NCBI GenBank assembly: GCA_050633305.1
Contig: JBOEGF010000027.1
Location: 63,403-127,402, forward strand
Length of the DNA: 64,000 nt
Origin: Nannocystales bacterium
Lineage (GTDB): Bacteria > Myxococcota_A > Polyangia > Nannocystales > Nannocystaceae
Reading direction: 5' to 3'
This document shows positions 1 to 64,000 of this stretch, piece by piece. A program made the translations under genes and the position numbers. Positions within the stretch are counted from its first letter, which is position 1. Each line of letters begins with the position of its first letter. Under the pieces are notes generated by a model. The model made no database searches and was not told the origin of the DNA. It worked only from the letters and a program-made list of their open reading frames with translations.

Positions 1-776
1 ACGTTGAAGCTCGGGGAATGGGAGACCGCCCGCTCGATCGAGATGGGCCGAGCCATCACATCCAGCTCGCGAACCGTCGAGGGCGCATCGACGCCGAAGT
101 CGTTCTCTTGGCCGATCGGGTCCTCGGCAAGTGCGTCACTGAGCAGCCCGATGGAGCCGAAGTCCTGGACCTTGGACAGCTCGAGAAACGAGAACACGTA
201 GGTCGCCCCCGCCCCGATCGAGACCCGGTCGTGCACCTTGACCGAGGCCGAGAACGTGGTGTGCAACGACACCAAGAAGATCGACTGAAGAGCAAAGCGC
301 TGGGGACCATTGTCGGGAAAGTCCAGCGTCGCGGCGTAGGGGATGTACACGCCGCCCCCGAGCACCAGCCGGTCCGGGATCACGGGGGCTGCGACGAAGA
401 GGTCCACCAGCGGCCCGACGGGCGTCGTGGTGACCGCGCGGGTGGGTCCGGTGCGCGTGGCGTCCAGGTCGGCCGCGGGGATCGGCTCGGCAAAGTCGAA
501 GTTGTCCGAGTACTGGTACTGCCCCAGTCGCTCCCGCTCGTAGCCGACCCGGCCGAAGATCACGGCCGCGCCAAAGTCGAACGAACCGCGGTCCAAGAAC
601 CCCAGCTGGCCCGGGTTCCAATGCACAGCCGCCGCGTCCGCGGTGACGGGACTGCTGCCCCCACTGCCCACCTGAGGGGAGTCCAGGCCCGACCCGAGCG
701 CCGGCGAGGCCCAGCCCAGAGCGAGCACTCCGGCGGCGAGCGTGAGGGGATACCAGCGGTTCAAGGCGCCGAACAT
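1..776 (-). CDS. Outer-membrane long-chain fatty acid transport protein (OmpP1/FadL/TodX family), partial, runs off the left edge
   Basis: Not in the ORF track because it has no stop in the window. Manual translation from ATG 776: MFGALNRWYPLTLAAGVLALGWASPALG-SGLDSPQVG...ADAAAVHWNPGQLGFL...LVLGGGVYIPY...VSIGAGATYVF. Signal peptide plus a FadL-type 'DAxAxxWNPxxL' motif. Confidence 0.75.
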   Translation of the reverse strand, partial: MFGALNRWYPLTLAAGVLALGWASPALGSGLDSPQVGSGGSSPVTADAAAVHWNPGQLGFLDRGSFDFGAAVIFGRVGYERERLGQYQYSDNFDFAEPIPAADLDATRTGPTRAVTTTPVGPLVDLFVAAPVIPDRLVLGGGVYIPYAATLDFPDNGPQRFALQSIFLVSLHTTFSASVKVHDRVSIGAGATYVFSFLELSKVQDFGSIGLLSDALAEDPIGQENDFGVDAPSTVRELDVMARPISIERAVSHSPSFN

Positions 777-813
777 ACCGCCGACACCCCAGTGCGCGCT
801 ATCCTCCCGCGCA

Positions 814-2496
814 GTGTCGTTGCTCCGCACCTTGGTGAGCTCGTCGCGAGCCCTGATCACGGGCGCCCGCGAGGTGGCGCGTTTTCAGGAGATCGCCCGC
901 GTTTTCATCCGCCACGGCTTCGGCTGGGCCTACCGGCAGCTCAAGGTTCGCCGCGAACTGGAGGTGGAGTTCGAGGGAAGCGAGCTCACCAAGGCGACGT
1001 TGGCCTCCCCCGACACGGGGAAGCGGTTGGTCGCCGCTTTCAACGAGCTGGGCCCGACCTTCGTCAAACTGGGCCAGATCCTCAGCACCCGCACCGATCT
1101 CCTCCCCGAGAGCATCACCTCCGAGCTGGCCACGCTGCAGGACAGCGTCACGCGCGTCGACTTCGCCGATATCGAGTCTCAGCTCGTCAAGGAGCTCGGC
1201 GCCCAGTGGCGCGACAAGTTCGAAGAGTTCGACGAAGAGCCGCTCGCCTCCGCCTCGATCGCGCAGGTGCACCGCGCCACGCTCGAGGGAGGACGCAAGG
1301 TCGTGCTCAAGGTCCAGCGGCCCGGCGTGAAGCCCAAGATCACCGGAGACCTGGGTGTCCTTCATGCGCTCGCAGGTTGGCTCGAGGAGGCCATCCCCGA
1401 AGCGGCGGCGATGGACCTGCGCGGCACGATCACCAGCTTCACCAAGTCGATCCTCCAAGAGCTCGACTTCCGGATCGAGGCCCGAAACCTCGATCGTTTT
1501 CGCACCACCCACGAGGACAACACGCAAGTCGTGTTCCCCGCCGTGTACGACGAGCTCAGCACCGAGGAGGTCCTGTGCATGGAGTTCCTCGAAGGGCGGA
1601 ACTTCGCCCACGCGATCGAGGAGGGGGAGGACGTCAGTGCCGTGGCCGAGACGTACTTCAAGGTTGCCTACAAGATGCTGTTCATCGACGGCTTCTTTCA
1701 TGGCGACCTTCACCCCGGCAACGTCCTGGTCATGGACGACCACCGTCTCGGTGTCCTCGACTGCGGCATGGTCGGGCGGCTGTCCCCGGCGATGAAGGAC
1801 AAGGTCATCGACATCCTGCACGCGGTCCTCAACGAGGACCTCGAGGGCGTTGCGCGGACCTTCTACGACCTCTCAATTCGCAGCGACCTGGTCGACTACC
1901 CTCGTTTCGAGGCCGACGTCATCGACCTTGGAGAGCGCTACCTGTCGGGTCTTCCGATGTCCGAGGTCCAGATCGGCATGCTGTTCTCCGAGATCGTCGC
2001 CGGCGCTTCTCGACACAACGTCCGCATGCCGACGGACTTCACGATGATGTTCAAGGCCATCATCACCACCGAGGGCATGGCCAAGATGATCGCCCCGCAG
2101 ACCGACCCGATCGAGCTGGCGCGGCCGTACATCATGCAGATGGTCGCCGACCGATACAGCCCGGATCGCATCAAACAGATGGCGGTCCGCGACTTCTCGA
2201 TGTTCTCGCGTCTGGCTCGGTCGATGCCGCACTCAATCCCCGGCGTGATCGAGGACCTTCGGGCTGGCAAGCTGACGTTTCGGACCAACGCCGAGACGCT
2301 CGACCGGCAGGAGCGCTCGGCCAATGCCCGAACCGCGCGCTCGATTCGCACCGCGCTCACCGTCACGTGCTTGGTCTGCGGCACGTACACGATGGGCTTG
2401 GGCCTCCCGGTCTGGGGCCTGGTGGGCATCCCTGTGATCACGGCGGTGTTCTTTGTCTTCGCCGGGGTTGGGCTGTTCACGGTGATCTGGCGATGA
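814..2496 (+). CDS. ABC1/UbiB (AarF) family atypical kinase with C-terminal TM helices
   Basis: Motifs ELGPTFVKLGQILSTR, PLASASIAQVH, VLKVQRPG, ELDF and FFHGDLHPGN. GTG 814 chosen as start to avoid overlapping the divergent gene. Confidence 0.9.
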   Translation: MSLLRTLVSSSRALITGAREVARFQEIARVFIRHGFGWAYRQLKVRRELEVEFEGSELTKATLASPDTGKRLVAAFNELGPTFVKLGQILSTRTDLLPESITSELATLQDSVTRVDFADIESQLVKELGAQWRDKFEEFDEEPLASASIAQVHRATLEGGRKVVLKVQRPGVKPKITGDLGVLHALAGWLEEAIPEAAAMDLRGTITSFTKSILQELDFRIEARNLDRFRTTHEDNTQVVFPAVYDELSTEEVLCMEFLEGRNFAHAIEEGEDVSAVAETYFKVAYKMLFIDGFFHGDLHPGNVLVMDDHRLGVLDCGMVGRLSPAMKDKVIDILHAVLNEDLEGVARTFYDLSIRSDLVDYPRFEADVIDLGERYLSGLPMSEVQIGMLFSEIVAGASRHNVRMPTDFTMMFKAIITTEGMAKMIAPQTDPIELARPYIMQMVADRYSPDRIKQMAVRDFSMFSRLARSMPHSIPGVIEDLRAGKLTFRTNAETLDRQERSANARTARSIRTALTVTCLVCGTYTMGLGLPVWGLVGIPVITAVFFVFAGVGLFTVIWR

Positions 2497-4565
2497 AACG
2501 CCGCTCGACGTGGTTGCTGTGCGCCACGCTGCTTGGGGCCGGCTGCGTACGGGTCGAGGGCTCGATTGCCGCCCCCGCTCCCCCGACCCCGCCAAGCGTC
2601 CAAGCGCCCTGGCACGTGGGCGCGTCAAGCATCGACATCACCCCGCCGATTGGCTACGGCATGGCCGCGCACGCCATCGAGGCGAGGATGAGCTTGGGCG
2701 TGTGGACCCGACTGCGGGCACAAGCCATCGCCATCGAGGACCGTGACGGGGTGCCGGTCGTCCTCATCGCCGCCGACTTGTGGGCCATCCCCTCGGGCCT
2801 CCCCGACGCGATCACACAACGACTCCAGACAGAACACGGCATGGCAACACTGGGCCGGGCGCAAGTTGTCGTAGCCGCGACGCACACACACCACGGTCCT
2901 GGGCATTTCCACACCGCCCCGGGCTACGCCGACCACGCGGGTCCCGAGTCGGGCTTCGATCCCCAGCTGTTTGAGTGGCTGACCATGCGTTTGGCTTCGG
3001 CGGCCGCGACCGCCTATACCAACCGGCGCCCCGCGACGCTCGGGCACCACGCCGTGGCTGTGCCTTCCCTGGCCCGCAACCGCAGCCTAGCCCCCATGCT
3101 CGAAAACCCCGAAGCACGGGGGCTCATCCAGGCGAACAGCGGTCTTCCCGGGTGTGAGCACCCCGCAAACGCGACCGCAGTCGACACCGACTCAGACGTC
3201 GACCCCTGCCACGCCGTTGACCCTAAGCTCGACACGCTCGTCGCCCGAGATGCCGAGTCGAAGGCGGTCATCGCAGTCGCCGCCGTGTTCGGTGTGCACG
3301 CCACTGCGATGCCCAACCGCACTCCCGTCTACCACGGGGACCTTTTTGGCCTCGCGAGCCGACGCGCGCAGGATGAATTGGCCGCGCTTGGACATGAAGG
3401 TGTTGTGGTCGCGGTCTTCAACGGACCCGAAGGCGACGTGTCTCCCAACTGGCAAGCCCAGGGGCGCGGTGCCACCGTCGCGCTGGGCCGAGGCTTGGGG
3501 GACGCCGTCGTCGCCTCCATCGATACTGAAGGTCTATCCCTGCGAGGCACCGTGGGCTACGGGCTCGCACGGGCCCCACTCTCCGCAACGCGCGTCGTCC
3601 CGACCACCGTTGCGCCCGGCGAGACCGCCCGTCGCGCGATGCCTGGTCGATCGCAGTTTGGCGGTGCCGAGGACGGACGTACCCGGTTCCACTCCCGAGG
3701 GTTCGACGAAGGCCGCACCGCTCGCCGCCCCCGCCGAAAAGGGCAGGGAGCCAAGCGCCCTGCCCTCCCGCCCGCACTCCTGTCGATGGTGCACCCCAAG
3801 CGCCACCTGCCCTCGGTCGTCCCCGTGGGTCTCGTGCAGTTGGGACCGCTCTCGTTGGTCACGTTGCCTGGCGAGGTCACCACGATCTTGGGACAGCGCA
3901 TCGAGCAGCGTGTCGACAGCCCCCGCACCACGCTCGGCCCCACGATCAGCGTCGGGTTGGCGGGGGAGTATGTGTCGTACTTCACCACGCCCGAGGAGTT
4001 CGACTTGCAGCACTATGAGGGCGCGTCGATGATGTACGGCCGACTCTCGGGTGAGGTCCTCGCGGAGACGGCCGAAGCCCTCGCCGCCAAGCCATGGGTC
4101 GATGGCGTGGGCACATACGACTACCGGGGCCGGGGTCGAACCTCCCTCCCCGCGCTCCGCAAGAAGCTTCGCCGCCCAGCAAAGACCGCCGCCAAGGTCG
4201 TCGCCGACACGCTCGAAGTCCGAGCGGCAGTGACCGTGAGCTTTGACGACAAGGGCCCGCGCTGGCCCGAGGCCGCCGGAGGCTCGACGACGCCTCGTGT
4301 GCACGTCCAAGTTCAGGGCGATGAAGGTTGGCAGTGGCTCGACGACGACGACGGCGACGCACTGGTTCTGTACGTCACCAAAGTCGCACGTGACCGGTGG
4401 ACCTACGCGGCGACGTGGCTCGAACCCTTCGCCCCCATTGCGGCCTCCGGGCGCCCTTTGCGGCTGAAGATCGATCGCTTGGACGGCACCTCCGTCTGCT
4501 CGGCACCGTTCGAGAGCGGCGGCGAAGACCGCAGCGCCCGCATGGTCGAGCAGGCCCCCTGCTAA
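2493..4565 (+). CDS. Neutral/alkaline ceramidase family lipoprotein
   Basis: C-terminal part of ORF 18..4565. ATG 2493 overlaps the ABC1 stop (ATGA). Lipobox LLGAGC and motifs DITPP, ATHTHHGP, NRS, VHATAM, EGDVSPN, LPGEVTT, YFTTPEEFDLQHYEG. Confidence 0.85.
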   Translation: MKRRSTWLLCATLLGAGCVRVEGSIAAPAPPTPPSVQAPWHVGASSIDITPPIGYGMAAHAIEARMSLGVWTRLRAQAIAIEDRDGVPVVLIAADLWAIPSGLPDAITQRLQTEHGMATLGRAQVVVAATHTHHGPGHFHTAPGYADHAGPESGFDPQLFEWLTMRLASAAATAYTNRRPATLGHHAVAVPSLARNRSLAPMLENPEARGLIQANSGLPGCEHPANATAVDTDSDVDPCHAVDPKLDTLVARDAESKAVIAVAAVFGVHATAMPNRTPVYHGDLFGLASRRAQDELAALGHEGVVVAVFNGPEGDVSPNWQAQGRGATVALGRGLGDAVVASIDTEGLSLRGTVGYGLARAPLSATRVVPTTVAPGETARRAMPGRSQFGGAEDGRTRFHSRGFDEGRTARRPRRKGQGAKRPALPPALLSMVHPKRHLPSVVPVGLVQLGPLSLVTLPGEVTTILGQRIEQRVDSPRTTLGPTISVGLAGEYVSYFTTPEEFDLQHYEGASMMYGRLSGEVLAETAEALAAKPWVDGVGTYDYRGRGRTSLPALRKKLRRPAKTAAKVVADTLEVRAAVTVSFDDKGPRWPEAAGGSTTPRVHVQVQGDEGWQWLDDDDGDALVLYVTKVARDRWTYAATWLEPFAPIAASGRPLRLKIDRLDGTSVCSAPFESGGEDRSARMVEQAPC

Positions 4566-4712
4566 GACGGGCGGGGTCACACGGGTCGTTTGTGCGCTGC
4601 CTCAAAACCCCGCTAGGGACCGCCCTATTGAGAATGCGACCCGTTTTGGCGCACACACGTGCCACGGTGCGGGCGTGAAGCGAGGCGCCAAACCTCGTGG
4701 TAGAAGGCGCCC

Positions 4713-5222
4713 ATGGCCAACACGCAAGCGCTGCTGCAGACCTCGAAGGGCGACGTCAAGATCGAGCTTTTCACGGACGAGTTGCCGATCACCGCCGGCA
4801 ACTTCATCAAGCTCGCCAAGTCCGGCTTCTACGATGGTCTGCACTTCCACCGCGTCATCGAGGGCTTCATGTGCCAGTTCGGATGCCCCAACAGCCGCGA
4901 CCCCAACAGTGGCAGCGCAGGCACCGGCAAAGGTCCTGACGGCAACATTCAGGACGAGCACACCTCCAAGCACTCCAACGAGCCCGGCACCTTGTCGATG
5001 GCGAACACCGGCGCACCCAACAGCGGAAGCTGCCAGTTCTTCATCAACACCAAGCACAACGAGTTCCTCGACTGGTTCAGCCCCGGTCAGTCCAAGCACC
5101 CGGTGTTCGCCAAGGTCACCGAGGGTATGGATGTGATCACCGCCATCGAGACCACCCCGACCGACGGCCGCGATCGTCCGGTCGAGCCCGTGCAGATGGT
5201 GAAGGTCACCATCCTCGACTAA
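4713..5222 (+). CDS. Cyclophilin-type peptidyl-prolyl cis-trans isomerase
   Basis: Motifs [33 protein letters not shown]. Confidence 0.95.
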
Positions 5223-5243
5223 CGTCGAATCTCTCGGTTCCAG

Positions 5244-5276
5244 AGCCCTCGCCCGACCCGTTCGGCGAGGGCTTTG
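5244..5276 (+). terminator. Probable intrinsic terminator after the cyclophilin
   Basis: 10-bp stem AGCCCTCGCC / GGCGAGGGCT followed by a short T tail. Confidence 0.6.
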
Positions 5277-5539
5277 TCGTGTCTGGGCTCCGCGGCGTCC
5301 TCGCGGACAGCCCGGCTGCGCCTCGTGTAATTTCGTGGAGCTCCGGGCGTGCTCGGAACGTTTCAGTGCAGCTCAACCTCGCCGTCGTCCCCGCCGCGGC
5401 CGGCTGCCTGACTCGTCTTCGGGCCTCACCGGGTCGCGGGCGAGCCCGGAAGCGTGACCATCACCGTCTCACAGCCACAGTCGCCGGGCATCCGAGCGCT
5501 GTTTCAGCGCTCGTACGACGCTGTCATACTCTGGGCGCA

Positions 5540-5932
5540 ATGGACCCGACGCCCCACGATCTGCTCGGTGGTCGCGACGCCATACTGGCGCTCGCGAACC
5601 GCTTCTACGATGCGATGGAGAGGAGCGAACCGGAGCTCACCGCCGTGCACGACTGCAAGGCGCCAGGGAAAGTCACCGATGCGACCCGGGACCGGTTTGG
5701 GTTGTTTCTCGTGGGCTGGCTGGGTGGAGAGCAGGAGTACATGGAGCGGTTCGGACATCCTCGCTTGCGGATGCGCCACCGCTCGGTACCGATCAACCTC
5801 GCGATGCGGGATGCGTGGCTGCGCGCCATGGCGACCGCGCTGGACGAAGGCGGCGTCAATGGAGACGTCCGGGCATTCCTCGACGAACGGTTCGCGCACG
5901 TCGCCAATTTTCTGCGCAACGTGCCGGACTGA
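5540..5932 (+). CDS. Group II truncated hemoglobin (trHbO-like)
   Basis: Motifs LLGG..LANRFYDAM, FLVGWLGG..Y..RFGHPRLRMRH, RDAWL. ATG 5540 lies inside ORF 5279..5932. Confidence 0.9.
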   Translation: MDPTPHDLLGGRDAILALANRFYDAMERSEPELTAVHDCKAPGKVTDATRDRFGLFLVGWLGGEQEYMERFGHPRLRMRHRSVPINLAMRDAWLRAMATALDEGGVNGDVRAFLDERFAHVANFLRNVPD

Positions 5933-6013
5933 CCGAGTCGCCCGCCCGGTCGGTCAGCCGTCTCGTCGCCCCACCCCCTGGCACGCCCTTCGACTATGCT
6001 CCACTCCGTGGCG

Positions 6014-6945
6014 ATGAGAATCCTCGAGCGATCGATGTGGAGTGGACTACTTCTGCTTCCATTCGTCGCCTGCGGCCCCAACGTCCGCACCGGGGACGAG
6101 CCCGGTGTCGACCGACCGACCACAAGTCAGGGGTCCTCCTCAACGGGTCTCACGACCCCCACGAGCTCGGCCTCCGTCACCACACTGATGCCGAGCGCGA
6201 CTGCAGCCGACTCGACGCGGACCGGGCCGTCCGATGACACGACCCTCGGCGAGAGCAGCGGGTTTCCCCACTCCCCGGATTGGGGGTCCCTAAACAACGA
6301 CTGTGCGCTTGGCGGAGACAAGTGTCCCAAGGGCGAGAAGTGCATGCCATGGGCCAGCGACGGTGGCGACCTCTGGGATGCCAGACGATGTACACCCATC
6401 GCGGCCGACCCTGCCCCCGTGGGCGCCGCGTGCTCCGTCCAGGGATGGCCCGCATCGGGGATCGATACCTGTGACGAAGGAGCGATCTGCTGGAGCGTCA
6501 ACCCCCTGACGAACATCGGGACCTGCACATCACTGTGCGTCTACGCCCCCGGAGACGACATCTGCGTCGACCCGGACGAGGTCTGCACCAGCGGGGCGTC
6601 CCTCGAGGTCTGTGTCGACCGCTGCGATCCCCTCGCCAACGACTGCGCCGCCGGAGAGTCATGTTACGTGCTCGAGCCGTGGCACTACCCCGAGCGAGTC
6701 ACCGTGTGCTTTCGATCGGACACTCCGATCGCGGTGAACTCTGACGTTTTTGTCGCAACTTGTGATGCGGGCTGGACCGGGGTTCCGACGTTCCTCACCC
6801 CGGGTGCCCCGCCAACGAGCTGTGCTGCGCACCGTGGTGCGACACCTCGGCTCCTGACTGCCCAGAGGGTCGGAGCTGCGTCGCGTGGGAGTCACCCGAC
6901 CCGAAGCTCGAGGGTGACAACGTCGGGGTCTGCGTTCCGCCGTAG
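6014..6945 (+). pseudogene. Cys-rich myxobacterial lipoprotein with an apparent 1-nt frameshift near 6798-6801 (pseudogene or sequencing error)
   Basis: Lipobox FVAC, Ser/Thr linker, then a Cys-rich domain (CPKGEKCMPWASDGG...CDEGAICW). The Cys pattern continues only in the shifted frame after a CCCC run: GCPANELCCAPWCDTSAPDCPEGRSCVAW...VGVCVPP, stop at 6945. Confidence 0.7.
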
Positions 6946-7041
6946 TCGACCGCCCGAGGAGGGCAACCTGCGCATGGGCAGTGTTGGCAGAGATGCACGT
7001 CCCTGCGAAGTGCAATGGGCAAGTGCGAACGCTGAACCCGC

Positions 7042-8304
7042 TCAGTCCACACGCTCGGCCAGAGCCAGCACCGCCGCGAGGCCTTCGTCGCACGTCGGTA
7101 CAATCTGCTCGGGCGGAAGCACGAAGCCGCTACCGCCGGTCGGCCGCAACTCGATGGTGAAGCCGTCCGCACCTCCCTCGCCGTACGACCAGTCCAGCGC
7201 GGTCCCACCAGCGGCATAGAGTTCGGCCGCCGACATCAGCTTGTAGTGTTCGCCATGGGTCGCCGCGATCGCGCTGGCCATTGCATCCCCCAGCGCCGCG
7301 AGCCGGTCCCGCTCCGGGGCAGGCTTCTTGGTGTAGCCCCACGGATACAGAATCATCTGCCCAAAGCTGTGGAAGTCGACGTGGGCGACGACTGGCTCCC
7401 GCGTGATGAGATCACGCAGCGCGCGAGTCTCCGGCTCTGAGAAGGCGTACGGGCCGCGGTAGATCTGGGAACGCCGGTTGGAGCTGGAACCCCGCGCACC
7501 GAACCCCACCGACCAGTTGCGGTTCAAATCAACACCGTAGGGCTCGGCTCGGTTCTTTCGCCAATAGCGGTCCGACTCCCAGGAATGCACGTAGCCGTCG
7601 GGATTGATGACCGGCGCGACCCAGACGACGCGTTCATCGAGTAGGGCCTGGATCCGAGGGTCGGTGTCGTAACCGGACACCATGCGATCGGCCACGCACG
7701 TGGAAACCATCACCGAGATCCACTCGCGAGCATGCTGTCCACCGTTGAGGACGATCGCTTTGGCATCGTCTCTGGCGGCGGACAACCGCAACGCGCGGAT
7801 GGGGCGCCCATGCGTGGATGCCCCGAGTCGCTCGACGCGCGCAAGGTCGGGGCGGCGGGCAGCCAAGACATCGAGATACGCATCGACGGTTTCGTAGTCG
7901 CGATACTCCGCGAACCAGTTGCCTGGCCGAGCGATCTCGGCCGCCTCGATTCGGGCCATCTCCGCCGCTGCAACCGCATCGATGTCGGGCACGAGCACCT
8001 CGAAGGCGATACCCCGCTCGCGCAACGCATCGATGCCCTCGGGGCCCATCACCACATCGACGGACGTCCCCGTGTCGCTATCGCTCCACAGGTCCACCAT
8101 GGAGGCACGTACGGCCCGACGCTGCGCCTCCGTCTCAATCTCCACCCGAACAGCGGCGCGGACCTCGGGGGTCTCGGTCTCGGTCTCGGTCTCGGGCGTG
8201 CCAGGCGAAAACAACGCCCCCGCCAACACGACCGAAGACACCAGGCCTGCCAGGCCCGCCAACGTGCCCGACATCTCTGCGTAGCGTGACCAAGCTCCCA
8301 GCAT
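7042..8304 (-). CDS. Secreted M14 zinc carboxypeptidase (carboxypeptidase T-like) with propeptide
   Basis: Motifs GGQHAREWI, NPDGY, WRKNR, GVDLNRNW, FSEPET, DFHSFG, FTIEL. Hydrophobic N-terminus. Start approximate. Confidence 0.9.
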   Translation of the reverse strand: MLGAWSRYAEMSGTLAGLAGLVSSVVLAGALFSPGTPETETETETPEVRAAVRVEIETEAQRRAVRASMVDLWSDSDTGTSVDVVMGPEGIDALRERGIAFEVLVPDIDAVAAAEMARIEAAEIARPGNWFAEYRDYETVDAYLDVLAARRPDLARVERLGASTHGRPIRALRLSAARDDAKAIVLNGGQHAREWISVMVSTCVADRMVSGYDTDPRIQALLDERVVWVAPVINPDGYVHSWESDRYWRKNRAEPYGVDLNRNWSVGFGARGSSSNRRSQIYRGPYAFSEPETRALRDLITREPVVAHVDFHSFGQMILYPWGYTKKPAPERDRLAALGDAMASAIAATHGEHYKLMSAAELYAAGGTALDWSYGEGGADGFTIELRPTGGSGFVLPPEQIVPTCDEGLAAVLALAERVD

Positions 8305-8349
8305 GGCCCAAGCGTAGCAGGCGCTCCCCGGCGCGTGACCCAGCGCGCC

Positions 8350-8398
8350 TTGCATATACCCCAGGGGGGTTTATGCTCTACATACCCCCTGAGGGTAT
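8350..8398 (+). promoter_or_regulatory. csoR promoter (TTGCAT-N16-TATGCT) overlapped by two CsoR-type operators
   Basis: Inverted repeats GCATATACCCC-AGG-GGGGTTTATGC (8352-8376) and ATACCC-CCTGA-GGGTAT (8382-8398). Both have the TAC-C-tract/G-tract-GTA form typical of CsoR sites and lie directly upstream of csoR. Confidence 0.75.
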
Positions 8399-8404
8399 CT
8401 CATC

Positions 8405-8692
8405 ATGCTCGACCCCACGACCAAACGAAAGCTGACCGCCCGACTCAAGCGCGCGGAGGGGCAGATTGCCGCGCTGCGGCGCATGCTCGAAGAAGATGCG
8501 TACTGCGTCGATGTGCTCCTGCAGATCAGCGCCGCACAGGGAGCCTTGGGCAAAGCGGGCCAGGTCCTCCTCGGCGAGCACATCCGAACCTGCGTCGCGG
8601 ATGCCTTTGCGACCGGAGACGAAGTCGACCGTGACGAGAAGGTGGACGAGCTGATGGACGTGTTCTCGCGATATGGAGGTCTAGGACGATGA
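8405..8692 (+). CDS. csoR: Copper-sensing transcriptional repressor, CsoR family
   Basis: RLKRAEGQI, YCVDVLLQISA, EHIRTCV: the Cys-His-Cys Cu(I) fingerprint. Confidence 0.9.
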   Translation: MLDPTTKRKLTARLKRAEGQIAALRRMLEEDAYCVDVLLQISAAQGALGKAGQVLLGEHIRTCVADAFATGDEVDRDEKVDELMDVFSRYGGLGR

Positions 8693-9930
8693 GTCCGTTC
8701 CTCCAGTCCGCGTGGGCCATCACGCTCGAGTTGGCCCCGTGGCTGTTGTTGGGGGCCATCATCGCCGGCGTGCTGCACGTCGCGTTACCCCCGGGCTTCG
8801 TCAAACGCGCCTTTGTCGGGCGCCGCGGTGTCTTGACGGCAGTGGCGCTCGGCGTGCCGCTCCCGCTTTGCTCATGCGGTGTCATCCCAGCCGGCCTGGG
8901 ACTCAAGAAGGACGGCGCAAGCGATGGTGCCGCGGTCGGGTTCCTCATCAGCACCCCACAGACCGGCGTCGACTCCGTGCTCGTCTCCGCCAGTTTTCTA
9001 GGCTGGCCGTTCGCGCTGTTCAAACTCGCCGCGGCCGGCATCACGGGGCTTGTCGGCGGTTGGCTGACCGATGCGATCACGGACGCCGACCCAGCCCCGC
9101 ACACGCCTGTCGCTTCCGTTGCTGCCCCACCACCGCGAACGCTGGGCGCGGCGTGGACCCACTCCGTGGAAGTGCTTCGGTCCATCTGGAAATGGTTGTT
9201 GTTCGGTGTGCTGCTCTCGGCGTTCATCACCACTGTCATGCCGCCGTCCTGGCTCGCGAGCATCGGCGAGGAGAACCACCTCATCGCGCTCGGCATGGCG
9301 CTGCTGATCTCCATTCCACTGTATGTCTGCGCGACCGCGTCCGTCCCGATCGCCGCCGCGCTGGTCGCCGGAGGACTCCCCGCCGGTGCCGCACTGGTGT
9401 TTCTGATGGCCGGACCAGCCACCAACCTCGCGACGTTGGGCGCCGTGTACCGCACCTTGGGCCGCAAGGCGCTGACGGTCTACCTCAGCACCATCGTGCT
9501 CGGCTCTGTCGTCCTCGCGTATGCCTTCGACGCTCTGTTCCCGCTGTCGATCTCCGCGCCGCACCAGCATGTGCACGAGGCCTCACTGCTCGCGCAGGCC
9601 ACGGCCGCACTTCTGGTCGGCATGTTGGTCTGGTTCGCAACCGAAGATGTCCGGGCCTGGCTCAGCCGCCGCACCGCCGCGACGCCCAGCTCTGCCTCCC
9701 TCACAGTGGCCGTCGACGGGATGACCTGCCAAGGCTGCGTTCGGAAGCTGACCCGGGTCCTCGGCGAGGATGATCGCGTCGAGTCCGTGACGGTCGAGCT
9801 CGAGCCGGGCTCCGCGACGGTCGAGGGTCAGCTCGACACCGACGCATTGGCCGCGCTCGTCCGCGACGCAGGATTCGAGCCCCGAGAAGCGTCGCGGCCG
9901 CTCCAAGCGGTGCCGGGGGCTCCGCTCTAG
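8689..9930 (+). CDS. Predicted metal-efflux permease (ArsP/DUF318-like) with C-terminal HMA domain
   Basis: Motifs PLPLCSCGVIP, FLISTPQTGVDS, PLYVCATASVP, FLMAGPATN, multiple TM segments, C-terminal GMTCQGC. ATGA overlap with csoR. Confidence 0.85.
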   Translation: MSPFLQSAWAITLELAPWLLLGAIIAGVLHVALPPGFVKRAFVGRRGVLTAVALGVPLPLCSCGVIPAGLGLKKDGASDGAAVGFLISTPQTGVDSVLVSASFLGWPFALFKLAAAGITGLVGGWLTDAITDADPAPHTPVASVAAPPPRTLGAAWTHSVEVLRSIWKWLLFGVLLSAFITTVMPPSWLASIGEENHLIALGMALLISIPLYVCATASVPIAAALVAGGLPAGAALVFLMAGPATNLATLGAVYRTLGRKALTVYLSTIVLGSVVLAYAFDALFPLSISAPHQHVHEASLLAQATAALLVGMLVWFATEDVRAWLSRRTAATPSSASLTVAVDGMTCQGCVRKLTRVLGEDDRVESVTVELEPGSATVEGQLDTDALAALVRDAGFEPREASRPLQAVPGAPL

Positions 9931-10118
9931 CGGGCGCAGACGCTCACCGCCCACACGATGACCCCGCCGGCACGCGACGACGGTGGACTCCGACGGCGAA
10001 CTCCGGGGTCAACAACCCTGTCACAAGCGTGCGAGGCCCCAAAACGTGAGCCGGCGACTTCTGATGCGCCCAAACTGCCCGTGTCTGGGCTTGCGCACGC
10101 TCCTATACTGCCGGCCTC

Positions 10119-11798
10119 ATGACCGAGCCCAAGGACGAATCCGCTGCCCCAAACTTCGTGCGAGACATCATCGCCGACGACCTCCAGTCGGGGAAACACC
10201 AGCAGATCGTCACGCGCTTCCCGCCCGAGCCCAACGGCTACCTCCACATCGGCCACGCCAAGGCGATCTGCGTCGACTTCGGACTCGCCAAAGAGTTCGG
10301 GGGCCGCTGCAACCTCCGGTTCGACGACACCAACCCGGTCAAGGAGGAGACCGAGTTCGTCGAGTCGATCAAAGAGGACATCAAGTGGCTCGGCTTCGAG
10401 TGGAGTGAGATCCACTTCACCTCGGACTACTTCGAGCAGCTCTACGCGTGGGCCGAGGACCTGATCTCCGCCGGCAAGGCCTATGTCGATAGCCAGAGCC
10501 CCGAGGAGATGAAGGCCAACCGGGGCGACTTCGGGACGCCGGGGACCAACAGTCCACACCGCGACCGCTCGGTCGAAGAGAACCTCGACCTGTTCCGGCG
10601 GATGAAGGCCGGCGAGTTCGACAATGGCGCGCACGTTCTGAGGGCCAAGATCGACATGGCCAGCCCGAACATGAACCTGCGCGATCCATCGCTGTACCGG
10701 ATCCTCAAGGCGCACCACCACCGGACGGGCGATGCCTGGTGTATCTACCCGACGTACGACTTCGCCCACGGCCAGTCCGACGCGATCGAGCACATCACGC
10801 ACTCGCTGTGCACGCTCGAGTTCGAAGCTCACCGCCCCCTGTACGAGTGGTTCATGGACAACCTCGAGGTGCCCGCCACCCCGCGGCAGATCGAGTTCGC
10901 CCGACTCAATTTCACGTACACCGTGATGAGCAAGCGCAAGCTCCGACAGCTGGTCGAAGAGGGGCATGTGAGCGGCTGGGACGACCCGCGTATGCCGACC
11001 CTCTCCGGCATGCGTCGGCGCGGGTTCTCCCCTGCTGCGCTGCGCAACCTCTGCGAGCGGGTCGGCGTCTCCAAGCGCAACAGCTTCATCGACATCAGCC
11101 TGCTCGAGCACGCTGTGCGCGAAGACCTCAACGAACACTCGCCGCGGTACATGGGCGTCATGCGTCCGCTCGAGGTCGTGCTGGAGAACTTCCCCGAGGG
11201 CCACACCGAGTGGTTCGAGGCTCCGCAGTTCCCCGGGCGTGAAGACGGTGGCGGCATCCGGCGCATTCCGCTGACCAAGACGGTGCTCGTCGAGCACGAC
11301 GACTTCCTCGAGGTGCCCGTCAAGAAGTGGCGCCGACTCGCGCCGGGTATGGAAGTCCGCCTCCGCTACGCAGCACTGATCACATGCAAGGAGGTGGTCA
11401 AGAACGACGCCGGCGAGGTCACCCGACTGATCTGCACCTGGGACCCCGAGGCCAAAGGGGGCAACCCTGCGGATGGACGCAAGGTCAAAGGCACACTGCA
11501 CTGGGTCAGTGCGGAGCACGGCCTTCCCGCGACCGTGCAGAACTACGATCGCTTGTTCACCGTCGAGTCACCGGGCTCCGGAGACAGCAACTTCCTTGAG
11601 CAGATCAACCCGGACTCGCTCGAGACCCTTGAAGACGCTCGGGTCGAGCCCGCGCTGGCCGAGGCCGCGGCAGGAACGCGCATCCAGTTCGAGCGGCTCG
11701 GGTACTACTGCTTCGATCAGGTGTCGAAGCCTGGCGCCCTGCGAATCAACCGCACGATCACGCTGCGAGACACCTGGGCCAAGCCCGGCAAGTCCTGA
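10119..11798 (+). CDS. glnS: Glutamine--tRNA ligase
   Basis: TRFPPEPNGYLHIGHAKAI, YPTYDFAH, MSKRK, GWDDPRMPTL, FERLGY. Confidence 0.97.
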   Translation: MTEPKDESAAPNFVRDIIADDLQSGKHQQIVTRFPPEPNGYLHIGHAKAICVDFGLAKEFGGRCNLRFDDTNPVKEETEFVESIKEDIKWLGFEWSEIHFTSDYFEQLYAWAEDLISAGKAYVDSQSPEEMKANRGDFGTPGTNSPHRDRSVEENLDLFRRMKAGEFDNGAHVLRAKIDMASPNMNLRDPSLYRILKAHHHRTGDAWCIYPTYDFAHGQSDAIEHITHSLCTLEFEAHRPLYEWFMDNLEVPATPRQIEFARLNFTYTVMSKRKLRQLVEEGHVSGWDDPRMPTLSGMRRRGFSPAALRNLCERVGVSKRNSFIDISLLEHAVREDLNEHSPRYMGVMRPLEVVLENFPEGHTEWFEAPQFPGREDGGGIRRIPLTKTVLVEHDDFLEVPVKKWRRLAPGMEVRLRYAALITCKEVVKNDAGEVTRLICTWDPEAKGGNPADGRKVKGTLHWVSAEHGLPATVQNYDRLFTVESPGSGDSNFLEQINPDSLETLEDARVEPALAEAAAGTRIQFERLGYYCFDQVSKPGALRINRTITLRDTWAKPGKS

Positions 11799-11856
11799 CC
11801 ACCGCGACTCCACCCCAACTCCACATCGCTCGACGCCTCGAGTCCCGAGCGACCGC

Positions 11857-14373
11857 TCATCCAAGGTATCGCTGGACGACCTCTCGTAGCCGCGCCTCAG
11901 GTACCGGCTTCGTGAGGAAGTCGGAGCACCCCGCGTCGCGGCACGCGTCACGCGAGCGCTGCCCGGTTTCTCCCGTCAGCGCGATGACCGGGACGGAGCG
12001 CCACGCGGGCCGGACGCGGAGCTGCGCTGCGGTCTCGAGCCCAGAGATCCCCGGCAGGTTGAGGTCGAGGAACACCATGGACACCAGACCGTGCTCGAAC
12101 CGCTCCAACGCCTCCTCGCCCGAACCCGCATACTCGACCACAAGCCCACCGATTCGGTTCAAGCGCAGGCCGGTCAGCGCCCGCAGGTCCGGAGAGTCAT
12201 CGACCACAAGCACGACCGGCTCTGGCGACATCCAGCGCGAGATCGTCTCGGCAAGGACCGACACGGGGCACGGCTTGGTGAGGAACGCGTCGATTCCAAC
12301 CGTCGCGCATCGATTCCGGTGCTCGCTCTGCGCATGGGCCGAGAGCGCAATGATCGAGGTACGCCGACGCTCTGTCCGCTCCTCGAGTGTCCGGTACGCC
12401 CGTGCAAAGGCAAACCCATCGACCGACGGCATGCCGATGTCGGTGATGATCAGATCGTAGGGCCGAAGCCGGGCCTTCTCCAACGCCATGCGCCCATCGG
12501 AGGCCGTCTCGACGGCGACATCGAGGTCGGTGAGCTGCCAACGAACGATCTCTCGGTTGTCGGGATCGTCGTCGACCAAGAGGACCGTCGGCCTGGGCTG
12601 GTCCGGAGAGGACCTCCGTCCCCTCCCCGACGCGACGAGACCAGAGGGCTGCTCTTCGCGGCCCCCTTCGGACGTGCCCTCTGTCAGGGCGCAAGCGATC
12701 GCCGTGGAGCGTAGCGGCTTGGCCAGTTGCCGACGAACGCCCAGCCGACTCGCCGCCTCTCGGTCGAGAGGTTGCCGGCTAAACGCGCGGACCCACACCG
12801 ACGACGCGGTGGCTTCGTGGTCCGACAAGACCTGCGCGAGCCCGACCTCAGAGATCCCAATCCCGTCCGCGTCGTAGAGCACCACGTCGACCCCGTCGAG
12901 TCCCTCAAACCACGCGGGGTCCAGCTGAGCCGGCGAGTGTAAGAACACTTTCGCCCCAAGCCCCTCGAGGAGTCGTTGCACCGGGTCCGCGGCGACGGGG
13001 CTGCTCCCCAGCAGCGCCACAGACACCCCCGACAACGTCGCGTGGGAGCGCCGTGGGGCTGCGACCCGCTCTCCGGTCACAACCGCGTGTGGGCACGTGA
13101 GCGTAAACCGAGAGCCCTGCCCCACCGCGCTCGAAACGGACAGGCTGCCATCCATCATGCGAGCCAATTCGTGGCAAATGGCCAGTCCCAGACCCGTGCC
13201 GGCGATCGAAGGCGCGCCCTGCCGCGAGACCCGGTAGAAGCGCTCGAAGATGCGTGGCTGGTCGGTTGTCGAGATCCCGCGTCCGGTGTCCTCGACCTCG
13301 TACTCCACGGTCGCTGTTCCCCCAACGTTTTCGAGACACCGCGCTCGAACGACAACATGCCCGTGGGTCGTGAACTTGATCGCGTTGGTCAGCAGGTTTG
13401 TGACGATCTGTCGGACTCGGTGTGGGTCCCCCCGCAGCGTCGGGGGCAACCGCAGGTCGACGTCGGCCACCATCTCCAATCCGGCCTCGTGCGCCCGCGA
13501 AGCAAACGTCTCGACAACATCCTCCACCAGGAGCACGGGGTCGAACTCTTCGGTTTCGATACGAATCTCCCCAGCCTCGAGTTTGGACACGTCGAGAAGG
13601 TCCGTGATCTGATGGAGCATGCTCGACGCGTTGAGGCGTAGGCGTCGCAGCAAGCGGGACTGGTCGTCATCGAGCCGCGTTGTGTCCATCAGCTCCGCAG
13701 CGCCGACGACGACGCTCAACGGCGTCCGGAGCTCGTGGCTCATCATCGCGAGGAACTTGGTCTTCTCTTGGTTCGCGGACTCGGCGGCCTGGCGAGCCTC
13801 GTCGAGTTGACGGGCAACTTGCTCCTGTGTCGTCACGTCGCGGTACAGCCACATGTGCCCGTGCGACTCGCCCCTCGACACGACCGGGATGTAGTCGCGC
13901 TCGAGTTCTCGTCCGTCCCGCATTTGCAGGCGCTCCCCCGCGACCGGCTCCCCTCGAGCGATCCGCTCCTCGACCGTCCGTAGGAACCCATCAGGATCGG
14001 CGAACAACGTCGCCGAGCGATGGCCCGCTTCCTTACAGTCGGCACCCACCAACGCATCTGGCGTGGCAGGCACAGAGAACATCTCGCACAGCAGGGGGTT
14101 GGCCAATAACACTCGACGGCCCGCGTCCTCGACCAACACCCCGACGGGAAGTCGTTGGATCAGGGTCCGCAACCGATGGTTAGCCCCCCGGATTTCCTCG
14201 GTCCGCTGCTCGATGACCCGCTCCAGGCCCCGATTGAGAGCGCGCAACTGCTCGCTGGCGACAAACAACTCTCGGCCCCTCTCCTCGAGCAGGCGCTCGG
14301 CGTCCTTCCGCGCCCGCCGCTCGCGGTCCAACGCTCGGCGTAGAACCTCCTCGCTCGAGCTCGACGCGGTCAC
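11857..14373 (-). CDS. Hybrid sensor histidine kinase (coiled coil-PAS-HisKA-HATPase-degenerate REC-REC-REC)
   Basis: FLAMMSHELRTPL, NLLTNAIKFT, VEDTGRGI, GTGLGLAI, and two intact receivers (LLVDDD..TDIGMP; LVVDDS..LDLNLP). GTG 14373 follows a GAGGAGG SD, just after the H-NOX stop. Confidence 0.92.
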   Translation of the reverse strand: MTASSSSEEVLRRALDRERRARKDAERLLEERGRELFVASEQLRALNRGLERVIEQRTEEIRGANHRLRTLIQRLPVGVLVEDAGRRVLLANPLLCEMFSVPATPDALVGADCKEAGHRSATLFADPDGFLRTVEERIARGEPVAGERLQMRDGRELERDYIPVVSRGESHGHMWLYRDVTTQEQVARQLDEARQAAESANQEKTKFLAMMSHELRTPLSVVVGAAELMDTTRLDDDQSRLLRRLRLNASSMLHQITDLLDVSKLEAGEIRIETEEFDPVLLVEDVVETFASRAHEAGLEMVADVDLRLPPTLRGDPHRVRQIVTNLLTNAIKFTTHGHVVVRARCLENVGGTATVEYEVEDTGRGISTTDQPRIFERFYRVSRQGAPSIAGTGLGLAICHELARMMDGSLSVSSAVGQGSRFTLTCPHAVVTGERVAAPRRSHATLSGVSVALLGSSPVAADPVQRLLEGLGAKVFLHSPAQLDPAWFEGLDGVDVVLYDADGIGISEVGLAQVLSDHEATASSVWVRAFSRQPLDREAASRLGVRRQLAKPLRSTAIACALTEGTSEGGREEQPSGLVASGRGRRSSPDQPRPTVLLVDDDPDNREIVRWQLTDLDVAVETASDGRMALEKARLRPYDLIITDIGMPSVDGFAFARAYRTLEERTERRRTSIIALSAHAQSEHRNRCATVGIDAFLTKPCPVSVLAETISRWMSPEPVVLVVDDSPDLRALTGLRLNRIGGLVVEYAGSGEEALERFEHGLVSMVFLDLNLPGISGLETAAQLRVRPAWRSVPVIALTGETGQRSRDACRDAGCSDFLTKPVPEARLREVVQRYLG

Positions 14374-14377
14374 GACC

Positions 14378-14932
14378 TCATGCCTCCTCGCGCATGGAGA
14401 GGCGGAACTCGTGCCGATCTCCGACTTCGGCCTCGAGCGCGCGTCGCTCGACGAGAATTGGCTCTCCAAATCGAGCCACCGACGCCCGAATCATCGCGGC
14501 AGCAAAGTCCGCAAGGCATCGGTGTGAGCGGTAGACCACCCGGAGACTTCCGTCGGGCTCGCGAACGCAGTCAAAGCGCGGCGGTTCCGCTGCGGGGTGG
14601 AGCGTGCGGACCGTGGCGTGAATGGTGGGCTCAAGCTGTTCGAGGAGCTCGAACGTGCCGGACGCGCCAGCCGCCGCGCTGGCTTCGGGGCGCTCGAGAA
14701 GCGCGCTGAGAAGATCGGTGGCGAAGTGCTGCACGACTTCGCCCAGCTCCTCTCCGGTCTCCTTCGAGAGGCCGACGATAATTCGTAGCAGTTCTCGGTG
14801 GTCGTACCGGGCCACCGCGGTGTAGCTCCCTCCGGTTGAGGTTTCGGCCCCCGCCAGCGCGGCGTCAACGGCCTCCAGACCATAGCGGCGCTCTGCGGAT
14901 TCGAGCAACTCGGTAAACACCAGGCCCATCAT
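14378..14932 (-). CDS. H-NOX (heme NO-binding) domain protein
   Basis: N-terminus MxGLVFTE, proximal His in TIHATVR, conserved Pro in EPPRF, and YxSxR heme motif (YRSHR). Confidence 0.88.
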   Translation of the reverse strand: MMGLVFTELLESAERRYGLEAVDAALAGAETSTGGSYTAVARYDHRELLRIIVGLSKETGEELGEVVQHFATDLLSALLERPEASAAAGASGTFELLEQLEPTIHATVRTLHPAAEPPRFDCVREPDGSLRVVYRSHRCLADFAAAMIRASVARFGEPILVERRALEAEVGDRHEFRLSMREEA

Positions 14933-15258
14933 GCCTCGACCCCTCCGACCAGCTCCTCGAGCCATTGCACCCATTGCGCAACACCTGCGGCACACCGCTC
15001 GACTTCCGCGAGTTCGCGCTTCTCCGCGTGCTGCTGGAGTTCGACTGCGAGTTCCCCAAGCTCGGTGAACCCGTACGACTGAGCAGTCCCGCTGATGCGA
15101 TGTCCCACCCGCGCGGCAAGATCGAGCGCACCCACATCAAGCGCAGCTCGCAGTTCTGCCAAGTCGGCACGCCGGGTCGACAGGAACAGAGGCATCAGCG
15201 CTCTCGCATCCGGGTCGAGCGTATTCGGGTCGAAACGACGGTGGGCGGCGCTCGTCAT
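14929..15258 (-). CDS. Stand-alone Hpt (histidine phosphotransfer) protein
   Basis: Helical protein with 'GHRISGTAQSYGF' (Hpt HxxxGxxxxxG). ATGA overlap with H-NOX. Confidence 0.8.
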   Translation of the reverse strand: MTSAAHRRFDPNTLDPDARALMPLFLSTRRADLAELRAALDVGALDLAARVGHRISGTAQSYGFTELGELAVELQQHAEKRELAEVERCAAGVAQWVQWLEELVGGVEA

Positions 15259-15525
15259 CGCCCGTCCTCTCGAACGCCTCCGATAGAGGTTCGTGCTCGC
15301 GCGTGCCGTATAGGGACGAATGACCCCATGACACCCACGTGGGGACGGTTTCCGAGCTCGCGCTTCACGACTCAGACACTAAGCAAAGTCCAAGCCAACG
15401 TTGGGGTACCCGGTGACACCATGAACGGGCCACATTTGTCCGGCTTGTCTCCGGCTGGATCAATCGGCATCCCAGCCGGTCCGATGTTGGCTCAAATTGA
15501 GACCGGCCGGACACGAGTCCCGCGG

Positions 15526-15541
15526 TGGCACACTTCCTGCT
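15526..15541 (+). promoter_or_regulatory. Sigma54 (-24/-12) promoter upstream of the NtrC-like activator
   Basis: TGGCAC-ACTTC-CTGCT with exact GG-N10-GC spacing. Confidence 0.65.
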
Positions 15542-15556
15542 AAACCACATGGGACC

Positions 15557-16993
15557 GTGTCGCGACATGCCAATGCAGCCAGTACGACCTCCGCTTCCAC
15601 CGAAGCCGAGCGGTCGGACGATGCGCTCGTGTTCGTTGTGGACGACGACCCCTCCGCGGCGCAACTGATCGCCCGATGGCTGGATACGGCGGGCTTTCAG
15701 CCCGAGATTCATGCCTCCGCAGAGTCTCTGCTCAACGCCTTCTCGTGTTCGTTACCCGACGCCGTCTGTCTTGACCTCGGGCTCCCCGGAATGAGCGGCC
15801 ACGACGCCCTCCGCGTGATTCGGCGGCGTCACCGCACAGTCCCCGTCATCGTGATGACGGGCGAGCGCGACCCCTCGACGGTCGTGGCCACCATGCAGGA
15901 CGGCGCCTACGACTACCTCGCGAAGCCCTTGGACCGGACGAAGGTCACCGCATCGGTCCGCAACGCGGTCGACACTCATCGGCTGCAAACGCAGGTTCAG
16001 CAGCTCCAACGGGACGCCGAGAGCAACGCATTCTCCGGCATCCTGGGCCGGTCGAATGCCATGCGAGGCCTATTCCGCCAACTCGACCGTGTGGCGGCGA
16101 GCGACATTACCGTGCTGATCCAAGGTGAAAGCGGCACCGGAAAGGAGCTTGTTGCGCACGGGATTCACGACAACAGCGCGCGGAGCAACGGCCCCCTCAT
16201 CGCCGTCAACTGCGCCGCAATCCCGCAGTCTCTACAAGATGCCGAGCTGTTTGGGCACGAGAAGGGCGCTTTCACGGGCGCCGACCGTTCTCGGCCTGGC
16301 CGATTCGAACAGGCGGACGGTGGCACCCTGTTTCTCGATGAGGTCGCCGAGCTCTCCGCCGAACTCCAGGCGAAGTTGCTCCGCGTACTTCAGGAGCGTC
16401 GTTTCGAGCGCGTCGGCGGGACCAAGACTCTCTCCACCGATTTTCGACTGGTGGCGGCAACCCATCGCGACCTTGCCAAGATGGTTGAAGCTGGAGAGTT
16501 CCGACAGGATCTCTTCTTTCGATTGGCCGTGCTCGAGCTGAGCGTCCCACCGCTGCGCGAGCGGGAGGGCGACGTCGAACTCCTCGCGGCTCAGTTCATT
16601 CACGAGCTCGCCTCCGAAGCAGGACGGCCGCCCCCTCGTCTGAGCCCCGCCGTCCAGGCCGTGCTCCGCTCCTACGCATGGCCGGGCAACGTCCGCGAAC
16701 TTCGCAACACGCTCCAACGCGGCTTGGTCGTATGTGAGGGAGATTCGATCGAGCTGGCTGACCTTCCTCCGCGACTGCACGCGAGTCTCGAGCTGCCCGA
16801 ACCCGTCCTGACATCCGCACCCAGCGAGACGGCTGCCGTCGTCGCCCGGGGCGGGTCGTTGGCAGATATTGAGCGAGCGGCCATCGAGGAGGCGTTGCGC
16901 GCCACGGGTGGGAACCTGTCGGAGGTCACTCGGCGGCTCGGCATCGGTCGCGCGACCCTGTACCGCCGACTCAAGAAGTACAACCTGCGCTGA
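15557..16993 (+). CDS. Sigma54-dependent response regulator (REC-AAA+-Fis HTH, NtrC family)
   Basis: [51 protein letters not shown]. Start approximate. Confidence 0.95.
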
Positions 16994-17069
16994 GGCCCCG
17001 CAGGCCTGGACGACGGCAAGCCCAGGCGCGCTCGAAGCGGGCAACGAGAATCCGGAAAAACCGCGACGG

Positions 17070-17085
17070 CGGCACGCTCTTTGCT
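17070..17085 (+). promoter_or_regulatory. Sigma54 (-24/-12) promoter upstream of the single-domain response regulator
   Basis: CGGCAC-GCTCT-TTGCT. Confidence 0.65.
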
Positions 17086-17098
17086 TCCATGGGTTGGT

Positions 17099-17518
17099 GT
17101 GCACGCCATCCACCTGCCTGTTCATCCTTCGCCGCACCAACCCGCGGTCCTTGTCGTCGACGACGACCCATCCGTCACCGCCCTGGTCTCGCGATGGCTG
17201 CGTCGACAGCGGCGCGCGAGAGTTCATGTCGCACACGACGGTCCGACCGCGATCCGAATCGCCGCCACCGAGCGGGTCGACGCGGTGTTCAGCGACATCG
17301 AACTCCTCGATGAGAACGGGGTCGACCTGGTCCGCGTCCTCCAGGTCGTCTCCCCCGCACTGCCCTTGTGTCTGATGAGTGCCCGAATGACGCGGGAGCA
17401 AGCACTCCGCGCTCACTCGGTCCGCGTCTCCCGATTCGTCGCCAAGCCTCTATCCAGTGAGCTCATCGTCGACCGGCTCGATGCGATGTTGGAATCGCCG
17501 TCGTTCGCGGCTCCCTGA
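17099..17518 (+). CDS. Single-domain response regulator (REC only)
   Basis: VLVVDDD, phospho-Asp in FSDIEL, LMSA, VAKP. Start moved downstream of the sigma54 promoter. Confidence 0.8.
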   Translation: MHAIHLPVHPSPHQPAVLVVDDDPSVTALVSRWLRRQRRARVHVAHDGPTAIRIAATERVDAVFSDIELLDENGVDLVRVLQVVSPALPLCLMSARMTREQALRAHSVRVSRFVAKPLSSELIVDRLDAMLESPSFAAP

Positions 17519-18480
17519 GAGCCCCTGCTGCCATCCCAGCACTCGAGCGCGGCCGAGATCAAACTCGGCGGCGTCCCCATGTCGTTGAGCGCCGACGACG
17601 TGAAGCCGGGGAGCACGTCGATCACACGAGGGAGTCCCACGAAGTCCCTCCGGAAGCGTACCGTCGCGAACCCGACCAGCCCGACCGCTTCCACCGCACG
17701 CGCCGCAAGTCCCCGAACGATGGCGTCTTCGCGGGCAGGCCCCTCCAGTCGCGCACGTCCGCGGCGCTGCACAGTGTTGCTTGGGGCCGTCCGTACCCGG
17801 CCACTGGGGTCTCGGACGGTATCTACCCAAATTTCGCCCCCGGGGAGGTACTCGAGCACTTGCTCGTCATCCCCGACGCTCTCGGTCACATCCCTCACCA
17901 CCCGGCAACTGCCCGGCTCGTGGCTGTTGCGCTTGCGAACGGCAAGGGCGTCGAAGCCCTCGAACGCCGCGCCGGTCTCGGGCACAGGCACCACCGTCTC
18001 GAGGATGCTCAAGAGCTTCGCGCGGTCGCGGCACAAGTCCAACACCTTCGTCGTCGCCGCCACGACGACCAGACCGCGTTCATCGAAGGCACGGCGGGTC
18101 TTCGAGAACTTCCACGCCGCGTCGCGCTCGGTGGGGACCACAACCGTGGCGCCGGCGCGTCGAGCCGTCGCGAGCACCGCATCGACATAGCGAGGCGAGG
18201 TCGCCGGCGGAAGAATGTAGCAGCGGGTCGCGCGGGTTCCTCGGGGCTTCGCCGCCTCAGCGACGGAAAGGCCTACCACGACGTCGTAGCCCGCCTCGGC
18301 AAGCGCAACGAGGACGGCTGCGGTTGGACGAGTCGAGGACCCCGTCACCAGGACCCTCCCGGCCGCACCGGGTTGCAGTTGCGAGCTTCGATGCCAGCGA
18401 TAGCGACTCCCGTCGACGGATGCCTCGTTGCGAGGGGTCGCGGTGGAGGTCGGTCTGGAACGCGTTGGGTCCTTCATCAT
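17413..18480 (-). CDS. ATP-grasp fold protein (CarB/PylC-like), catalytic motifs degenerate
   Basis: Paralog of 26532..27569 (VLVTG, VVVPT, EYLPGGEIWVD, VRFRRD), but DVLPGF replaces EINPRF. Confidence 0.7.
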   Translation of the reverse strand: MMKDPTRSRPTSTATPRNEASVDGSRYRWHRSSQLQPGAAGRVLVTGSSTRPTAAVLVALAEAGYDVVVGLSVAEAAKPRGTRATRCYILPPATSPRYVDAVLATARRAGATVVVPTERDAAWKFSKTRRAFDERGLVVVAATTKVLDLCRDRAKLLSILETVVPVPETGAAFEGFDALAVRKRNSHEPGSCRVVRDVTESVGDDEQVLEYLPGGEIWVDTVRDPSGRVRTAPSNTVQRRGRARLEGPAREDAIVRGLAARAVEAVGLVGFATVRFRRDFVGLPRVIDVLPGFTSSALNDMGTPPSLISAALECWDGSRGSQGAANDGDSNIASSRSTMSSLDRGLATNRETRTE

Positions 18481-18741
18481 GTCCTCCTACAGAGCAAGGG
18501 TCGCGCCCAGTCGGTTCACACACATGATTGGCAACAGTGTCGGCGTGTTGCCCTTGCGCCGTACACAGCCGTCACGGAATCGCTGTCTCGCGATTCTCAA
18601 CCTGGGGCACCTCGACAGCGCCGTCCGCCTCGCGCCGTGGACTGCCCGGGGTTGTACAGATCGAGGCAGACCCACGCCCAACGGCCGTTGTACGACACGA
18701 TCCAAGGAGACGGGACATGGGTCGGAGGGAGAGCCCCGGAC

Positions 18742-18757
18742 TGGCACGACTGTTGCT
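18742..18757 (+). promoter_or_regulatory. Sigma54 (-24/-12) promoter of the deacetylase-PHP-porin-GH16 operon
   Basis: TGGCAC-GACTG-TTGCT, a consensus match about 15 nt before ATG 18772. Confidence 0.8.
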
Positions 18758-18771
18758 CTTCACGTCCGTCG

Positions 18772-19620
18772 ATGATGACCGCGAGCCCTACGAGTGACCT
18801 GTTGCCTGCCGTCCAGCCGACCTCGTCTGTACCTCAGCCAACCCCGCAGCCCCGGTGGCTCCCCGCCATCCGCTGGGCGGGAGCCACCGTCGCCTCACTC
18901 CTCTCTCGGCTCCCGCAGGTTCCCGAGCGACGGCACCATCAGGCGTCCCCGCGAGTGCTTCCCCTTCCACTCCCGTCCTCATCTCGAGCAGTGTCTCCCG
19001 CCCGTCGCCGTGCAACCGTGCTCGCCATCGGTGCTCACCCCGACGACGTCGAGATCGGGTGTGGCGGCACCCTCGCCTCGCACGTGGACCGCGGCGACCG
19101 AGTCGTCATCCTGACCCTCACCGCCGGTGAGCGTGCGGGAGAGCCGGCCGTGCGCAGCCAAGAGTCGGTCGCATCCGCGAGTTGCTTGGGGGCAGAGCTG
19201 GTGCTTCGGACACTCGACGACACCCGGATCTCCGAGGGTCCGACGACCATCAGTGCCATCGAGTCGGTCATCCGCAGGGTTGACCCTTCCGCTGTCTACG
19301 TACACACCGAGGCGGACCGACACCAAGACCATCGGAACGTCCACCGGGCCGCGATGGTCGCCACGCGCAACGTGCCCAGCGTGTACTGCTATCAGAGCCC
19401 GTCGAGCACGACCGACTTCAATCCAACCCGGTTCGTCCCGATCGCCGAACAGCTGACGACAAAGCTTCAGCTCCTCACACTGTACGGATCGCAGTCGAGC
19501 ACCAAGGCCTACCTCGCACCCGCGCTCATCGAGGCGACCGCGGTCTATTGGAGCCGATTTGCACGTGCGAGTCACGTTGAACCCTTCGAGGTCGTTCGCG
19601 AGCAAGCGGAGATCAAGTGA
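18772..19620 (+). CDS. PIG-L/LmbE family N-acetylhexosamine de-N-acetylase with Pro-rich N-terminal extension
   Basis: VLAIGAHPDDVEIGCGG, R..E, HTEADRHQDH. Confidence 0.9.
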   Translation: MMTASPTSDLLPAVQPTSSVPQPTPQPRWLPAIRWAGATVASLLSRLPQVPERRHHQASPRVLPLPLPSSSRAVSPARRRATVLAIGAHPDDVEIGCGGTLASHVDRGDRVVILTLTAGERAGEPAVRSQESVASASCLGAELVLRTLDDTRISEGPTTISAIESVIRRVDPSAVYVHTEADRHQDHRNVHRAAMVATRNVPSVYCYQSPSSTTDFNPTRFVPIAEQLTTKLQLLTLYGSQSSTKAYLAPALIEATAVYWSRFARASHVEPFEVVREQAEIK

Positions 19621-20315
19621 GACTCGACGAGGACATGCACGTCCACTCGACGTACTCCGATGGTCGAAACACGGTGGAGGAGGTCATCGACGTGGCAAAA
19701 CGCCGAGGCTTGCGCAGGATCGGGTTCGCGGACCACGTCCGGGCGAGCACCTCGTGGATCCCAGCCTACGTGAACCACCTCCAAAGAGCCCGGCGATGGT
19801 CAGGGCTGGAGGTGGTCATCGGCGTCGAGTCCAAGCTGTTGGATACTGCCGGGTCGCTGGACATGCCGGCCGATGCGACGGGAATCGAGCGTGTGCTCGT
19901 GGCCGACCATCGGCTCCCGATCGGCGACGAGTTGCTCGGACCTCGAGAGGTCCGCGAGCGCCTCGCCGAGGGCGTGATTCAGCGTGCCGAGGTCTGGAGC
20001 AGTCTGCTGACCGCGTACGAGGCATGCGCGTCGAGTCCGTATCCGCTCCAGCTCGCCCACCCCCTGAGTTTCTTGGCCAAGGTCGGCATCCCCGAGGCTG
20101 AGGTCCCCCTGCATCGGCTGGATCACCTTGCAGGGGTCCTCGCAGCGCGTGACGTCCTCGTCGAGGTGAGCGAACGCTGGCGCTGCCCGTCTCCAAGCAC
20201 CTTGGCGGTCTTCGCCCAAGCCGGCGTTCAGCTCGTAGCGAGTACGGACGCCCACGACATGCGGTCCGTTGGCCGCTACGAGTTCGTTCGATGCCTCGAT
20301 CTCGACCTCGCCTGA
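19617..20315 (+). CDS. PHP domain protein (putative phosphoesterase)
   Basis: DMHVHSTYSDG, FADH, GVE, LAHP, STDAH. GTGA overlap with the deacetylase. Confidence 0.88.
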   Translation: MRLDEDMHVHSTYSDGRNTVEEVIDVAKRRGLRRIGFADHVRASTSWIPAYVNHLQRARRWSGLEVVIGVESKLLDTAGSLDMPADATGIERVLVADHRLPIGDELLGPREVRERLAEGVIQRAEVWSSLLTAYEACASSPYPLQLAHPLSFLAKVGIPEAEVPLHRLDHLAGVLAARDVLVEVSERWRCPSPSTLAVFAQAGVQLVASTDAHDMRSVGRYEFVRCLDLDLA

Positions 20316-21649
20316 ACCGTCCAGCGCCACGCTTCCGTGTCGCGGTCCTGGCGATGCTCGTGTCGTTCTCCGCGTGGCCCACGCTCAGCTCGGCTGCCGA
20401 AACCGCACTCGAGCCGTCGGTCTCCGACGACGCGGCCATCCTCGCCTACCACCGCGACGGTGCTGCCGCGCACGACCGACTCGCGACCGTCGTGGCCGAC
20501 GGTTCGAAGCACCCACGGGTGTTGCTGTACCTCGCCCTCGCGAAACGGGAACGCAGCGAGCTCGGGGCGGCGATCGAGATCTTGCGCGGTGCGCTGGAGT
20601 CCCCTTCGGACCTCGAGCGAGAGCTGCGTCTCGAGCTTGCGGTCACCCTCAGCTTCCAGGGTGCCCTCGTCGAGGCCCAAACAGAGTACGAGGCGGTCCT
20701 TCACCACACGCCGCAAGATCGCGCGGCGCGAACGGGGCGGGCTCGGATGCTCGCGTGGCAGGGACGACTCGCGGACGCACGAGCCGCCTTCGAAGCGCTA
20801 CTGAACGACGACGGTTCCGACATCCAGGCCTGGTTGGGGCTGGCGGCCGTCGAGTCCGCGGCCGTACGCCCGCGGGCAGCCCGTGCGGCCTACCAACAAG
20901 TTCTGGCGTTGGACGATTCGAACACAGAAGCCCAGCGTGGGCTTCGCCAACTCGCCGCCACCCCGCGCGCGCAGCTCAGTATCTTCGGCGGCTACGCCAA
21001 CATCGCGCAGACGCACCACGCGGGGCTCGCTGAAGTCGACGCCACGTATGAGCTCCGGTCTTACGCGACGCTCACTGGCGGCTACGCGTCGTCGGTGATG
21101 CGGTTCGACGACCCGATTTCTGCCGACCAATTCTCGCAGCAGCACGTCGCGAGGGCGGGCGTCGTCTTCAACATCCGCCGCCGGGTCTACCTGACCCCGG
21201 AGTACCAGGGGCTGGTGACCAACACCGCACATCACCACGGGCTCTCGCTGGGCCTCGCGGTCGTTGCCAACAAACACCTGACCCTGTCAGCAGCAGCACG
21301 CCCGGGCGCATGGAACGACGGACACGTGGATGTACTCGGTCGGGTGAGTGCAGAGGGGCAAGTTGGGAAACGCTTCCGTCCTTCCGCGCACCTGTACGTC
21401 TACCGCGACCCTCAGCGCGACCTCGAAAGCCAAGCCGTCGTGGGAAAGCTCAGCGTGGATGTGGTCCGTCGACTGACCATCACCGGAGGCGGTGGCTGGC
21501 AGTTCGACGGTGTTCATCACGGACAGATCGGCCTGGGTCAGCTCGACGTCTGGGCCAACGCTCGCATCGGATTCTTCGCCCGGTACGAAGTCTCCACGGG
21601 GGCATTCACCCGCCACGCCGCCGGTGCGGGACTGCGTCTGCGGTGGTGA
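20291..21649 (+). CDS. TPR-repeat + outer-membrane beta-barrel export protein (PgaA/BcsC/YaiO-like)
   Basis: Signal peptide, about 4-5 TPR-like repeats (ARMLAWQGRLADARAAFEALL), then alternating beta-strands ending in aromatic ...GAGLRLRW. Confidence 0.75.
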   Translation: MPRSRPRLNRPAPRFRVAVLAMLVSFSAWPTLSSAAETALEPSVSDDAAILAYHRDGAAAHDRLATVVADGSKHPRVLLYLALAKRERSELGAAIEILRGALESPSDLERELRLELAVTLSFQGALVEAQTEYEAVLHHTPQDRAARTGRARMLAWQGRLADARAAFEALLNDDGSDIQAWLGLAAVESAAVRPRAARAAYQQVLALDDSNTEAQRGLRQLAATPRAQLSIFGGYANIAQTHHAGLAEVDATYELRSYATLTGGYASSVMRFDDPISADQFSQQHVARAGVVFNIRRRVYLTPEYQGLVTNTAHHHGLSLGLAVVANKHLTLSAAARPGAWNDGHVDVLGRVSAEGQVGKRFRPSAHLYVYRDPQRDLESQAVVGKLSVDVVRRLTITGGGGWQFDGVHHGQIGLGQLDVWANARIGFFARYEVSTGAFTRHAAGAGLRLRW

Positions 21650-22323
21650 AATCCACCCGTCGCAGCTGGATGATAGGCGCAGCCGCCGCGAGCGGCTGTA
21701 CCGCGCTCCCGACGATCCCGGAGATCCCCGGGCGCTGGCTGGGGTATGCCGGGAGGCGTTGGGGAGTGCGAGACGACCCGTTCCCGGCCGACCCGGGGCT
21801 CAATCGATGGGCTGCCGGCCCTCGAGCGCTGAAGCGACGCGAGGGCCATCTCGAACTCACCAGCCGCACAGACCAAACCGGGCCATGGGGCGTTGAGTTG
21901 TGGACCCCACTCTCGACGCCAACCCGACTCGAGTTCGAGGTCACTCCCCAGCAAGGAGGTCTCCATCCAGACGACGTGGTCGGCCTCTTCCTGTATCGAG
22001 ACGGGCGCTGCGAGGTGGACATCGAACTGACGCGGTGGGGAGATCCCCAAGGACCCGACACATTCCACACGTTCGCGGACCGACGGGTCCGGAGTGCGCC
22101 CCTTGGAGCGTCGACCCGCCGCACGCAGCACGCCCTGCAACTCAGCCCTACCCACGTGCGACTCGAATCGCACGGTCCGCTCGGCGCCTTGGTCTCCGAG
22201 GCAGAGTTGTGCGCGTGCGCCACCGCGAGTCACATCCTACGCATCAACGTGTGGCGTCGCGATGTGCAAGTGCGGCCCCCGACCCTCGTGCACGTGAGCG
22301 TGGGGTTCGAGCCGCAAACCTGA
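21646..22323 (+). CDS. GH16-like glycoside hydrolase lipoprotein
   Basis: EVDIE catalytic motif (VVGLFLY..CEVDIELTRWG). N-terminal STRRSWM plus lipobox ASGC. GTGA overlap with the porin. Confidence 0.7.
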   Translation: MKSTRRSWMIGAAAASGCTALPTIPEIPGRWLGYAGRRWGVRDDPFPADPGLNRWAAGPRALKRREGHLELTSRTDQTGPWGVELWTPLSTPTRLEFEVTPQQGGLHPDDVVGLFLYRDGRCEVDIELTRWGDPQGPDTFHTFADRRVRSAPLGASTRRTQHALQLSPTHVRLESHGPLGALVSEAELCACATASHILRINVWRRDVQVRPPTLVHVSVGFEPQT

Positions 22324-22324
22324 C

Positions 22325-24259
22325 TCACCGTGAAGCGCGGCGACGCAAGGTGAGAATGACCAGGCCGACAATGATCGCCGAGCAAAGCAGCCACACCAGG
22401 TTCAACATCCGGCGCGCTCTCGACTCTCGACTCTGTGGCGCCGACATCTCGCTGCTCGGTCGGGCTTCCTCGGACACCGCCCTGCGCGGGGCCGGCTGAG
22501 CAGGGACATCAAAAGTTTCCCACCGTCCGTCGCGAGTCAGAAGGGCCTTCCGCCCGATCATCCCTCCAAGCGGGGGCACAGGGGCCCCCTCCGCGAGCGT
22601 CGCGGGGACGAACTCCAACCCCGGTCCGGCAAGCCCGAGGTAGGCCGTACGGCTCGAATCCACGAGGGGCAGCGAGAAGATGCCGCCCTCGTCGAGCCAG
22701 TGCGCAGTCGAGCCAGACTGCGTTCCGCGGATGCCAGACGAAGCCGATGGGTCCATCACCACGTGCACCGCGGGCACCGCCTCCCCGGCACCTTCGAACG
22801 CGTACCCCGGACCACCCCCGACGACGGAAAGCGGGAAGAGGAACGCAGCGACCTGATGCGTCTGCGCAGGGGTCGCGACAGAGGGCCACACCACAGGTAC
22901 GGTTTCCCCGTCGGCAATGCGACGCGCATACCAGCCGGCGATCCCAGTCGGCGGCGGAGCGGCGTACGGCACCCGCAAGGCGGCCTCCGGCTCGATGACG
23001 AGCCAGGGCAGGCCCCCCACGTTTTCCTCGCATCGTTCCTGGTCTCCCCCAAGGGAGACCTCGACCTCGATAGGCCACGAGGTCCTCGACCACCATGCCC
23101 TCGGGACCCGTACTGCCAGCTCGGTGGTCTCGTTGGCCTCGAAGTCCTCGAGATCGAAGCTTGCGACGCCTCGGCCGGCAATGCGAACCGAGAGAACCGC
23201 GTCTCGCCCTGCCTGGCCCCCGCTCCAGCGCACCGGGAGATGCAGGACCGGCCATCGCTCGATCACTGCGCCAGCGGGCGGCGACCAATCGAACGCGAGG
23301 ACGTGGCGCCCCCCCCCCCGGGCCTCCCAACCATCGGGGAAGCCAGCGGCGGTCAGCGTCATTGCGACATCGGGACCCATCCGCTCCTGGTCTCGGCGCG
23401 CGCTGGCCGGGTTCTTGCCGTCGGTGTCCGCAACCAGGCACGCACCCTCCCCACACAGCTGTCGGAACTGCGCCGACGCGAGGGCAAGCACGACCTGAGG
23501 GAGTTCCTCCTCGGTGCGGGCGAGAACCCTCAGCACCGAAGAGGACCCTTCCACCACGCCTGCTGCCCTCGGGGCGTCATCGAGTTTCGCGTCGAGTTCG
23601 GTCCACGACGCCGGAGCCGACGTTCGGGTCGCAAGTTCGACACGGGGGCCCGCTGCGGCGCCGGAGCGGACACCGGGGTGCTCGACCTCGAGACCCCAGC
23701 TGCGTAGCATGTGATCTGCACGGACGGCTGCCCGCGACGCGTGGACGTCCCCTTGCGGGGCGAGAACCGCCACGGACTCGGGCGCCACCTCCCGCCACCT
23801 CGCAGGGAGAGCCCGCAGAGGGACGGTTCCGGCGCCGCCGGGCGCATGCTCGACGGTCGACTCCTCATCGACGACCAACCAAAGACTCAGGTCATCTCGC
23901 ACGCAGTCTCGCTGACGTGGAACGAGACTCGCATCCAGCTCAATGCTGTGCACCCCAGGCTTCAGCAGGCCCAAGCCCACACTCCATCCTTCCTCGCCCA
24001 CGGCCTCCTCCAGTGACAGGGAGGCTCGAGGCGTCCCATCCACGGACAACCGAACGACGCTCGCCGCCTTGTCAACCTGGGCGGACGCCCGGAGCCGAAG
24101 AAGGGCCGATGCGGGCTCCCTCGATGGCCCGACGTCAATGGAGACGCGATGCTCGACTCGGCGGCCGTTGAGGACGACGTCTTCAGGATGAACCGCGCGT
24201 GTCTGCGCCCAAGCCATCGATGGCGCGGAGATCGGTACGACCACCCCTGCGCACACCAA
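22325..24259 (-). CDS. BcsB-like periplasmic co-polymerase with C-terminal membrane anchor
   Basis: Two repeats of a BcsB-type jelly-roll pattern (LRL..S....SVVRLSVDG..ASL...G.HSIEL...C....LWLVVDEES; LHLPVRWS..AVLSVRIAG...C...PWLVIEPEA), single C-terminal TM followed by RRR. Start uncertain (24259-24367). Confidence 0.65.
   Translation of the reverse strand: MVCAGVVVPISAPSMAWAQTRAVHPEDVVLNGRRVEHRVSIDVGPSREPASALLRLRASAQVDKAASVVRLSVDGTPRASLSLEEAVGEEGWSVGLGLLKPGVHSIELDASLVPRQRDCVRDDLSLWLVVDEESTVEHAPGGAGTVPLRALPARWREVAPESVAVLAPQGDVHASRAAVRADHMLRSWGLEVEHPGVRSGAAAGPRVELATRTSAPASWTELDAKLDDAPRAAGVVEGSSSVLRVLARTEEELPQVVLALASAQFRQLCGEGACLVADTDGKNPASARRDQERMGPDVAMTLTAAGFPDGWEARGGGRHVLAFDWSPPAGAVIERWPVLHLPVRWSGGQAGRDAVLSVRIAGRGVASFDLEDFEANETTELAVRVPRAWWSRTSWPIEVEVSLGGDQERCEENVGGLPWLVIEPEAALRVPYAAPPPTGIAGWYARRIADGETVPVVWPSVATPAQTHQVAAFLFPLSVVGGGPGYAFEGAGEAVPAVHVVMDPSASSGIRGTQSGSTAHWLDEGGIFSLPLVDSSRTAYLGLAGPGLEFVPATLAEGAPVPPLGGMIGRKALLTRDGRWETFDVPAQPAPRRAVSEEARPSSEMSAPQSRESRARRMLNLVWLLCSAIIVGLVILTLRRRASR
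23309..23319 (-). repeat. G11 homopolymer in the BcsB-like coding strand (in frame, encodes R-G-G-G)
   Basis: 11 consecutive C on the + strand. Confidence 0.85.
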
Positions 24260-24307
24260 GACGCCTATGCTAAGGTTGAACGCACGGCGAAGGAGACCCG
24301 TCCCGAG

Positions 24308-24499
24308 ATGACTGCGGACGCCCCATCGACCTCCACCAGGCTCCAGGCCAGCCGGATCAGGGGGCACCGAGAGCGGCTTCGGACCCTCAAACGAGAGGTC
24401 CGTTGGCTCAAGCGTGCGGCGCTCCTCCTCGCATTCGTGAACATCGTGCTCCTCGGTGCGGTGCTGTGGGGCTTCCACTGGGAGAGGTTCGGTGGCTGA
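24308..24499 (+). CDS. Small single-TM membrane protein
   Basis: MTADAP...KREVRWLKRAALLLAFVNIVLLGAVLWGFHW. The stop overlaps the next start. Confidence 0.5.
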   Translation: MTADAPSTSTRLQASRIRGHRERLRTLKREVRWLKRAALLLAFVNIVLLGAVLWGFHWERFGG

Positions 24500-24710
24500 C
24501 ATCTCCGAGCCAGGCTCCTTGGCCGACCGCCTCGAGCCTCGCGGCGAGATCGATGCAGGCGTCGAATCCGATGCCGACTTCCGGCTCACTGTCTCGATCG
24601 ACTTGCACCGCGAGCGAGCGCTGATGCTTCGTGTTGTGGTCGTGGTCGAGGTCATCGTGGCCCTGGTCCTCGTCCGCGAAGCGATTCTGTTGTTCTTGCT
24701 GCCAGAGTGA
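24492..24710 (+). CDS. Small single-TM membrane protein
   Basis: GTG start, acidic N-terminus, then RERALMLRVVVVVEVIVALVLVREAILLFLL. Confidence 0.55.
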   Translation: MADISEPGSLADRLEPRGEIDAGVESDADFRLTVSIDLHRERALMLRVVVVVEVIVALVLVREAILLFLLPE

Positions 24711-24714
24711 CACC

Positions 24715-25062
24715 GTGGCCCCAACCACCGAAGACATGGCGAAGACCGTTGCCGGCTTGGTGAAGGCGGGATTCCGGGTCAGTTTGGAGCGGGACAACAA
24801 GACTCGGGGAGACGTGACCGTCTACGAACGTCTGCGATGGACGCTGACCCGCGCGAAGTCGGTTCAGCTCGAGCTCGAAGCCCTCGACTACCCGGACGGA
24901 ACCGCGGCCTTCTACCTGCAGGTGACCGACTATCACGGGCTGAGCACGCCGAGCTTTCCCCTGGATTCTTGGAAGCTGTGGCCGGCGCGGATTGAGTTCA
25001 AGTTCTACACCCACCCAGAGTCGGGCCAGGGCCTCACCTTCACGCTCGACCTCGAGGCGTGA
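24715..25062 (+). CDS. Hypothetical soluble protein
   Basis: Plausible codon usage and composition (…YERLRWTL…FYLQVTDYHG…FPLDSWK…IEFKFY). Converges on the GT2 stop. Confidence 0.6.
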   Translation: MAPTTEDMAKTVAGLVKAGFRVSLERDNKTRGDVTVYERLRWTLTRAKSVQLELEALDYPDGTAAFYLQVTDYHGLSTPSFPLDSWKLWPARIEFKFYTHPESGQGLTFTLDLEA

Positions 25063-25064
25063 CA

Positions 25065-26528
25065 TCAGCCCACCTTTCCCGTCTTGACGGTCTTGTCCCA
25101 CTTCATGTCCGCCCCGCGCAGCTCTGCGACGTAGGACGCAAACGTCACCGCGCAGAGAAACGCCCCATAGCCACCGAGGTAGAGGAAGACCGGGGCAAGC
25201 GAAGCCCAGCGCGTCCCTTCAAGCCGCTTGGCGACCCAAGCCACAACCATGGACAGTGAGAGCCACGCGTAGAGGAAGAGCACCGCGACGTGGCCGAACC
25301 AGTGCCCCGGAGGCGGTGCCACGAGGTCCACGACGGGCTGCGTCACAAACGGAAACAACGCATGCACAATGACCGCAAGCGAGATCAACCCGGGGAACAA
25401 GAAGCCCTCGGCCCAGGACTTCCGGCACGACTCCCAGTCCACCACGAAAGACGCGAGGGTGACGAACACATAGACGAGCCCGGCCACGATCCACAAGCCT
25501 CGAAACAAGGACCACGACCAGCTCGGGTCCAGCACGTACAGCGTGATGAGCCCCACCGAAGCTCCGATCTGAAACAAAGGCATGAGAAACAGCGAGAACC
25601 ACAGAAAAGCCATCGTCCACGACCCGAGCACCCCGCCATTGCTTCGACGCGCCCAAATGTCACGAAACTCCCGCGTCACCTGAACGTTGCCACGCCCCCA
25701 ACGCACGCGCTGCTTCCACAACCCCACGAGACCATCGGGCTCTTCGGCATAGACGACAGCGTTGGGCTCGAACATCGCCACGCGTCCGCAGAGTTGCGTC
25801 CGGAACGTGGTGAAGGTGTCTTCCGCCAACGTGTCGTGGAAGATCTTGCCCCCGATCGCCATGAGGTTCTCCCGGGTGTGCAGCTGCGCCCCTCCGGAAA
25901 GGCACGCAAGAAATCCGAATGCGTTCTGGGCCCTTCTCGAGCAACCCGTGGCGGTCACGTACTCGAACGTGATGAACCGCTGGACGTAGTTGGGGGCCCG
26001 ACTGCCCTCCTTGATGTTGGCAGTCACCGCACCGACCGAGGGGTCGGCGAGATGTCGCGCCATCTTGCGCAACGAATCTTCCGTATAGATGACGTCGGCA
26101 TCCATGATGAGCAGCGCTTCCGCCCAGTCGCTCTTCCAGATGATGTCCAGACCGTAGTTGAGCGTCGCGGCCTTGCCCTCGCCGCCCGCCACCCGACGCA
26201 CGTGGACAACCTGCCTGGGGTATTCCTTGCTCTTCTCGATCGCGACATCAGGAGTTGCGTCCGTCGACGCGTCATCGACGAGATATACGCGGAGGCGGTC
26301 CTGGGGATAGTTCAGGGCCATCAACCGATCGATAGATGTGGCGATCACCGCCTCCTCGTTCCATGCCGGAATGACGACCGCGAGCCGCGGCGTGTGGTCG
26401 TGGGAGGCCTCGAGGTGGGTGTGAAACGCCGACCCGAGGACGAAGAGATACTGGTACAGGCCCGAGAGGACAGGCAAGACCCCGAGGCACACTGCGAGCG
26501 TCGCGACGGCTGAGACAAGGATGACCAC
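25065..26528 (-). CDS. Processive membrane GT2 polysaccharide synthase (PgaC/IcaA/cellulose-synthase-like)
   Basis: IPAWNEE, DDASTD, GKAATLN, MDAD, LAED and QRVRW (the D,D,D,QxxRW signature). One N-terminal and about 6 C-terminal TM helices. Confidence 0.92.
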   Translation of the reverse strand: MVILVSAVATLAVCLGVLPVLSGLYQYLFVLGSAFHTHLEASHDHTPRLAVVIPAWNEEAVIATSIDRLMALNYPQDRLRVYLVDDASTDATPDVAIEKSKEYPRQVVHVRRVAGGEGKAATLNYGLDIIWKSDWAEALLIMDADVIYTEDSLRKMARHLADPSVGAVTANIKEGSRAPNYVQRFITFEYVTATGCSRRAQNAFGFLACLSGGAQLHTRENLMAIGGKIFHDTLAEDTFTTFRTQLCGRVAMFEPNAVVYAEEPDGLVGLWKQRVRWGRGNVQVTREFRDIWARRSNGGVLGSWTMAFLWFSLFLMPLFQIGASVGLITLYVLDPSWSWSLFRGLWIVAGLVYVFVTLASFVVDWESCRKSWAEGFLFPGLISLAVIVHALFPFVTQPVVDLVAPPPGHWFGHVAVLFLYAWLSLSMVVAWVAKRLEGTRWASLAPVFLYLGGYGAFLCAVTFASYVAELRGADMKWDKTVKTGKVG

Positions 26529-26531
26529 GGG

Positions 26532-27569
26532 CTACTCGGCGACCTCTGCGACCAGCAGCGACTCGGCGTCATCGCGTGGGACGAGGCTGTCGACATCGAC
26601 GACCTGCTCGCGCCAACGACGAACGATCGCGACCTCCTCGAACCCCATCGGCTCGAGCGTTGCGCACCCCTCGAAAGCATCGAGCACGGTCAACCAGGGC
26701 ATGTCGACCCCTGCGGCGATCGTCAGAGGCATGGTTCCCGGGAAACGAGGATTGATCTCCAAGAGCCGAGGCCGCCCCGCGAAGTCGCGTCGAAACTGGA
26801 CGTTCAGCGTTCCGGTGAGACACAAAGCCTCTACGGCCCGGGCTGCGTAGCTCTCCAACTCCGTGTCGTGCACTGTCCGCGCCGCGATCGCCACACCGGA
26901 ATCCACGCGGAGTCGTTCACGCGGCACCGCCGCGAGGACCCGTCCATCGGTCGCACGAAACACATCCACCGAATACTCGGGTCCGGGAAGGTGCTCCATG
27001 ACCAGGTACGAGCCGTCGGTGGGGATCGGGGCGAGCCCCAACGACCCATCGACGACATGAACCCCCCGGGCGCCCGAGCCTTCGCGCGGCTTGGCCACCA
27101 ACCGCCCCCGAGTCAACGCCTCCGGCAAACACTGTCCGGTCCAGACGACCGTCGGTGCGGTCGGGATCAGCGGCGCCAACGTCTCGGTGAGGTTCACCTT
27201 GTCGGCGCAGACCCTCAGTCCGGCCGGCGTCGAGACGGCGACTCGTGTGCCCTGCCTGCCCAGTCGCGTCCGTGCGAGGGAAAGCGGGAGGAGTTCACCG
27301 TCGACGGTCGGGATGACCAGATCGATGCGTTGCTCCGTGCACAACCGCTCCAGCGCCGCGCCGAACGCTGCGTCCGACGCAAACGGTACGACATGACGGC
27401 GTGTTTCCGGGACCACGAAGAGGCCTGATGCAAGCGGCGATGCATCCGCAGCGTGGAGAACCAGCCCAGGGCACCGCGCTGCCAAGCGCTCCAGCACGCT
27501 GTAGCCGGCGGGCCCGCCAGCACCGGTGACGAGGATGCGACAACCGTTGAATTCGAATGTGGGTTCCAT
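26532..27569 (-). CDS. ATP-grasp ligase (CarB/PylC-like)
   Basis: ILVTGAGGPAG, IPTVDGEL, DK, KPREGSGARG, EHLPGPEYSVD, NVQF, LLEINPRF. Confidence 0.88.
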   Translation of the reverse strand: MEPTFEFNGCRILVTGAGGPAGYSVLERLAARCPGLVLHAADASPLASGLFVVPETRRHVVPFASDAAFGAALERLCTEQRIDLVIPTVDGELLPLSLARTRLGRQGTRVAVSTPAGLRVCADKVNLTETLAPLIPTAPTVVWTGQCLPEALTRGRLVAKPREGSGARGVHVVDGSLGLAPIPTDGSYLVMEHLPGPEYSVDVFRATDGRVLAAVPRERLRVDSGVAIAARTVHDTELESYAARAVEALCLTGTLNVQFRRDFAGRPRLLEINPRFPGTMPLTIAAGVDMPWLTVLDAFEGCATLEPMGFEEVAIVRRWREQVVDVDSLVPRDDAESLLVAEVAE

Positions 27570-27576
27570 CTTTGTC

Positions 27577-29409
27577 TCACTCCACCGTGACGCTCTTGGC
27601 CAAGTTTCGAGGGCGGTCGATGTCGCGACCGAGTTCACGCGCGACGTGATGCGCGAACAACTGAAGCGCCACGGCGGCCAGCATTCCTTCACTCCCCGCA
27701 TCGGCCCGGGGAAGCTCGAGTAGGTTGTCGCCCAACACCTCGAGCTCCTCCCGCCCGCGCGCCCCGACGGCCAGAACACGACCGCCGCGGGCCCGGACCT
27801 CCGAGACCGCGGACAGCATCTTCCGCCGTATCGCCCCCCGCGGAAGCACGCACACGACGTTGACCTTCGCGTCCACCATCGCCAGCGGCCCATGCTTGAT
27901 CTCTCCAGCGGCGTAGCCGACCGCGGGCAAATAGGTCAGCTCCGCGAGTTTGAGCGCCCCCTCCAGCGCGACGGCGTGACCGATTCCGCGGCCGAGGAAG
28001 ATGTGCAACCGCGAGTCCGCCACGGCAGTCGCGGCAGCGGCGATCTTCGGTTCTCTATCGATAACCGCACGAATGAGCGTGGGGAGCTCTGCCAAACCCA
28101 CCAGCGCGGTCGCGACCGCAGCGCGACTCACTTCGTTGGTGCGTTGAGCGAGCCAAGCGGCCACGAGACGCAACGCCACACACTGCGTGATGAAGGCCTT
28201 CGTGGACGCGACGCTCACCTCAGGACCTGCTCGGGTCAGCAATGTTGCGTCGGCGCACCGTGCAAGCGAGCTCTGACCCACATTGCACACCGCGAGAACC
28301 GGGATGCCCCGAGCCTGGGCCATCTCCACACAGGCCAGCGTATCGGCGGTCTCACCCGACTGGCTTACGGCGACCAACAGGTCTCCCTCGCCGCGCAGCG
28401 TTCCGCCGTATCGGAGCTCGGAGGCGACCTGAACGTCCACCGGAACCCCGCACCACTGCTCGATCACGTTTTTGGCGGCGAGACTCGCGTGCAGCGACGT
28501 TCCGCAGGCCGCGAAGATGATGCGCTGCGGCTCTCCGTGCGATTGAAGAAGAGACTCGAGTTCCGGCAAGTCGACACCGGGATTGGGTCCGGAGACCAGC
28601 CGTCCCCGGAGGCATCGCTCCACCGCGGCCGGCTGCTCGTCGATCTCCTTGCGCATGTAGGTTTCAAACCCGGACCGCGTCGTCTCTTCGACCGAGGAGT
28701 CCACGCGTGTCGTCACGGGCAAGACTGGTGCACCCGCCGCATCGAGGAGGGTCAGGGTCTCGCCACGAATTGTCGCGATGTGTCCGTCCTCGAGATAGAT
28801 GACCTGTTGGGTCCGCGCCAGGATCGGCACGACATCGGAGGCCAGCATGAACTCGTCCTCGCCCACACCGATGATGAGCGGGCTTCCACGGCGCGTCGCG
28901 ACGATGCAGTCTTCGTCCCGTGCGACTACGGCAAGCGCATAGTTGCCCTGCAACTGAGCGGTCGCCTCGCGGACAGCGGCCACCAAATCACCGGCATAGG
29001 CATCCTCGATGAGGTGCGCGATACATTCGGTATCCGTCTCGGAGTGCAGAGCGTGGCCCTGCGACACCAGTCGACGTCGCAGTTCGTCTGCGTTCTCGAC
29101 AATGCCGTTGTGGACGACCGCGATCCGGCCCTGACAGTCGACATGGGGATGCGCATTGCGATCATCGGGCACCCCGTGCGTAGCCCAGCGCGTGTGACCG
29201 ATCGCGAACCGTACCCTCGAGTCGACTTGATCCAGCTTGCGCCGCAGGCACTCGACCCCTCCCCGCGACCGTGTGATCGACAGGCCCCCTTTGGGCCCAA
29301 CCGTCGCAACGCCCGCGGAGTCGTAGCCGCGGTATTCCAACCCTGAGAGCCCGCGTAGAACCTCCTCGGTTCCGTCTCGCTGCCCCGCATATCCAATAAT
29401 CCCACACAT
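27577..29409 (-). CDS. glmS: Glutamine--fructose-6-phosphate aminotransferase (isomerizing)
   Basis: MCGIIG, LEYRGYDSAG, GHTRWATHG, SQSGETAD, VASTKAF, EGALKL, PRNLAKSVTVE. Confidence 0.97.
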   Translation of the reverse strand: MCGIIGYAGQRDGTEEVLRGLSGLEYRGYDSAGVATVGPKGGLSITRSRGGVECLRRKLDQVDSRVRFAIGHTRWATHGVPDDRNAHPHVDCQGRIAVVHNGIVENADELRRRLVSQGHALHSETDTECIAHLIEDAYAGDLVAAVREATAQLQGNYALAVVARDEDCIVATRRGSPLIIGVGEDEFMLASDVVPILARTQQVIYLEDGHIATIRGETLTLLDAAGAPVLPVTTRVDSSVEETTRSGFETYMRKEIDEQPAAVERCLRGRLVSGPNPGVDLPELESLLQSHGEPQRIIFAACGTSLHASLAAKNVIEQWCGVPVDVQVASELRYGGTLRGEGDLLVAVSQSGETADTLACVEMAQARGIPVLAVCNVGQSSLARCADATLLTRAGPEVSVASTKAFITQCVALRLVAAWLAQRTNEVSRAAVATALVGLAELPTLIRAVIDREPKIAAAATAVADSRLHIFLGRGIGHAVALEGALKLAELTYLPAVGYAAGEIKHGPLAMVDAKVNVVCVLPRGAIRRKMLSAVSEVRARGGRVLAVGARGREELEVLGDNLLELPRADAGSEGMLAAVALQLFAHHVARELGRDIDRPRNLAKSVTVE

Positions 29410-29450
29410 GTTCCCTCCCACGCCTGTTTCGTTGGCGTACTCACCGTGAG

Positions 29451-29466
29451 TGCACGGGAGGTGCCA
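29451..29466 (-). promoter_or_regulatory. Sigma54 (-24/-12) promoter of the glmS-ATP-grasp-GT2 operon
   Basis: Minus strand TGGCAC-CTCCC-GTGCA, about 40 nt before the glmS ATG. Confidence 0.7.
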
Positions 29467-29768
29467 AGTCGGAACACCACCCCGCGAGAGAGTCGTTCTG
29501 CGGAACTCCAGGGGCGGGGCTGCTCCGCCAGTCTCACGCTGAGAATCGGACCGCGACCTGGGTCTCAGGCTGAGACAACACGATGTCTAGCGAGGTGAGG
29601 AAAAGTCGCGCGTATGCAGAATGGTGTCACCCCCATGCAGAGCAAGGCTCGAAGAGGGAGCTGGTTGGACACCAGTGACCGATGAGAAACGAAGCTCTGC
29701 ATGGCGAGGGCGCCGCCATGGACTGCGTGGGACTCTCCTGGCCCCGCTAGACCTGCCCAGAAAAGGCG

Positions 29769-29784
29769 TGGCTCGTGCCTTGCA
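29769..29784 (+). promoter_or_regulatory. Sigma54 (-24/-12) promoter of the large surface protein
   Basis: TGGCTC-GTGCC-TTGCA, about 14 nt before ATG 29798. Confidence 0.6.
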
Positions 29785-29797
29785 CAGACCGAGGCCG

Positions 29798-32749
29798 ATG
29801 CGACGCACCTGGATCCGCCACCTTCTTCCTGCGACCCCCCTCCTGGCGCTGCTCTCGACAAGCGATGTTCTCGCCGAAGGAACCGCCGACCTCGGCGTCA
29901 CCCAGGCCTTGCGCTCGGGAACCGTGTTGTACGTCGACATCGTCGACAGCGCCGTAGAGCAGATCGAGTGGACCGGGGTGGGGAGCGTCAGCGTCTCCGC
30001 ACCCGATGGCGCTCCGGTCGCAGTGTTGTCATCCGGACAAGACACCGGGACGTTGAGCGGTCTCGGTGGTGGAGCGTATCGACTCGTGGTCCACAGCGAC
30101 CAAGATGTCGGCACCCCGTGGGACGTCCGCGTCCTGGCACAAACCGACGCACTCGGCCGACTGCACTCCTACGACTGGAGGTTCAACGCGGGGGCGTTCT
30201 CCGAAGAACGCGCAACCTCGTCGAGCTTCTACGCCGTCGTCCCCGGCGGCGGGGTCGACGAGGAGTCGGTCATCGAACTCAACCTCGAAGGCCTTGCGGG
30301 GTACGTCTACAACATCAACGCCAACCGGGTGGGTGTCGAAGGGCCCAACGGTGGGCGGAGCGTGCCGCAAGCGGGCAACAGCACCCTCGCGGAGTTCCCC
30401 ATCTACCTCAACCCTCCAAGCAACGCCTCGTACTCCGCCTCCTCCCCCCTGGTCAACGGGTTGGAGTTCGTCGGTGGGACCTCGCTGGACTGGGAAGGGA
30501 ACTCCATGGACCCCTGCGACCTGGTTGTTCCCGGCGGCTCCACCGGACGATTCCAGTTCACCTCCACGGCGCAGGGCTCGTACCACCTGATGTGCGACCT
30601 CGATCAGAATGGCGTCTTCGACCCCGTCGGAGGTGCCGACCTTCTGCTGGTGGGCTCCAGCGAGATCGGGCTCAACGAGGTCCAGTGGGACGGCATGCAT
30701 GATGGGGCCGAAGTCGCGCTGGGCACCTACGACTGCCAGGTCCAAGTCAACGTCGGAGAGTTTCACTACGTCGGCGCAGACATCGAGACCAGCTACCCGG
30801 GTATGCGGTTGTACGAGGTGCACCCCGACCTCGGCCGCAGCCCGTTACGGATGTACTGGAACGACACCGCGGTTCAAGGGAATGCACAACCGATGCCCAG
30901 CGGGGAGCTCGGGCTCAGGACCTCCGGCGCCCAGGGGCTCTTCCCCGGTGCGTATGACACTGGCGCAGTCGCGAACGTCAACGCCCGCTCGTGGGGCAAC
31001 TGGAACAGCGGCGGCAAGGGCAACCAGGCGTTTCTCGACACGTTCACCTGGCTCGAGTCCTCGACGTCTTCGACGATCGAGGTCCGGGCCGTCGACCCCA
31101 GCGCCGACCTGGACGCGGACGGAGCCGGGGACTTCGAGGAAGCATGTGCGTTCGGGACCGACCCCAACGACCCGGACTCCGACGACGACGGGGTGAGCGA
31201 CGGCGAGCAGTACGGGGGCATCGCGAGCTCGGGCGGCGGCAACGGGTTGGAGTCCAACGGTCGACTGGCCAGCGCTCTGGCCCGTCGAGCGATCCGCCGG
31301 AGCCGTATGACTGACGGGCCACGTCCCGGGTTCCGCTCGTCGACCGACCTCCTCCGCCTGGCCCCGACGGCCGGCACGTTGGGAACCTCGACCGCGGAGG
31401 CCACCCCCACCGACCTACCCGAGATCACCAACGCCAGCTCGACCTATGCTTTGGACTACTACGACGGCGACGCCCGGGTCGGGGGCGTGCTCCTCATCGA
31501 GACCACGGGTGCGGTCTACGAGCACTCCAAGCTTGTCTGCGACCGAGCCCAGGGTTCGTCCATCGACGACATGTTCATCAGCGACGTGGGTGGTCATGAC
31601 GTCCTGCGGGCAACCACGCAGCGAGACGGGATCGTGGACCACACCGCCGTGTTCAGCGTGCATGTGGGGACGACGGGTGCGGATGTGTTCGCCTACTGGC
31701 TGACCGCCGACTACCCCACGCCCCGAGCCGAACAACGGGTCGTCCGTGTGCAGACCTGGTCCAGCATTCCCGGCGGGGAGCTCACGCTCGCCCGCGCAGT
31801 GCTCGGACGAGCAGAGGACGCATACGGGTCCCTTCGCCCCCCCGGGCACGAGGCCCTTTGGGAGGACGATGCCGTCACTGATGGCGAGCCAATCTCCGAG
31901 CCCGCCCCACAGACCTCCCTCCCGGCCGCAGCCGTCGCGTCAGCCGAGGTCCTCGCAGGGACCCTACGCATGGACCTGCGTCGCTACGACCGGTACGACG
32001 AACCCGTTCTGCTTCGTACGGTGTCCTTGCAGGAGGATGCGCTCACGCAGCGCGTCGATGTCCGCGAGCTCACCAACGATGAAGGTTGGGTCGAAGTCGA
32101 CGTCGGTCGCGTCCTCGATGTCACCGCCGAGCTCGTCGTAGGCGGGACGGTGCAAGACCAAGTCTGGCTCTCGGATGGTGCGTGGGCGGCTTTCGACGAC
32201 GCGCTCTGGGGAGGAGCGTCGTCGGTCGACTTCGGTCGCACCGAGTGCACGCCGCGGTCCTCCGCCGGAGAACTCGCGTTCGCCGGGTGCGCGCACGCAG
32301 AGGGAACGATTGAGGGCACCGCAGGGTTCGGGGGTGTCGCTCGACACTTCGCCCGCCCGGTGTCGCTCAACGACACGAACTCGATCGCGCTGCAGGTCGA
32401 AGCGACGCGCCCGTTCGAGCTTTGCGTTCAGACCGACGCTGGGGGTTCGTACTGCGTGGCTCTCGAGGCCGGCTTCGGAGAGCGACAGGTGTCTACGCTC
32501 GACCTCCTCGACGACCAGGACACCGCCCTGCCCCATGACGCCCGGGCGAATCTCGTGACGGTTGCCACCCATGGTGCCGGCCCGTTCGAAGTCGAGGTTT
32601 CTGGACTTGCGCTGTCGCGGGAAGAACTCGCACCACGACGAACCACGGCCGAGGGCTCACGAGGTTGCACCATTCAGAGCCCGAGCCACGGGCTGTGGTC
32701 TCTGCTCTTGTTCGGTCTCGCAGCTCTCCGTCGCCGCCGTCGTCGATGA
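29798..32749 (+). CDS. Large secreted surface protein with Ca-binding (TSP3-like) motif and MYXO-CTERM-like sorting signal
   Basis: Signal peptide MRRTWIRHLL...VLA, motif DLDADGAGD...GTDPNDPDSDDDGVSDG, C-terminus GCTIQSPSHGLWSLLLFGLAALRRRRR. Confidence 0.8.
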   Translation: MRRTWIRHLLPATPLLALLSTSDVLAEGTADLGVTQALRSGTVLYVDIVDSAVEQIEWTGVGSVSVSAPDGAPVAVLSSGQDTGTLSGLGGGAYRLVVHSDQDVGTPWDVRVLAQTDALGRLHSYDWRFNAGAFSEERATSSSFYAVVPGGGVDEESVIELNLEGLAGYVYNINANRVGVEGPNGGRSVPQAGNSTLAEFPIYLNPPSNASYSASSPLVNGLEFVGGTSLDWEGNSMDPCDLVVPGGSTGRFQFTSTAQGSYHLMCDLDQNGVFDPVGGADLLLVGSSEIGLNEVQWDGMHDGAEVALGTYDCQVQVNVGEFHYVGADIETSYPGMRLYEVHPDLGRSPLRMYWNDTAVQGNAQPMPSGELGLRTSGAQGLFPGAYDTGAVANVNARSWGNWNSGGKGNQAFLDTFTWLESSTSSTIEVRAVDPSADLDADGAGDFEEACAFGTDPNDPDSDDDGVSDGEQYGGIASSGGGNGLESNGRLASALARRAIRRSRMTDGPRPGFRSSTDLLRLAPTAGTLGTSTAEATPTDLPEITNASSTYALDYYDGDARVGGVLLIETTGAVYEHSKLVCDRAQGSSIDDMFISDVGGHDVLRATTQRDGIVDHTAVFSVHVGTTGADVFAYWLTADYPTPRAEQRVVRVQTWSSIPGGELTLARAVLGRAEDAYGSLRPPGHEALWEDDAVTDGEPISEPAPQTSLPAAAVASAEVLAGTLRMDLRRYDRYDEPVLLRTVSLQEDALTQRVDVRELTNDEGWVEVDVGRVLDVTAELVVGGTVQDQVWLSDGAWAAFDDALWGGASSVDFGRTECTPRSSAGELAFAGCAHAEGTIEGTAGFGGVARHFARPVSLNDTNSIALQVEATRPFELCVQTDAGGSYCVALEAGFGERQVSTLDLLDDQDTALPHDARANLVTVATHGAGPFEVEVSGLALSREELAPRRTTAEGSRGCTIQSPSHGLWSLLLFGLAALRRRRRR

Positions 32750-32971
32750 CTCTCCCCGCCCGTCGGGAGCCGCGGTAGCATGGAAGTCCGTCTCGATCCC
32801 GCCGGGTTCCTGACATCGACCCTGTAGACGGCAGGTTTCCCCGTTCCAGGGGCACGAGAACGTCGCGCCCCTCGTAGGCGGCCCCACGCGATCGACTGAA
32901 CATCAATCGGCTGGGCTCGAATCCCCCCGTGCAGCGACCGCATGGCACGATGGGTCAGGGGATCGAAGAGC

Positions 32972-34657
32972 ATGCAGATCAGATCGCTGCTTCTAGGCGC
33001 CGCCGCGTTGTTCGCGAGCGGTTGTTACACGGGCGTCGACGTCTCGGGCACCGGCGTGCCCTCGGGCGGCTCCGACAGCTTCACCACGACCGCCGGAGGT
33101 GATGGGACCGGCGACAGCGACAGCGACGACCCCGTTCCGGATGACTACGAACCCTCGCCCGTGGCGCTTCGACGCTTGGTCGGATCGCAGTACGAGGCCT
33201 CGGTGCGACTCCTGCTCGGCGATGAAGCCGCCGAGGCGGCCAACCCACCTGCCGACGCCGCGATCAACGGATTCACGGCTGTGGGCGCGGCCCAGCTCGC
33301 CTTGGGAAGTGCGGAGATCGATCGGTACGAAGCGTCGGCCCGTGACATCGCCGCGGCGGCTCGCACCGCAAACGCTCACCAGGCGTACATGGACTGCGAA
33401 CCGATCGGGCCGGCCGACGACGCGTGCATGGGCGAGTTCGTAGCGCGCTTCGGCCGTCTCGCATTTCGACGCTCGCTCGACCCCGACGAGCTCGACCGCT
33501 ACAACGCCGTCGGGCTCACCACCGCAGGCGACTTCGACGACTTCGACGCCGGAATCGAGTCGACGCTCGCGGCCATGTTGCAGAGCCCACTGTTCCTCTA
33601 CCAAGTCGAGAGCGGCGAAGCGACGGCAGACGCGGACGGCCAACGACGCCTTCGAGGCACCGAACTCGCGACTCGGGTGTCCTTCTTCCTCACCGGAGCC
33701 ACGCCCGACGCCGCGCTCCTCGACGCAGCCGAGGCAGGAGAGCTGGACGACAACGACGGATTGAGAGCGTCCGCGTTTGCTCTGCTCGAGCGTGAAGAGG
33801 CTCGCGGAGCCTTGGGGACGTTCACCGAGGAACTGCTCAAGCTCCACGAACTCGATGGACTTCCCAAGGACGCGGTGGCCTTCCCCACCTACGACGCGGA
33901 ACTCGCAGAGGCCATGCACGAGGAGACCCGCCGGTTCATCGAGCACGTCGGGTTCGAGGGCGGCGACTTCTCCGAGATGTTCGACGCCGACTACACGTTC
34001 GTCAACGACGTGCTCGCGGCCCACTACGGCATCCCGGGAGAGTTCGGGGAGGAGTTCGTGCAAGTCACGCTTCCGCCCGATCAAAAGCGGGGCGGCATCC
34101 TCGGCCACGCCAGCGTGATGTCCGTACTCGCCCACGTCTCGAGCAGCTCCCCGACCCACCGAGGCAAATTCGTCCGCGAGACGCTCCTGTGCACCACCAT
34201 TCCGGCGCCACCGCCCGGCGTCTCGACCGACCTCCCTGTCGGTGACGGTACGGAGACCCTTCGGGAGCGGCTCGAAGTCCACATGACTGACGCCTCGTGT
34301 GCGGGCTGCCACGTGCTGATGGACCCCATCGGATTCGCACTCGAGAGCTACGACGGCGTCGGCGCGTTCCGGACACTGGACAACAGCAAACCGATCGACG
34401 ACGCCAGCGAACTCGATGGAACTCCGGTCTCGGGCGCCGCCGAAGTCGGTGCGGTGCTTCGAGAGAACGAAGCGGCGCACGCCTGCCTCGTCCGCAACCT
34501 GTACCGCCATGCCACCGGGCACATCGAGAGCGACAGCGAGCTCGACGCCCTTCGAGACGTCACCACCGCCTACATCGACAGCGGCTACGATCTGCCGACC
34601 GCGCTGGTCGAGATCGTCGGCAGCCCCGCCTTCCGCCTCGTCGGAGAGCCTCTCTAG
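32972..34657 (+). CDS. DUF1592/DUF1588 (PSD-domain) lipoprotein with CxxCH heme motif
   Basis: Lipobox FASGC and motifs LRRL...Y, LQSPLFLY, ELATRVSFFL...PD, RGGILGH, SPTHRG, CAGCH..MDPIGFALESYD. Confidence 0.85.
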   Translation: MQIRSLLLGAAALFASGCYTGVDVSGTGVPSGGSDSFTTTAGGDGTGDSDSDDPVPDDYEPSPVALRRLVGSQYEASVRLLLGDEAAEAANPPADAAINGFTAVGAAQLALGSAEIDRYEASARDIAAAARTANAHQAYMDCEPIGPADDACMGEFVARFGRLAFRRSLDPDELDRYNAVGLTTAGDFDDFDAGIESTLAAMLQSPLFLYQVESGEATADADGQRRLRGTELATRVSFFLTGATPDAALLDAAEAGELDDNDGLRASAFALLEREEARGALGTFTEELLKLHELDGLPKDAVAFPTYDAELAEAMHEETRRFIEHVGFEGGDFSEMFDADYTFVNDVLAAHYGIPGEFGEEFVQVTLPPDQKRGGILGHASVMSVLAHVSSSSPTHRGKFVRETLLCTTIPAPPPGVSTDLPVGDGTETLRERLEVHMTDASCAGCHVLMDPIGFALESYDGVGAFRTLDNSKPIDDASELDGTPVSGAAEVGAVLRENEAAHACLVRNLYRHATGHIESDSELDALRDVTTAYIDSGYDLPTALVEIVGSPAFRLVGEPL

Positions 34658-34686
34658 CTTCACCACAGCTCAAGGAGACACGACAG

Positions 34687-36063
34687 ATGAAACCGTTTCG
34701 ACTTCATCGACGCACCATGCTCCGCGGCGCTCTCGGAGGCTCCGCGGTCGCGCTCGGCCTCCCGGTCCTGGAGGCCATGCTCAACGGCAACGGCGACGCG
34801 TACGCCAACGGGTCCGACCTCCCCTGCCGGCTGGTGACGTGGTTCTTTGGCAACGGATGCGCCGTCGCCGACGTGAACAACACGGGCGCGGGGATCCGCT
34901 TTGCGCCCGGCGAGACTGGAGCGGGATTCACACCCACCCCCCAACTCCAGCCGCTGGCAGACCGCGGCGTGCTCGAGTACTGCTCGGTGCTCAGCGGCTT
35001 CGACATCGCCGCAGCGGCTCAGCACCGACGCGGGCACCACGACGGGGTCGCCGGCTTCTTCTCCGGGTACCCGTTCGTCGAGCTCCCGCCCAACGGGGCG
35101 AACTACGCCTCGAAGTTCGGTGGTCCCTCCATCGACCAGGTCGCGGCCGAGCGTCTCGCGGGACAGACGGTCATCCCCTCCGTGCAAATGGCGATCTCCA
35201 AACGCATCGTCGGCGGTGAAGGCCCCACGCTGCAGTACCTCTCCCACCAGGGCCCGGACCAACCGCTCGCGCCGTACTTCGATCCCCGCGAAGCCTGGGA
35301 CAAGCTGTTCGGCACCTTCACCGTGCCCGACGATCCGGCCAAGCCCGCCCGACTCTCCGCCCTCGATGCGGTGCGTGAGGACGTGCGGCGCCTTCAGATG
35401 CGCGTCGGCGCCAACGACCGTATGCGGCTCGAGTCCCACCTGGACGCCGTGGCGCAGCTCCGCGGGCAGATCGATGCACTTGCCCCGGTGTGCACGCTGC
35501 CTCCACAGACCGCCCAGACCAACGACGACGTCGAAGGCCAAGAGCAGATCGAGGCCGTCAACGCCGTGATGAGCGAGTTGTTGGCGATCGCATTCGCCTG
35601 CGACATCACTCGCGTCGGCAGCATCCAGTTCACGGGCTCGGTCGGCTACACCGTGTTCAACAACCTGGGCCTGACCCGAGGGCACCACGACCTCACCCAC
35701 GACGCCGCCGAGAACGAGGCGATCGACCAGGCAACCATCTTCACGATGGATCAGTTCGGGGTCCTGCTCGAAGCACTACGCAACATGCCCGAGGGCGACG
35801 GCAACGTGCTCGACAACAGCTGCATCTTGCTGGGCAGTGACGCCGCAGCCGGCCTCACGCACTCCGTCTTCGACCAACCGTGCATCGTCGCTGGCGGCGG
35901 CGGCGGCATGCTCACCCACCCCGGCGTGCACTACCGCTCCGACACCGGCGAGAACACGTCGGACATCCTCCTGTCGTGCTTGCAGACGGTCGATGCCACA
36001 GCATCCGAGGCCGGCGGCGGCATTGGGGTCTCGACCACGCCGTGCAGCGCGATCCTGACCTGA
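34687..36063 (+). CDS. DUF1552 family protein (Tat signal)
   Basis: HRRTMLRG...LPVLEAM, SIDQ, LESHLD, AFACDITRV, HHDLTH, EGDGNVLDNS. AAGGAG SD before ATG 34687. Confidence 0.88.
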   Translation: MKPFRLHRRTMLRGALGGSAVALGLPVLEAMLNGNGDAYANGSDLPCRLVTWFFGNGCAVADVNNTGAGIRFAPGETGAGFTPTPQLQPLADRGVLEYCSVLSGFDIAAAAQHRRGHHDGVAGFFSGYPFVELPPNGANYASKFGGPSIDQVAAERLAGQTVIPSVQMAISKRIVGGEGPTLQYLSHQGPDQPLAPYFDPREAWDKLFGTFTVPDDPAKPARLSALDAVREDVRRLQMRVGANDRMRLESHLDAVAQLRGQIDALAPVCTLPPQTAQTNDDVEGQEQIEAVNAVMSELLAIAFACDITRVGSIQFTGSVGYTVFNNLGLTRGHHDLTHDAAENEAIDQATIFTMDQFGVLLEALRNMPEGDGNVLDNSCILLGSDAAAGLTHSVFDQPCIVAGGGGGMLTHPGVHYRSDTGENTSDILLSCLQTVDATASEAGGGIGVSTTPCSAILT

Positions 36064-36109
36064 GCGGGGAAAAAGGAACGAACGGCGGCGATCGTGCGTA
36101 GTCACCACG

Positions 36110-37009
36110 GTGCGTCGACGTCGCTTCTTAATCTGGGCAAGCCAGGGTGCTGGGGCCTGCGTCGCGGGCGGAACCGCCTCTGAACCCGCTCCAACACCGT
36201 CCGCACCTCCCGCACCGCCCGCCGCCGAACTCGACCCGCTCGAGGCGGCGGCGGAGCAGCTTCGCGCGCGGAGAGCAGACGATGGATTCACAATCCTCGT
36301 CGAAGCGCCGTTCGTCGTCGCGGGGAACGAGGCCCCACAAGACGTCCAGCGCCGGGCAACGCACACCATCGGCTGGGCCACGGCGCTGCTCAAAGACGCC
36401 TACTTCGAACTCGACCCCCCGGACGCGCCGACGGTTTGGCTGTTTCGAGACGACGCGAGCTACCGCCACTGGGCCAAGCGCTTGTTCGACGACGAGCCCG
36501 ACACGCCCTACGGGTACTTCACAGCCGAACACAACGCTCTGGTGATGAACATCAGCACGGGGGGCGGCACCCTCGTGCACGAACTCGTGCACCCGTTCAT
36601 CGACACGAACTTCCCTGGGTGCCCATCGTGGTTCGATGAGGGTCTCGCGTCGCTGTACGAGCAATGCGGAGAGCGAGACGGGAAGATCGTCGGGTTCGAG
36701 AACTGGCGTCTGCCCGGCCTCCAGGCCCAACTCCGAGCCGGCACCAACCCTACGTTCGACACCCTCACTCACACCTCCCGAGACGACTTCTACGCCGATG
36801 AGACCGGAGTGCACTACGCCCAAGCCCGCTACCTGTGCTTCTACTTGCAGCACGAGGGCCTGCTTCGGCGCTTCTACCACGCCTTCCATCAGGCCTCCGC
36901 TTCGGACCCCTCCGGCTACGAGACACTGAAGTCGGTGCTTGGCACGGACGACATGGAAGCCTTCGAGGCGACCTGGAAAGGCTTCGTACTGTCCTTAGAA
37001 CAAAGCTGA
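36110..37009 (+). CDS. Putative zinc metallopeptidase (gluzincin, HExxH)
   Basis: TLVHELVHPF...PSWFDEGLASLYE. Confidence 0.7.
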   Translation: MRRRRFLIWASQGAGACVAGGTASEPAPTPSAPPAPPAAELDPLEAAAEQLRARRADDGFTILVEAPFVVAGNEAPQDVQRRATHTIGWATALLKDAYFELDPPDAPTVWLFRDDASYRHWAKRLFDDEPDTPYGYFTAEHNALVMNISTGGGTLVHELVHPFIDTNFPGCPSWFDEGLASLYEQCGERDGKIVGFENWRLPGLQAQLRAGTNPTFDTLTHTSRDDFYADETGVHYAQARYLCFYLQHEGLLRRFYHAFHQASASDPSGYETLKSVLGTDDMEAFEATWKGFVLSLEQS

Positions 37010-37063
37010 GTGTTCTCGTCATCCCGCTTGCCCGTGGCGCCCCCGCGCCCGGATACTCGTGTC

Positions 37064-37504
37064 GTGTCCCGTGTCCTGAGCATCGCACTCCTCGGCGTAT
37101 GCAGCGCGTGCCAGCTCTGCGACGAGAACGCCGACTGCGAAGGCGGGCGCTTCAACGTGTGGGTCGCGACGTCGGATAACGCCCCACTGCCCGAAGGCAG
37201 TTTTGCGCTCACCGTCACCCCCGATGTCGGAGCCGTGCTTCACGGCGAGTGTATGGTGAGCAGCCAAGGAACCCGCGCAGAGTGTTCCGGAGACGCCGTC
37301 GCCGGCTCCGTGAACCGACGCGATGTTTTCACGTTCCTGCGAATCTCCCAAGACCCGACCTTCGCCACGCTCGTCGGCGTGGGCCTCACCCACAATGGCG
37401 TCGTCGTGGACGAACGCGAAGATGAAACTCTGGACTTCTACCGCGGGGACTCCTGCGACAACGACTGCGGCGTCGCCGACGTCCAGCTCCAACCGCTGCC
37501 ATGA
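37064..37504 (+). CDS. Small Cys-containing lipoprotein of unknown function
   Basis: LLGVCSAC lipobox-like segment. Similar layout to 38194..38613. Confidence 0.6.
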   Translation: MSRVLSIALLGVCSACQLCDENADCEGGRFNVWVATSDNAPLPEGSFALTVTPDVGAVLHGECMVSSQGTRAECSGDAVAGSVNRRDVFTFLRISQDPTFATLVGVGLTHNGVVVDEREDETLDFYRGDSCDNDCGVADVQLQPLP

Positions 37505-37524
37505 CCGCCCTCGAGCGGTCTCGG

Positions 37525-37607
37525 TCCGTGGAGCAGGACTCGAACCTGCACGCGCCGAAGCGCCGTGGTTTTACAGACCACTACCCTGCCAATCGGGTAT
37601 CCCACGG
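37525..37607 (-). tRNA. tRNA-Tyr(GTA), long variable arm, C1-G72, no encoded CCA
   Basis: CCGTGGG AT ACCC GATTGGCA GGGT A GTGGT CTGTAAA ACCAC GGCGCTTCGGCGCGT GCAGG TTCGAGT CCTGC TCCACGG A. Confidence 0.85.
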
Positions 37608-37612
37608 GTGTG

Positions 37613-37694
37613 CGGAGGGTGAGGGAGTCGAACCCCCAGGCCGTTTTGGCCCACCGCTTTCAAGGCGGCTTGGCGTGCCCATGCCGAACCCTCC
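37613..37694 (-). tRNA. tRNA-Ser(TGA), no encoded CCA
   Basis: GGAGGGT TC GGC ATGGGCAC GCC AA GCCGC CTTGAAA GCGGT GGGCCAAAACGGCCT GGGGG TTCGACT CCCTC ACCCTCC G. Confidence 0.85.
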
Positions 37695-37696
37695 AT

Positions 37697-37781
37697 CGGA
37701 AGATGAGGGAGTCGAACCCCCGCTGATTTTCACCAGACCGACGCTTTCCAAGCGAGTGCCTTACCGCTCGGCCAATCTTCC
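37697..37781 (-). tRNA. tRNA-Ser(GGA), imperfect anticodon stem, no encoded CCA
   Basis: GGAAGAT TG GCC GAGCGGTAA GGC A CTCGC TTGGAAA GCGTC GGTCTGGTGAAAATCAGC GGGGG TTCGACT CCCTC ATCTTCC G. Confidence 0.8.
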
Positions 37782-37795
37782 AGTTGCTCACAAAG

Positions 37796-37880
37796 CGGAG
37801 GGGGCGGGATTCGAACCCGCGCTAACGATCGCTAGACCTCGGCGTAGCAGGCCGGCACCTTTCCACTCGGTCACCCCTCC
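37796..37880 (-). tRNA. tRNA-Ser(GCT), no encoded CCA
   Basis: GGAGGGG TG ACC GAGTGGAAA GGT G CCGGC CTGCTAC GCCGA GGTCTAGCGATCGTTAGC GCGGG TTCGAAT CCCGC CCCCTCC G. Confidence 0.85.
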
Positions 37881-37983
37881 AGGTTGTCTCCGCACCCAGA
37901 CAGACGCGGCTGCCAGCTGGGCGTCACGCTGAGCCACAGCGACACGACACGGCACGGCACGGGGGCAGCACGACTGCGATGCG

Positions 37984-38094
37984 CTATCGAGAGGCTCGAC
38001 TGCCCACCGCAGACGCGGAATACGACGGACTCGACTGCACATCGGCGATCGGGGTCGGGAGTCGTACGGCGTTGCGTTGCGCAGGAGCGTTCAT
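37984..38094 (-). CDS. Candidate Ser/Tyr-rich leader peptide (36 aa) upstream of the tRNA array
   Basis: MNAPAQRNAVRLPTPIADVQSSPSYSASAVGSRASR*. Below the ORF-track cutoff. No Ser or Tyr in codons 1-20, then 7 Ser + 1 Tyr in codons 21-36. Confidence 0.65.
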   Translation of the reverse strand: MNAPAQRNAVRLPTPIADVQSSPSYSASAVGSRASR

Positions 38095-38106
38095 CGGTTC
38101 CGCGTC

Positions 38107-38134
38107 AACCTAGCGCCCGGAGGAGGACCGTCAA
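38107..38134 (-). promoter_or_regulatory. Sigma70-like promoter for leader + tRNA array
   Basis: Minus strand TTGACG-N16-TAGGTT ending 12 nt before the leader ATG. Confidence 0.6.
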
Positions 38135-38193
38135 GGCGAAATTGGAACCCGTACTCGCTTGCGGACCCCGACCCGGCGATCGAGACTCGGAGA

Positions 38194-38613
38194 ATGCTCC
38201 GAGCCGTGCTCTTGCTGGCCCTCGCCTGCTGTGGGGTCGGATGCCGCCCATGCAACGAGCGCTGCGTCGGCGGAATGCGGATTTCGCTGGAGGCCGACCC
38301 GGTGCTCTCGGATGGCCGGTACGACGTGGTCGTCACACTGGACGGCGGCACGGCTCTCGAAGCGAGCTGTACCATCGCGGAGCGGGGCACCGTCGCGACC
38401 TGCGAGGGCAGTCTCCACGCTCTCGGGGAAGACGGTTCGCAGGACCTCAACGTCCTGCGACTCTCAGAGCCCGCTTCGGGGGCCGAACACGTCGAGGTGG
38501 AGGTGTACTGGAACGACACCCTCCGCATCGACGCGGATGTCCAACTCGATCAGGAACCGAGCGAGTCCTGCAACCCGCACTGTGCCTGGGCGAGCGCAAC
38601 CCTCCCCTTGTAG
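38194..38613 (+). CDS. Small Cys-containing lipoprotein of unknown function
   Basis: MLRAVLLLALACCGVGC lipobox. Similar layout to 37064..37504. Confidence 0.65.
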   Translation: MLRAVLLLALACCGVGCRPCNERCVGGMRISLEADPVLSDGRYDVVVTLDGGTALEASCTIAERGTVATCEGSLHALGEDGSQDLNVLRLSEPASGAEHVEVEVYWNDTLRIDADVQLDQEPSESCNPHCAWASATLPL

Positions 38614-38624
38614 TTCGGTCGACG

Positions 38625-39617
38625 CTACTGCGCCGCCAGCCCGCTCGACGGCACGGGGACCTCCGTGAGCCTCACAACCGCCTCGAACCCCGCCTCCTGC
38701 AGAGGAACGTCACCGAACTGCTCGAAGCTGTCCTGCAACCCCATGGGTCCGACGAGCTTCTTCGGGTGCGCGGTCGCGTAGAACAGCCCGTTGGTGTCGT
38801 CGTCGAACTCGAGCGCGTCGACATACCGTCTCGCGGCGACCTCCAGCGACCCGGCCATGCCCACCATGGGGCCCAGAGTCTTCATGAACGCATTCAGCAT
38901 CTTCATACCGAACCCCGCGCTGCGAGCGAAGTTGCTGCTCGGAGCCGAACCTGGGGACACTGCGTTGACCGTCATACCGCCGGGCAACCGTCGCCCCAAG
39001 GCTGCAGCCCACCATGCGACAACGAGCTTCGCCGTGACGTACTCCTGCATGTTGGCGAAGCCTTCCTGAGCTTCGGTCTTCGCCAAGGCCACGATCGCAG
39101 CGGTGGAGTCACCATCGAACTGGTCGCGCGCGACGGCGGCAACATCGTGCAGCGGCGTCCCGGGTATCGTTCCGCGAGCCCCTTCGGACCCAGCAATGAC
39201 AATCCGGGCATGGGAGGACAGGAAGCCGGCCTCCCACAGGCGCATCGTCAACACATGGTGCCCGACCAGCGTCGAGGCCCAGGTGATTTCGACGCCGTCC
39301 GAGTTGTACTGCGGCTGCGAACTCGATGCGCCGGCGTTGAGGACGAGTCCATCGATGGGCGTGCCACGTTCGATCAGCTCGTCCGCTGCAGCGCGGGCAG
39401 TCTCCCTCTCAGAGGTGTCGACGGCCAACGTCGCAAAGACATCCTTGCCGACGCGCTCCCGTAGCGCGGCCCGGGCCGCCTCCGCCTTTTCGACGCTGCG
39501 GCACGCCAGGATGACGGTGCCCCAACCGGCCTCGGCAAGCTGCGCTGCGGCTTCAAATCCGACACCAGAGTTCGCGCCCGTGACGAGCACTGTGTTGTTC
39601 TTTCGAGTCTGAGTCAT
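38625..39617 (-). CDS. Short-chain dehydrogenase/reductase
   Basis: VLVTGANSGVGF, LNAG, YVTAK, NAVSPG. Confidence 0.9.
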   Translation of the reverse strand: MTQTRKNNTVLVTGANSGVGFEAAAQLAEAGWGTVILACRSVEKAEAARAALRERVGKDVFATLAVDTSERETARAAADELIERGTPIDGLVLNAGASSSQPQYNSDGVEITWASTLVGHHVLTMRLWEAGFLSSHARIVIAGSEGARGTIPGTPLHDVAAVARDQFDGDSTAAIVALAKTEAQEGFANMQEYVTAKLVVAWWAAALGRRLPGGMTVNAVSPGSAPSSNFARSAGFGMKMLNAFMKTLGPMVGMAGSLEVAARRYVDALEFDDDTNGLFYATAHPKKLVGPMGLQDSFEQFGDVPLQEAGFEAVVRLTEVPVPSSGLAAQ

Positions 39618-39638
39618 CGTTCGTTCCTCGGTTTGCCG

Positions 39639-40079
39639 TCAGGCGTTGGCTTGGGTTTCGATGGTCACCACGCTCGCGTCGAACGCCACGCAGCTCTCCA
39701 GCTGCGCGATTCGGCCGTCGAAGTCGTGGGTCTTCTGGTAGCTCCAGGCCGCGCGCTCGAGCACGCGCTCCCCCGCCACATCAAACGCCGCGGCCGTCCC
39801 CTTGAGCGGACATGTCGTGACGACCGAGGTCGGCTGGAGCGCAGCGGCCTCGACATCCTGAGGTGGGAAGTAGATGACGGCGTCGTAGATGCGCTTGCCG
39901 ACCTCTCGAACCCGCAAAGCGGCGCTCGAACGAGCCAACACCCGGCCACCCACCCGCGCGGTCACCACACCCTCGACCGGCTCGAGCACCATGAAGTGCC
40001 GCGGCTCATCCGGGCGCACGATGGCTCCTTGGACCATGGAACTCGGCGTCAGCGACTGTTTGACTGCATTTTCGATCAT
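39639..40079 (-). CDS. DUF427 domain protein
   Basis: ALRVRE, VIYFP, TTCPLKGTA, AAWSY, VAF. ATG 40079 with SD. Confidence 0.85.
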   Translation of the reverse strand: MIENAVKQSLTPSSMVQGAIVRPDEPRHFMVLEPVEGVVTARVGGRVLARSSAALRVREVGKRIYDAVIYFPPQDVEAAALQPTSVVTTCPLKGTAAAFDVAGERVLERAAWSYQKTHDFDGRIAQLESCVAFDASVVTIETQANA

Positions 40080-40167
40080 CTGTGTCTCGACCTTCCAACG
40101 AGGTATGGCCTCGCCTTCGCCAAAGAAAAAGAACCGTTTCCGAGTCATAATGGTACAAAAATGGACC

Positions 40168-41031
40168 ATGCCGTCGATCGACGAATTGGATTGGGACCAC
40201 CTCCGGGTGTTCCTTGCAACGATCCGAAGCGGCACGCTCCGCGGCGCAGCCGATTCGCTGGGACTGAGTCACCCCACAGCCCGTCGACGCCTCGGAGCCT
40301 TGGAGGAACAGCTGGGCCTCCAACTCTTTGAGCGGCGGCGCGACGGCTTGCACCCCACGCTGGAGGCCGCGGAGCTTCGACACGCAGCCGAAGACGTCGA
40401 GCGAGCGATTCATGCTTTGGGTCGCGTCGCCCAAGCGGCGGACCCGGCACTGCGAGGACCGATTCGCGTCACCGCCCCGGACGTCGTCGCAAACGAGTTG
40501 CTCATGCCCGACTTCGTCGCGTTCCAGCAACGCTGGCCCGCCATCGAGCTGCAAATCGAGAGTTCCTACCAACTCGCCAACCTCGACAAACGCGAGGCCG
40601 ACATCGCGATTCGTGCCATACCGGTCGGCAAGCTTCCGGACCAACACCTCACCGGAAGAAATGCAGGGACCGCGTACCAGGCGGCGTACGGAGAGCCCAC
40701 GGCATGGATCGGCTGGAAGGGCGAAGTCGCCGACCGGCCCTGGATCCGCGGGACCCCATTCCCCGACCTCCCGGTCGTCGGGGCCTTCGACGACGTCGCG
40801 CTCCAGCGCAGCGCATGCGCGGCGGGGATGGGCCTGTCGCTGCTCCCCTGTTTCTACGCCGACCCCACACTCCCGCGCCGCAGCGAACCCCGGCCACACT
40901 TCGACCTTTGGGTGCTCGTCCACCCCGATCTCCGCCGTAGTCCCAGGTTGCGGGCGTTCCGGGACGCCATGGTCGAAGCGATCGCCTCGTACCGTTCGCG
41001 TCTGGAAGGACACCACCCCACCTCAACGTGA
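40168..41031 (+). CDS. LysR family transcriptional regulator
   Basis: LDWDHLRVFLA...AA..LGLSHPT..RRL..LEEQLG..LFER, EADIAIR. Divergent from DUF427-SDR. Confidence 0.92.
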   Translation: MPSIDELDWDHLRVFLATIRSGTLRGAADSLGLSHPTARRRLGALEEQLGLQLFERRRDGLHPTLEAAELRHAAEDVERAIHALGRVAQAADPALRGPIRVTAPDVVANELLMPDFVAFQQRWPAIELQIESSYQLANLDKREADIAIRAIPVGKLPDQHLTGRNAGTAYQAAYGEPTAWIGWKGEVADRPWIRGTPFPDLPVVGAFDDVALQRSACAAGMGLSLLPCFYADPTLPRRSEPRPHFDLWVLVHPDLRRSPRLRAFRDAMVEAIASYRSRLEGHHPTST

Positions 41032-41098
41032 CCCGTGCACGCCCCGGCTGCGTCACCGCCCCTGGCCGCCTACCCGCGCGGGCTGATACGCCTGTTCG

Positions 41099-42238
41099 GT
41101 GGCCGCGCGATTGTTCTACACCGATGAGCACGACGCCTTTCGCACCCAGGTCCGCAAGTTCGTACAGCGGGAGATCAGCCCCAACATCGAAGCCTGGGAA
41201 GAGGCCGCAGAGTTTCCGCGCAGTCTCTACCGCGCCGCCGGCGAGATGGGCTTGCTGGGACTGGGCTTCGCCGAGGACTACGGGGGCACACCCGCAGATG
41301 GGTTCCACAAACTGATCCTCACCGAGGAGCTGTCGCGTCCCGGCTCCGGAGGGATCATCGCCGGCCTGATGTCCCACGGCATCGGACTCCCACCGATCGC
41401 CAACATGGGCAGCGGCGCCCTCAAGGAACGGTTCATGCCCTCGGTCCTCAGCGGCGAAAAGATCTGCGCGCTGGCCGTCACCGAGCCTTCGGGGGGCTCC
41501 GATGTGGCCAACCTGCGAACCACCGCCCGCCTCGAAGGCGAGCACTACATCGTCGACGGCTCCAAGACCTTCATCACCTCCGGGATGCGGGCAGATGTGA
41601 TCACCACCGCGGTGAGGACCGGCGAGCCTGGGATGGCCGGCATCTCCATGCTCGTCATCGACGGCGACACGCCGGGCCTCACACGAACGCCGCTCAAGAA
41701 GATGGGCTGGTGGTGCAGCGACACCGCGACGCTCTACTTCGATGCCTGCCGTGTCCCGGCGGAGAACCTCATCGGTCAGGAGAACGAAGGGTTCCGCGGC
41801 ATCATGCAGAACTTCAACAACGAGCGGCTCATGATCGCCGGGATGGCGATTGCGGCCGCCCAGGTGTGCTGGGATGAAGCGGTCGCGTACTCCAAGGATC
41901 GCGAGACGTTCGGTCGCCCGTTGTCCAAGCGGCAGGTGATCCGGCACAAACTCGTCGACATGGCCCAGCGCATTGGGTCCGCCCGCGCGACACTCGAGTT
42001 GCTCACCTGGCGCGTGGACCAAGGCCAATGGCCCATCGCCGAGGTCTGCATGCTCAAGAACACGGCCACCCAGTGCATGGAGTTCTGCGCGAAGGAAGCC
42101 GTTCAGATCCTAGGCGGCGCGGGCTACATCCGCGGCGTCAAGGTCGAGCGCATCTACCGGGAGACCAAGGTGCTCTCGATCGGTGGCGGGGCGGAAGAGA
42201 TCATGAAAGAGCTCGCCGCCCGTCAGCTCGGCCTGTAG
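41099..42238 (+). CDS. Acyl-CoA dehydrogenase
   Basis: ALAVTEPSGGSD, GSKTFITSG, FNNERL, RETFGRPL, QILGGAGY, IGGGAEEIMK. Confidence 0.95.
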   Translation: MAARLFYTDEHDAFRTQVRKFVQREISPNIEAWEEAAEFPRSLYRAAGEMGLLGLGFAEDYGGTPADGFHKLILTEELSRPGSGGIIAGLMSHGIGLPPIANMGSGALKERFMPSVLSGEKICALAVTEPSGGSDVANLRTTARLEGEHYIVDGSKTFITSGMRADVITTAVRTGEPGMAGISMLVIDGDTPGLTRTPLKKMGWWCSDTATLYFDACRVPAENLIGQENEGFRGIMQNFNNERLMIAGMAIAAAQVCWDEAVAYSKDRETFGRPLSKRQVIRHKLVDMAQRIGSARATLELLTWRVDQGQWPIAEVCMLKNTATQCMEFCAKEAVQILGGAGYIRGVKVERIYRETKVLSIGGGAEEIMKELAARQLGL

Positions 42239-42256
42239 CCGAAGCATCGGTGGGTT

Positions 42257-42643
42257 TCAGCCCAACGCCGGCAACTCGAAGTAGCCTCGCAGCGCCTCGA
42301 TGCGGTGCTGCTCATCGAGGTCGTAGACGAACACGCCGGGGTACTCGATGAGGGTGTCGTCGGACAGCGTGAGCGACACCGTGGCCACACGCGCAACGGA
42401 CCGTCCGGACGCGTGTTCTTCCCGCACCTCGAACTTCACCGCACGCAGGGGGGCGACCAACGCGTCCCACAGCTTGCCGATCTCGGCCCGTCCTCGGAAG
42501 CCCTTCGCCTCCGGGTCGAGCGGCGAGCCCCCGACGGGGTCCCGCACCCATGCCGTTGGAGAGAAACAGTCGAGCCAGGCGTCCTTGTCCATTCTCATGA
42601 CGGACTGCATGGCGCGCTCAGGTGTGCTGGAGGGTGTGCTCAT
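42257..42643 (-). CDS. NTF2/SnoaL-like (ketosteroid isomerase-like) protein
   Basis: DKDAWLDCF...DPVG...GRAEI..LWD, FVYDLD...I..LRGYF. Confidence 0.8.
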   Translation of the reverse strand: MSTPSSTPERAMQSVMRMDKDAWLDCFSPTAWVRDPVGGSPLDPEAKGFRGRAEIGKLWDALVAPLRAVKFEVREEHASGRSVARVATVSLTLSDDTLIEYPGVFVYDLDEQHRIEALRGYFELPALG

Positions 42644-42658
42644 GATCGTTCCGGTTGC

Positions 42659-42698
42659 TTTACACGTGTAAACATAGCGATAACTTTACACGTGTCAA
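42659..42698. promoter_or_regulatory. Tandem TetR operator palindromes
   Basis: TTTACACGTGTAAA (42659-42672, perfect) and TTTACACGTGTCAA (42685-42698) between the divergent NTF2 and TetR genes. Confidence 0.8.
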
Positions 42699-43285
42699 CT
42701 GCAGAGACGCGCGAAACGATCCTCGTCGCCGCGTGGCGGCTGATGAAGACCGATGCTTCGAACGTGACCATGGCCTCGATCGCCCGTGCGGCAGAGGTCA
42801 GTCGGCAGGCCGTGTACCTGCACTTCGAGTCCCGAGCGGGACTACTGCTCGCACTGGTCCGCTGGAGAGACGAGGCGTCGAACTTTTTCTCCCGGATCGA
42901 CCGAGCTTCCAACAACCTCGAGCCCCTCTCGGCCCTCGAGGGCTGCCTGCGCACATGGCTCAACTACCTCCCGGAACTCGATCCGGTCCCGCTCTACCTC
43001 GCCCGTGCTCGCGACGACCCTCCGGCGTATGCCGCTTGGTCCGACCGCATGCGCGCCCTCGAAGCTCTGTACCGCGAACCCATCGTCCGGCTGGATGCGG
43101 AGGGAAGCCTCCTGCTGAGTCCCGACCGGGCGGTCGCGGCGGTCCGTGCCGTCGCGGGGCTCTCCGCGTGGCAGCACTTGGTCAAGGACTGCGGGTGGGG
43201 GCAACGGGCGGCGGTCGACACGATCTGGCGAGCGACCTGTGGAGCGATTCTTCACCCAGACGCGTGTCGCGGAACAGAACGCTAG
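42692..43285 (+). CDS. TetR/AcrR family regulator
   Basis: TRETILVAA...TMASIARAAEVSRQAVYLHF. GTG start lies inside the second operator. Confidence 0.9.
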   Translation: MSTAETRETILVAAWRLMKTDASNVTMASIARAAEVSRQAVYLHFESRAGLLLALVRWRDEASNFFSRIDRASNNLEPLSALEGCLRTWLNYLPELDPVPLYLARARDDPPAYAAWSDRMRALEALYREPIVRLDAEGSLLLSPDRAVAAVRAVAGLSAWQHLVKDCGWGQRAAVDTIWRATCGAILHPDACRGTER

Positions 43286-43911
43286 CGGGCGCCGACGGCT
43301 CCACGGAGGTACCCGGTCCACAACCGCGTGAGCTCATCCACGAAGTCCTCCAGGGCCACCCCCTCGTCGTCGGCAACGTACCCGTGCACCAGCGCGTTGC
43401 TCCCCTCGACCACCACACGCGTTGCGAGCTCCAAGTCGGGGACGGCAACCTCGGGGTGCAGGGCCAACCACGCTTGTGTCATCCGACGGATGCTGCGTTG
43501 CGCCTCAGCAATACGTGCCCGGACTGGAGGCAGCGCGGCGACTCGCTCGATGAAGACACGTTGGAGCCCCGGCCGCGCCAGGTGCTCGGCGAGCAGCTGC
43601 GAGACGAGGGCATGAACACCATCCTCGAGCGCGGTCGCTTCGGGCGGGTGTTCGTCCAACACCTTGCCCAGCGCCGTCGTCGCCTCCTCGACGTGAGCCT
43701 CGAACAACCGCCCCAAGATCGCCTCCTTGTTCGGGAAGTACTCGTACAGCGACCCGATGGATACGCCCGCGAGCCTCGCGATGCCGTTGGTGGTCGCTGC
43801 CCCGTGGTCGAAAAGCCGAGTTGCAGCCTCCAGAATACTGTCCACGGTGTGGCGAGAACGGTCTTGAACCGGTCTCCGGCGCCGCTGTGGAGGTTTGGAG
43901 GGGTCGGACAT
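43282..43911 (-). CDS. TetR/AcrR family regulator
   Basis: PVQDRSRHTVDSILEAA...TTNGIARLAGVSIGSLYEYFPNKEAI. Confidence 0.92.
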   Translation of the reverse strand: MSDPSKPPQRRRRPVQDRSRHTVDSILEAATRLFDHGAATTNGIARLAGVSIGSLYEYFPNKEAILGRLFEAHVEEATTALGKVLDEHPPEATALEDGVHALVSQLLAEHLARPGLQRVFIERVAALPPVRARIAEAQRSIRRMTQAWLALHPEVAVPDLELATRVVVEGSNALVHGYVADDEGVALEDFVDELTRLWTGYLRGAVGAR

Positions 43912-43918
43912 GCGGTTG

Positions 43919-43948
43919 CGAACCCGAGTCGCGCGAGCCGAATCCGAG
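43919..43948. promoter_or_regulatory. Probable TetR operator direct repeat
   Basis: CGAACCCGAG and CGAATCCGAG, 20 bp apart, in the 52-bp gap between the divergent genes. Confidence 0.45.
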
Positions 43949-43963
43949 CCACACCCTAAGGGC

Positions 43964-44560
43964 ATGCACGGCGACACGCTCTGTAGCGTAGCACTCGGAC
44001 TCCTCACCCTGTACGGCCTCATTGCGCTGGTGGGGCGGACCGCGATCCTACGCCTCCGAGAAGAGGACACGGGCTGGCGCGGAATCTCAGGTTCCCCCGG
44101 CAGCCTCGCGTGGTGGGCGGGGGTATTGCTGGTCCTGTCCGTCGTCGGCCTCGGGCTCGCCCCTGCCCTCGCTCCGGCCGAACCCACGGTCGCACTGTGG
44201 CGTGTGCTCCTCGGTGGACTCGGGTTTGGACTCGGGCTTACGGGCACGGTGCTCGCCCAGCTCGCGATGGGACGCTCGTGGAGGATTGGTGTCCAAGCGG
44301 GCGAACAGACCGAGTTACGAACGAACGGACCGTTCGGGTGGTGCCGAAATCCCGTGTTCACAGCGATGCTGCTCACGACGGGGGCGCTGGTCGTGTGGGT
44401 CCCCTGGCTGCTCCTCCCCTGGACGCTCCAACTCGTCGCACTGGAGCTTCAGGTGAGGGTCGTCGAGGAGCCACACCTGCTCGCGACCCATCCCGAGGCC
44501 TACCTCCGGTACGCCGAGGAGACCGGACGTTTCCTCCCGCGTCTGGGACGCGGGCTCTAA
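43964..44560 (+). CDS. Isoprenylcysteine carboxyl methyltransferase / PEMT family membrane protein
   Basis: AQLAMGRSWRIG, LRTNGPF..CRNPVF, VRVVEEPHL, YL.Y...TGRFLP. Confidence 0.88.
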   Translation: MHGDTLCSVALGLLTLYGLIALVGRTAILRLREEDTGWRGISGSPGSLAWWAGVLLVLSVVGLGLAPALAPAEPTVALWRVLLGGLGFGLGLTGTVLAQLAMGRSWRIGVQAGEQTELRTNGPFGWCRNPVFTAMLLTTGALVVWVPWLLLPWTLQLVALELQVRVVEEPHLLATHPEAYLRYAEETGRFLPRLGRGL

Positions 44561-44621
44561 GGGCCCGGGCATTCCCCGGCGGCGCCATCAGGCTCGAAGA
44601 TCCAGGTACCATCGGGGCGCC

Positions 44622-45815
44622 ATGGCCCCTACCGCGACGCTCGGCGACCGCAGTCTCTTCCCAGCTCTTTCGCCGAAGGCGTACCTCAACCACGCTGCCG
44701 TTTCGCCGCCCTCCGCCCCGGTCCAAGAGGCGGTCGCGCAGTGTCTGTCGCACTACACCCAACAAGGGATGGGCGCGTTCATGACCTATCTCGAGCAGCG
44801 TGAAGTGCTGCGCGCCTCACTGGCCACCTTGGTGAACGTGCAGAGCAACGAGATCGGCTTCGTCCCGAACACCTCGTGGGGGGTGGTTTTCGCTGCGATG
44901 AGCTACCCATGGGAGACCGGCGATGGCGTCGTGCTGTTGGACGGAGAGTTCCCCACCAACATCACCCCGTGGCAACAGGCGGCATCCCTGTACGGCCTCG
45001 AGATCCACCGCATCAAGGCCTCGGACTTTGGAAGCCCTGACCCGGGTCTCGGCCTCGCCCAGCTCGACGCAGCACTTCGCAAGGGCGCAAAGGTTGTCGC
45101 CGTCTCGGCGGTCCAGTTTCAGACCGGTCTGCGGATGCCGTTGATGGCCATCTCCGCCCTCGCCCATCGCCATGGCGCATCCGTCTTCGTCGACGCAATC
45201 CAAGGCTGTGGCGTCGTGCCGCTTGACTTCAAGAAGCTGGGCGTCGACATGGCCAGCTGCGGCTCCCACAAGTGGATGATGGGCCTCGAAGGCTGCGGGT
45301 TCATCTACGTGGCGCAGCACCTCGGTCCCCGGCTGCGTCCCAGACTCTCCGCGTGGCTCAGCCACCAAGATGGGCTCGGTTTCCTGTTCGATGGACCGGG
45401 TCACCTCCGCTACGATCGCCCGGTCAAGACCGATGCGAGCATGGTCGAAGGCGGGGCGTACAACACGTTGGGATTCGTCGCGATGCACACCGCGTTGGAC
45501 TTGATCCAAAGCATCGGGGTGGAGGAGATTTTCGCTCACGTCCAGCGTTACCACGACGCACTCGAGCCCAAGCTGACCGCCCTCGGGCTCACCTCGCTGC
45601 GGTCGCCATCCCCGGGCGAACGCTCCGGAGCGCTCGCGTTCGAGGTCCCCGAATCGTTCGAACCGACCAAGCTCCCCGAGCGACTGGCGGCCCGTGGCAT
45701 CTCGGCCTCCATTCCCGACGGGTGCCTGCGGCTCGCTCCTCATTGGCCCAACGCCCTGGACGAGGTCGACGTGGTCGCCGAGGCGCTTGCCGAGGCGATT
45801 GCCGAGGTCAAGTAG
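44622..45815 (+). CDS. Class V PLP aminotransferase (cysteine desulfurase/isopenicillin epimerase-like)
   Basis: YLNHAAVSP, EFPTN, FVDAIQG, GSHKWMMG. Confidence 0.9.
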   Translation: MAPTATLGDRSLFPALSPKAYLNHAAVSPPSAPVQEAVAQCLSHYTQQGMGAFMTYLEQREVLRASLATLVNVQSNEIGFVPNTSWGVVFAAMSYPWETGDGVVLLDGEFPTNITPWQQAASLYGLEIHRIKASDFGSPDPGLGLAQLDAALRKGAKVVAVSAVQFQTGLRMPLMAISALAHRHGASVFVDAIQGCGVVPLDFKKLGVDMASCGSHKWMMGLEGCGFIYVAQHLGPRLRPRLSAWLSHQDGLGFLFDGPGHLRYDRPVKTDASMVEGGAYNTLGFVAMHTALDLIQSIGVEEIFAHVQRYHDALEPKLTALGLTSLRSPSPGERSGALAFEVPESFEPTKLPERLAARGISASIPDGCLRLAPHWPNALDEVDVVAEALAEAIAEVK

Positions 45816-45943
45816 ACACGCAGGACGCCCCACGACGACCTGCATCGACGCACCGTAGTACGCGACCAATCGAACGTTCCGAGGGCAGCCCTCGGAGACT
45901 CTGAGGGCACGTCGGACTCAGCCGAACGGTGGCTGCGACAGCG

Positions 45944-47083
45944 TCACGGAAGCACGAAGTCGGCAAATACCGACAGATGGTCGGAAGCGATCTGCGACGA
46001 GTAGCAGGCGAGCGGCTCGCCCTGCTTCGGCAGCCACCCACCCGGAGGGTCATCGTCCACGCCATTGTCCGCGCAGCCGTTGTAGACTTCGGCGCCCTCG
46101 AAGAGCGCCTGCCCATACATCACGTAGTCCAGCCGCGAGTCGAAGTTGCCACCGATGAACGTGCCGTCGTTTGCTGAGTCCTCCTGAAACGCCGTCGCGA
46201 TCTGAAAGCCCTGACTCGTGAGCACGTCGAACGGGTGGTAGCGCAGCGGAATCTCGATGTCGCTGCCGAGCTCGTAGGACGCAGGCAACGGCGGGACCTC
46301 GTCCAAAGACGTTCCCAGATCGTCGTCATCGAGTTGCTCGTTGAAGTCACCGAGCACGATGAGCGCGTCGGCAGGACGGTTCTCGCGATACAGCCGCACA
46401 CCTCGGGCCAACCGCTCGGCCTCGACCTGCCGTCGGAACAGATCCTCGTAGTCTCCTCCGGACTTGAGGTGCACCGTGAACAGCGCCGCATAACAACCCG
46501 GCTCCGGCTGAACCCTGACAGCGAGAATGTCTCGGCCGACATCGTTGGCACTGGGGTCACTGCTCAGCGCGCTCCCGCCGTAGCTTGCGATCAGCTCCAT
46601 CGGAATACGCGAGATGCACGCGTTGAAAATGTCGCCTCCGATCGCCGGGGACTGGTTGGCCAACACGACCCCGGAATACCCGGCAGCCTCAGCCAAGTCG
46701 GCCACCCAAGCTTCCTCTCCCTCGTTGACCTCCTGCATGCACACCACATCCGCGCCGATGCGCGCGATCGAAGCGGCCAGGCCCACGAACGGGTCGCTAC
46801 CGGGACTGGACACGGCCTCGATGTTGAACGTCGCGACGCGTAAGGGGGTGGCGTCGCAGTCGCTCTCCTCGCCGGTCGTCGGGTCGAAGGTCGTCGTCAC
46901 CCCGCCAACGCTGTCCGAGCCGGCCGTGGAGCTGGACGAGTCCTCCTCCCCGGAGGACGCAGCGGCTGTGCCCGTGCTCTCTGCGCCGGTCCCGTCGTCG
47001 CCGTCCGACAGCGACACGTCCGAGCTAAGGCAACCCGAAACGATCGAGACGAAGACAAGAGCAGCCGAGCGGATCCGACGCAT
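45944..47083 (-). CDS. Endonuclease/exonuclease/phosphatase family lipoprotein
   Basis: Lipobox IVSGC, Ser/Thr linker, motifs LRVATFNI, MQEV, VHLKS, LGDFNE, RLDYV, SDHL. Confidence 0.88.
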   Translation of the reverse strand: MRRIRSAALVFVSIVSGCLSSDVSLSDGDDGTGAESTGTAAASSGEEDSSSSTAGSDSVGGVTTTFDPTTGEESDCDATPLRVATFNIEAVSSPGSDPFVGLAASIARIGADVVCMQEVNEGEEAWVADLAEAAGYSGVVLANQSPAIGGDIFNACISRIPMELIASYGGSALSSDPSANDVGRDILAVRVQPEPGCYAALFTVHLKSGGDYEDLFRRQVEAERLARGVRLYRENRPADALIVLGDFNEQLDDDDLGTSLDEVPPLPASYELGSDIEIPLRYHPFDVLTSQGFQIATAFQEDSANDGTFIGGNFDSRLDYVMYGQALFEGAEVYNGCADNGVDDDPPGGWLPKQGEPLACYSSQIASDHLSVFADFVLP

Positions 47084-47159
47084 CCGCGGATGATGACACG
47101 AAAGCGGCCTCTGGGCGTACCGCGCCGCCGCCGCTGGAGAGCATCGGATCCAGACTCGA

Positions 47160-48503
47160 TCAGAGTCCCAGAGGCGCGACTCCGTCGTCGCCGAAGGTCG
47201 TTGTGTCCATGCCGAGCTTCTGCAGCATGTCGACGAACAGGTTGCCGAGCGGGTCACCGTCGAACTGCAGGTGCTGACCCACGGGCATCGTGCCGCCACC
47301 GTGGCCTCCGACAAGGACCGGCATGTTGTTGTGGCTGTGGCTGTTGCCGTCTTCGATCTCCGAGGACAAGAACACCATGCTGTTCTCCAACACGTTGCTT
47401 CCGTCCCCCTCGGGGGAGTCCTTGAGGCCGCGAAGCAGATAGGCGAGCTTCTCGATCTCCCAGCGGTCGATGATCGTGAGCAGGTCTTGCGTCGCCTGGG
47501 ACCCACCATGGTGGGACAGGTTGTGGTGTCCCCCGGGCGCGCCGATGAAGCCGTAGTCTCGACCTGACGCGCCGTTGGCCAACATGAACGACACCACGCG
47601 GGTCCGATCACACTGGAACGACTTGATGATGATGTCGAGCATCACTGCAACCCGAGCGTCGATATCTCCACCGACCTCGCCCGGGAACCCGGGGTCCAGC
47701 TCACATGCCGGGGCATCGGCCTCGGACTGGACCCGAAGCTCCAGATCGCGTACGGAATCGAGGTACTGCTCCAGCTTGACGCGGTCGGTGGCGCCGAGTT
47801 TGGACTGCAGCGCGGCTGCGTCGTCGAGCGCATGATCGAGAACGCTCAAGCGCTTGGCTTTGATGCGCTGTAGTTCGACCGCGGACGCCCCCGGGTCGAA
47901 GCCCGAGAACAGGAGGTCGAAGGCGGTCTGAGCCTCGGTGAGCTTCGGCAGCGGGTTGTTACCCTGCCACGAGATGTTTCGGACGTAGGCGCAGCCATAT
48001 CCGCTGTCGCAGTTCCCCACGTTGCCACCCCCGTCCATGCCCAGCTGCATGGAGCGCACGGAGGTCTCGCCGCCGATGTGTCCGGCGTAGGCCTGGTCGA
48101 CCGAGGTTCCGTTGGTGATGACGCTCTCGGACTTGTTGACGTGAACGGCCGTCGCGAACGACCCCGTTCCCGCCGCGTGGTCGCCAGCGCCGTCGGACTG
48201 GCCAGGCGCATTGTCGAGCCCACTGAGAACCGTAATGTCGCCGAGCAGATCGGCGTCGGCCAACGGCTGGAGAATCGGGGTGACGGACCAGCCCGCGCCG
48301 GTCTGCGCCGGAGTCCAGTCCGACATGTTGATGCCGCAGGGCACGTAAAAGGTCATCAGGCGCTGCGGGTTCGCAGGGGCACCGCCGTGGGCTTGAACGC
48401 GACGACTGGGCATCATCGCCTCGAGCATCGGCAGAGCGATGGCGATGGCGCTGCCGCCTCCGAGGAAGGTCCGGCGAGAAAGGATGGATGAGCGCTTGGT
48501 CAT
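47160..48503 (-). CDS. DUF1552 family protein (Tat signal)
   Basis: SRRTFLGG...LPMLEAM, SVDQ, CDSGYGCAY, FQCDRTRV, HHNLSHH, GNSHSHNNMP. Confidence 0.9.
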   Translation of the reverse strand: MTKRSSILSRRTFLGGGSAIAIALPMLEAMMPSRRVQAHGGAPANPQRLMTFYVPCGINMSDWTPAQTGAGWSVTPILQPLADADLLGDITVLSGLDNAPGQSDGAGDHAAGTGSFATAVHVNKSESVITNGTSVDQAYAGHIGGETSVRSMQLGMDGGGNVGNCDSGYGCAYVRNISWQGNNPLPKLTEAQTAFDLLFSGFDPGASAVELQRIKAKRLSVLDHALDDAAALQSKLGATDRVKLEQYLDSVRDLELRVQSEADAPACELDPGFPGEVGGDIDARVAVMLDIIIKSFQCDRTRVVSFMLANGASGRDYGFIGAPGGHHNLSHHGGSQATQDLLTIIDRWEIEKLAYLLRGLKDSPEGDGSNVLENSMVFLSSEIEDGNSHSHNNMPVLVGGHGGGTMPVGQHLQFDGDPLGNLFVDMLQKLGMDTTTFGDDGVAPLGL

Positions 48504-48527
48504 GGTCTCGTCTCCGTTTCTTCGGCG

Positions 48528-50624
48528 CTATTGCGCTTCGCCTCGGCGCATTCGGAAGTTGTCGCTCGTCGCGAGCCCGACGAGCAGAGTCTGCAGCTGG
48601 TAGCCGGACTCGGAGAACGCATCCGCTGCCTCCCCGATGACATCCTCGTCGTACTTCTCAATGCCCCGGCCCAGGCCGTAGAGCATGACCTTCTCGGCCA
48701 CGCAGTGGGAGAACTCGTCGCTCGTCGCGATCAGCTCCACCATTTGCAGCGCATCCCCAAAGTCCCCGCCGATCGGAAGCGTGCCGCTCGGGTCGATGTC
48801 GTATGGACCTTCGGTCTCTCGCCACGCGCCCATGCCGTCGTAGTTCTCGAACGCCAGGCCCACGGGGTCCATCAGTTCATGGCACGCAGCGCACGCGGGG
48901 TCTTCCCGGTGCTTGGCCAATCGCTCTCGCATCGGTCCCTCATCGAACGAGGGGTCAACCGTGGTCTCGGCGTCCGGCGGCGGCGGCGGCGGCTCGATGC
49001 ACAACAGCTGGGAGACAACCCAGTGCCCTCGTTTCACGGGTGAGGTGACGTTGGGGTGCGCGAGCACGGACATCAAACCACCTGTGGTCAGCAGGCCGCG
49101 TCGCGGAGAGTCTGCAAGGCTCACCCGAACGAACTCATCGGTCCCAACCGGCGGGAGGCCGTAATAGGCAGCCAAGCGATCGTTGATGAATGTCTCCTTG
49201 CTCGTGAACAGCTCGTCGAGCCCGCGGCCTTCTTCGATGACCGCCGCGATGAGCAGCTCCATCTCGGTCCGCATGTCCTCGCGCAGCATCGTCGAGAAGT
49301 CCGGGTATGCATCCGGGTCTTTGACGAGTTCCTCAGTCAGCGCGCGGGTGTAGAGCCATTGTCCGGCGAAGTTCTCGGCGAGGGCCTTCGATTTCGGGTC
49401 GGCGAGCATCCGTTCCACCTGCTCCTCGATCACGCCCGGCTCGTTCAGCCCTCCTTGTGAGGCCAACTCGAACAGCGCATCGTCAGGCATGCTGCTCCAA
49501 AGGAAGTAGCTCAGCCGCGACGCAAGCTCATAGTCGCCGAGCAGGTGTGGCTCCAACGACTGCGGCTGCGGGTCGAGCTCAACCCGGAACGTGAAGTGCG
49601 GGGACAGAAGCACCGCCTTCATCGCGAGCTTGAGCCCATCCTCCCAGCGTTCACCGTCATCCTGGGCGTAGCTCACGAAACCGACCAACGAGGCCAGCTC
49701 TTCGTCGGTCACCGGACGACGCCAAGCCCGCTCCGCGAAGCGGCGTACGGTCGCGTCGGTGCAGCCCTCCTCCGCCTCAGCGCACTGCACGAGTTGGTCG
49801 AAGACGCCGCCCTCCCCTGCCGGGGGCTCGACATCCACGTAGTCGACCAGCAAGTTGGTGTCGATCCCCATGTCGGGGTCGAAGGTGTCGTTGGTGAACT
49901 CGACCGTGACGATGTGCGCGCCCGTGTCGAGCGCGACCTGAAACTCGTGGTCTTCGGCAGCCTCGGCCGTCCCCACGACGTCGAACGACGCCTGCTCGAG
50001 CCCGTCCACGCTCACCACCATGTTCGGCGATGGACCTGCACCCGCCTGACCGGCAGCGCGGACAAGCACCGTGTATTCGCCGTCGGTTTCGGCGGCGACG
50101 GGGACCTCGATCGTTCCGTTGGAGGAGAGGTTCCAGAAGCCACCGCAACACTCCGCGCCGACGTCGCTGCCGATCGCCTCGGCTTCGATCCTTGCGGCCT
50201 CCCCCGCAGGGGCCGCAAATGCGGCATCGAGGACTTGGTCCGCCGCCCGCTCATAGAGCTCGACCAGCAGCGGTGAGGTGTTGAGGGCGTCGGCGATGTT
50301 GTCGAAGCCGAAGGAATGGTCGTCGGCCGGAAAGACGTCGGCGGGGGAGACGTCCAATCCATAGAACAGATCGCGGATCGTGTTGTTGTACTCGGCTCGG
50401 TTCAGTCGATGCAGCGTGACCCGGCCGGGATCCGCATCTGCGTCCTCGCCATCGGTGTCCGCACCATCTGTGCCCGAGCCGTCTGCATCAGCAGGGTCTT
50501 GAGCACCGTCGGTGTCCGCGGAGGAGTCCATCCCGCTCGCCGCCGCGTCGACCTTGGCCCCTGAGTAACAACCGCCCAGCGCAATGCTGCCTGCAACAAT
50601 GATCCAACCGGTCCGCATCAACAT
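48528..50624 (-). CDS. DUF1592/DUF1588 (PSD-domain) lipoprotein with inserted carbohydrate-binding-like module and CxxCH
   Basis: Lipobox LGGC, LHRLNRAEYNNTIRDL, GFDN, insert ...VSVDG...HIVTVEFTND...NLLVDYVDV, ELASRLSYFLWSSMPD, SPVKRG, CAACH. Confidence 0.88.
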   Translation of the reverse strand: MLMRTGWIIVAGSIALGGCYSGAKVDAAASGMDSSADTDGAQDPADADGSGTDGADTDGEDADADPGRVTLHRLNRAEYNNTIRDLFYGLDVSPADVFPADDHSFGFDNIADALNTSPLLVELYERAADQVLDAAFAAPAGEAARIEAEAIGSDVGAECCGGFWNLSSNGTIEVPVAAETDGEYTVLVRAAGQAGAGPSPNMVVSVDGLEQASFDVVGTAEAAEDHEFQVALDTGAHIVTVEFTNDTFDPDMGIDTNLLVDYVDVEPPAGEGGVFDQLVQCAEAEEGCTDATVRRFAERAWRRPVTDEELASLVGFVSYAQDDGERWEDGLKLAMKAVLLSPHFTFRVELDPQPQSLEPHLLGDYELASRLSYFLWSSMPDDALFELASQGGLNEPGVIEEQVERMLADPKSKALAENFAGQWLYTRALTEELVKDPDAYPDFSTMLREDMRTEMELLIAAVIEEGRGLDELFTSKETFINDRLAAYYGLPPVGTDEFVRVSLADSPRRGLLTTGGLMSVLAHPNVTSPVKRGHWVVSQLLCIEPPPPPPDAETTVDPSFDEGPMRERLAKHREDPACAACHELMDPVGLAFENYDGMGAWRETEGPYDIDPSGTLPIGGDFGDALQMVELIATSDEFSHCVAEKVMLYGLGRGIEKYDEDVIGEAADAFSESGYQLQTLLVGLATSDNFRMRRGEAQ

Positions 50625-50786
50625 CCCCAGGCCGCAGCATCACAAACGTGGCACCAAGGGACAAATGGACTCTTTGTGGGCGGAGTGACGCTGTGTGCAC
50701 TCATCCGACCCGAGGCAGCCGATTCGGGCAGGGAGCCCACATCGTTTTCCACCGGTTGCGTGATCGCTCCGCGATTCCGCGCACGC

Positions 50787-50820
50787 AAAAGCCCTCCCCC
50801 GCGAGAGCGAGAGAGGGCTT
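50787..50820 (-). terminator. Intrinsic terminator after groEL
   Basis: Stem AAGCCCTC / GAGGGCTT with a TTTT run on the minus strand. Confidence 0.7.
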
Positions 50821-50870
50821 GGTCGGACCTGCACCGGCCTCGGAAGAGGCCGGGTCGGACCGAGAAGGGC

Positions 50871-52568
<1,698 letters not shown>

Positions 52569-52579
52569 CTACTCGAGGA

Positions 52580-52867
52580 CTACTCGAGAACTGCGAGGAC
52601 TTCTTCTTCGCGGAGAACGATGTGCTCTTCGCCTTCGAGCTTCAGCTCGGTGCCGGCGTACTTGCCGAACAGGATCTCGTCGCCGGCCTTCACGTCGGGC
52701 GAGATGCGGTTGCCGTCTTTGTCGCGCTTGCCTTCGCCGACAGCGACGACCTTGCCGCGTGCGGGCTTCTCTTTGGCGGAGTCGGGAATGAACAGGCCAC
52801 CGGCGGTCTTGGTTTCCTCGGCGACGCGCTTGATGACGAGACGATCGTGAAGGGGACGGATTTTCAT
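52580..52867 (-). CDS. groS: Co-chaperonin GroES
   Basis: [30 protein letters not shown]. Confidence 0.99.
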
Positions 52868-52986
52868 CGGATTTCGCTCTAGAATTTTTGGGGTTCGTTG
52901 AGGGAGTGTTTCGGGCGGATATGCATGCGTTGACGCACATGTGCGCAGCGCGTGAACCGCCGAAATGACTCAAGAATCTCAGGCGA

Positions 52987-53013
52987 CTAGCAGTCGAGCT
53001 GGTCGAGTGCTAG
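52987..53013 (-). promoter_or_regulatory. CIRCE element (HrcA operator)
   Basis: CTAGCACTC-N9-GACTGCTAG on the minus strand, versus consensus TTAGCACTC-N9-GAGTGCTAA, upstream of groES. Confidence 0.9.
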
Positions 53014-53021
53014 CGGCCCGG

Positions 53022-53049
53022 AGCATAAGCCGCGACCTAGGGCGGTCAA
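53022..53049 (-). promoter_or_regulatory. Sigma70-like groESL promoter
   Basis: TTGACC-N16-TATGCT just upstream of CIRCE. Confidence 0.65.
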
Positions 53050-53140
53050 CCGCCCCAAATGAAAAAAATGGGGTTCAACAGTGGTCGCAAGCCGTGAGCA
53101 GACCCACAGTTTAAGGAGACCGACTGAAAGGCCGCCCCTG

Positions 53141-53731
53141 ATGACCCACGACTTTGCCAACCAGCACACCACGCTGGAGTCCTTCTTCTTCGAGGAGATC
53201 GAGCGTGCACAGTCCGAGCGCCCGCGCCGGCTGTCCACGGATGTAGAGGCCTACATCGTTGGTCTCCTGGCCCGCTACGCCACCCGTACTCATGCCGCCG
53301 GCCGAACCTCCCGACCCCTGGCCCTCGACTACCTCGAGGCCCGGGACCAGAAAGGGAGCCGCCGAGCCAAGGCACTACGGCGGGTGGGCGATCGCGCCCT
53401 GTACATCTCCGGTGTCGTCCCCCGAAGCATGACCCGCAGCCCAGTCGGGGTCGGCTACGTCAAAGGGATCGGCACCGCAGCCTATCGCGCCGTGACCGAT
53501 GCACCGACGGGAGGTCATCTCGATGTGCTGCGCCGGATCGCCGCCAACTTCGACGAGGTGGCCGAGGTGATCGGCGACGTCGCGAACCCAGCGGGAAACA
53601 CGGCGGCCAACGACGGTGGCTTGCTTGAGATCTACGAGCGGTGGCGTCTCGAGGGCGGCGACGCCGATCTGCGTCGCCTCGTCGCGGCAGGAGTCCTTAT
53701 CGACCCCGATCGGTCGGACGTCGTGCAGTGA
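53141..53731 (+). CDS. Conserved-looking hypothetical protein
   Basis: Helical protein (LESFF...EAYIVGLL...LRRVGDRALYISG...Y...G..AY...LLEIYERW) divergent from groES. Confidence 0.7.
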   Translation: MTHDFANQHTTLESFFFEEIERAQSERPRRLSTDVEAYIVGLLARYATRTHAAGRTSRPLALDYLEARDQKGSRRAKALRRVGDRALYISGVVPRSMTRSPVGVGYVKGIGTAAYRAVTDAPTGGHLDVLRRIAANFDEVAEVIGDVANPAGNTAANDGGLLEIYERWRLEGGDADLRRLVAAGVLIDPDRSDVVQ

Positions 53732-54357
53732 ACTGCGTCGCCCCAGGTGCCGTCGACCGCAAGCTTCGGGCGCTGTTCGACGGCATCGAGGCGCTCTACC
53801 AAACCCGCTCGGGCTTGGACCCCGCCGACGTCGTTCAGCGCGTCGCCGACGGCCCTCGGGAGACGTTGCTTCTGCGCGAAGACGACGATGCACTTCGGGT
53901 CGCCCTGGTGTTTGGCGACGACACGCTGCGCCTCCTCGAGCATCGGTCGCTCGACGAAGCCCTCAGCGACGCGGGACTCGGCGAGTCCCTGCCAGTCCTC
54001 GAGGGGCTCAGTCATCTGGCCTACATGGCGGAGGCGGCCCGGTGCGAGCGCCCCGTCAGTGGGCTCGAACTCGAGACCCAGGCCGAAGTCGACAAGCTTG
54101 CGCTGGTCCTGCTGCATCGCTGGCCCACCAGCGCCTCCACGTTCGAGCAACTCGTCGAGCGTCTCTACGTCCGCTTCGAACTCCTTCCCGGACCGGCCGA
54201 ACTTCAGCAGCGATACCTCGCTGCCAATCGCATCGCGCTTCGCTTTGCACGGGCCCTGCGCGAATCGGTGCGAGCCCAGCGAATCTCGGAGCTCCGCGCC
54301 ACGCTGCGACGGTTTTGGAGCCGAGATATGGACGGGAAGCGGGCGCTCGCGGCTTGA
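53728..54357 (+). CDS. Hypothetical protein, translationally coupled to the upstream gene
   Basis: GTGA overlap. Motifs RETLLLRE, LEGLSHLAY, LELETQAEVDK, RY..AN..A. Confidence 0.7.
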   Translation: MNCVAPGAVDRKLRALFDGIEALYQTRSGLDPADVVQRVADGPRETLLLREDDDALRVALVFGDDTLRLLEHRSLDEALSDAGLGESLPVLEGLSHLAYMAEAARCERPVSGLELETQAEVDKLALVLLHRWPTSASTFEQLVERLYVRFELLPGPAELQQRYLAANRIALRFARALRESVRAQRISELRATLRRFWSRDMDGKRALAA

Positions 54358-54394
54358 AAGCCGAGCAACGACGCCCCTGGGGCACGGCCGGCCC

Positions 54395-55165
54395 CTACGA
54401 CCGCCACGCCGCCTGCATGGCTGCCCACGGAACGCCGTCGAGAATCTCGCTCATGCTCACCGGCGCGAAGCCGCGAATCATCCCCTGCCCTGCGGGGCAC
54501 CACGAACGCAGCGCTGCAGCGACGCGAGCAGGATCCACAGCACCGCGGCGTACGACCATGGGCTGAATCGGAAACGGTCCCAGGCTTTCGAGGACCCGTA
54601 GTCCGTCCTGCGGCATCGCTCTCCAGACGTTCGCGTCCACAGCAGCCACGTCGGCGACTCCCTCTCGAACCGCGCAGACCGACCGTGCGTGTGAACCGGT
54701 CTCCAACCACCGACCGAAGTACGCCTGTCCCCCCAGCGCGTCGACCCGGCCCAACAGCGAGCCGAAACCCGAGAGCGATGCGCGGTCATTGAATGCGGCG
54801 ACCTCTCCGCCGAGGTCATCGACTCGCGATGCGCGGTGCCTTTCTCGCACGATCACCTCACACCAGTAGTGTCCGCGTCCCTCACAGCGGGGGTCGTCAA
54901 GCACCATCGAAGCGGGAACGAGGTCCACCGAGCCCTGGGCATGCAGCCACAACATGGACGGCGCGCAGACCCAACCGAGGTCGAACTCCCCCACGGCAAA
55001 TGCGTCGTCGGCCGCGGCGCGAGGTCCCGATCCGCACCGGGCCACGTCCAGCGAGATCCGGCACGAGAGTTTCTGTTCGAGCCCCGCGACGACCTCGGCA
55101 AACAACGAACGCGGCAGCCCTGGCTCCCCATCCTCCGCTGCTAGATAGGTGACGCAGCGCAGCAT
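54395..55165 (-). CDS. PhnD/SsuA/transferrin-family substrate-binding-like protein, no signal peptide
   Basis: DLGWVCAP, Y...VIVR, AFNDRASLSG, TGSHARSV..V..G.ADVAAVD, LGPFPIQP. Confidence 0.78.
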   Translation of the reverse strand: MLRCVTYLAAEDGEPGLPRSLFAEVVAGLEQKLSCRISLDVARCGSGPRAAADDAFAVGEFDLGWVCAPSMLWLHAQGSVDLVPASMVLDDPRCEGRGHYWCEVIVRERHRASRVDDLGGEVAAFNDRASLSGFGSLLGRVDALGGQAYFGRWLETGSHARSVCAVREGVADVAAVDANVWRAMPQDGLRVLESLGPFPIQPMVVRRGAVDPARVAAALRSWCPAGQGMIRGFAPVSMSEILDGVPWAAMQAAWRS

Positions 55166-55170
55166 GCCCC

Positions 55171-56676
55171 TCACGGTTGGACAGGGGCGGAACGCGTAGG
55201 TCGGCCGCGAATGGTCGGACGTGGGCCACGAAGTTCCACCCGCCACAGCGGCCCCGCTTCGGTCACCCGGAAACGCGACTTCAAGGTGCGGACAGGGCGG
55301 AACGTGTAGACCTCTTCCCCGGCCCGGAGAACGCGGTCGACCGCTGCGGTGCGCGGCTTCTTCCACACCGTCGCCTTCGCACAACGCTGCGCGGTCGCCT
55401 GCATGTAGATGAACACCGAGTAGTAGCGCCACTCGGTTGGGGAGCTGTAGTTGATGACCCGCGCCTCCCCCTGCACAGCGTCACACGCAGCCTCTCCGTA
55501 CTCTGAGGCCCCGGTGCTCTCGCTGAGGTCCACGGTGTCGTAGTTCTTCGGGACAAGCGACACGGGCAGCGCGACCAACAGCCAAGCGCATCGACCGAGC
55601 CACGGATGAAGCCGGCAAAGCGGCTTCGACAGAGCGTCGGCTGAGAGACCCACGCCAACACACCCGATCGCGATCGCCGGCAGGAAGAAAACGTCGAGGT
55701 CGGGGACCTTGTAGTTGAAGAACCACCACAGGTTCCCAGCGGCCGCCAGAACCACACCGGTCCCCGTCTTCGGTCGACGAACGACGAGGACCACCAATCC
55801 GACCACCGCGAGCGCGACCCCCACGACGAGCAGGTTGTCGACCCAGATGTCCCACAGCAGCTCGAGGCGCTTGTCGAAATCGTAGTCCTTGAGGAACTTG
55901 CGCTTGAACGACCCCCCGGTGGAGTTCTTTCGGAAGATCGTCCAATCGCGGGCGTCCCAGTTCTCGAACTTCCGCAGCGGGACATAGAGAAACACCAGCA
56001 ACCCACTCGCAGCGGCAAGCGCACTGAGCAACGCCAGGGAAAGCCGGGCACGGAGTCGCTCGAGCAGCATGCGCGGGCGCAGTCGCTCGGGAAGGTCGTA
56101 CGTCCACACCATCCACGCGTAGCCGACGCCAAACGTCGTGATCGACATGTGCATGCCGACGCCCAGCCCGCCCACGAGGCCAGCCAAGATCACGCCGCGC
56201 CTCCACTGTTCTTGGTGGGCGCGAACGAGGATCAGCAGTGCACCCAGGGTCATGACCAGGCCGGGCGTGTAGACCTCGGCGACGACCGCGTTGGCCCAGA
56301 AGGTCCGAGCGGTCGCCAAGACCGCCGAGCCGACCACCGCGGCCGCGATGCTCCCGCCGAGTCGGCGGACCAGCGCGTAGGTGATGGCGACCGCCCCCAC
56401 GCCAAACACCAAGCTCATCCGGTTCACGCCCAGCGCCGGCTCACCCGGCAGCCAGGTGAACAGGTGGGCCACCATCGTGTACAGCGGATAGCCCGGCGGG
56501 TGCGGCACCCCAAGGGTGACCGCATGCGCCGAGAACTCAGCGCTGTCGTACCAGTACACCGTCGGACACAGCGTCGACGCAAACAAGATCACGGTACCGA
56601 CCAGCACGGTTGCAAGGGCGATACGGTCGGGCATCGAGCGCCCCTGAGGCTCGGCGGCTGTCGTTTCCTCGGACAT
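55171..56676 (-). CDS. DUF2723 family membrane glycosyltransferase (GT-C, TMEM260-like)
   Basis: PTVYWYDSAEF...LGVPHPPGYPLY, FWANAVVAEVY, many TM segments. Confidence 0.85.
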   Translation of the reverse strand: MSEETTAAEPQGRSMPDRIALATVLVGTVILFASTLCPTVYWYDSAEFSAHAVTLGVPHPPGYPLYTMVAHLFTWLPGEPALGVNRMSLVFGVGAVAITYALVRRLGGSIAAAVVGSAVLATARTFWANAVVAEVYTPGLVMTLGALLILVRAHQEQWRRGVILAGLVGGLGVGMHMSITTFGVGYAWMVWTYDLPERLRPRMLLERLRARLSLALLSALAAASGLLVFLYVPLRKFENWDARDWTIFRKNSTGGSFKRKFLKDYDFDKRLELLWDIWVDNLLVVGVALAVVGLVVLVVRRPKTGTGVVLAAAGNLWWFFNYKVPDLDVFFLPAIAIGCVGVGLSADALSKPLCRLHPWLGRCAWLLVALPVSLVPKNYDTVDLSESTGASEYGEAACDAVQGEARVINYSSPTEWRYYSVFIYMQATAQRCAKATVWKKPRTAAVDRVLRAGEEVYTFRPVRTLKSRFRVTEAGPLWRVELRGPRPTIRGRPTRSAPVQP

Positions 56677-56729
56677 GCGCGGGGCCCGGTTGTACCAGGT
56701 CTTCGTTGACCCGAGCCCCGCCGTGGAAC

Positions 56730-57452
56730 TCAGAGTCCCAAGAACTCGGAGACGAACTCGGAGGCCGGCCGTGCGCGCAGAGCATCCAGGTCCCCGACCT
56801 GCACCACCTTTCCGCGTTCCACAACCGCAACCCGGGCGGCGAGGGCCTCGACGTCCCGCACATCGTGGGTCACGACGATCGCCGGACGGCCAAAGGCCTG
56901 CAGTCGCTCGGTGAGAAAGCGCCGCACAGCCCGTCGGGACGTCGCGTCCAACGCAGCCAGCGGTTCGTCCAGCAGCAGCAAGTTGGGCTCGAGAACAAGC
57001 GCCCGTGCGAGCGCCACGCGTTGTTGCTCTCCGCCGGAGAGGCCCTGCACCCGCCGCTCGGCCAGCGACGCGCACCCGAGTTGCCCGAGCAACGCCCTCG
57101 CCTTCTCGTGCCGTTGCGCCCGCGGCATCCGCACCGGCCCCGACGCGAGGCCAAACCCAACGTTGTCGAGGACGCCCAGGTGCGGGAACAGCCCGTAGCC
57201 TTGGGGGAGGTATCCGATTCGGCGCTCCTCCGCGGGGATGTCGATTCCCTGCGTCGAGCTGGCGAGCGTGGTTCCGGATACCGAGAGCTCGACCACCGAG
57301 GGACGGAGAACACCGGCAAGCAGCCTCAGGAAACTCGTCTTGCCACTGCCGTTGGGACCGACAAGTGCAAGGACGCCCTCGTCCCCGTCGAGTTCGACAT
57401 CGAGTTCGAACCCACCCACCCTCGCGTTGATCGCCGCCGTCCAAGCAGTCAT
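56730..57452 (-). CDS. modC: Molybdate ABC transporter ATP-binding subunit
   Basis: [42 protein letters not shown] overlap with modB. Confidence 0.88.
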
Positions 57453-58267
57453 CGAGGCCTCAGGGTCGGGCGAAGCTTCGACAGTAGACGGAGTCCCGCG
57501 AGCAGCACCATCCCCAACCCGGCAAGGAACAAGGAGAAGACCACTGCGAGGCGAACATCGGACTCGAGCGCGGTGAAGATCGCCAACGGGAGCGTCTGCG
57601 TCGTGCCCGGCATGTTTCCAGCGAAAAGCAACGTGGCCCCGAACTCTCCCAACGATCGTGCCCAAGCCAAGGACGCGCCGCTCAACAACCCGGGCATCGC
57701 GATAGGAAGGGCGACCCGAAGGAACGCTCCTGCAGGTGTCGCCCCCAGCGTCCGAGCGACCGCGATCGTGTCCCGGTCGATCTCCCGGAACGCGGATGTC
57801 GCGGCCTGAACGAAGAACGGGGCGGACACCACAACCTGGGCCAGGACCACCGCGACCGGTGTGAAGGGGATGCGGAACCCAACATCGTGCAGCGCGGGCC
57901 CGAAGACCCCCTGTGCTCCGAAGGTCTGCAGAAGAGCCACGCCCACGACCGCCGGTGGAATCACGATCGGTGCCTCGACCAACACCGACACGATGCGGGT
58001 CGCCCTCGAGGACGAGCTCGCCAACCACCAGGAGAGCGGTGTTCCCAAGACCACCGTGAGTCCCAGACTGACCACGGTCGTCTGCAGGCTCAACCGCAGT
58101 GCCCGTCCAAACAATGGGTGTCGAAGACCAGACGCGAAATCGGCCGGCGTCACGGAGGCCACCAACGCGAACAAGGGAATGGCCAGTAAGCCGACCAAGG
58201 CGGCGCCCAACAGGCCACCCGCCACAGGCACGACACGCCGAGGCCATGCGCGTCGAGGCGTGCTCAT
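57449..58267 (-). CDS. modB: Molybdate ABC transporter permease
   Basis: [46 protein letters not shown]. Confidence 0.92.
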
Positions 58268-59028
58268 CGACCCCCCGCCAGGAACCCATGCGTCGCGAGG
58301 ACTGCTTGGCCGGGGACGGACAGGACGTGCTGAGCGAATCGCCGGCCCGCTTCGCCGTGCGGGGCGTCACCGAGCACACCGATCGGGAGCTCGACCGGAA
58401 CCGCGACCTCAGCGGGGATCTCGGTCACGCGCAGACTCGGCGTATGGACGGTGTCGGTCCGGTACACCAGTGCTGCGTCCGCTTCACCGAGCTCGACCTT
58501 GGCACGCACCAAACGGACATTGCTCTCCCGCGACACCACATGAGCACGCACGGACGCGGAGAACACCGCATCGCTGCGATCCAGGACCGCATCGGCGTAA
58601 CGCCCCGCAGGAACGGCGGCCGAGCCCAGCACGATGCGCCTCGCCTGCTCGAGGTCGTCGAAGCGATGGATGCCCGCTGGGTTGTCCCCCGGTACGACGA
58701 CCACGAGTTCGTTGTGTGCGAACACGGCGTGGGACTCCAGCCGCCCGCGCTCATCCAGAGCCTCCATCTGCTCCGGATCCGCCGAGGCAAACACGTCGGC
58801 CGCTGCGCCTTGCTCAATCTGCAGACGGAGAACATGGCTCCCCGCGAAGGAGAGGCGAACATCGATACTGGGGTGTTCGCGTTCGAACGTCTGCTCGAGT
58901 TCCGTGAAGGCCTCGGTCAACGACGAAGCCGCAAAGACAGACAGCGGCACCCGCTTCGACGCCTCGCTCCCACACCCACCCAGCAGGAGTGAAAGGACGA
59001 CGACCGAGCGCGGGAGAAGCCGAGGCAT
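58264..59028 (-). CDS. modA: Molybdate ABC transporter substrate-binding lipoprotein
   Basis: Lipobox [51 protein letters not shown]. Confidence 0.92.
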
Positions 59029-59032
59029 GGAC

Positions 59033-61036
59033 TCACCGCGGGCTCGCGGCGATGTTGCCGCCATCGACCGTGATCACGCACCCTGTGGTGCTCTGTGCCG
59101 TTGCGAGATAGACGAACGCATCGGCAACATCGCCGGCCGTGACGTCACGTTGCAAGAGATTGGAGCGGAAGTATGCGTCCACGTCGAGGCCCCGTGCTTG
59201 CGCCCGCTTCTTGACGTCGTCTTCATCCAACAGCCGGGTCCGAATGCGGTCGGCGTTGATGGCGTTCGCACGAATCCCTGCGTCGGCCCCCTCGATCGCG
59301 TATTGCTTCATCAACGCGTACAGCCCGGCCTTGGCCACCGCGTAGGGACCAAAGCCTTTGCCGGGGTTGAACGCAGCCTTCGACACATTGAACAACAGGC
59401 TTCCGCCCCGTCCTTGTGCCCGGAGGACCGTCGTCGCGGCGGACGCCAGGCTCTGGTGCGAGCGAAGATTCACCGCCAGGCTCGCCTCGAAGACATCGGG
59501 AGGGCACTCGTGGATTGGGGCTTGCGGGGCGGTGCCCGCGTTGGAGATGACGTGGTCGAGCCCCCCGAACGCCTCCACACATGTGCGGACCGCCGCTGCA
59601 ACCGCGCCGGGGTCCGTGACATCGAGGACGGCGAACTCCGCACCGAGCGTCCGTGCGACCTCGGCCACCGCGGGGTCTCGGTCGATGAGAAACAACGCAG
59701 CCCCCTGTCGTCCGAACGCTTGCGCGGTGGCCTCTCCGATTCCGGATGCGGCTCCCGTCACCAGGACCACGCGGCCCTGCAGCGGTGCGGGCTTCTTCCG
59801 GCCCAGCTTCGCTTGTTCGAGGGACCAATATTCCATGTCGAACAGGTCCGCATCCGGCAGCGCGTGATAGCGGCCGACCGCCTCGGCACCCCGAATCACC
59901 TCGATGGTGTGCTCGTAGAGGTCGGCGGCGACACAAGCAGCTCTCCGGGTCGCGCCCGCGGCCACGATGCCGACGCCGGGGATCAGCGCGACAACGGGGT
60001 CCGCGGAGAGCTTGGTCCGCGTGACCCCCTTCTCCGCCACTTGGGCGTCGAAGTAGGCGTCATACCGGCGCCGAAACGCCTGGACCTGTTCCGCGACGTA
60101 GCTCGACCAGTCGGACCCGCCGGCCTCCGGGTCCAGAAGCAGAGGAACGGCCTTGGTTCGAATGACGTGGTCCGGCGTCGCGGTGCCGCGCTGCGAGAGC
60201 GATGCGACGTTGGGGTCCGACGCGAACGCGAGCGCCGCGTCCGTCGCACGACGCTCCAGAATCACATCGCCCAAGTGTCCACGGAGCGCGGGAGCCAGCG
60301 CGGCATAGTCGGCCCGTTTGGTGGCGACCGAGACCACGGTCCGTTTCCGCGCCACGTGAGCCTCGGCCAGACTCACAGCCTCGATGTGACGCTCGTAGGC
60401 CAACTTGGCGGAGTCACCGAAGGTGAACAATCCGTGCTGAACGAGGAAGAGGCCTTCGCAGTTGGGCTGCGCCTCGGACGCCTCGGCAGCGAGCTTGGCG
60501 AGCGCGAAGCCGGGCATCACATACGGAACGACGGCGAGCCGCTCGCCAAACACCTCGTGCGCGAGGTCTGCGGCCTGCGCTTGGTCGGCCAAAGACAGGA
60601 TCGCGTCGGCGTGTGAGTGGTCGATGAACCGGTGCGGCAAGAACGCGTGCAGGAGCGTCTCGACGGAGGGGTTGGGCGCACGGGCGTTGAGCAACCGAGT
60701 CCGGGCCGCATTGACCATGTCCTCGTCGGACAACGCCGCCAACGTGCGGAGCCGTGCGAGCGTGTCGAGCCGGACGGCGGGCAACCCGGCCGGCTCAATG
60801 CCCCCGAGGTCCCACCCGCTCCCCTTGACGCATAGAACGTCGACCGGGTCCCCCAGGTCGTCGGGGAGCTGAGTCTTGACCGAGGTGTTGCCACCACCGT
60901 GAAGGACCAGCGCCGGTTCGGCACCGATCAGTCGCGACGTGTAGACGCGAAGCGCCACGTCTTCGTTGCTGCCGGGCACACCTGCCCAGCGTTCCATAGC
61001 CGCTTTCGCCTCCGCGTCGGACCACCGCGATCGCAT
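59033..61036 (-). CDS. Bifunctional class II aldolase / short-chain dehydrogenase
   Basis: LVLHGGGNTSVK, VKGSGWDL, PSVETLLH, DHSHAD, TPDHVIRTK, EYWSLEQAKL, then SDR motifs VTGAASGIG and YAVAK. Confidence 0.92.
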   Translation of the reverse strand: MRSRWSDAEAKAAMERWAGVPGSNEDVALRVYTSRLIGAEPALVLHGGGNTSVKTQLPDDLGDPVDVLCVKGSGWDLGGIEPAGLPAVRLDTLARLRTLAALSDEDMVNAARTRLLNARAPNPSVETLLHAFLPHRFIDHSHADAILSLADQAQAADLAHEVFGERLAVVPYVMPGFALAKLAAEASEAQPNCEGLFLVQHGLFTFGDSAKLAYERHIEAVSLAEAHVARKRTVVSVATKRADYAALAPALRGHLGDVILERRATDAALAFASDPNVASLSQRGTATPDHVIRTKAVPLLLDPEAGGSDWSSYVAEQVQAFRRRYDAYFDAQVAEKGVTRTKLSADPVVALIPGVGIVAAGATRRAACVAADLYEHTIEVIRGAEAVGRYHALPDADLFDMEYWSLEQAKLGRKKPAPLQGRVVLVTGAASGIGEATAQAFGRQGAALFLIDRDPAVAEVARTLGAEFAVLDVTDPGAVAAAVRTCVEAFGGLDHVISNAGTAPQAPIHECPPDVFEASLAVNLRSHQSLASAATTVLRAQGRGGSLLFNVSKAAFNPGKGFGPYAVAKAGLYALMKQYAIEGADAGIRANAINADRIRTRLLDEDDVKKRAQARGLDVDAYFRSNLLQRDVTAGDVADAFVYLATAQSTTGCVITVDGGNIAASPR

Positions 61037-61098
61037 GCCCGCCTGTTAGCACGGACCGCAGCCCCAGAGCCATGCACGAACCCCAGCAGGTTCTCAGG

Positions 61099-61782
61099 CT
61101 ACCGTGGCGACTTGTTCGCCGCCTTGTACGCGGCGAGCACGTCTTTGCACGAGGGCGACGTCGCGACATCGCGCGGGCTCTTGAGCGTGCCCAGCAGTCG
61201 ATCGCCGCCCACAACGGTCACGCCCATCCAGTAATGCTCGTTCTTGAAGTGGTGCAGACGATGGTGGCGCACCAGGAACTTCAAGTACCGCGACCGAGGC
61301 TTATAGGTGCAGTGGCACAGGTAGTGCGTCCACTCGTACACCAGCGCGATCAGAACCGACGTGGCTGTGAACGTGGCGGCCAGGCCTTGCGGCAGGAGCA
61401 GGTGGGCCACGACGGCCACGCCCACGAACACCAAGATGCCGCTGAGCACCGGGATGAACCACCAACGGGGCGCATGTGGATCGGTGTGGTGAGACCGGTG
61501 ATCCCGCGCAAGCCGGGTGTCGAGCGTGACGGGCCCAACTTTACGGGGCCGTGCATGCAGCACGAACACATGGATGAACCACTCCGTCATCGGCTGCAAG
61601 GCAACCTGTAGGAACACCAGCCCGAGGTCCCAGACCGCAAATCCGCCAAGCCAAACCCGATACGCGACCGCGTACACGGCAAAGCCCACCAACAGGCGAG
61701 GCGATGCGTTGCGAAAGAACAGTCGCGCCGCGTCGGAGAGACGCAGCCCGGGCGCGCGCGGGTGGGTGGCAGTGGCGTTCAT
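61099..61782 (-). CDS. Fatty acid hydroxylase / sterol desaturase family membrane protein
   Basis: His boxes EWFIHVFVLH, HRSHH, YEWTHYLCH, HHRLHHF. Confidence 0.9.
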   Translation of the reverse strand: MNATATHPRAPGLRLSDAARLFFRNASPRLLVGFAVYAVAYRVWLGGFAVWDLGLVFLQVALQPMTEWFIHVFVLHARPRKVGPVTLDTRLARDHRSHHTDPHAPRWWFIPVLSGILVFVGVAVVAHLLLPQGLAATFTATSVLIALVYEWTHYLCHCTYKPRSRYLKFLVRHHRLHHFKNEHYWMGVTVVGGDRLLGTLKSPRDVATSPSCKDVLAAYKAANKSPR

Positions 61783-62561
61783 GACAAGGGTCCTTCGGAG
61801 GAGGCGGAAGCGTCTGTTAAATTCGTATGGGGTGATTCTTGTTCAGCCGCCAGGGCTTCGAGCAGGTCGAAGACTCGGGCGGTGCCGCGTTGTACGAGGG
61901 CTTCGGCGGCTGCTCGAGCGGCGTCACCGTCTTCGGCCTGCACCGCGTCCAGGACGTCGCGGTGACCGCCGACATCGGAGACCTCGTCCGCCATGATCAC
62001 CACCAACGCACCGCGGATGAGCTCGTACGTGTCGCGCAATGTGTTGAACGAGAGCCGATACGCGACGTTGTCGGCGGCGCGGACGAGCACGTCCCAGAAC
62101 TCGAGGGAGTGGCTCTGCAGGACACCGAGGTCTTCGGTCCCGCCCATCGCAGTGACCAGTGCCGCGAGCTGCTGGACCGTCGCGTCGTCTCGGCGGGTGG
62201 CCGCCAGTCGTGCCACGTCGGGCGCGAGCGCAGAGCGCATCTCCATGACCGAGCGTGCGACGCGGACATCGATCTCTCCGTCGGCGCGGATCATGAGCGA
62301 GCCGAGCAGGTCGAGGCCGGCGGTCTTTCGATAGTCGAGAACTCGGGTTCCGCCGCCCTGCTGAATCTGGACCAGCCCGCTTTGGGCCAGTCGCTTCAGC
62401 GCCTCGCGGACGGCTCCCCGATTGACGCCGAGCACCTGCACCAGCTCGCGCTCGGAGGGCAGCAAGACTCCCGGCTCCATACGCCCATCCACGATTTCTC
62501 GGGAGAGCTGCTCGAACACCTGATCCGAGATGGTGCGGCGGTCGATCTTCTGAAGACCCAT
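61779..62561 (-). CDS. GntR/FadR family transcriptional regulator
   Basis: LPSEREL...LGVNRGAVREALKRL..GLV....GGGTRV plus an FCD-like C-terminus. ATGA overlap with the hydroxylase. Confidence 0.92.
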   Translation of the reverse strand: MGLQKIDRRTISDQVFEQLSREIVDGRMEPGVLLPSERELVQVLGVNRGAVREALKRLAQSGLVQIQQGGGTRVLDYRKTAGLDLLGSLMIRADGEIDVRVARSVMEMRSALAPDVARLAATRRDDATVQQLAALVTAMGGTEDLGVLQSHSLEFWDVLVRAADNVAYRLSFNTLRDTYELIRGALVVIMADEVSDVGGHRDVLDAVQAEDGDAARAAAEALVQRGTARVFDLLEALAAEQESPHTNLTDASASSEGPLS

Positions 62562-62595
62562 CGGACTCATCATGAGGCCGAGCCACCGGACCTTC

Positions 62596-62611
62596 AACTG
62601 GTCATACCATT
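62596..62611. promoter_or_regulatory. FadR/GntR-type operator
   Basis: AACTGGTCATACCATT contains the TGGT-N3-ACCA palindrome and lies upstream of the regulator. Confidence 0.6.
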
Positions 62612-62704
62612 AAACTGTCAGAGCGGTGGATTTGGGACGGTCGACAGCGGCTCTCAGCGGCTCGCGCAACTCCCGCCCCCCTCCGAGTCCGGTATCATCC
62701 TTCT

Positions 62705-64000
62705 ATGCTCCCGCTTCGGCTCGGCTCGACCGCGTTGCTCCTCGGTCTGTTCACGGTCGCATGCGACTCCGACCCCACGGCGGGAGGCGGCACTGACGGG
62801 GGAACCGGAAGCAGCGGCGGTACTGACGCCGTCATGGTCACGACGGATGTCACCGACCCGACGGCCCCCACGGACCCGTCGACGACGAGTCCAACGGGCC
62901 CCAGCGAGACGTCCGGGCCACCCACCGACGGCACCACATCCGACGCCACCACCACGACTCCCCCGGACTCGAACGGGCCCGACTGCGGGGACGGAGTCGC
63001 CGAGGGTGACGAGGAGTGTGACGGCGAAGACCTCGGAGATTGGGAATGCTCTGCGTTCGGGTTCATCGAGGGCACGCTCAGCTGCAACGAGATCTGCCAG
63101 CTCGAGTTCGATGACTGTCAGGCGTTCGCCTGCGGCGACGGGGAAGTAGAGCGGCGGGAAGTCTGTGACGGGGACAACCTGGACGAGCAAACCTGCGTCA
63201 GCCTCGGCTTCGACAACGGCACCCTCGCGTGCGCCGACGACTGCTTCGGGTTCGACACCGCCGGGTGTGGCACCTGCGGCGACGGCATCGTCGATCAGGC
63301 GGAGACCTGCGACTCAGCGGAGCTCGGCGATGAAAGCTGTCTGGAGCAGGGCTTCGACGGTGGCACGCTTGGCTGTGCCTCCGACTGCCTCGGCTACGAC
63401 ACGTCGAACTGCACGACCTGCGGTGATGGAAGCGTCGAGGGCACCGAGCAATGCGACGGGAACAACCTAGACGGGGGGAACTGCAGTTCTCAGGGATACG
63501 ACGCCGGAACTCTCCAGTGCAGCGGAAGCTGCGAGTTCGACGAGAGCGAGTGCTTCGACAACACCAACTGCTGTTTCGAGAACGGGAGTGCAGGATGCGA
63601 GGACACCGCGGTGGAGACCTGTGTCTGCGCTGCGGATGCGTTCTGCTGCAACACGGACTGGGATGAGCTGTGCGTCAACCGGGCGATCGACGAGTGCGGT
63701 GCGCAGTGTTCTCTGTGCGGGAACAGCAACCTCGAGGACGGCGAGGTCTGCGACAACAACCAGTTCGGCGGAGCCACATGCGTCACGATGGGCTTCGACA
63801 ACGGGGGGCTGTCGTGCACCAACGACTGCGGCACCATCAGCACGGCCAACTGCGGCACCTGTGGCAATGGGTCCATCGATCCCGCGGAGGACTGTGATGG
63901 GGGCAACCTTGGCGGGCAGTCCTGCGCAAGCCAGGGATTCGACGGCGGCACCCTGTCCTGCAATGCAAACTGCCTGAACTTCAACACCAGCAATTGCATC
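62705..64000 (+). CDS. Cys-rich repeat lipoprotein (myxobacterial disulfide repeats), partial, runs off the right edge
   Basis: Not in the ORF track. MLPLRLGSTALLLGLFTVAC lipobox, Thr/Pro/Ser linker, then at least 6 repeats CG[D/N]G.....E.CD...L....C...GF..GTL.C...C......C. Confidence 0.85.
   Translation, partial: MLPLRLGSTALLLGLFTVACDSDPTAGGGTDGGTGSSGGTDAVMVTTDVTDPTAPTDPSTTSPTGPSETSGPPTDGTTSDATTTTPPDSNGPDCGDGVAEGDEECDGEDLGDWECSAFGFIEGTLSCNEICQLEFDDCQAFACGDGEVERREVCDGDNLDEQTCVSLGFDNGTLACADDCFGFDTAGCGTCGDGIVDQAETCDSAELGDESCLEQGFDGGTLGCASDCLGYDTSNCTTCGDGSVEGTEQCDGNNLDGGNCSSQGYDAGTLQCSGSCEFDESECFDNTNCCFENGSAGCEDTAVETCVCAADAFCCNTDWDELCVNRAIDECGAQCSLCGNSNLEDGEVCDNNQFGGATCVTMGFDNGGLSCTNDCGTISTANCGTCGNGSIDPAEDCDGGNLGGQSCASQGFDGGTLSCNANCLNFNTSNCI

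Follow-up and report, generated by a model that had tools for sequence, protein, structure and literature searches.

The matching of tRNA pools to codon demand is a long-standing question; for the tRNA genes of bacteria, the prevailing view is of global regulation, chiefly through growth rate and the stringent response. In enterobacteria, amino-acid operons are controlled by leader-peptide attenuators (trpL, hisL, pheL, thrL, leuL and ilvL). Aminoacyl-tRNA synthetase genes are the targets of the pheM-pheST attenuator and of T-box riboswitches, the latter binding uncharged tRNA directly and requiring no ORF. The whiB7/wblC and erm-type leaders are uORF attenuators that answer drug-stalled ribosomes whatever the amino acid. 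A general description of the classical leader-peptide transcription attenuators is found in PMC1183508.

For tRNA genes, PMC8421152 describes the L-array (trn operon) of Anabaena sp. PCC 7120, which holds at least 23 genes for stress-induced supernumerary tRNAs, has spread horizontally, is silent in normal growth and is induced on impaired translation, when it aids survival. L-arrays are defined there as long arrays of up to 43 supernumerary tRNA genes covering many amino acids. Control of the Anabaena array is attributed to direct repeats that overlap its -10 box and transcription start, together with a putative repressor, and the terms 'leader', 'attenuat-' and 'terminator' are absent from the text (PMC8421152). 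A literature search yielded no study in which a leader peptide controls tRNA genes; most subscription journals lie outside its coverage, leaving absence unproven. We found no published description of demand-driven control of tRNA genes by a leader ORF.

The window is the whole 64,000-nt stretch of DNA analysed. The locus lies on its minus strand and comprises the following features.

38129..38134, minus strand: -35-like box TTGACG, read from the sequence
38107..38112, minus strand: -10-like box TAGGTT, 16 nt 3' of the -35 box and 12 nt 5' of the leader ATG
37984..38094, minus strand: leader ORF of 36 codons plus TAG, an open reading frame with an ATG start
37987..38034, minus strand: putative sensor codons 21-36 of the leader ORF, with 7 Ser and 1 Tyr, read from the sequence
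37969..38017, minus strand: hairpin H1, from minimum-free-energy folds
37881..37983, minus strand: structured 103-nt spacer from leader to first tRNA, read from the sequence
37795..37880, minus strand: tRNA-Ser(GCU), array type (ARAGORN; Rfam 56 bits)
37696..37782, minus strand: tRNA-Ser(GGA), array type (ARAGORN; Rfam 48.2 bits)
37612..37694, minus strand: tRNA-Ser(UGA), array type, with an unusual fold (ARAGORN)
37523..37607, minus strand: tRNA-Tyr(GUA), array type, with C1-G72 and A73 (ARAGORN; Rfam 34.9 bits)

A first-pass annotation had proposed the two boxes, the 36-codon ORF, the 103-nt spacer and the four tRNAs; sequence reading, ARAGORN and Rfam recover all of them as claimed. Its list of codons 21-36 is likewise exact. 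The Ser codons are TCG (twice), AGT (twice), TCC and TCT (twice), the Tyr codon is TAT, and codons 1-20 contain neither Ser nor Tyr. A sigma-70 consensus scan returned no promoter sites and left the TTGACG/TAGGTT boxes uncalled. At the same place, homologous leaders carry TTGAC(G/A) in 11 of 11 cases inspected. Homologues also have a TA...T hexamer at a spacing identical to that of the TAGGTT box here. The putative transcription start of the leader/array operon is placed from the -10-like box; as this box is only 12 nt from the leader ATG, the 5' UTR would be very short. The neighbouring genes are ordinary, encoding paralogous secreted proteins, a short-chain dehydrogenase and a LysR regulator.

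The array is an accessory set of four long-variable-arm tRNA genes separated by gaps of 12, 1 and 4 nt. Each array tRNA also has a counterpart outside the array that is closer to canonical form, with identities between array copies and these counterparts of 67-72%: tRNA-Ser(GCU) is 68% identical to the genome's other Ser(GCU) gene, and the GGA and UGA copies are 67% and 72% identical to theirs. The best Rfam model for the array tRNA-Ser(UGA) is tRNA-Sec, at 39.7 bits, under that model's cut-off of 47. The tRNA-Ser(GCU) gene comes first in all 12 homologous arrays, and all nine array Tyr tRNAs have C1-G72, with compensatory changes in the stem, where the canonical Tyr copy has G1-C72. The idea that these are backup tRNAs fits this array, since each member is duplicated by a more canonical copy, but it does not carry over to a leader of similar kind that precedes the genome's only tRNA-Lys(CUU) gene. 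The Anabaena L-array likewise groups extra, divergent tRNA genes (PMC8421152). The arrays here differ in having 2-10 genes, each array with a codon-matched leader, and in that the conserved element is an ORF downstream of the promoter. With four genes for two amino acids, the present array is supernumerary but falls short of the length by which L-arrays are defined in that text.

We compared the codons of the leader with usage in 1,012 long ORFs of the genome. The T-ending leader codons are indeed uncommon, as had been pointed out: AGT and TCT make up 5.2% and 4.4% of Ser codons, and TAT 12.9% of Tyr codons. Taken alone, the window makes a weak case, since 2.5% of random ATG ORFs of the genome (685 of 26,996) are equally rich, with at least 8 Ser + Tyr in some 16-codon window. 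The Ser/Tyr enrichment of the leader has p = 0.019 uncorrected and 0.078 when corrected for 4 upstream ORFs, and p = 0.059 with a 20-codon window. The significance of the leader derives from its relatives and not from this window. In 10 genome-derived homologues (367 codons), Ser accounts for 84 codons (22.9%, versus 6.0% of those in long ORFs) and Tyr for 28 (7.6%, versus 2.3%). Rare codons are over-used: AGT, TCT and TCA together supply 30 of the 84 Ser codons, against 12.9% in the genome, and TAT supplies 15 of the 28 Tyr codons, again against 12.9%. The enrichment in the homologues is specific to the frame of the ORF.

Homologous leaders were located by inspection of upstream regions and then with a peptide profile, searched against 72 family genomes and 400 class genomes. 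The family genomes gave 10 strong matches and the class genomes the identical 10, one per genome, with E values of 2e-17 to 2e-11 and a next-best match at 0.002 or worse. Two further loci came from a profile search of metagenome contigs (6-sequence alignment). The leader ORF is thus kept, as an open frame with ATG, at 12 loci (10 related genomes and 2 metagenome contigs), with a Ser-tRNA array 83-340 nt downstream of each copy. The carriers seen are all bins of uncultured bacteria. Collecting homologous arrays, a check suggested with the original claim, therefore identifies the uORF as a conserved element that is always upstream of Ser arrays. Because the homologues are related, these counts overstate their independence. 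A five-gene Ser array in G007 has no clear member of the Ser leader family. A DNA search of 40 relatives gave matches confined to the tRNA part and none to the leader. An exact-pattern scan of genome contigs gave 109 stretches; among the 80 with DNA, 2 precede tRNAs, both in already-known genomes, and the others are chance matches.

Comparison among these relatives supports a leader amino-acid content that tracks the tRNAs of the array. In the window, the array ends in tRNA-Tyr and the leader carries TAT. In G003 and G005, of the same genus, tRNA-Trp takes the last place in the array; their leaders carry TGG at the codon aligned to TAT and no Tyr codons at all. The proposed codon-anticodon matching is borne out at the amino-acid level, both by this Tyr-to-Trp swap and by other leader families, but breaks down at the level of isoacceptors: four leaders (G003, G005, G018 and G064) keep TCG, TCA or TCY codons with the cognate Ser isoacceptor missing from the array. 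One counter-example, L090, keeps 4 Tyr codons and has no tRNA-Tyr. Content specific to the downstream tRNAs sets this leader apart from the whiB7/wblC and erm-type leaders, with which it would share the gating of downstream genes by ribosome stalling on a short leader ORF.

The amino-acid match holds in the Ser leader and in two unrelated leader families. On contig C13 of the same genome, the leader of a Pro-Gln-His array has 15 Gln, Pro or His residues in its last 22 codons, a richness reached by 1 of 26,996 random ORFs (p = 6.7e-5). In the G001 homologue of this leader the array lacks tRNA-His, and 2 of the 3 His codons are lost. A second leader scaffold was recovered by pattern, with 11 of 12 matches heading tRNA arrays and none for a reversed-pattern control. 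These 11 leaders, found in relatives, share an RNA scaffold, and the variable core of each corresponds to its own array (Thr/Val/Asp/Ile, Met/Phe and Asp/His are among the combinations). The pattern match at G044, L113 was rejected, there being no in-frame ORF before the tRNAs, as was a partial-motif match in contig C14 of this genome, which lies inside an opposite-strand gene. In a Lys/Asn/Phe leader group, the counts of Met and Thr codons follow the presence of tRNA-Met and tRNA-Thr.

The 5' arm of H1 consists of the codons immediately 3' of the Ser/Tyr cluster, and its 3' arm of the final two codons, the stop and ~15 nt beyond. The duplex between the 3' part of the uORF and the stop plus 15 nt has a predicted energy of -25.2 kcal/mol (z = -4.3 versus shuffles); across 12 homologues, for which consensus folds were also made, the mean z is -2.09. 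In the Ser leader family an alternative partner for the 3' arm is weak (mean z = -0.57), and single-sequence folding of the leader gave stabilities no greater than those of shuffles (z = -0.83 and +0.11). In the second scaffold, a helix pairs codons 2-5 with the 3' end of the ORF, its stop and 6 nt beyond, and shows compensatory changes. For the 3' strand of this helix, an alternative partner is predicted 40-64 nt downstream (mean z = -1.67), and this predicted alternative pairing is the classic attenuator layout. Likenesses to the classical attenuators are several: a short ORF follows the promoter and precedes the array genes on one strand (also at the 12 homologous loci), the putative regulatory codons are cognate to the product of the operon, here at the amino-acid level, these codons sit beside one side of a hairpin containing the stop region, and mutually exclusive pairings are predicted in the second scaffold. 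The putative targets here, in contrast, are tRNAs and not enzymes, such that the loop would sense tRNA supply, and several amino acids would be sensed together.

Given the anatomy observed, the amino-acid match and the fact that both the ORF and H1 are conserved, we consider it probable that a translated leader sensor gates the accessory tRNA array, most likely by negative feedback. The leader ORF and the four tRNAs would share one promoter and one transcript. The leader, its 3' half loaded with codons for the amino acids of the array, would be translated as a sensor, and the pace of the first ribosome over the Ser/Tyr codons would select between H1 and another fold of the spacer. This choice would set the number of transcripts that yield tRNAs, through termination, processing or stability. 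Slow Ser/Tyr decoding would then most likely lead to more array tRNA.

The same elements could operate with the opposite sign. Rapid translation would bring a ribosome onto the stop, cover the 3' arm of H1 and allow read-through, such that stalling would switch the array off in a stringent-like manner. The stop codon and 15 nt form one H1 arm, so a terminating ribosome would indeed melt the hairpin; by the logic of the stringent response, extra tRNA would be useless in amino-acid starvation, and the tRNA-Lys(CUU) gene headed by a similar leader is no backup. We nevertheless regard this reading as unlikely. Scarce tRNA would set up a positive loop that drives the tRNA towards zero, the main Ser/Tyr cluster immediately precedes the 5' arm of H1, the position of the regulatory codons in classical attenuators that are ON when stalled, and a duplicate, divergent array fits an on-demand reserve.

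The searches for termination signals bear on the step at which the leader would act. A scan for intrinsic terminators over 37300-38500 found no terminator-like sites, no consistent U tract was seen by eye in the homologues, and a Rho-loading signature (C>G skew, rut-like, with a C-rich/G-poor stretch) was absent from all 10 spacers inspected. The hairpin-plus-U-tract terminator of classical attenuators is thus missing here. Rfam at E <= 1 over 36500-39000 returned tRNA-type matches and weak chance ones, with no T-box, and no non-tRNA family matched the Ser leader or seven second-scaffold leaders. The locus would resemble pheM-pheST and the T-boxes in regulating translation apparatus in response to the state of one particular tRNA or amino acid; it differs in that their targets are synthetases and in its leader, which has neither a T-box nor another Rfam family. 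As neither a canonical terminator nor a rut-like stretch turned up, both the mechanism of control and its sign are inferred. These null results would suit a ribosome-sensed leader that acts after transcription, on processing (by RNase P, E or III) or on precursor stability, as would the tight spacing of the array and the strong self-complementarity of the spacers, in which C roughly equals G (36 of each in the 103-nt spacer, which is poorly conserved among homologues). Processing at a first site would not obviously govern all four tRNAs, however, and the four-segment alternative pairing of the second scaffold resembles transcription attenuators; we judge action after transcription about as improbable as the reversed sign.

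Less probable still is an untranslated, structured RNA leader in which the open frame and the Ser/Tyr content are by-products of folding. Substitutions by codon position number 566, 598 and 709, a weak third-position excess and so a faint coding signature; part of the leader conservation is at the RNA level. The helices partly explain conservation at the leader ends, and the leader of the window lacks a Shine-Dalgarno sequence. Against this, ATG is fixed and the frame open at 12 of 12 loci; none of 10 homologues has a stop in the leader frame, while the other two frames have stops in 6 and 2 of the 10. The frame-specific enrichment points the same way, as do purine-rich, Shine-Dalgarno-like motifs seen by eye 4-8 nt 5' of ATG in six genus-g15 leaders. 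Most telling, in three unrelated scaffolds the variable loops spell out the very amino acids served by the array downstream, a match for which a purely structural RNA would offer no reason. A chance ORF, or an independent small peptide that merely shares a promoter with the tRNAs, might be entertained from the single-genome enrichment (p ~0.02-0.06) and from the frequency of 36-codon ORFs in 66% GC DNA, but is very improbable given the conservation, the linkage to Ser arrays, the covariation, a peptide that is poorly constrained outside the RNA-paired ends and the ordinary neighbouring genes.

If a translated sensor does gate the array, the leader ORF would measure codon-specific decoding and provide a specific, local feedback on tRNA supply. 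Codon demand, or the loss of tRNA to nucleases or damage, would feed directly back on tRNA gene expression, and divergent spare tRNAs that stay silent until needed would be explained. Possible triggers include tRNA-cleaving toxins, phage defence nucleases and synthetase inhibitors. In at least one case, the gene under leader control would be the sole gene for an isoacceptor. The design is modular, pairing a constant RNA clamp with a codon core that can be swapped, and could be reused as a codon-specific translation sensor.

The wider proposal, that the Myxococcota studied here run a genome-wide, demand-driven tRNA supply from many small tRNA operons, each headed by a leader ORF in its own codons, is about evenly poised. 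Each group of tRNAs would then be transcribed according to the decoding speed of its own codons. In a test of 26 arrays, 19 had no cognate ORF; cognate enrichment was likewise absent from suspected leaders of the Arg-Arg array on contig C47 of this genome and of the Pro, Gln-Glu, Glu-Lys and Thr-Tyr-Gly-Thr arrays. A cognate-enriched upstream ORF (corrected p < 0.01) precedes 7 of the 26, where permutation gave a mean of 0.19 and a maximum of 2. Across 13 leaders, the mean cognate fraction is 0.39, compared with 0.194 +/- 0.031 for permuted pairings (maximum 0.335 in 20,000 permutations, p < 5e-5).

The leader ORF and tRNA array lie on the minus strand of C27:63403-127402; C27 is one of 90 contigs of an 11.0 Mb genome with 65.9% GC. 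The layout described in the first-pass annotation (promoter boxes, a 36-codon ORF, a 103-nt spacer and four tRNAs) was confirmed on that strand.

38134-38129, minus strand: -35-like box TTGACG
16 nt, minus strand: spacer between TTGACG and TAGGTT
38112-38107, minus strand: -10-like box TAGGTT, 12 nt before the start codon
38094-37984, minus strand: leader ATG ORF, 36 codons
103 nt: spacer between leader and first tRNA
37880-37795, minus strand: tRNA-Ser(gct), ARAGORN and Rfam
37782-37696, minus strand: tRNA-Ser(gga), ARAGORN and Rfam
37694-37612, minus strand: tRNA-Ser(tga), ARAGORN and Rfam
37607-37523, minus strand: tRNA-Tyr(gta), ARAGORN and Rfam

The four tRNA genes are tightly packed, with intergenic gaps of 12, 1 and 4 nt. 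The codons listed for leader positions 21-36 proved exact, comprising 7 Ser and 1 Tyr with neither residue among the first 20 codons. The boxes upstream of the leader were not called by a promoter scan. The neighbourhood of the array is ordinary chromosome. Two paralogous Cys-rich ORFs flank the array (window 37010-37504 and 38194-38613, both plus strand; 28% identity, E = 5e-9). Both are secreted-protein-like, with signal- or lipoprotein-like N-termini and no Pfam family, and the array looks to have been inserted between tandem paralogues. A DUF1552 (HXXSHH) protein gene is located upstream of the locus (34660-36063, plus strand; E = 1e-55), and an unassigned 299-aa ORF occupies 36110-37009.

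The array amounts to a second, accessory set of tRNAs. All four are duplicated elsewhere among the 68 tRNA calls of the genome: C2 carries another Ser-tga, C18 another Ser-gct and C49 another Ser-gga beside Ser-cga, and the other Tyr gene belongs to the usual Thr-Tyr-Gly-Thr cluster at the beginning of C27. The array copies share 67-72% identity with these other genomic copies. The Ser-gga/Ser-cga pair is present in many relatives. Of the 72 family genomes, just 10 contain the array with its leader. Compensatory changes in the tRNA stems across relatives suggest that the array tRNAs are functional. The array tRNA-Tyr (window 37523-37607, minus strand, and 8 homologues) has an unusual C1-G72 with A73 in 9/9 arrays, as opposed to G1-C72 in the housekeeping copy; C1-G72 in tRNA-Tyr is the archaeal/eukaryal type. 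The CCA end is encoded in several of these tRNA-Tyr copies. For tRNA-Ser(tga) at 37694-37612, the top Rfam model is tRNA-Sec (39.7 bits vs a cut-off of 47). This preference for the tRNA-Sec over the tRNA model, below the Sec cut-off, is seen for array tRNA-Ser(UGA) and, in the metagenome locus L090, for Ser(CGA) too (L090:1953-2038 and 2078-2159). In the ARAGORN drawing, the Sec-like tRNA-Ser has a D arm that is short and an anticodon stem of 6 bp, a fold that may be allo-tRNA-like.

Judged on this window alone, the idea that the leader codons match the array would remain a guess. At least eight Ser and Tyr codons within some 16-codon window occur in 685 of 26,996 random ATG ORFs of 25-60 codons from this genome (2.5%). 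Compared with all upstream ORFs, the Ser/Tyr enrichment has p = 0.019 (0.078 when corrected for 4 ORFs), or p = 0.059 with a 20-codon window, and is only marginally above chance.

DNA searches of relatives never matched the leader; a similarly built ORF was seen when the region before each homologous array was inspected. A leader profile of nine peptides was run on 72 family genomes and 400 class genomes, and yielded exactly ten strong matches, one per genome (E 2e-17 to 2e-11; all else E 0.002 or worse). All ten are located upstream of a Ser-tRNA array; the uORF is conserved and goes with the array. The matches comprise three of the six genomes in the genus of the window, the only g13 genome and all six of genus g15, with two further loci found by a metagenome scan. 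No clear member of this leader family precedes the five-gene Ser array of one relative (G007). The -35 and -10 boxes are retained in 11/11 leaders inspected, with 9-22 nt between -10 box and ATG, and purine-rich Shine-Dalgarno-like motifs were seen by eye in six g15 leaders. The ORFs span 33-39 codons. The leader frame is stop-free in 10/10, and the other two frames contain stops in 6/10 and 2/10. Differences among leaders number 566, 598 and 709 at codon positions 1, 2 and 3. The leader peptide is weakly constrained, as would be expected where only certain codons matter; by the same token, the usual coding signature is faint. In L037, a locus from relative G066, the leader-array spacer is 340 nt, far longer than others, contains two near-identical 40-nt segments and ends in tandem units of ~20 nt.

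Within the ten genome-derived leaders (367 codons), 84 codons (22.9%) encode Ser and 28 (7.6%) Tyr, compared with 6.0% and 2.3% in long ORFs of the genome. The rare Ser codons AGT, TCT and TCA account for 30 of the 84 Ser codons (12.9% of Ser in long ORFs), and TAT for 15 of the 28 Tyr codons (12.9% of Tyr). A tRNA-Tyr is present in 9 of 12 arrays, and the matching leaders contain 1-5 Tyr codons and zero Trp. In G003 and G005, both of the window's genus, the array ends in tRNA-Trp, not Tyr; their leaders have no Tyr codon and a single TGG exactly where the window leader has TAT, in an otherwise conserved Ser-x-Ser-[Tyr/Trp]-Ser context. This swap is one evolutionary event, though it needs two base changes at the informative codon. 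Nearly all Ser codon boxes are sampled by the leaders regardless of the Ser isoacceptors in the array. The leader of G018 still has TCT and TCG where Ser-gct is the only array Ser tRNA; TCG and TCA persist in G003 and G064 despite absent UGA/CGA tRNAs, as does TCC in G005 despite the absence of a GGA tRNA. These leaders speak against the first-pass proposal of codon-anticodon matching; covariation of uORF and array content across homologues holds for amino acids, as in the TAT/TGG swap with Tyr/Trp tRNA, and not for isoacceptors. The leader at L090 contains four Tyr codons, yet ARAGORN and Rfam show four Ser tRNAs there and none for Tyr. The data give good support to a conserved, array-bound leader with an amino-acid content that fits the downstream tRNAs and changes with them; they do not support matching of isoacceptors.

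The strongest evidence comes from recurrence of the same rule in unrelated leaders. Outside the window, G000:C13:26362-26783 (L085:963-1384, minus strand) carries a tight, supernumerary Pro(tgg)-Gln(ttg)-His(gtg) array with gaps of 1-2 nt, preceded by a 41-codon ORF with Gln, Pro or His at 15 of its last 22 codons. This enrichment is matched by 1 of 26,996 random ORFs, probably the C13 ORF itself (p = 6.7e-5). Its sole homologue, in relative G001, precedes Pro and Gln tRNAs without a His tRNA, and has lost two of three His codons. tRNA clusters were listed in three relatives and 20 were fetched, some with leaders whose cores spell their own arrays. Many of these leaders are built on one common scaffold. 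An exact pattern for both ends of this second scaffold gave 12 matches in 6 of 72 family genomes, and none with a reversed control or in 330 genomes from other families of the class. Eleven of the 12 are in-frame ORFs of 25-32 codons with a tRNA array 95-332 nt downstream (G000:C10:853022-853417, L112, and L114-L123 in relatives). Cores matching their arrays include Thr/Val/Asp/Ile, Thr/Asp/Val/Met, Met/Phe, Asp/His, Thr/Val/Ile, Ala/Trp/Cys/Val/Ile, and Lys/Asn/Phe with or without Met and Thr; in the orthologous Lys/Asn/Phe leaders, Met and Thr codon counts track the presence of tRNA-Met and tRNA-Thr. In permutation tests, which count some homologous arrays of different genomes separately, the mean cognate residue fraction of 13 leaders (the 11 second-scaffold leaders and two of this genome) was 0.39, compared with 0.194 ± 0.031 (maximum 0.335) for permuted leader-array pairs (20,000 permutations), and an upstream ATG ORF enriched in cognate residues (corrected p < 0.01) preceded 7 of 26 unselected arrays, compared with 0.19 on average and at most 2 in permuted sets (5,000 permutations). 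The other 19 arrays, including the conserved Thr-Tyr-Gly-Thr cluster, Pro, and Gln-Glu and Glu-Lys pairs, lacked such an ORF. Because the C10 leader precedes the genome's only tRNA-Lys(ctt) gene, the device is not limited to backup tRNAs.

In the window, a hairpin (H1, 38017-37969) forms at the 3' end of the leader ORF (-25.2 kcal/mol, z = -4.3 vs shuffles; mean z = -2.09 over 12 homologues). Its 5' arm is made of the codons directly 3' of the Ser/Tyr cluster, and its 3' arm of the final codons, the stop and ~15 nt beyond. Consensus folding places H1 in both subgroups, with compensatory changes at 11 of 38 pairs among three same-genus sequences and none in the g15 group. No alternative partner further downstream could be established for its 3' arm (mean z = -0.57). 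The picture is sharper for the second scaffold, where a helix links codons 2-5 to the last two codons, the stop and the 6 nt after it; RNAalifold predicts 11 pairs, 2 with compensatory changes. Here 65 of 66 positions pair, and sliding the register lowers this to 3-30; the search pattern forced 4 of 6 scaffold columns, and the two free columns pair in 10/11 and 11/11 leaders. The helix explains the conservation of the 'peptide' ends in this family: each end supplies one strand of a clamp, and the variable codon core lies between them. For the 3' strand there is also an alternative pairing partner 40-64 nt downstream (mean z = -1.67), equalled by ≤3% of shuffles in four leaders. Classical attenuators arrange their segments in the same way. 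Both families have a hairpin built from a short GC-rich hexamer and the complementary hexamer, at H1 around the stop in g15 Ser/Tyr leaders and ~30-50 nt past the stop in Lys/Asn/Phe/Met leaders; it could mark a protein or RNA contact common to both, or be coincidental.

A ribosome paused on the Ser/Tyr codons would occupy the 5' arm of H1, and one terminating at the leader stop its 3' arm. No hairpin-plus-U-tract terminator was found in the window region by scan or in homologous leaders by eye, and the ten spacers contain no C-rich, G-poor stretch (best (C-G)/60 from -0.07 to 0.18). As an effector element is missing in both families, coupling may occur through non-canonical or Rho-dependent termination, or through the processing or stability of the precursor. 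Negative feedback, whereby stalling would yield more tRNA, is favoured over the opposite sign because the regulatory codons are placed as in ON-when-stalled attenuators, because the opposite wiring would create a runaway loop for a scarce tRNA, and because the array is a divergent reserve set. Toxins or phage, put forward in the first-pass annotation, would be conceivable triggers. The device would constitute a concrete, testable mechanism for fitting tRNA supply to decoding demand.

In its working, the tRNA-array leader would resemble leader-peptide attenuators of amino-acid operons; it differs in target class, tRNA genes being new here, and in lacking the intrinsic terminator that is a defining feature of such attenuators. 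By this comparison, the novelty would lie in ribosome-mediated leader control of tRNA genes and a modular codon core. A T-box was ruled out, as Rfam scans of the leaders gave no T-box match. The closest biological parallel comes from Anabaena, whose supernumerary tRNA array is induced by stress and controlled via repeats over the promoter; leaders, attenuators and terminators go unmentioned in the text (PMC8421152). A further candidate paper refers only incidentally to a tRNA operon (PMC3082878). Full-text literature searches, with few subscription journals covered, turned up no account of tRNA genes under leader-peptide control.

Three odd ARAGORN calls in the source genome, a Ser(cga) without similarity to other Ser tRNAs (G000:C8:538315-538401), an Asn(att) (G000:C32:152651-152730) and a 96-nt Gly(acc) (G000:C7:221521-221616), are probably false positives or degenerate genes. 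An Arg-Arg-Leu-Leu array (G000:C47:18510-19107, L086) and an Arg x3-Leu x3 array (L099, G066:C159) contain 'Leu' tRNAs of only 74-77 nt, hence without a long variable arm. An Arg/Leu-rich ORF lies upstream of the G066 array (corrected p = 0.008), and the Leu pair on C47 has a Leu-rich ORF (p = 0.009).
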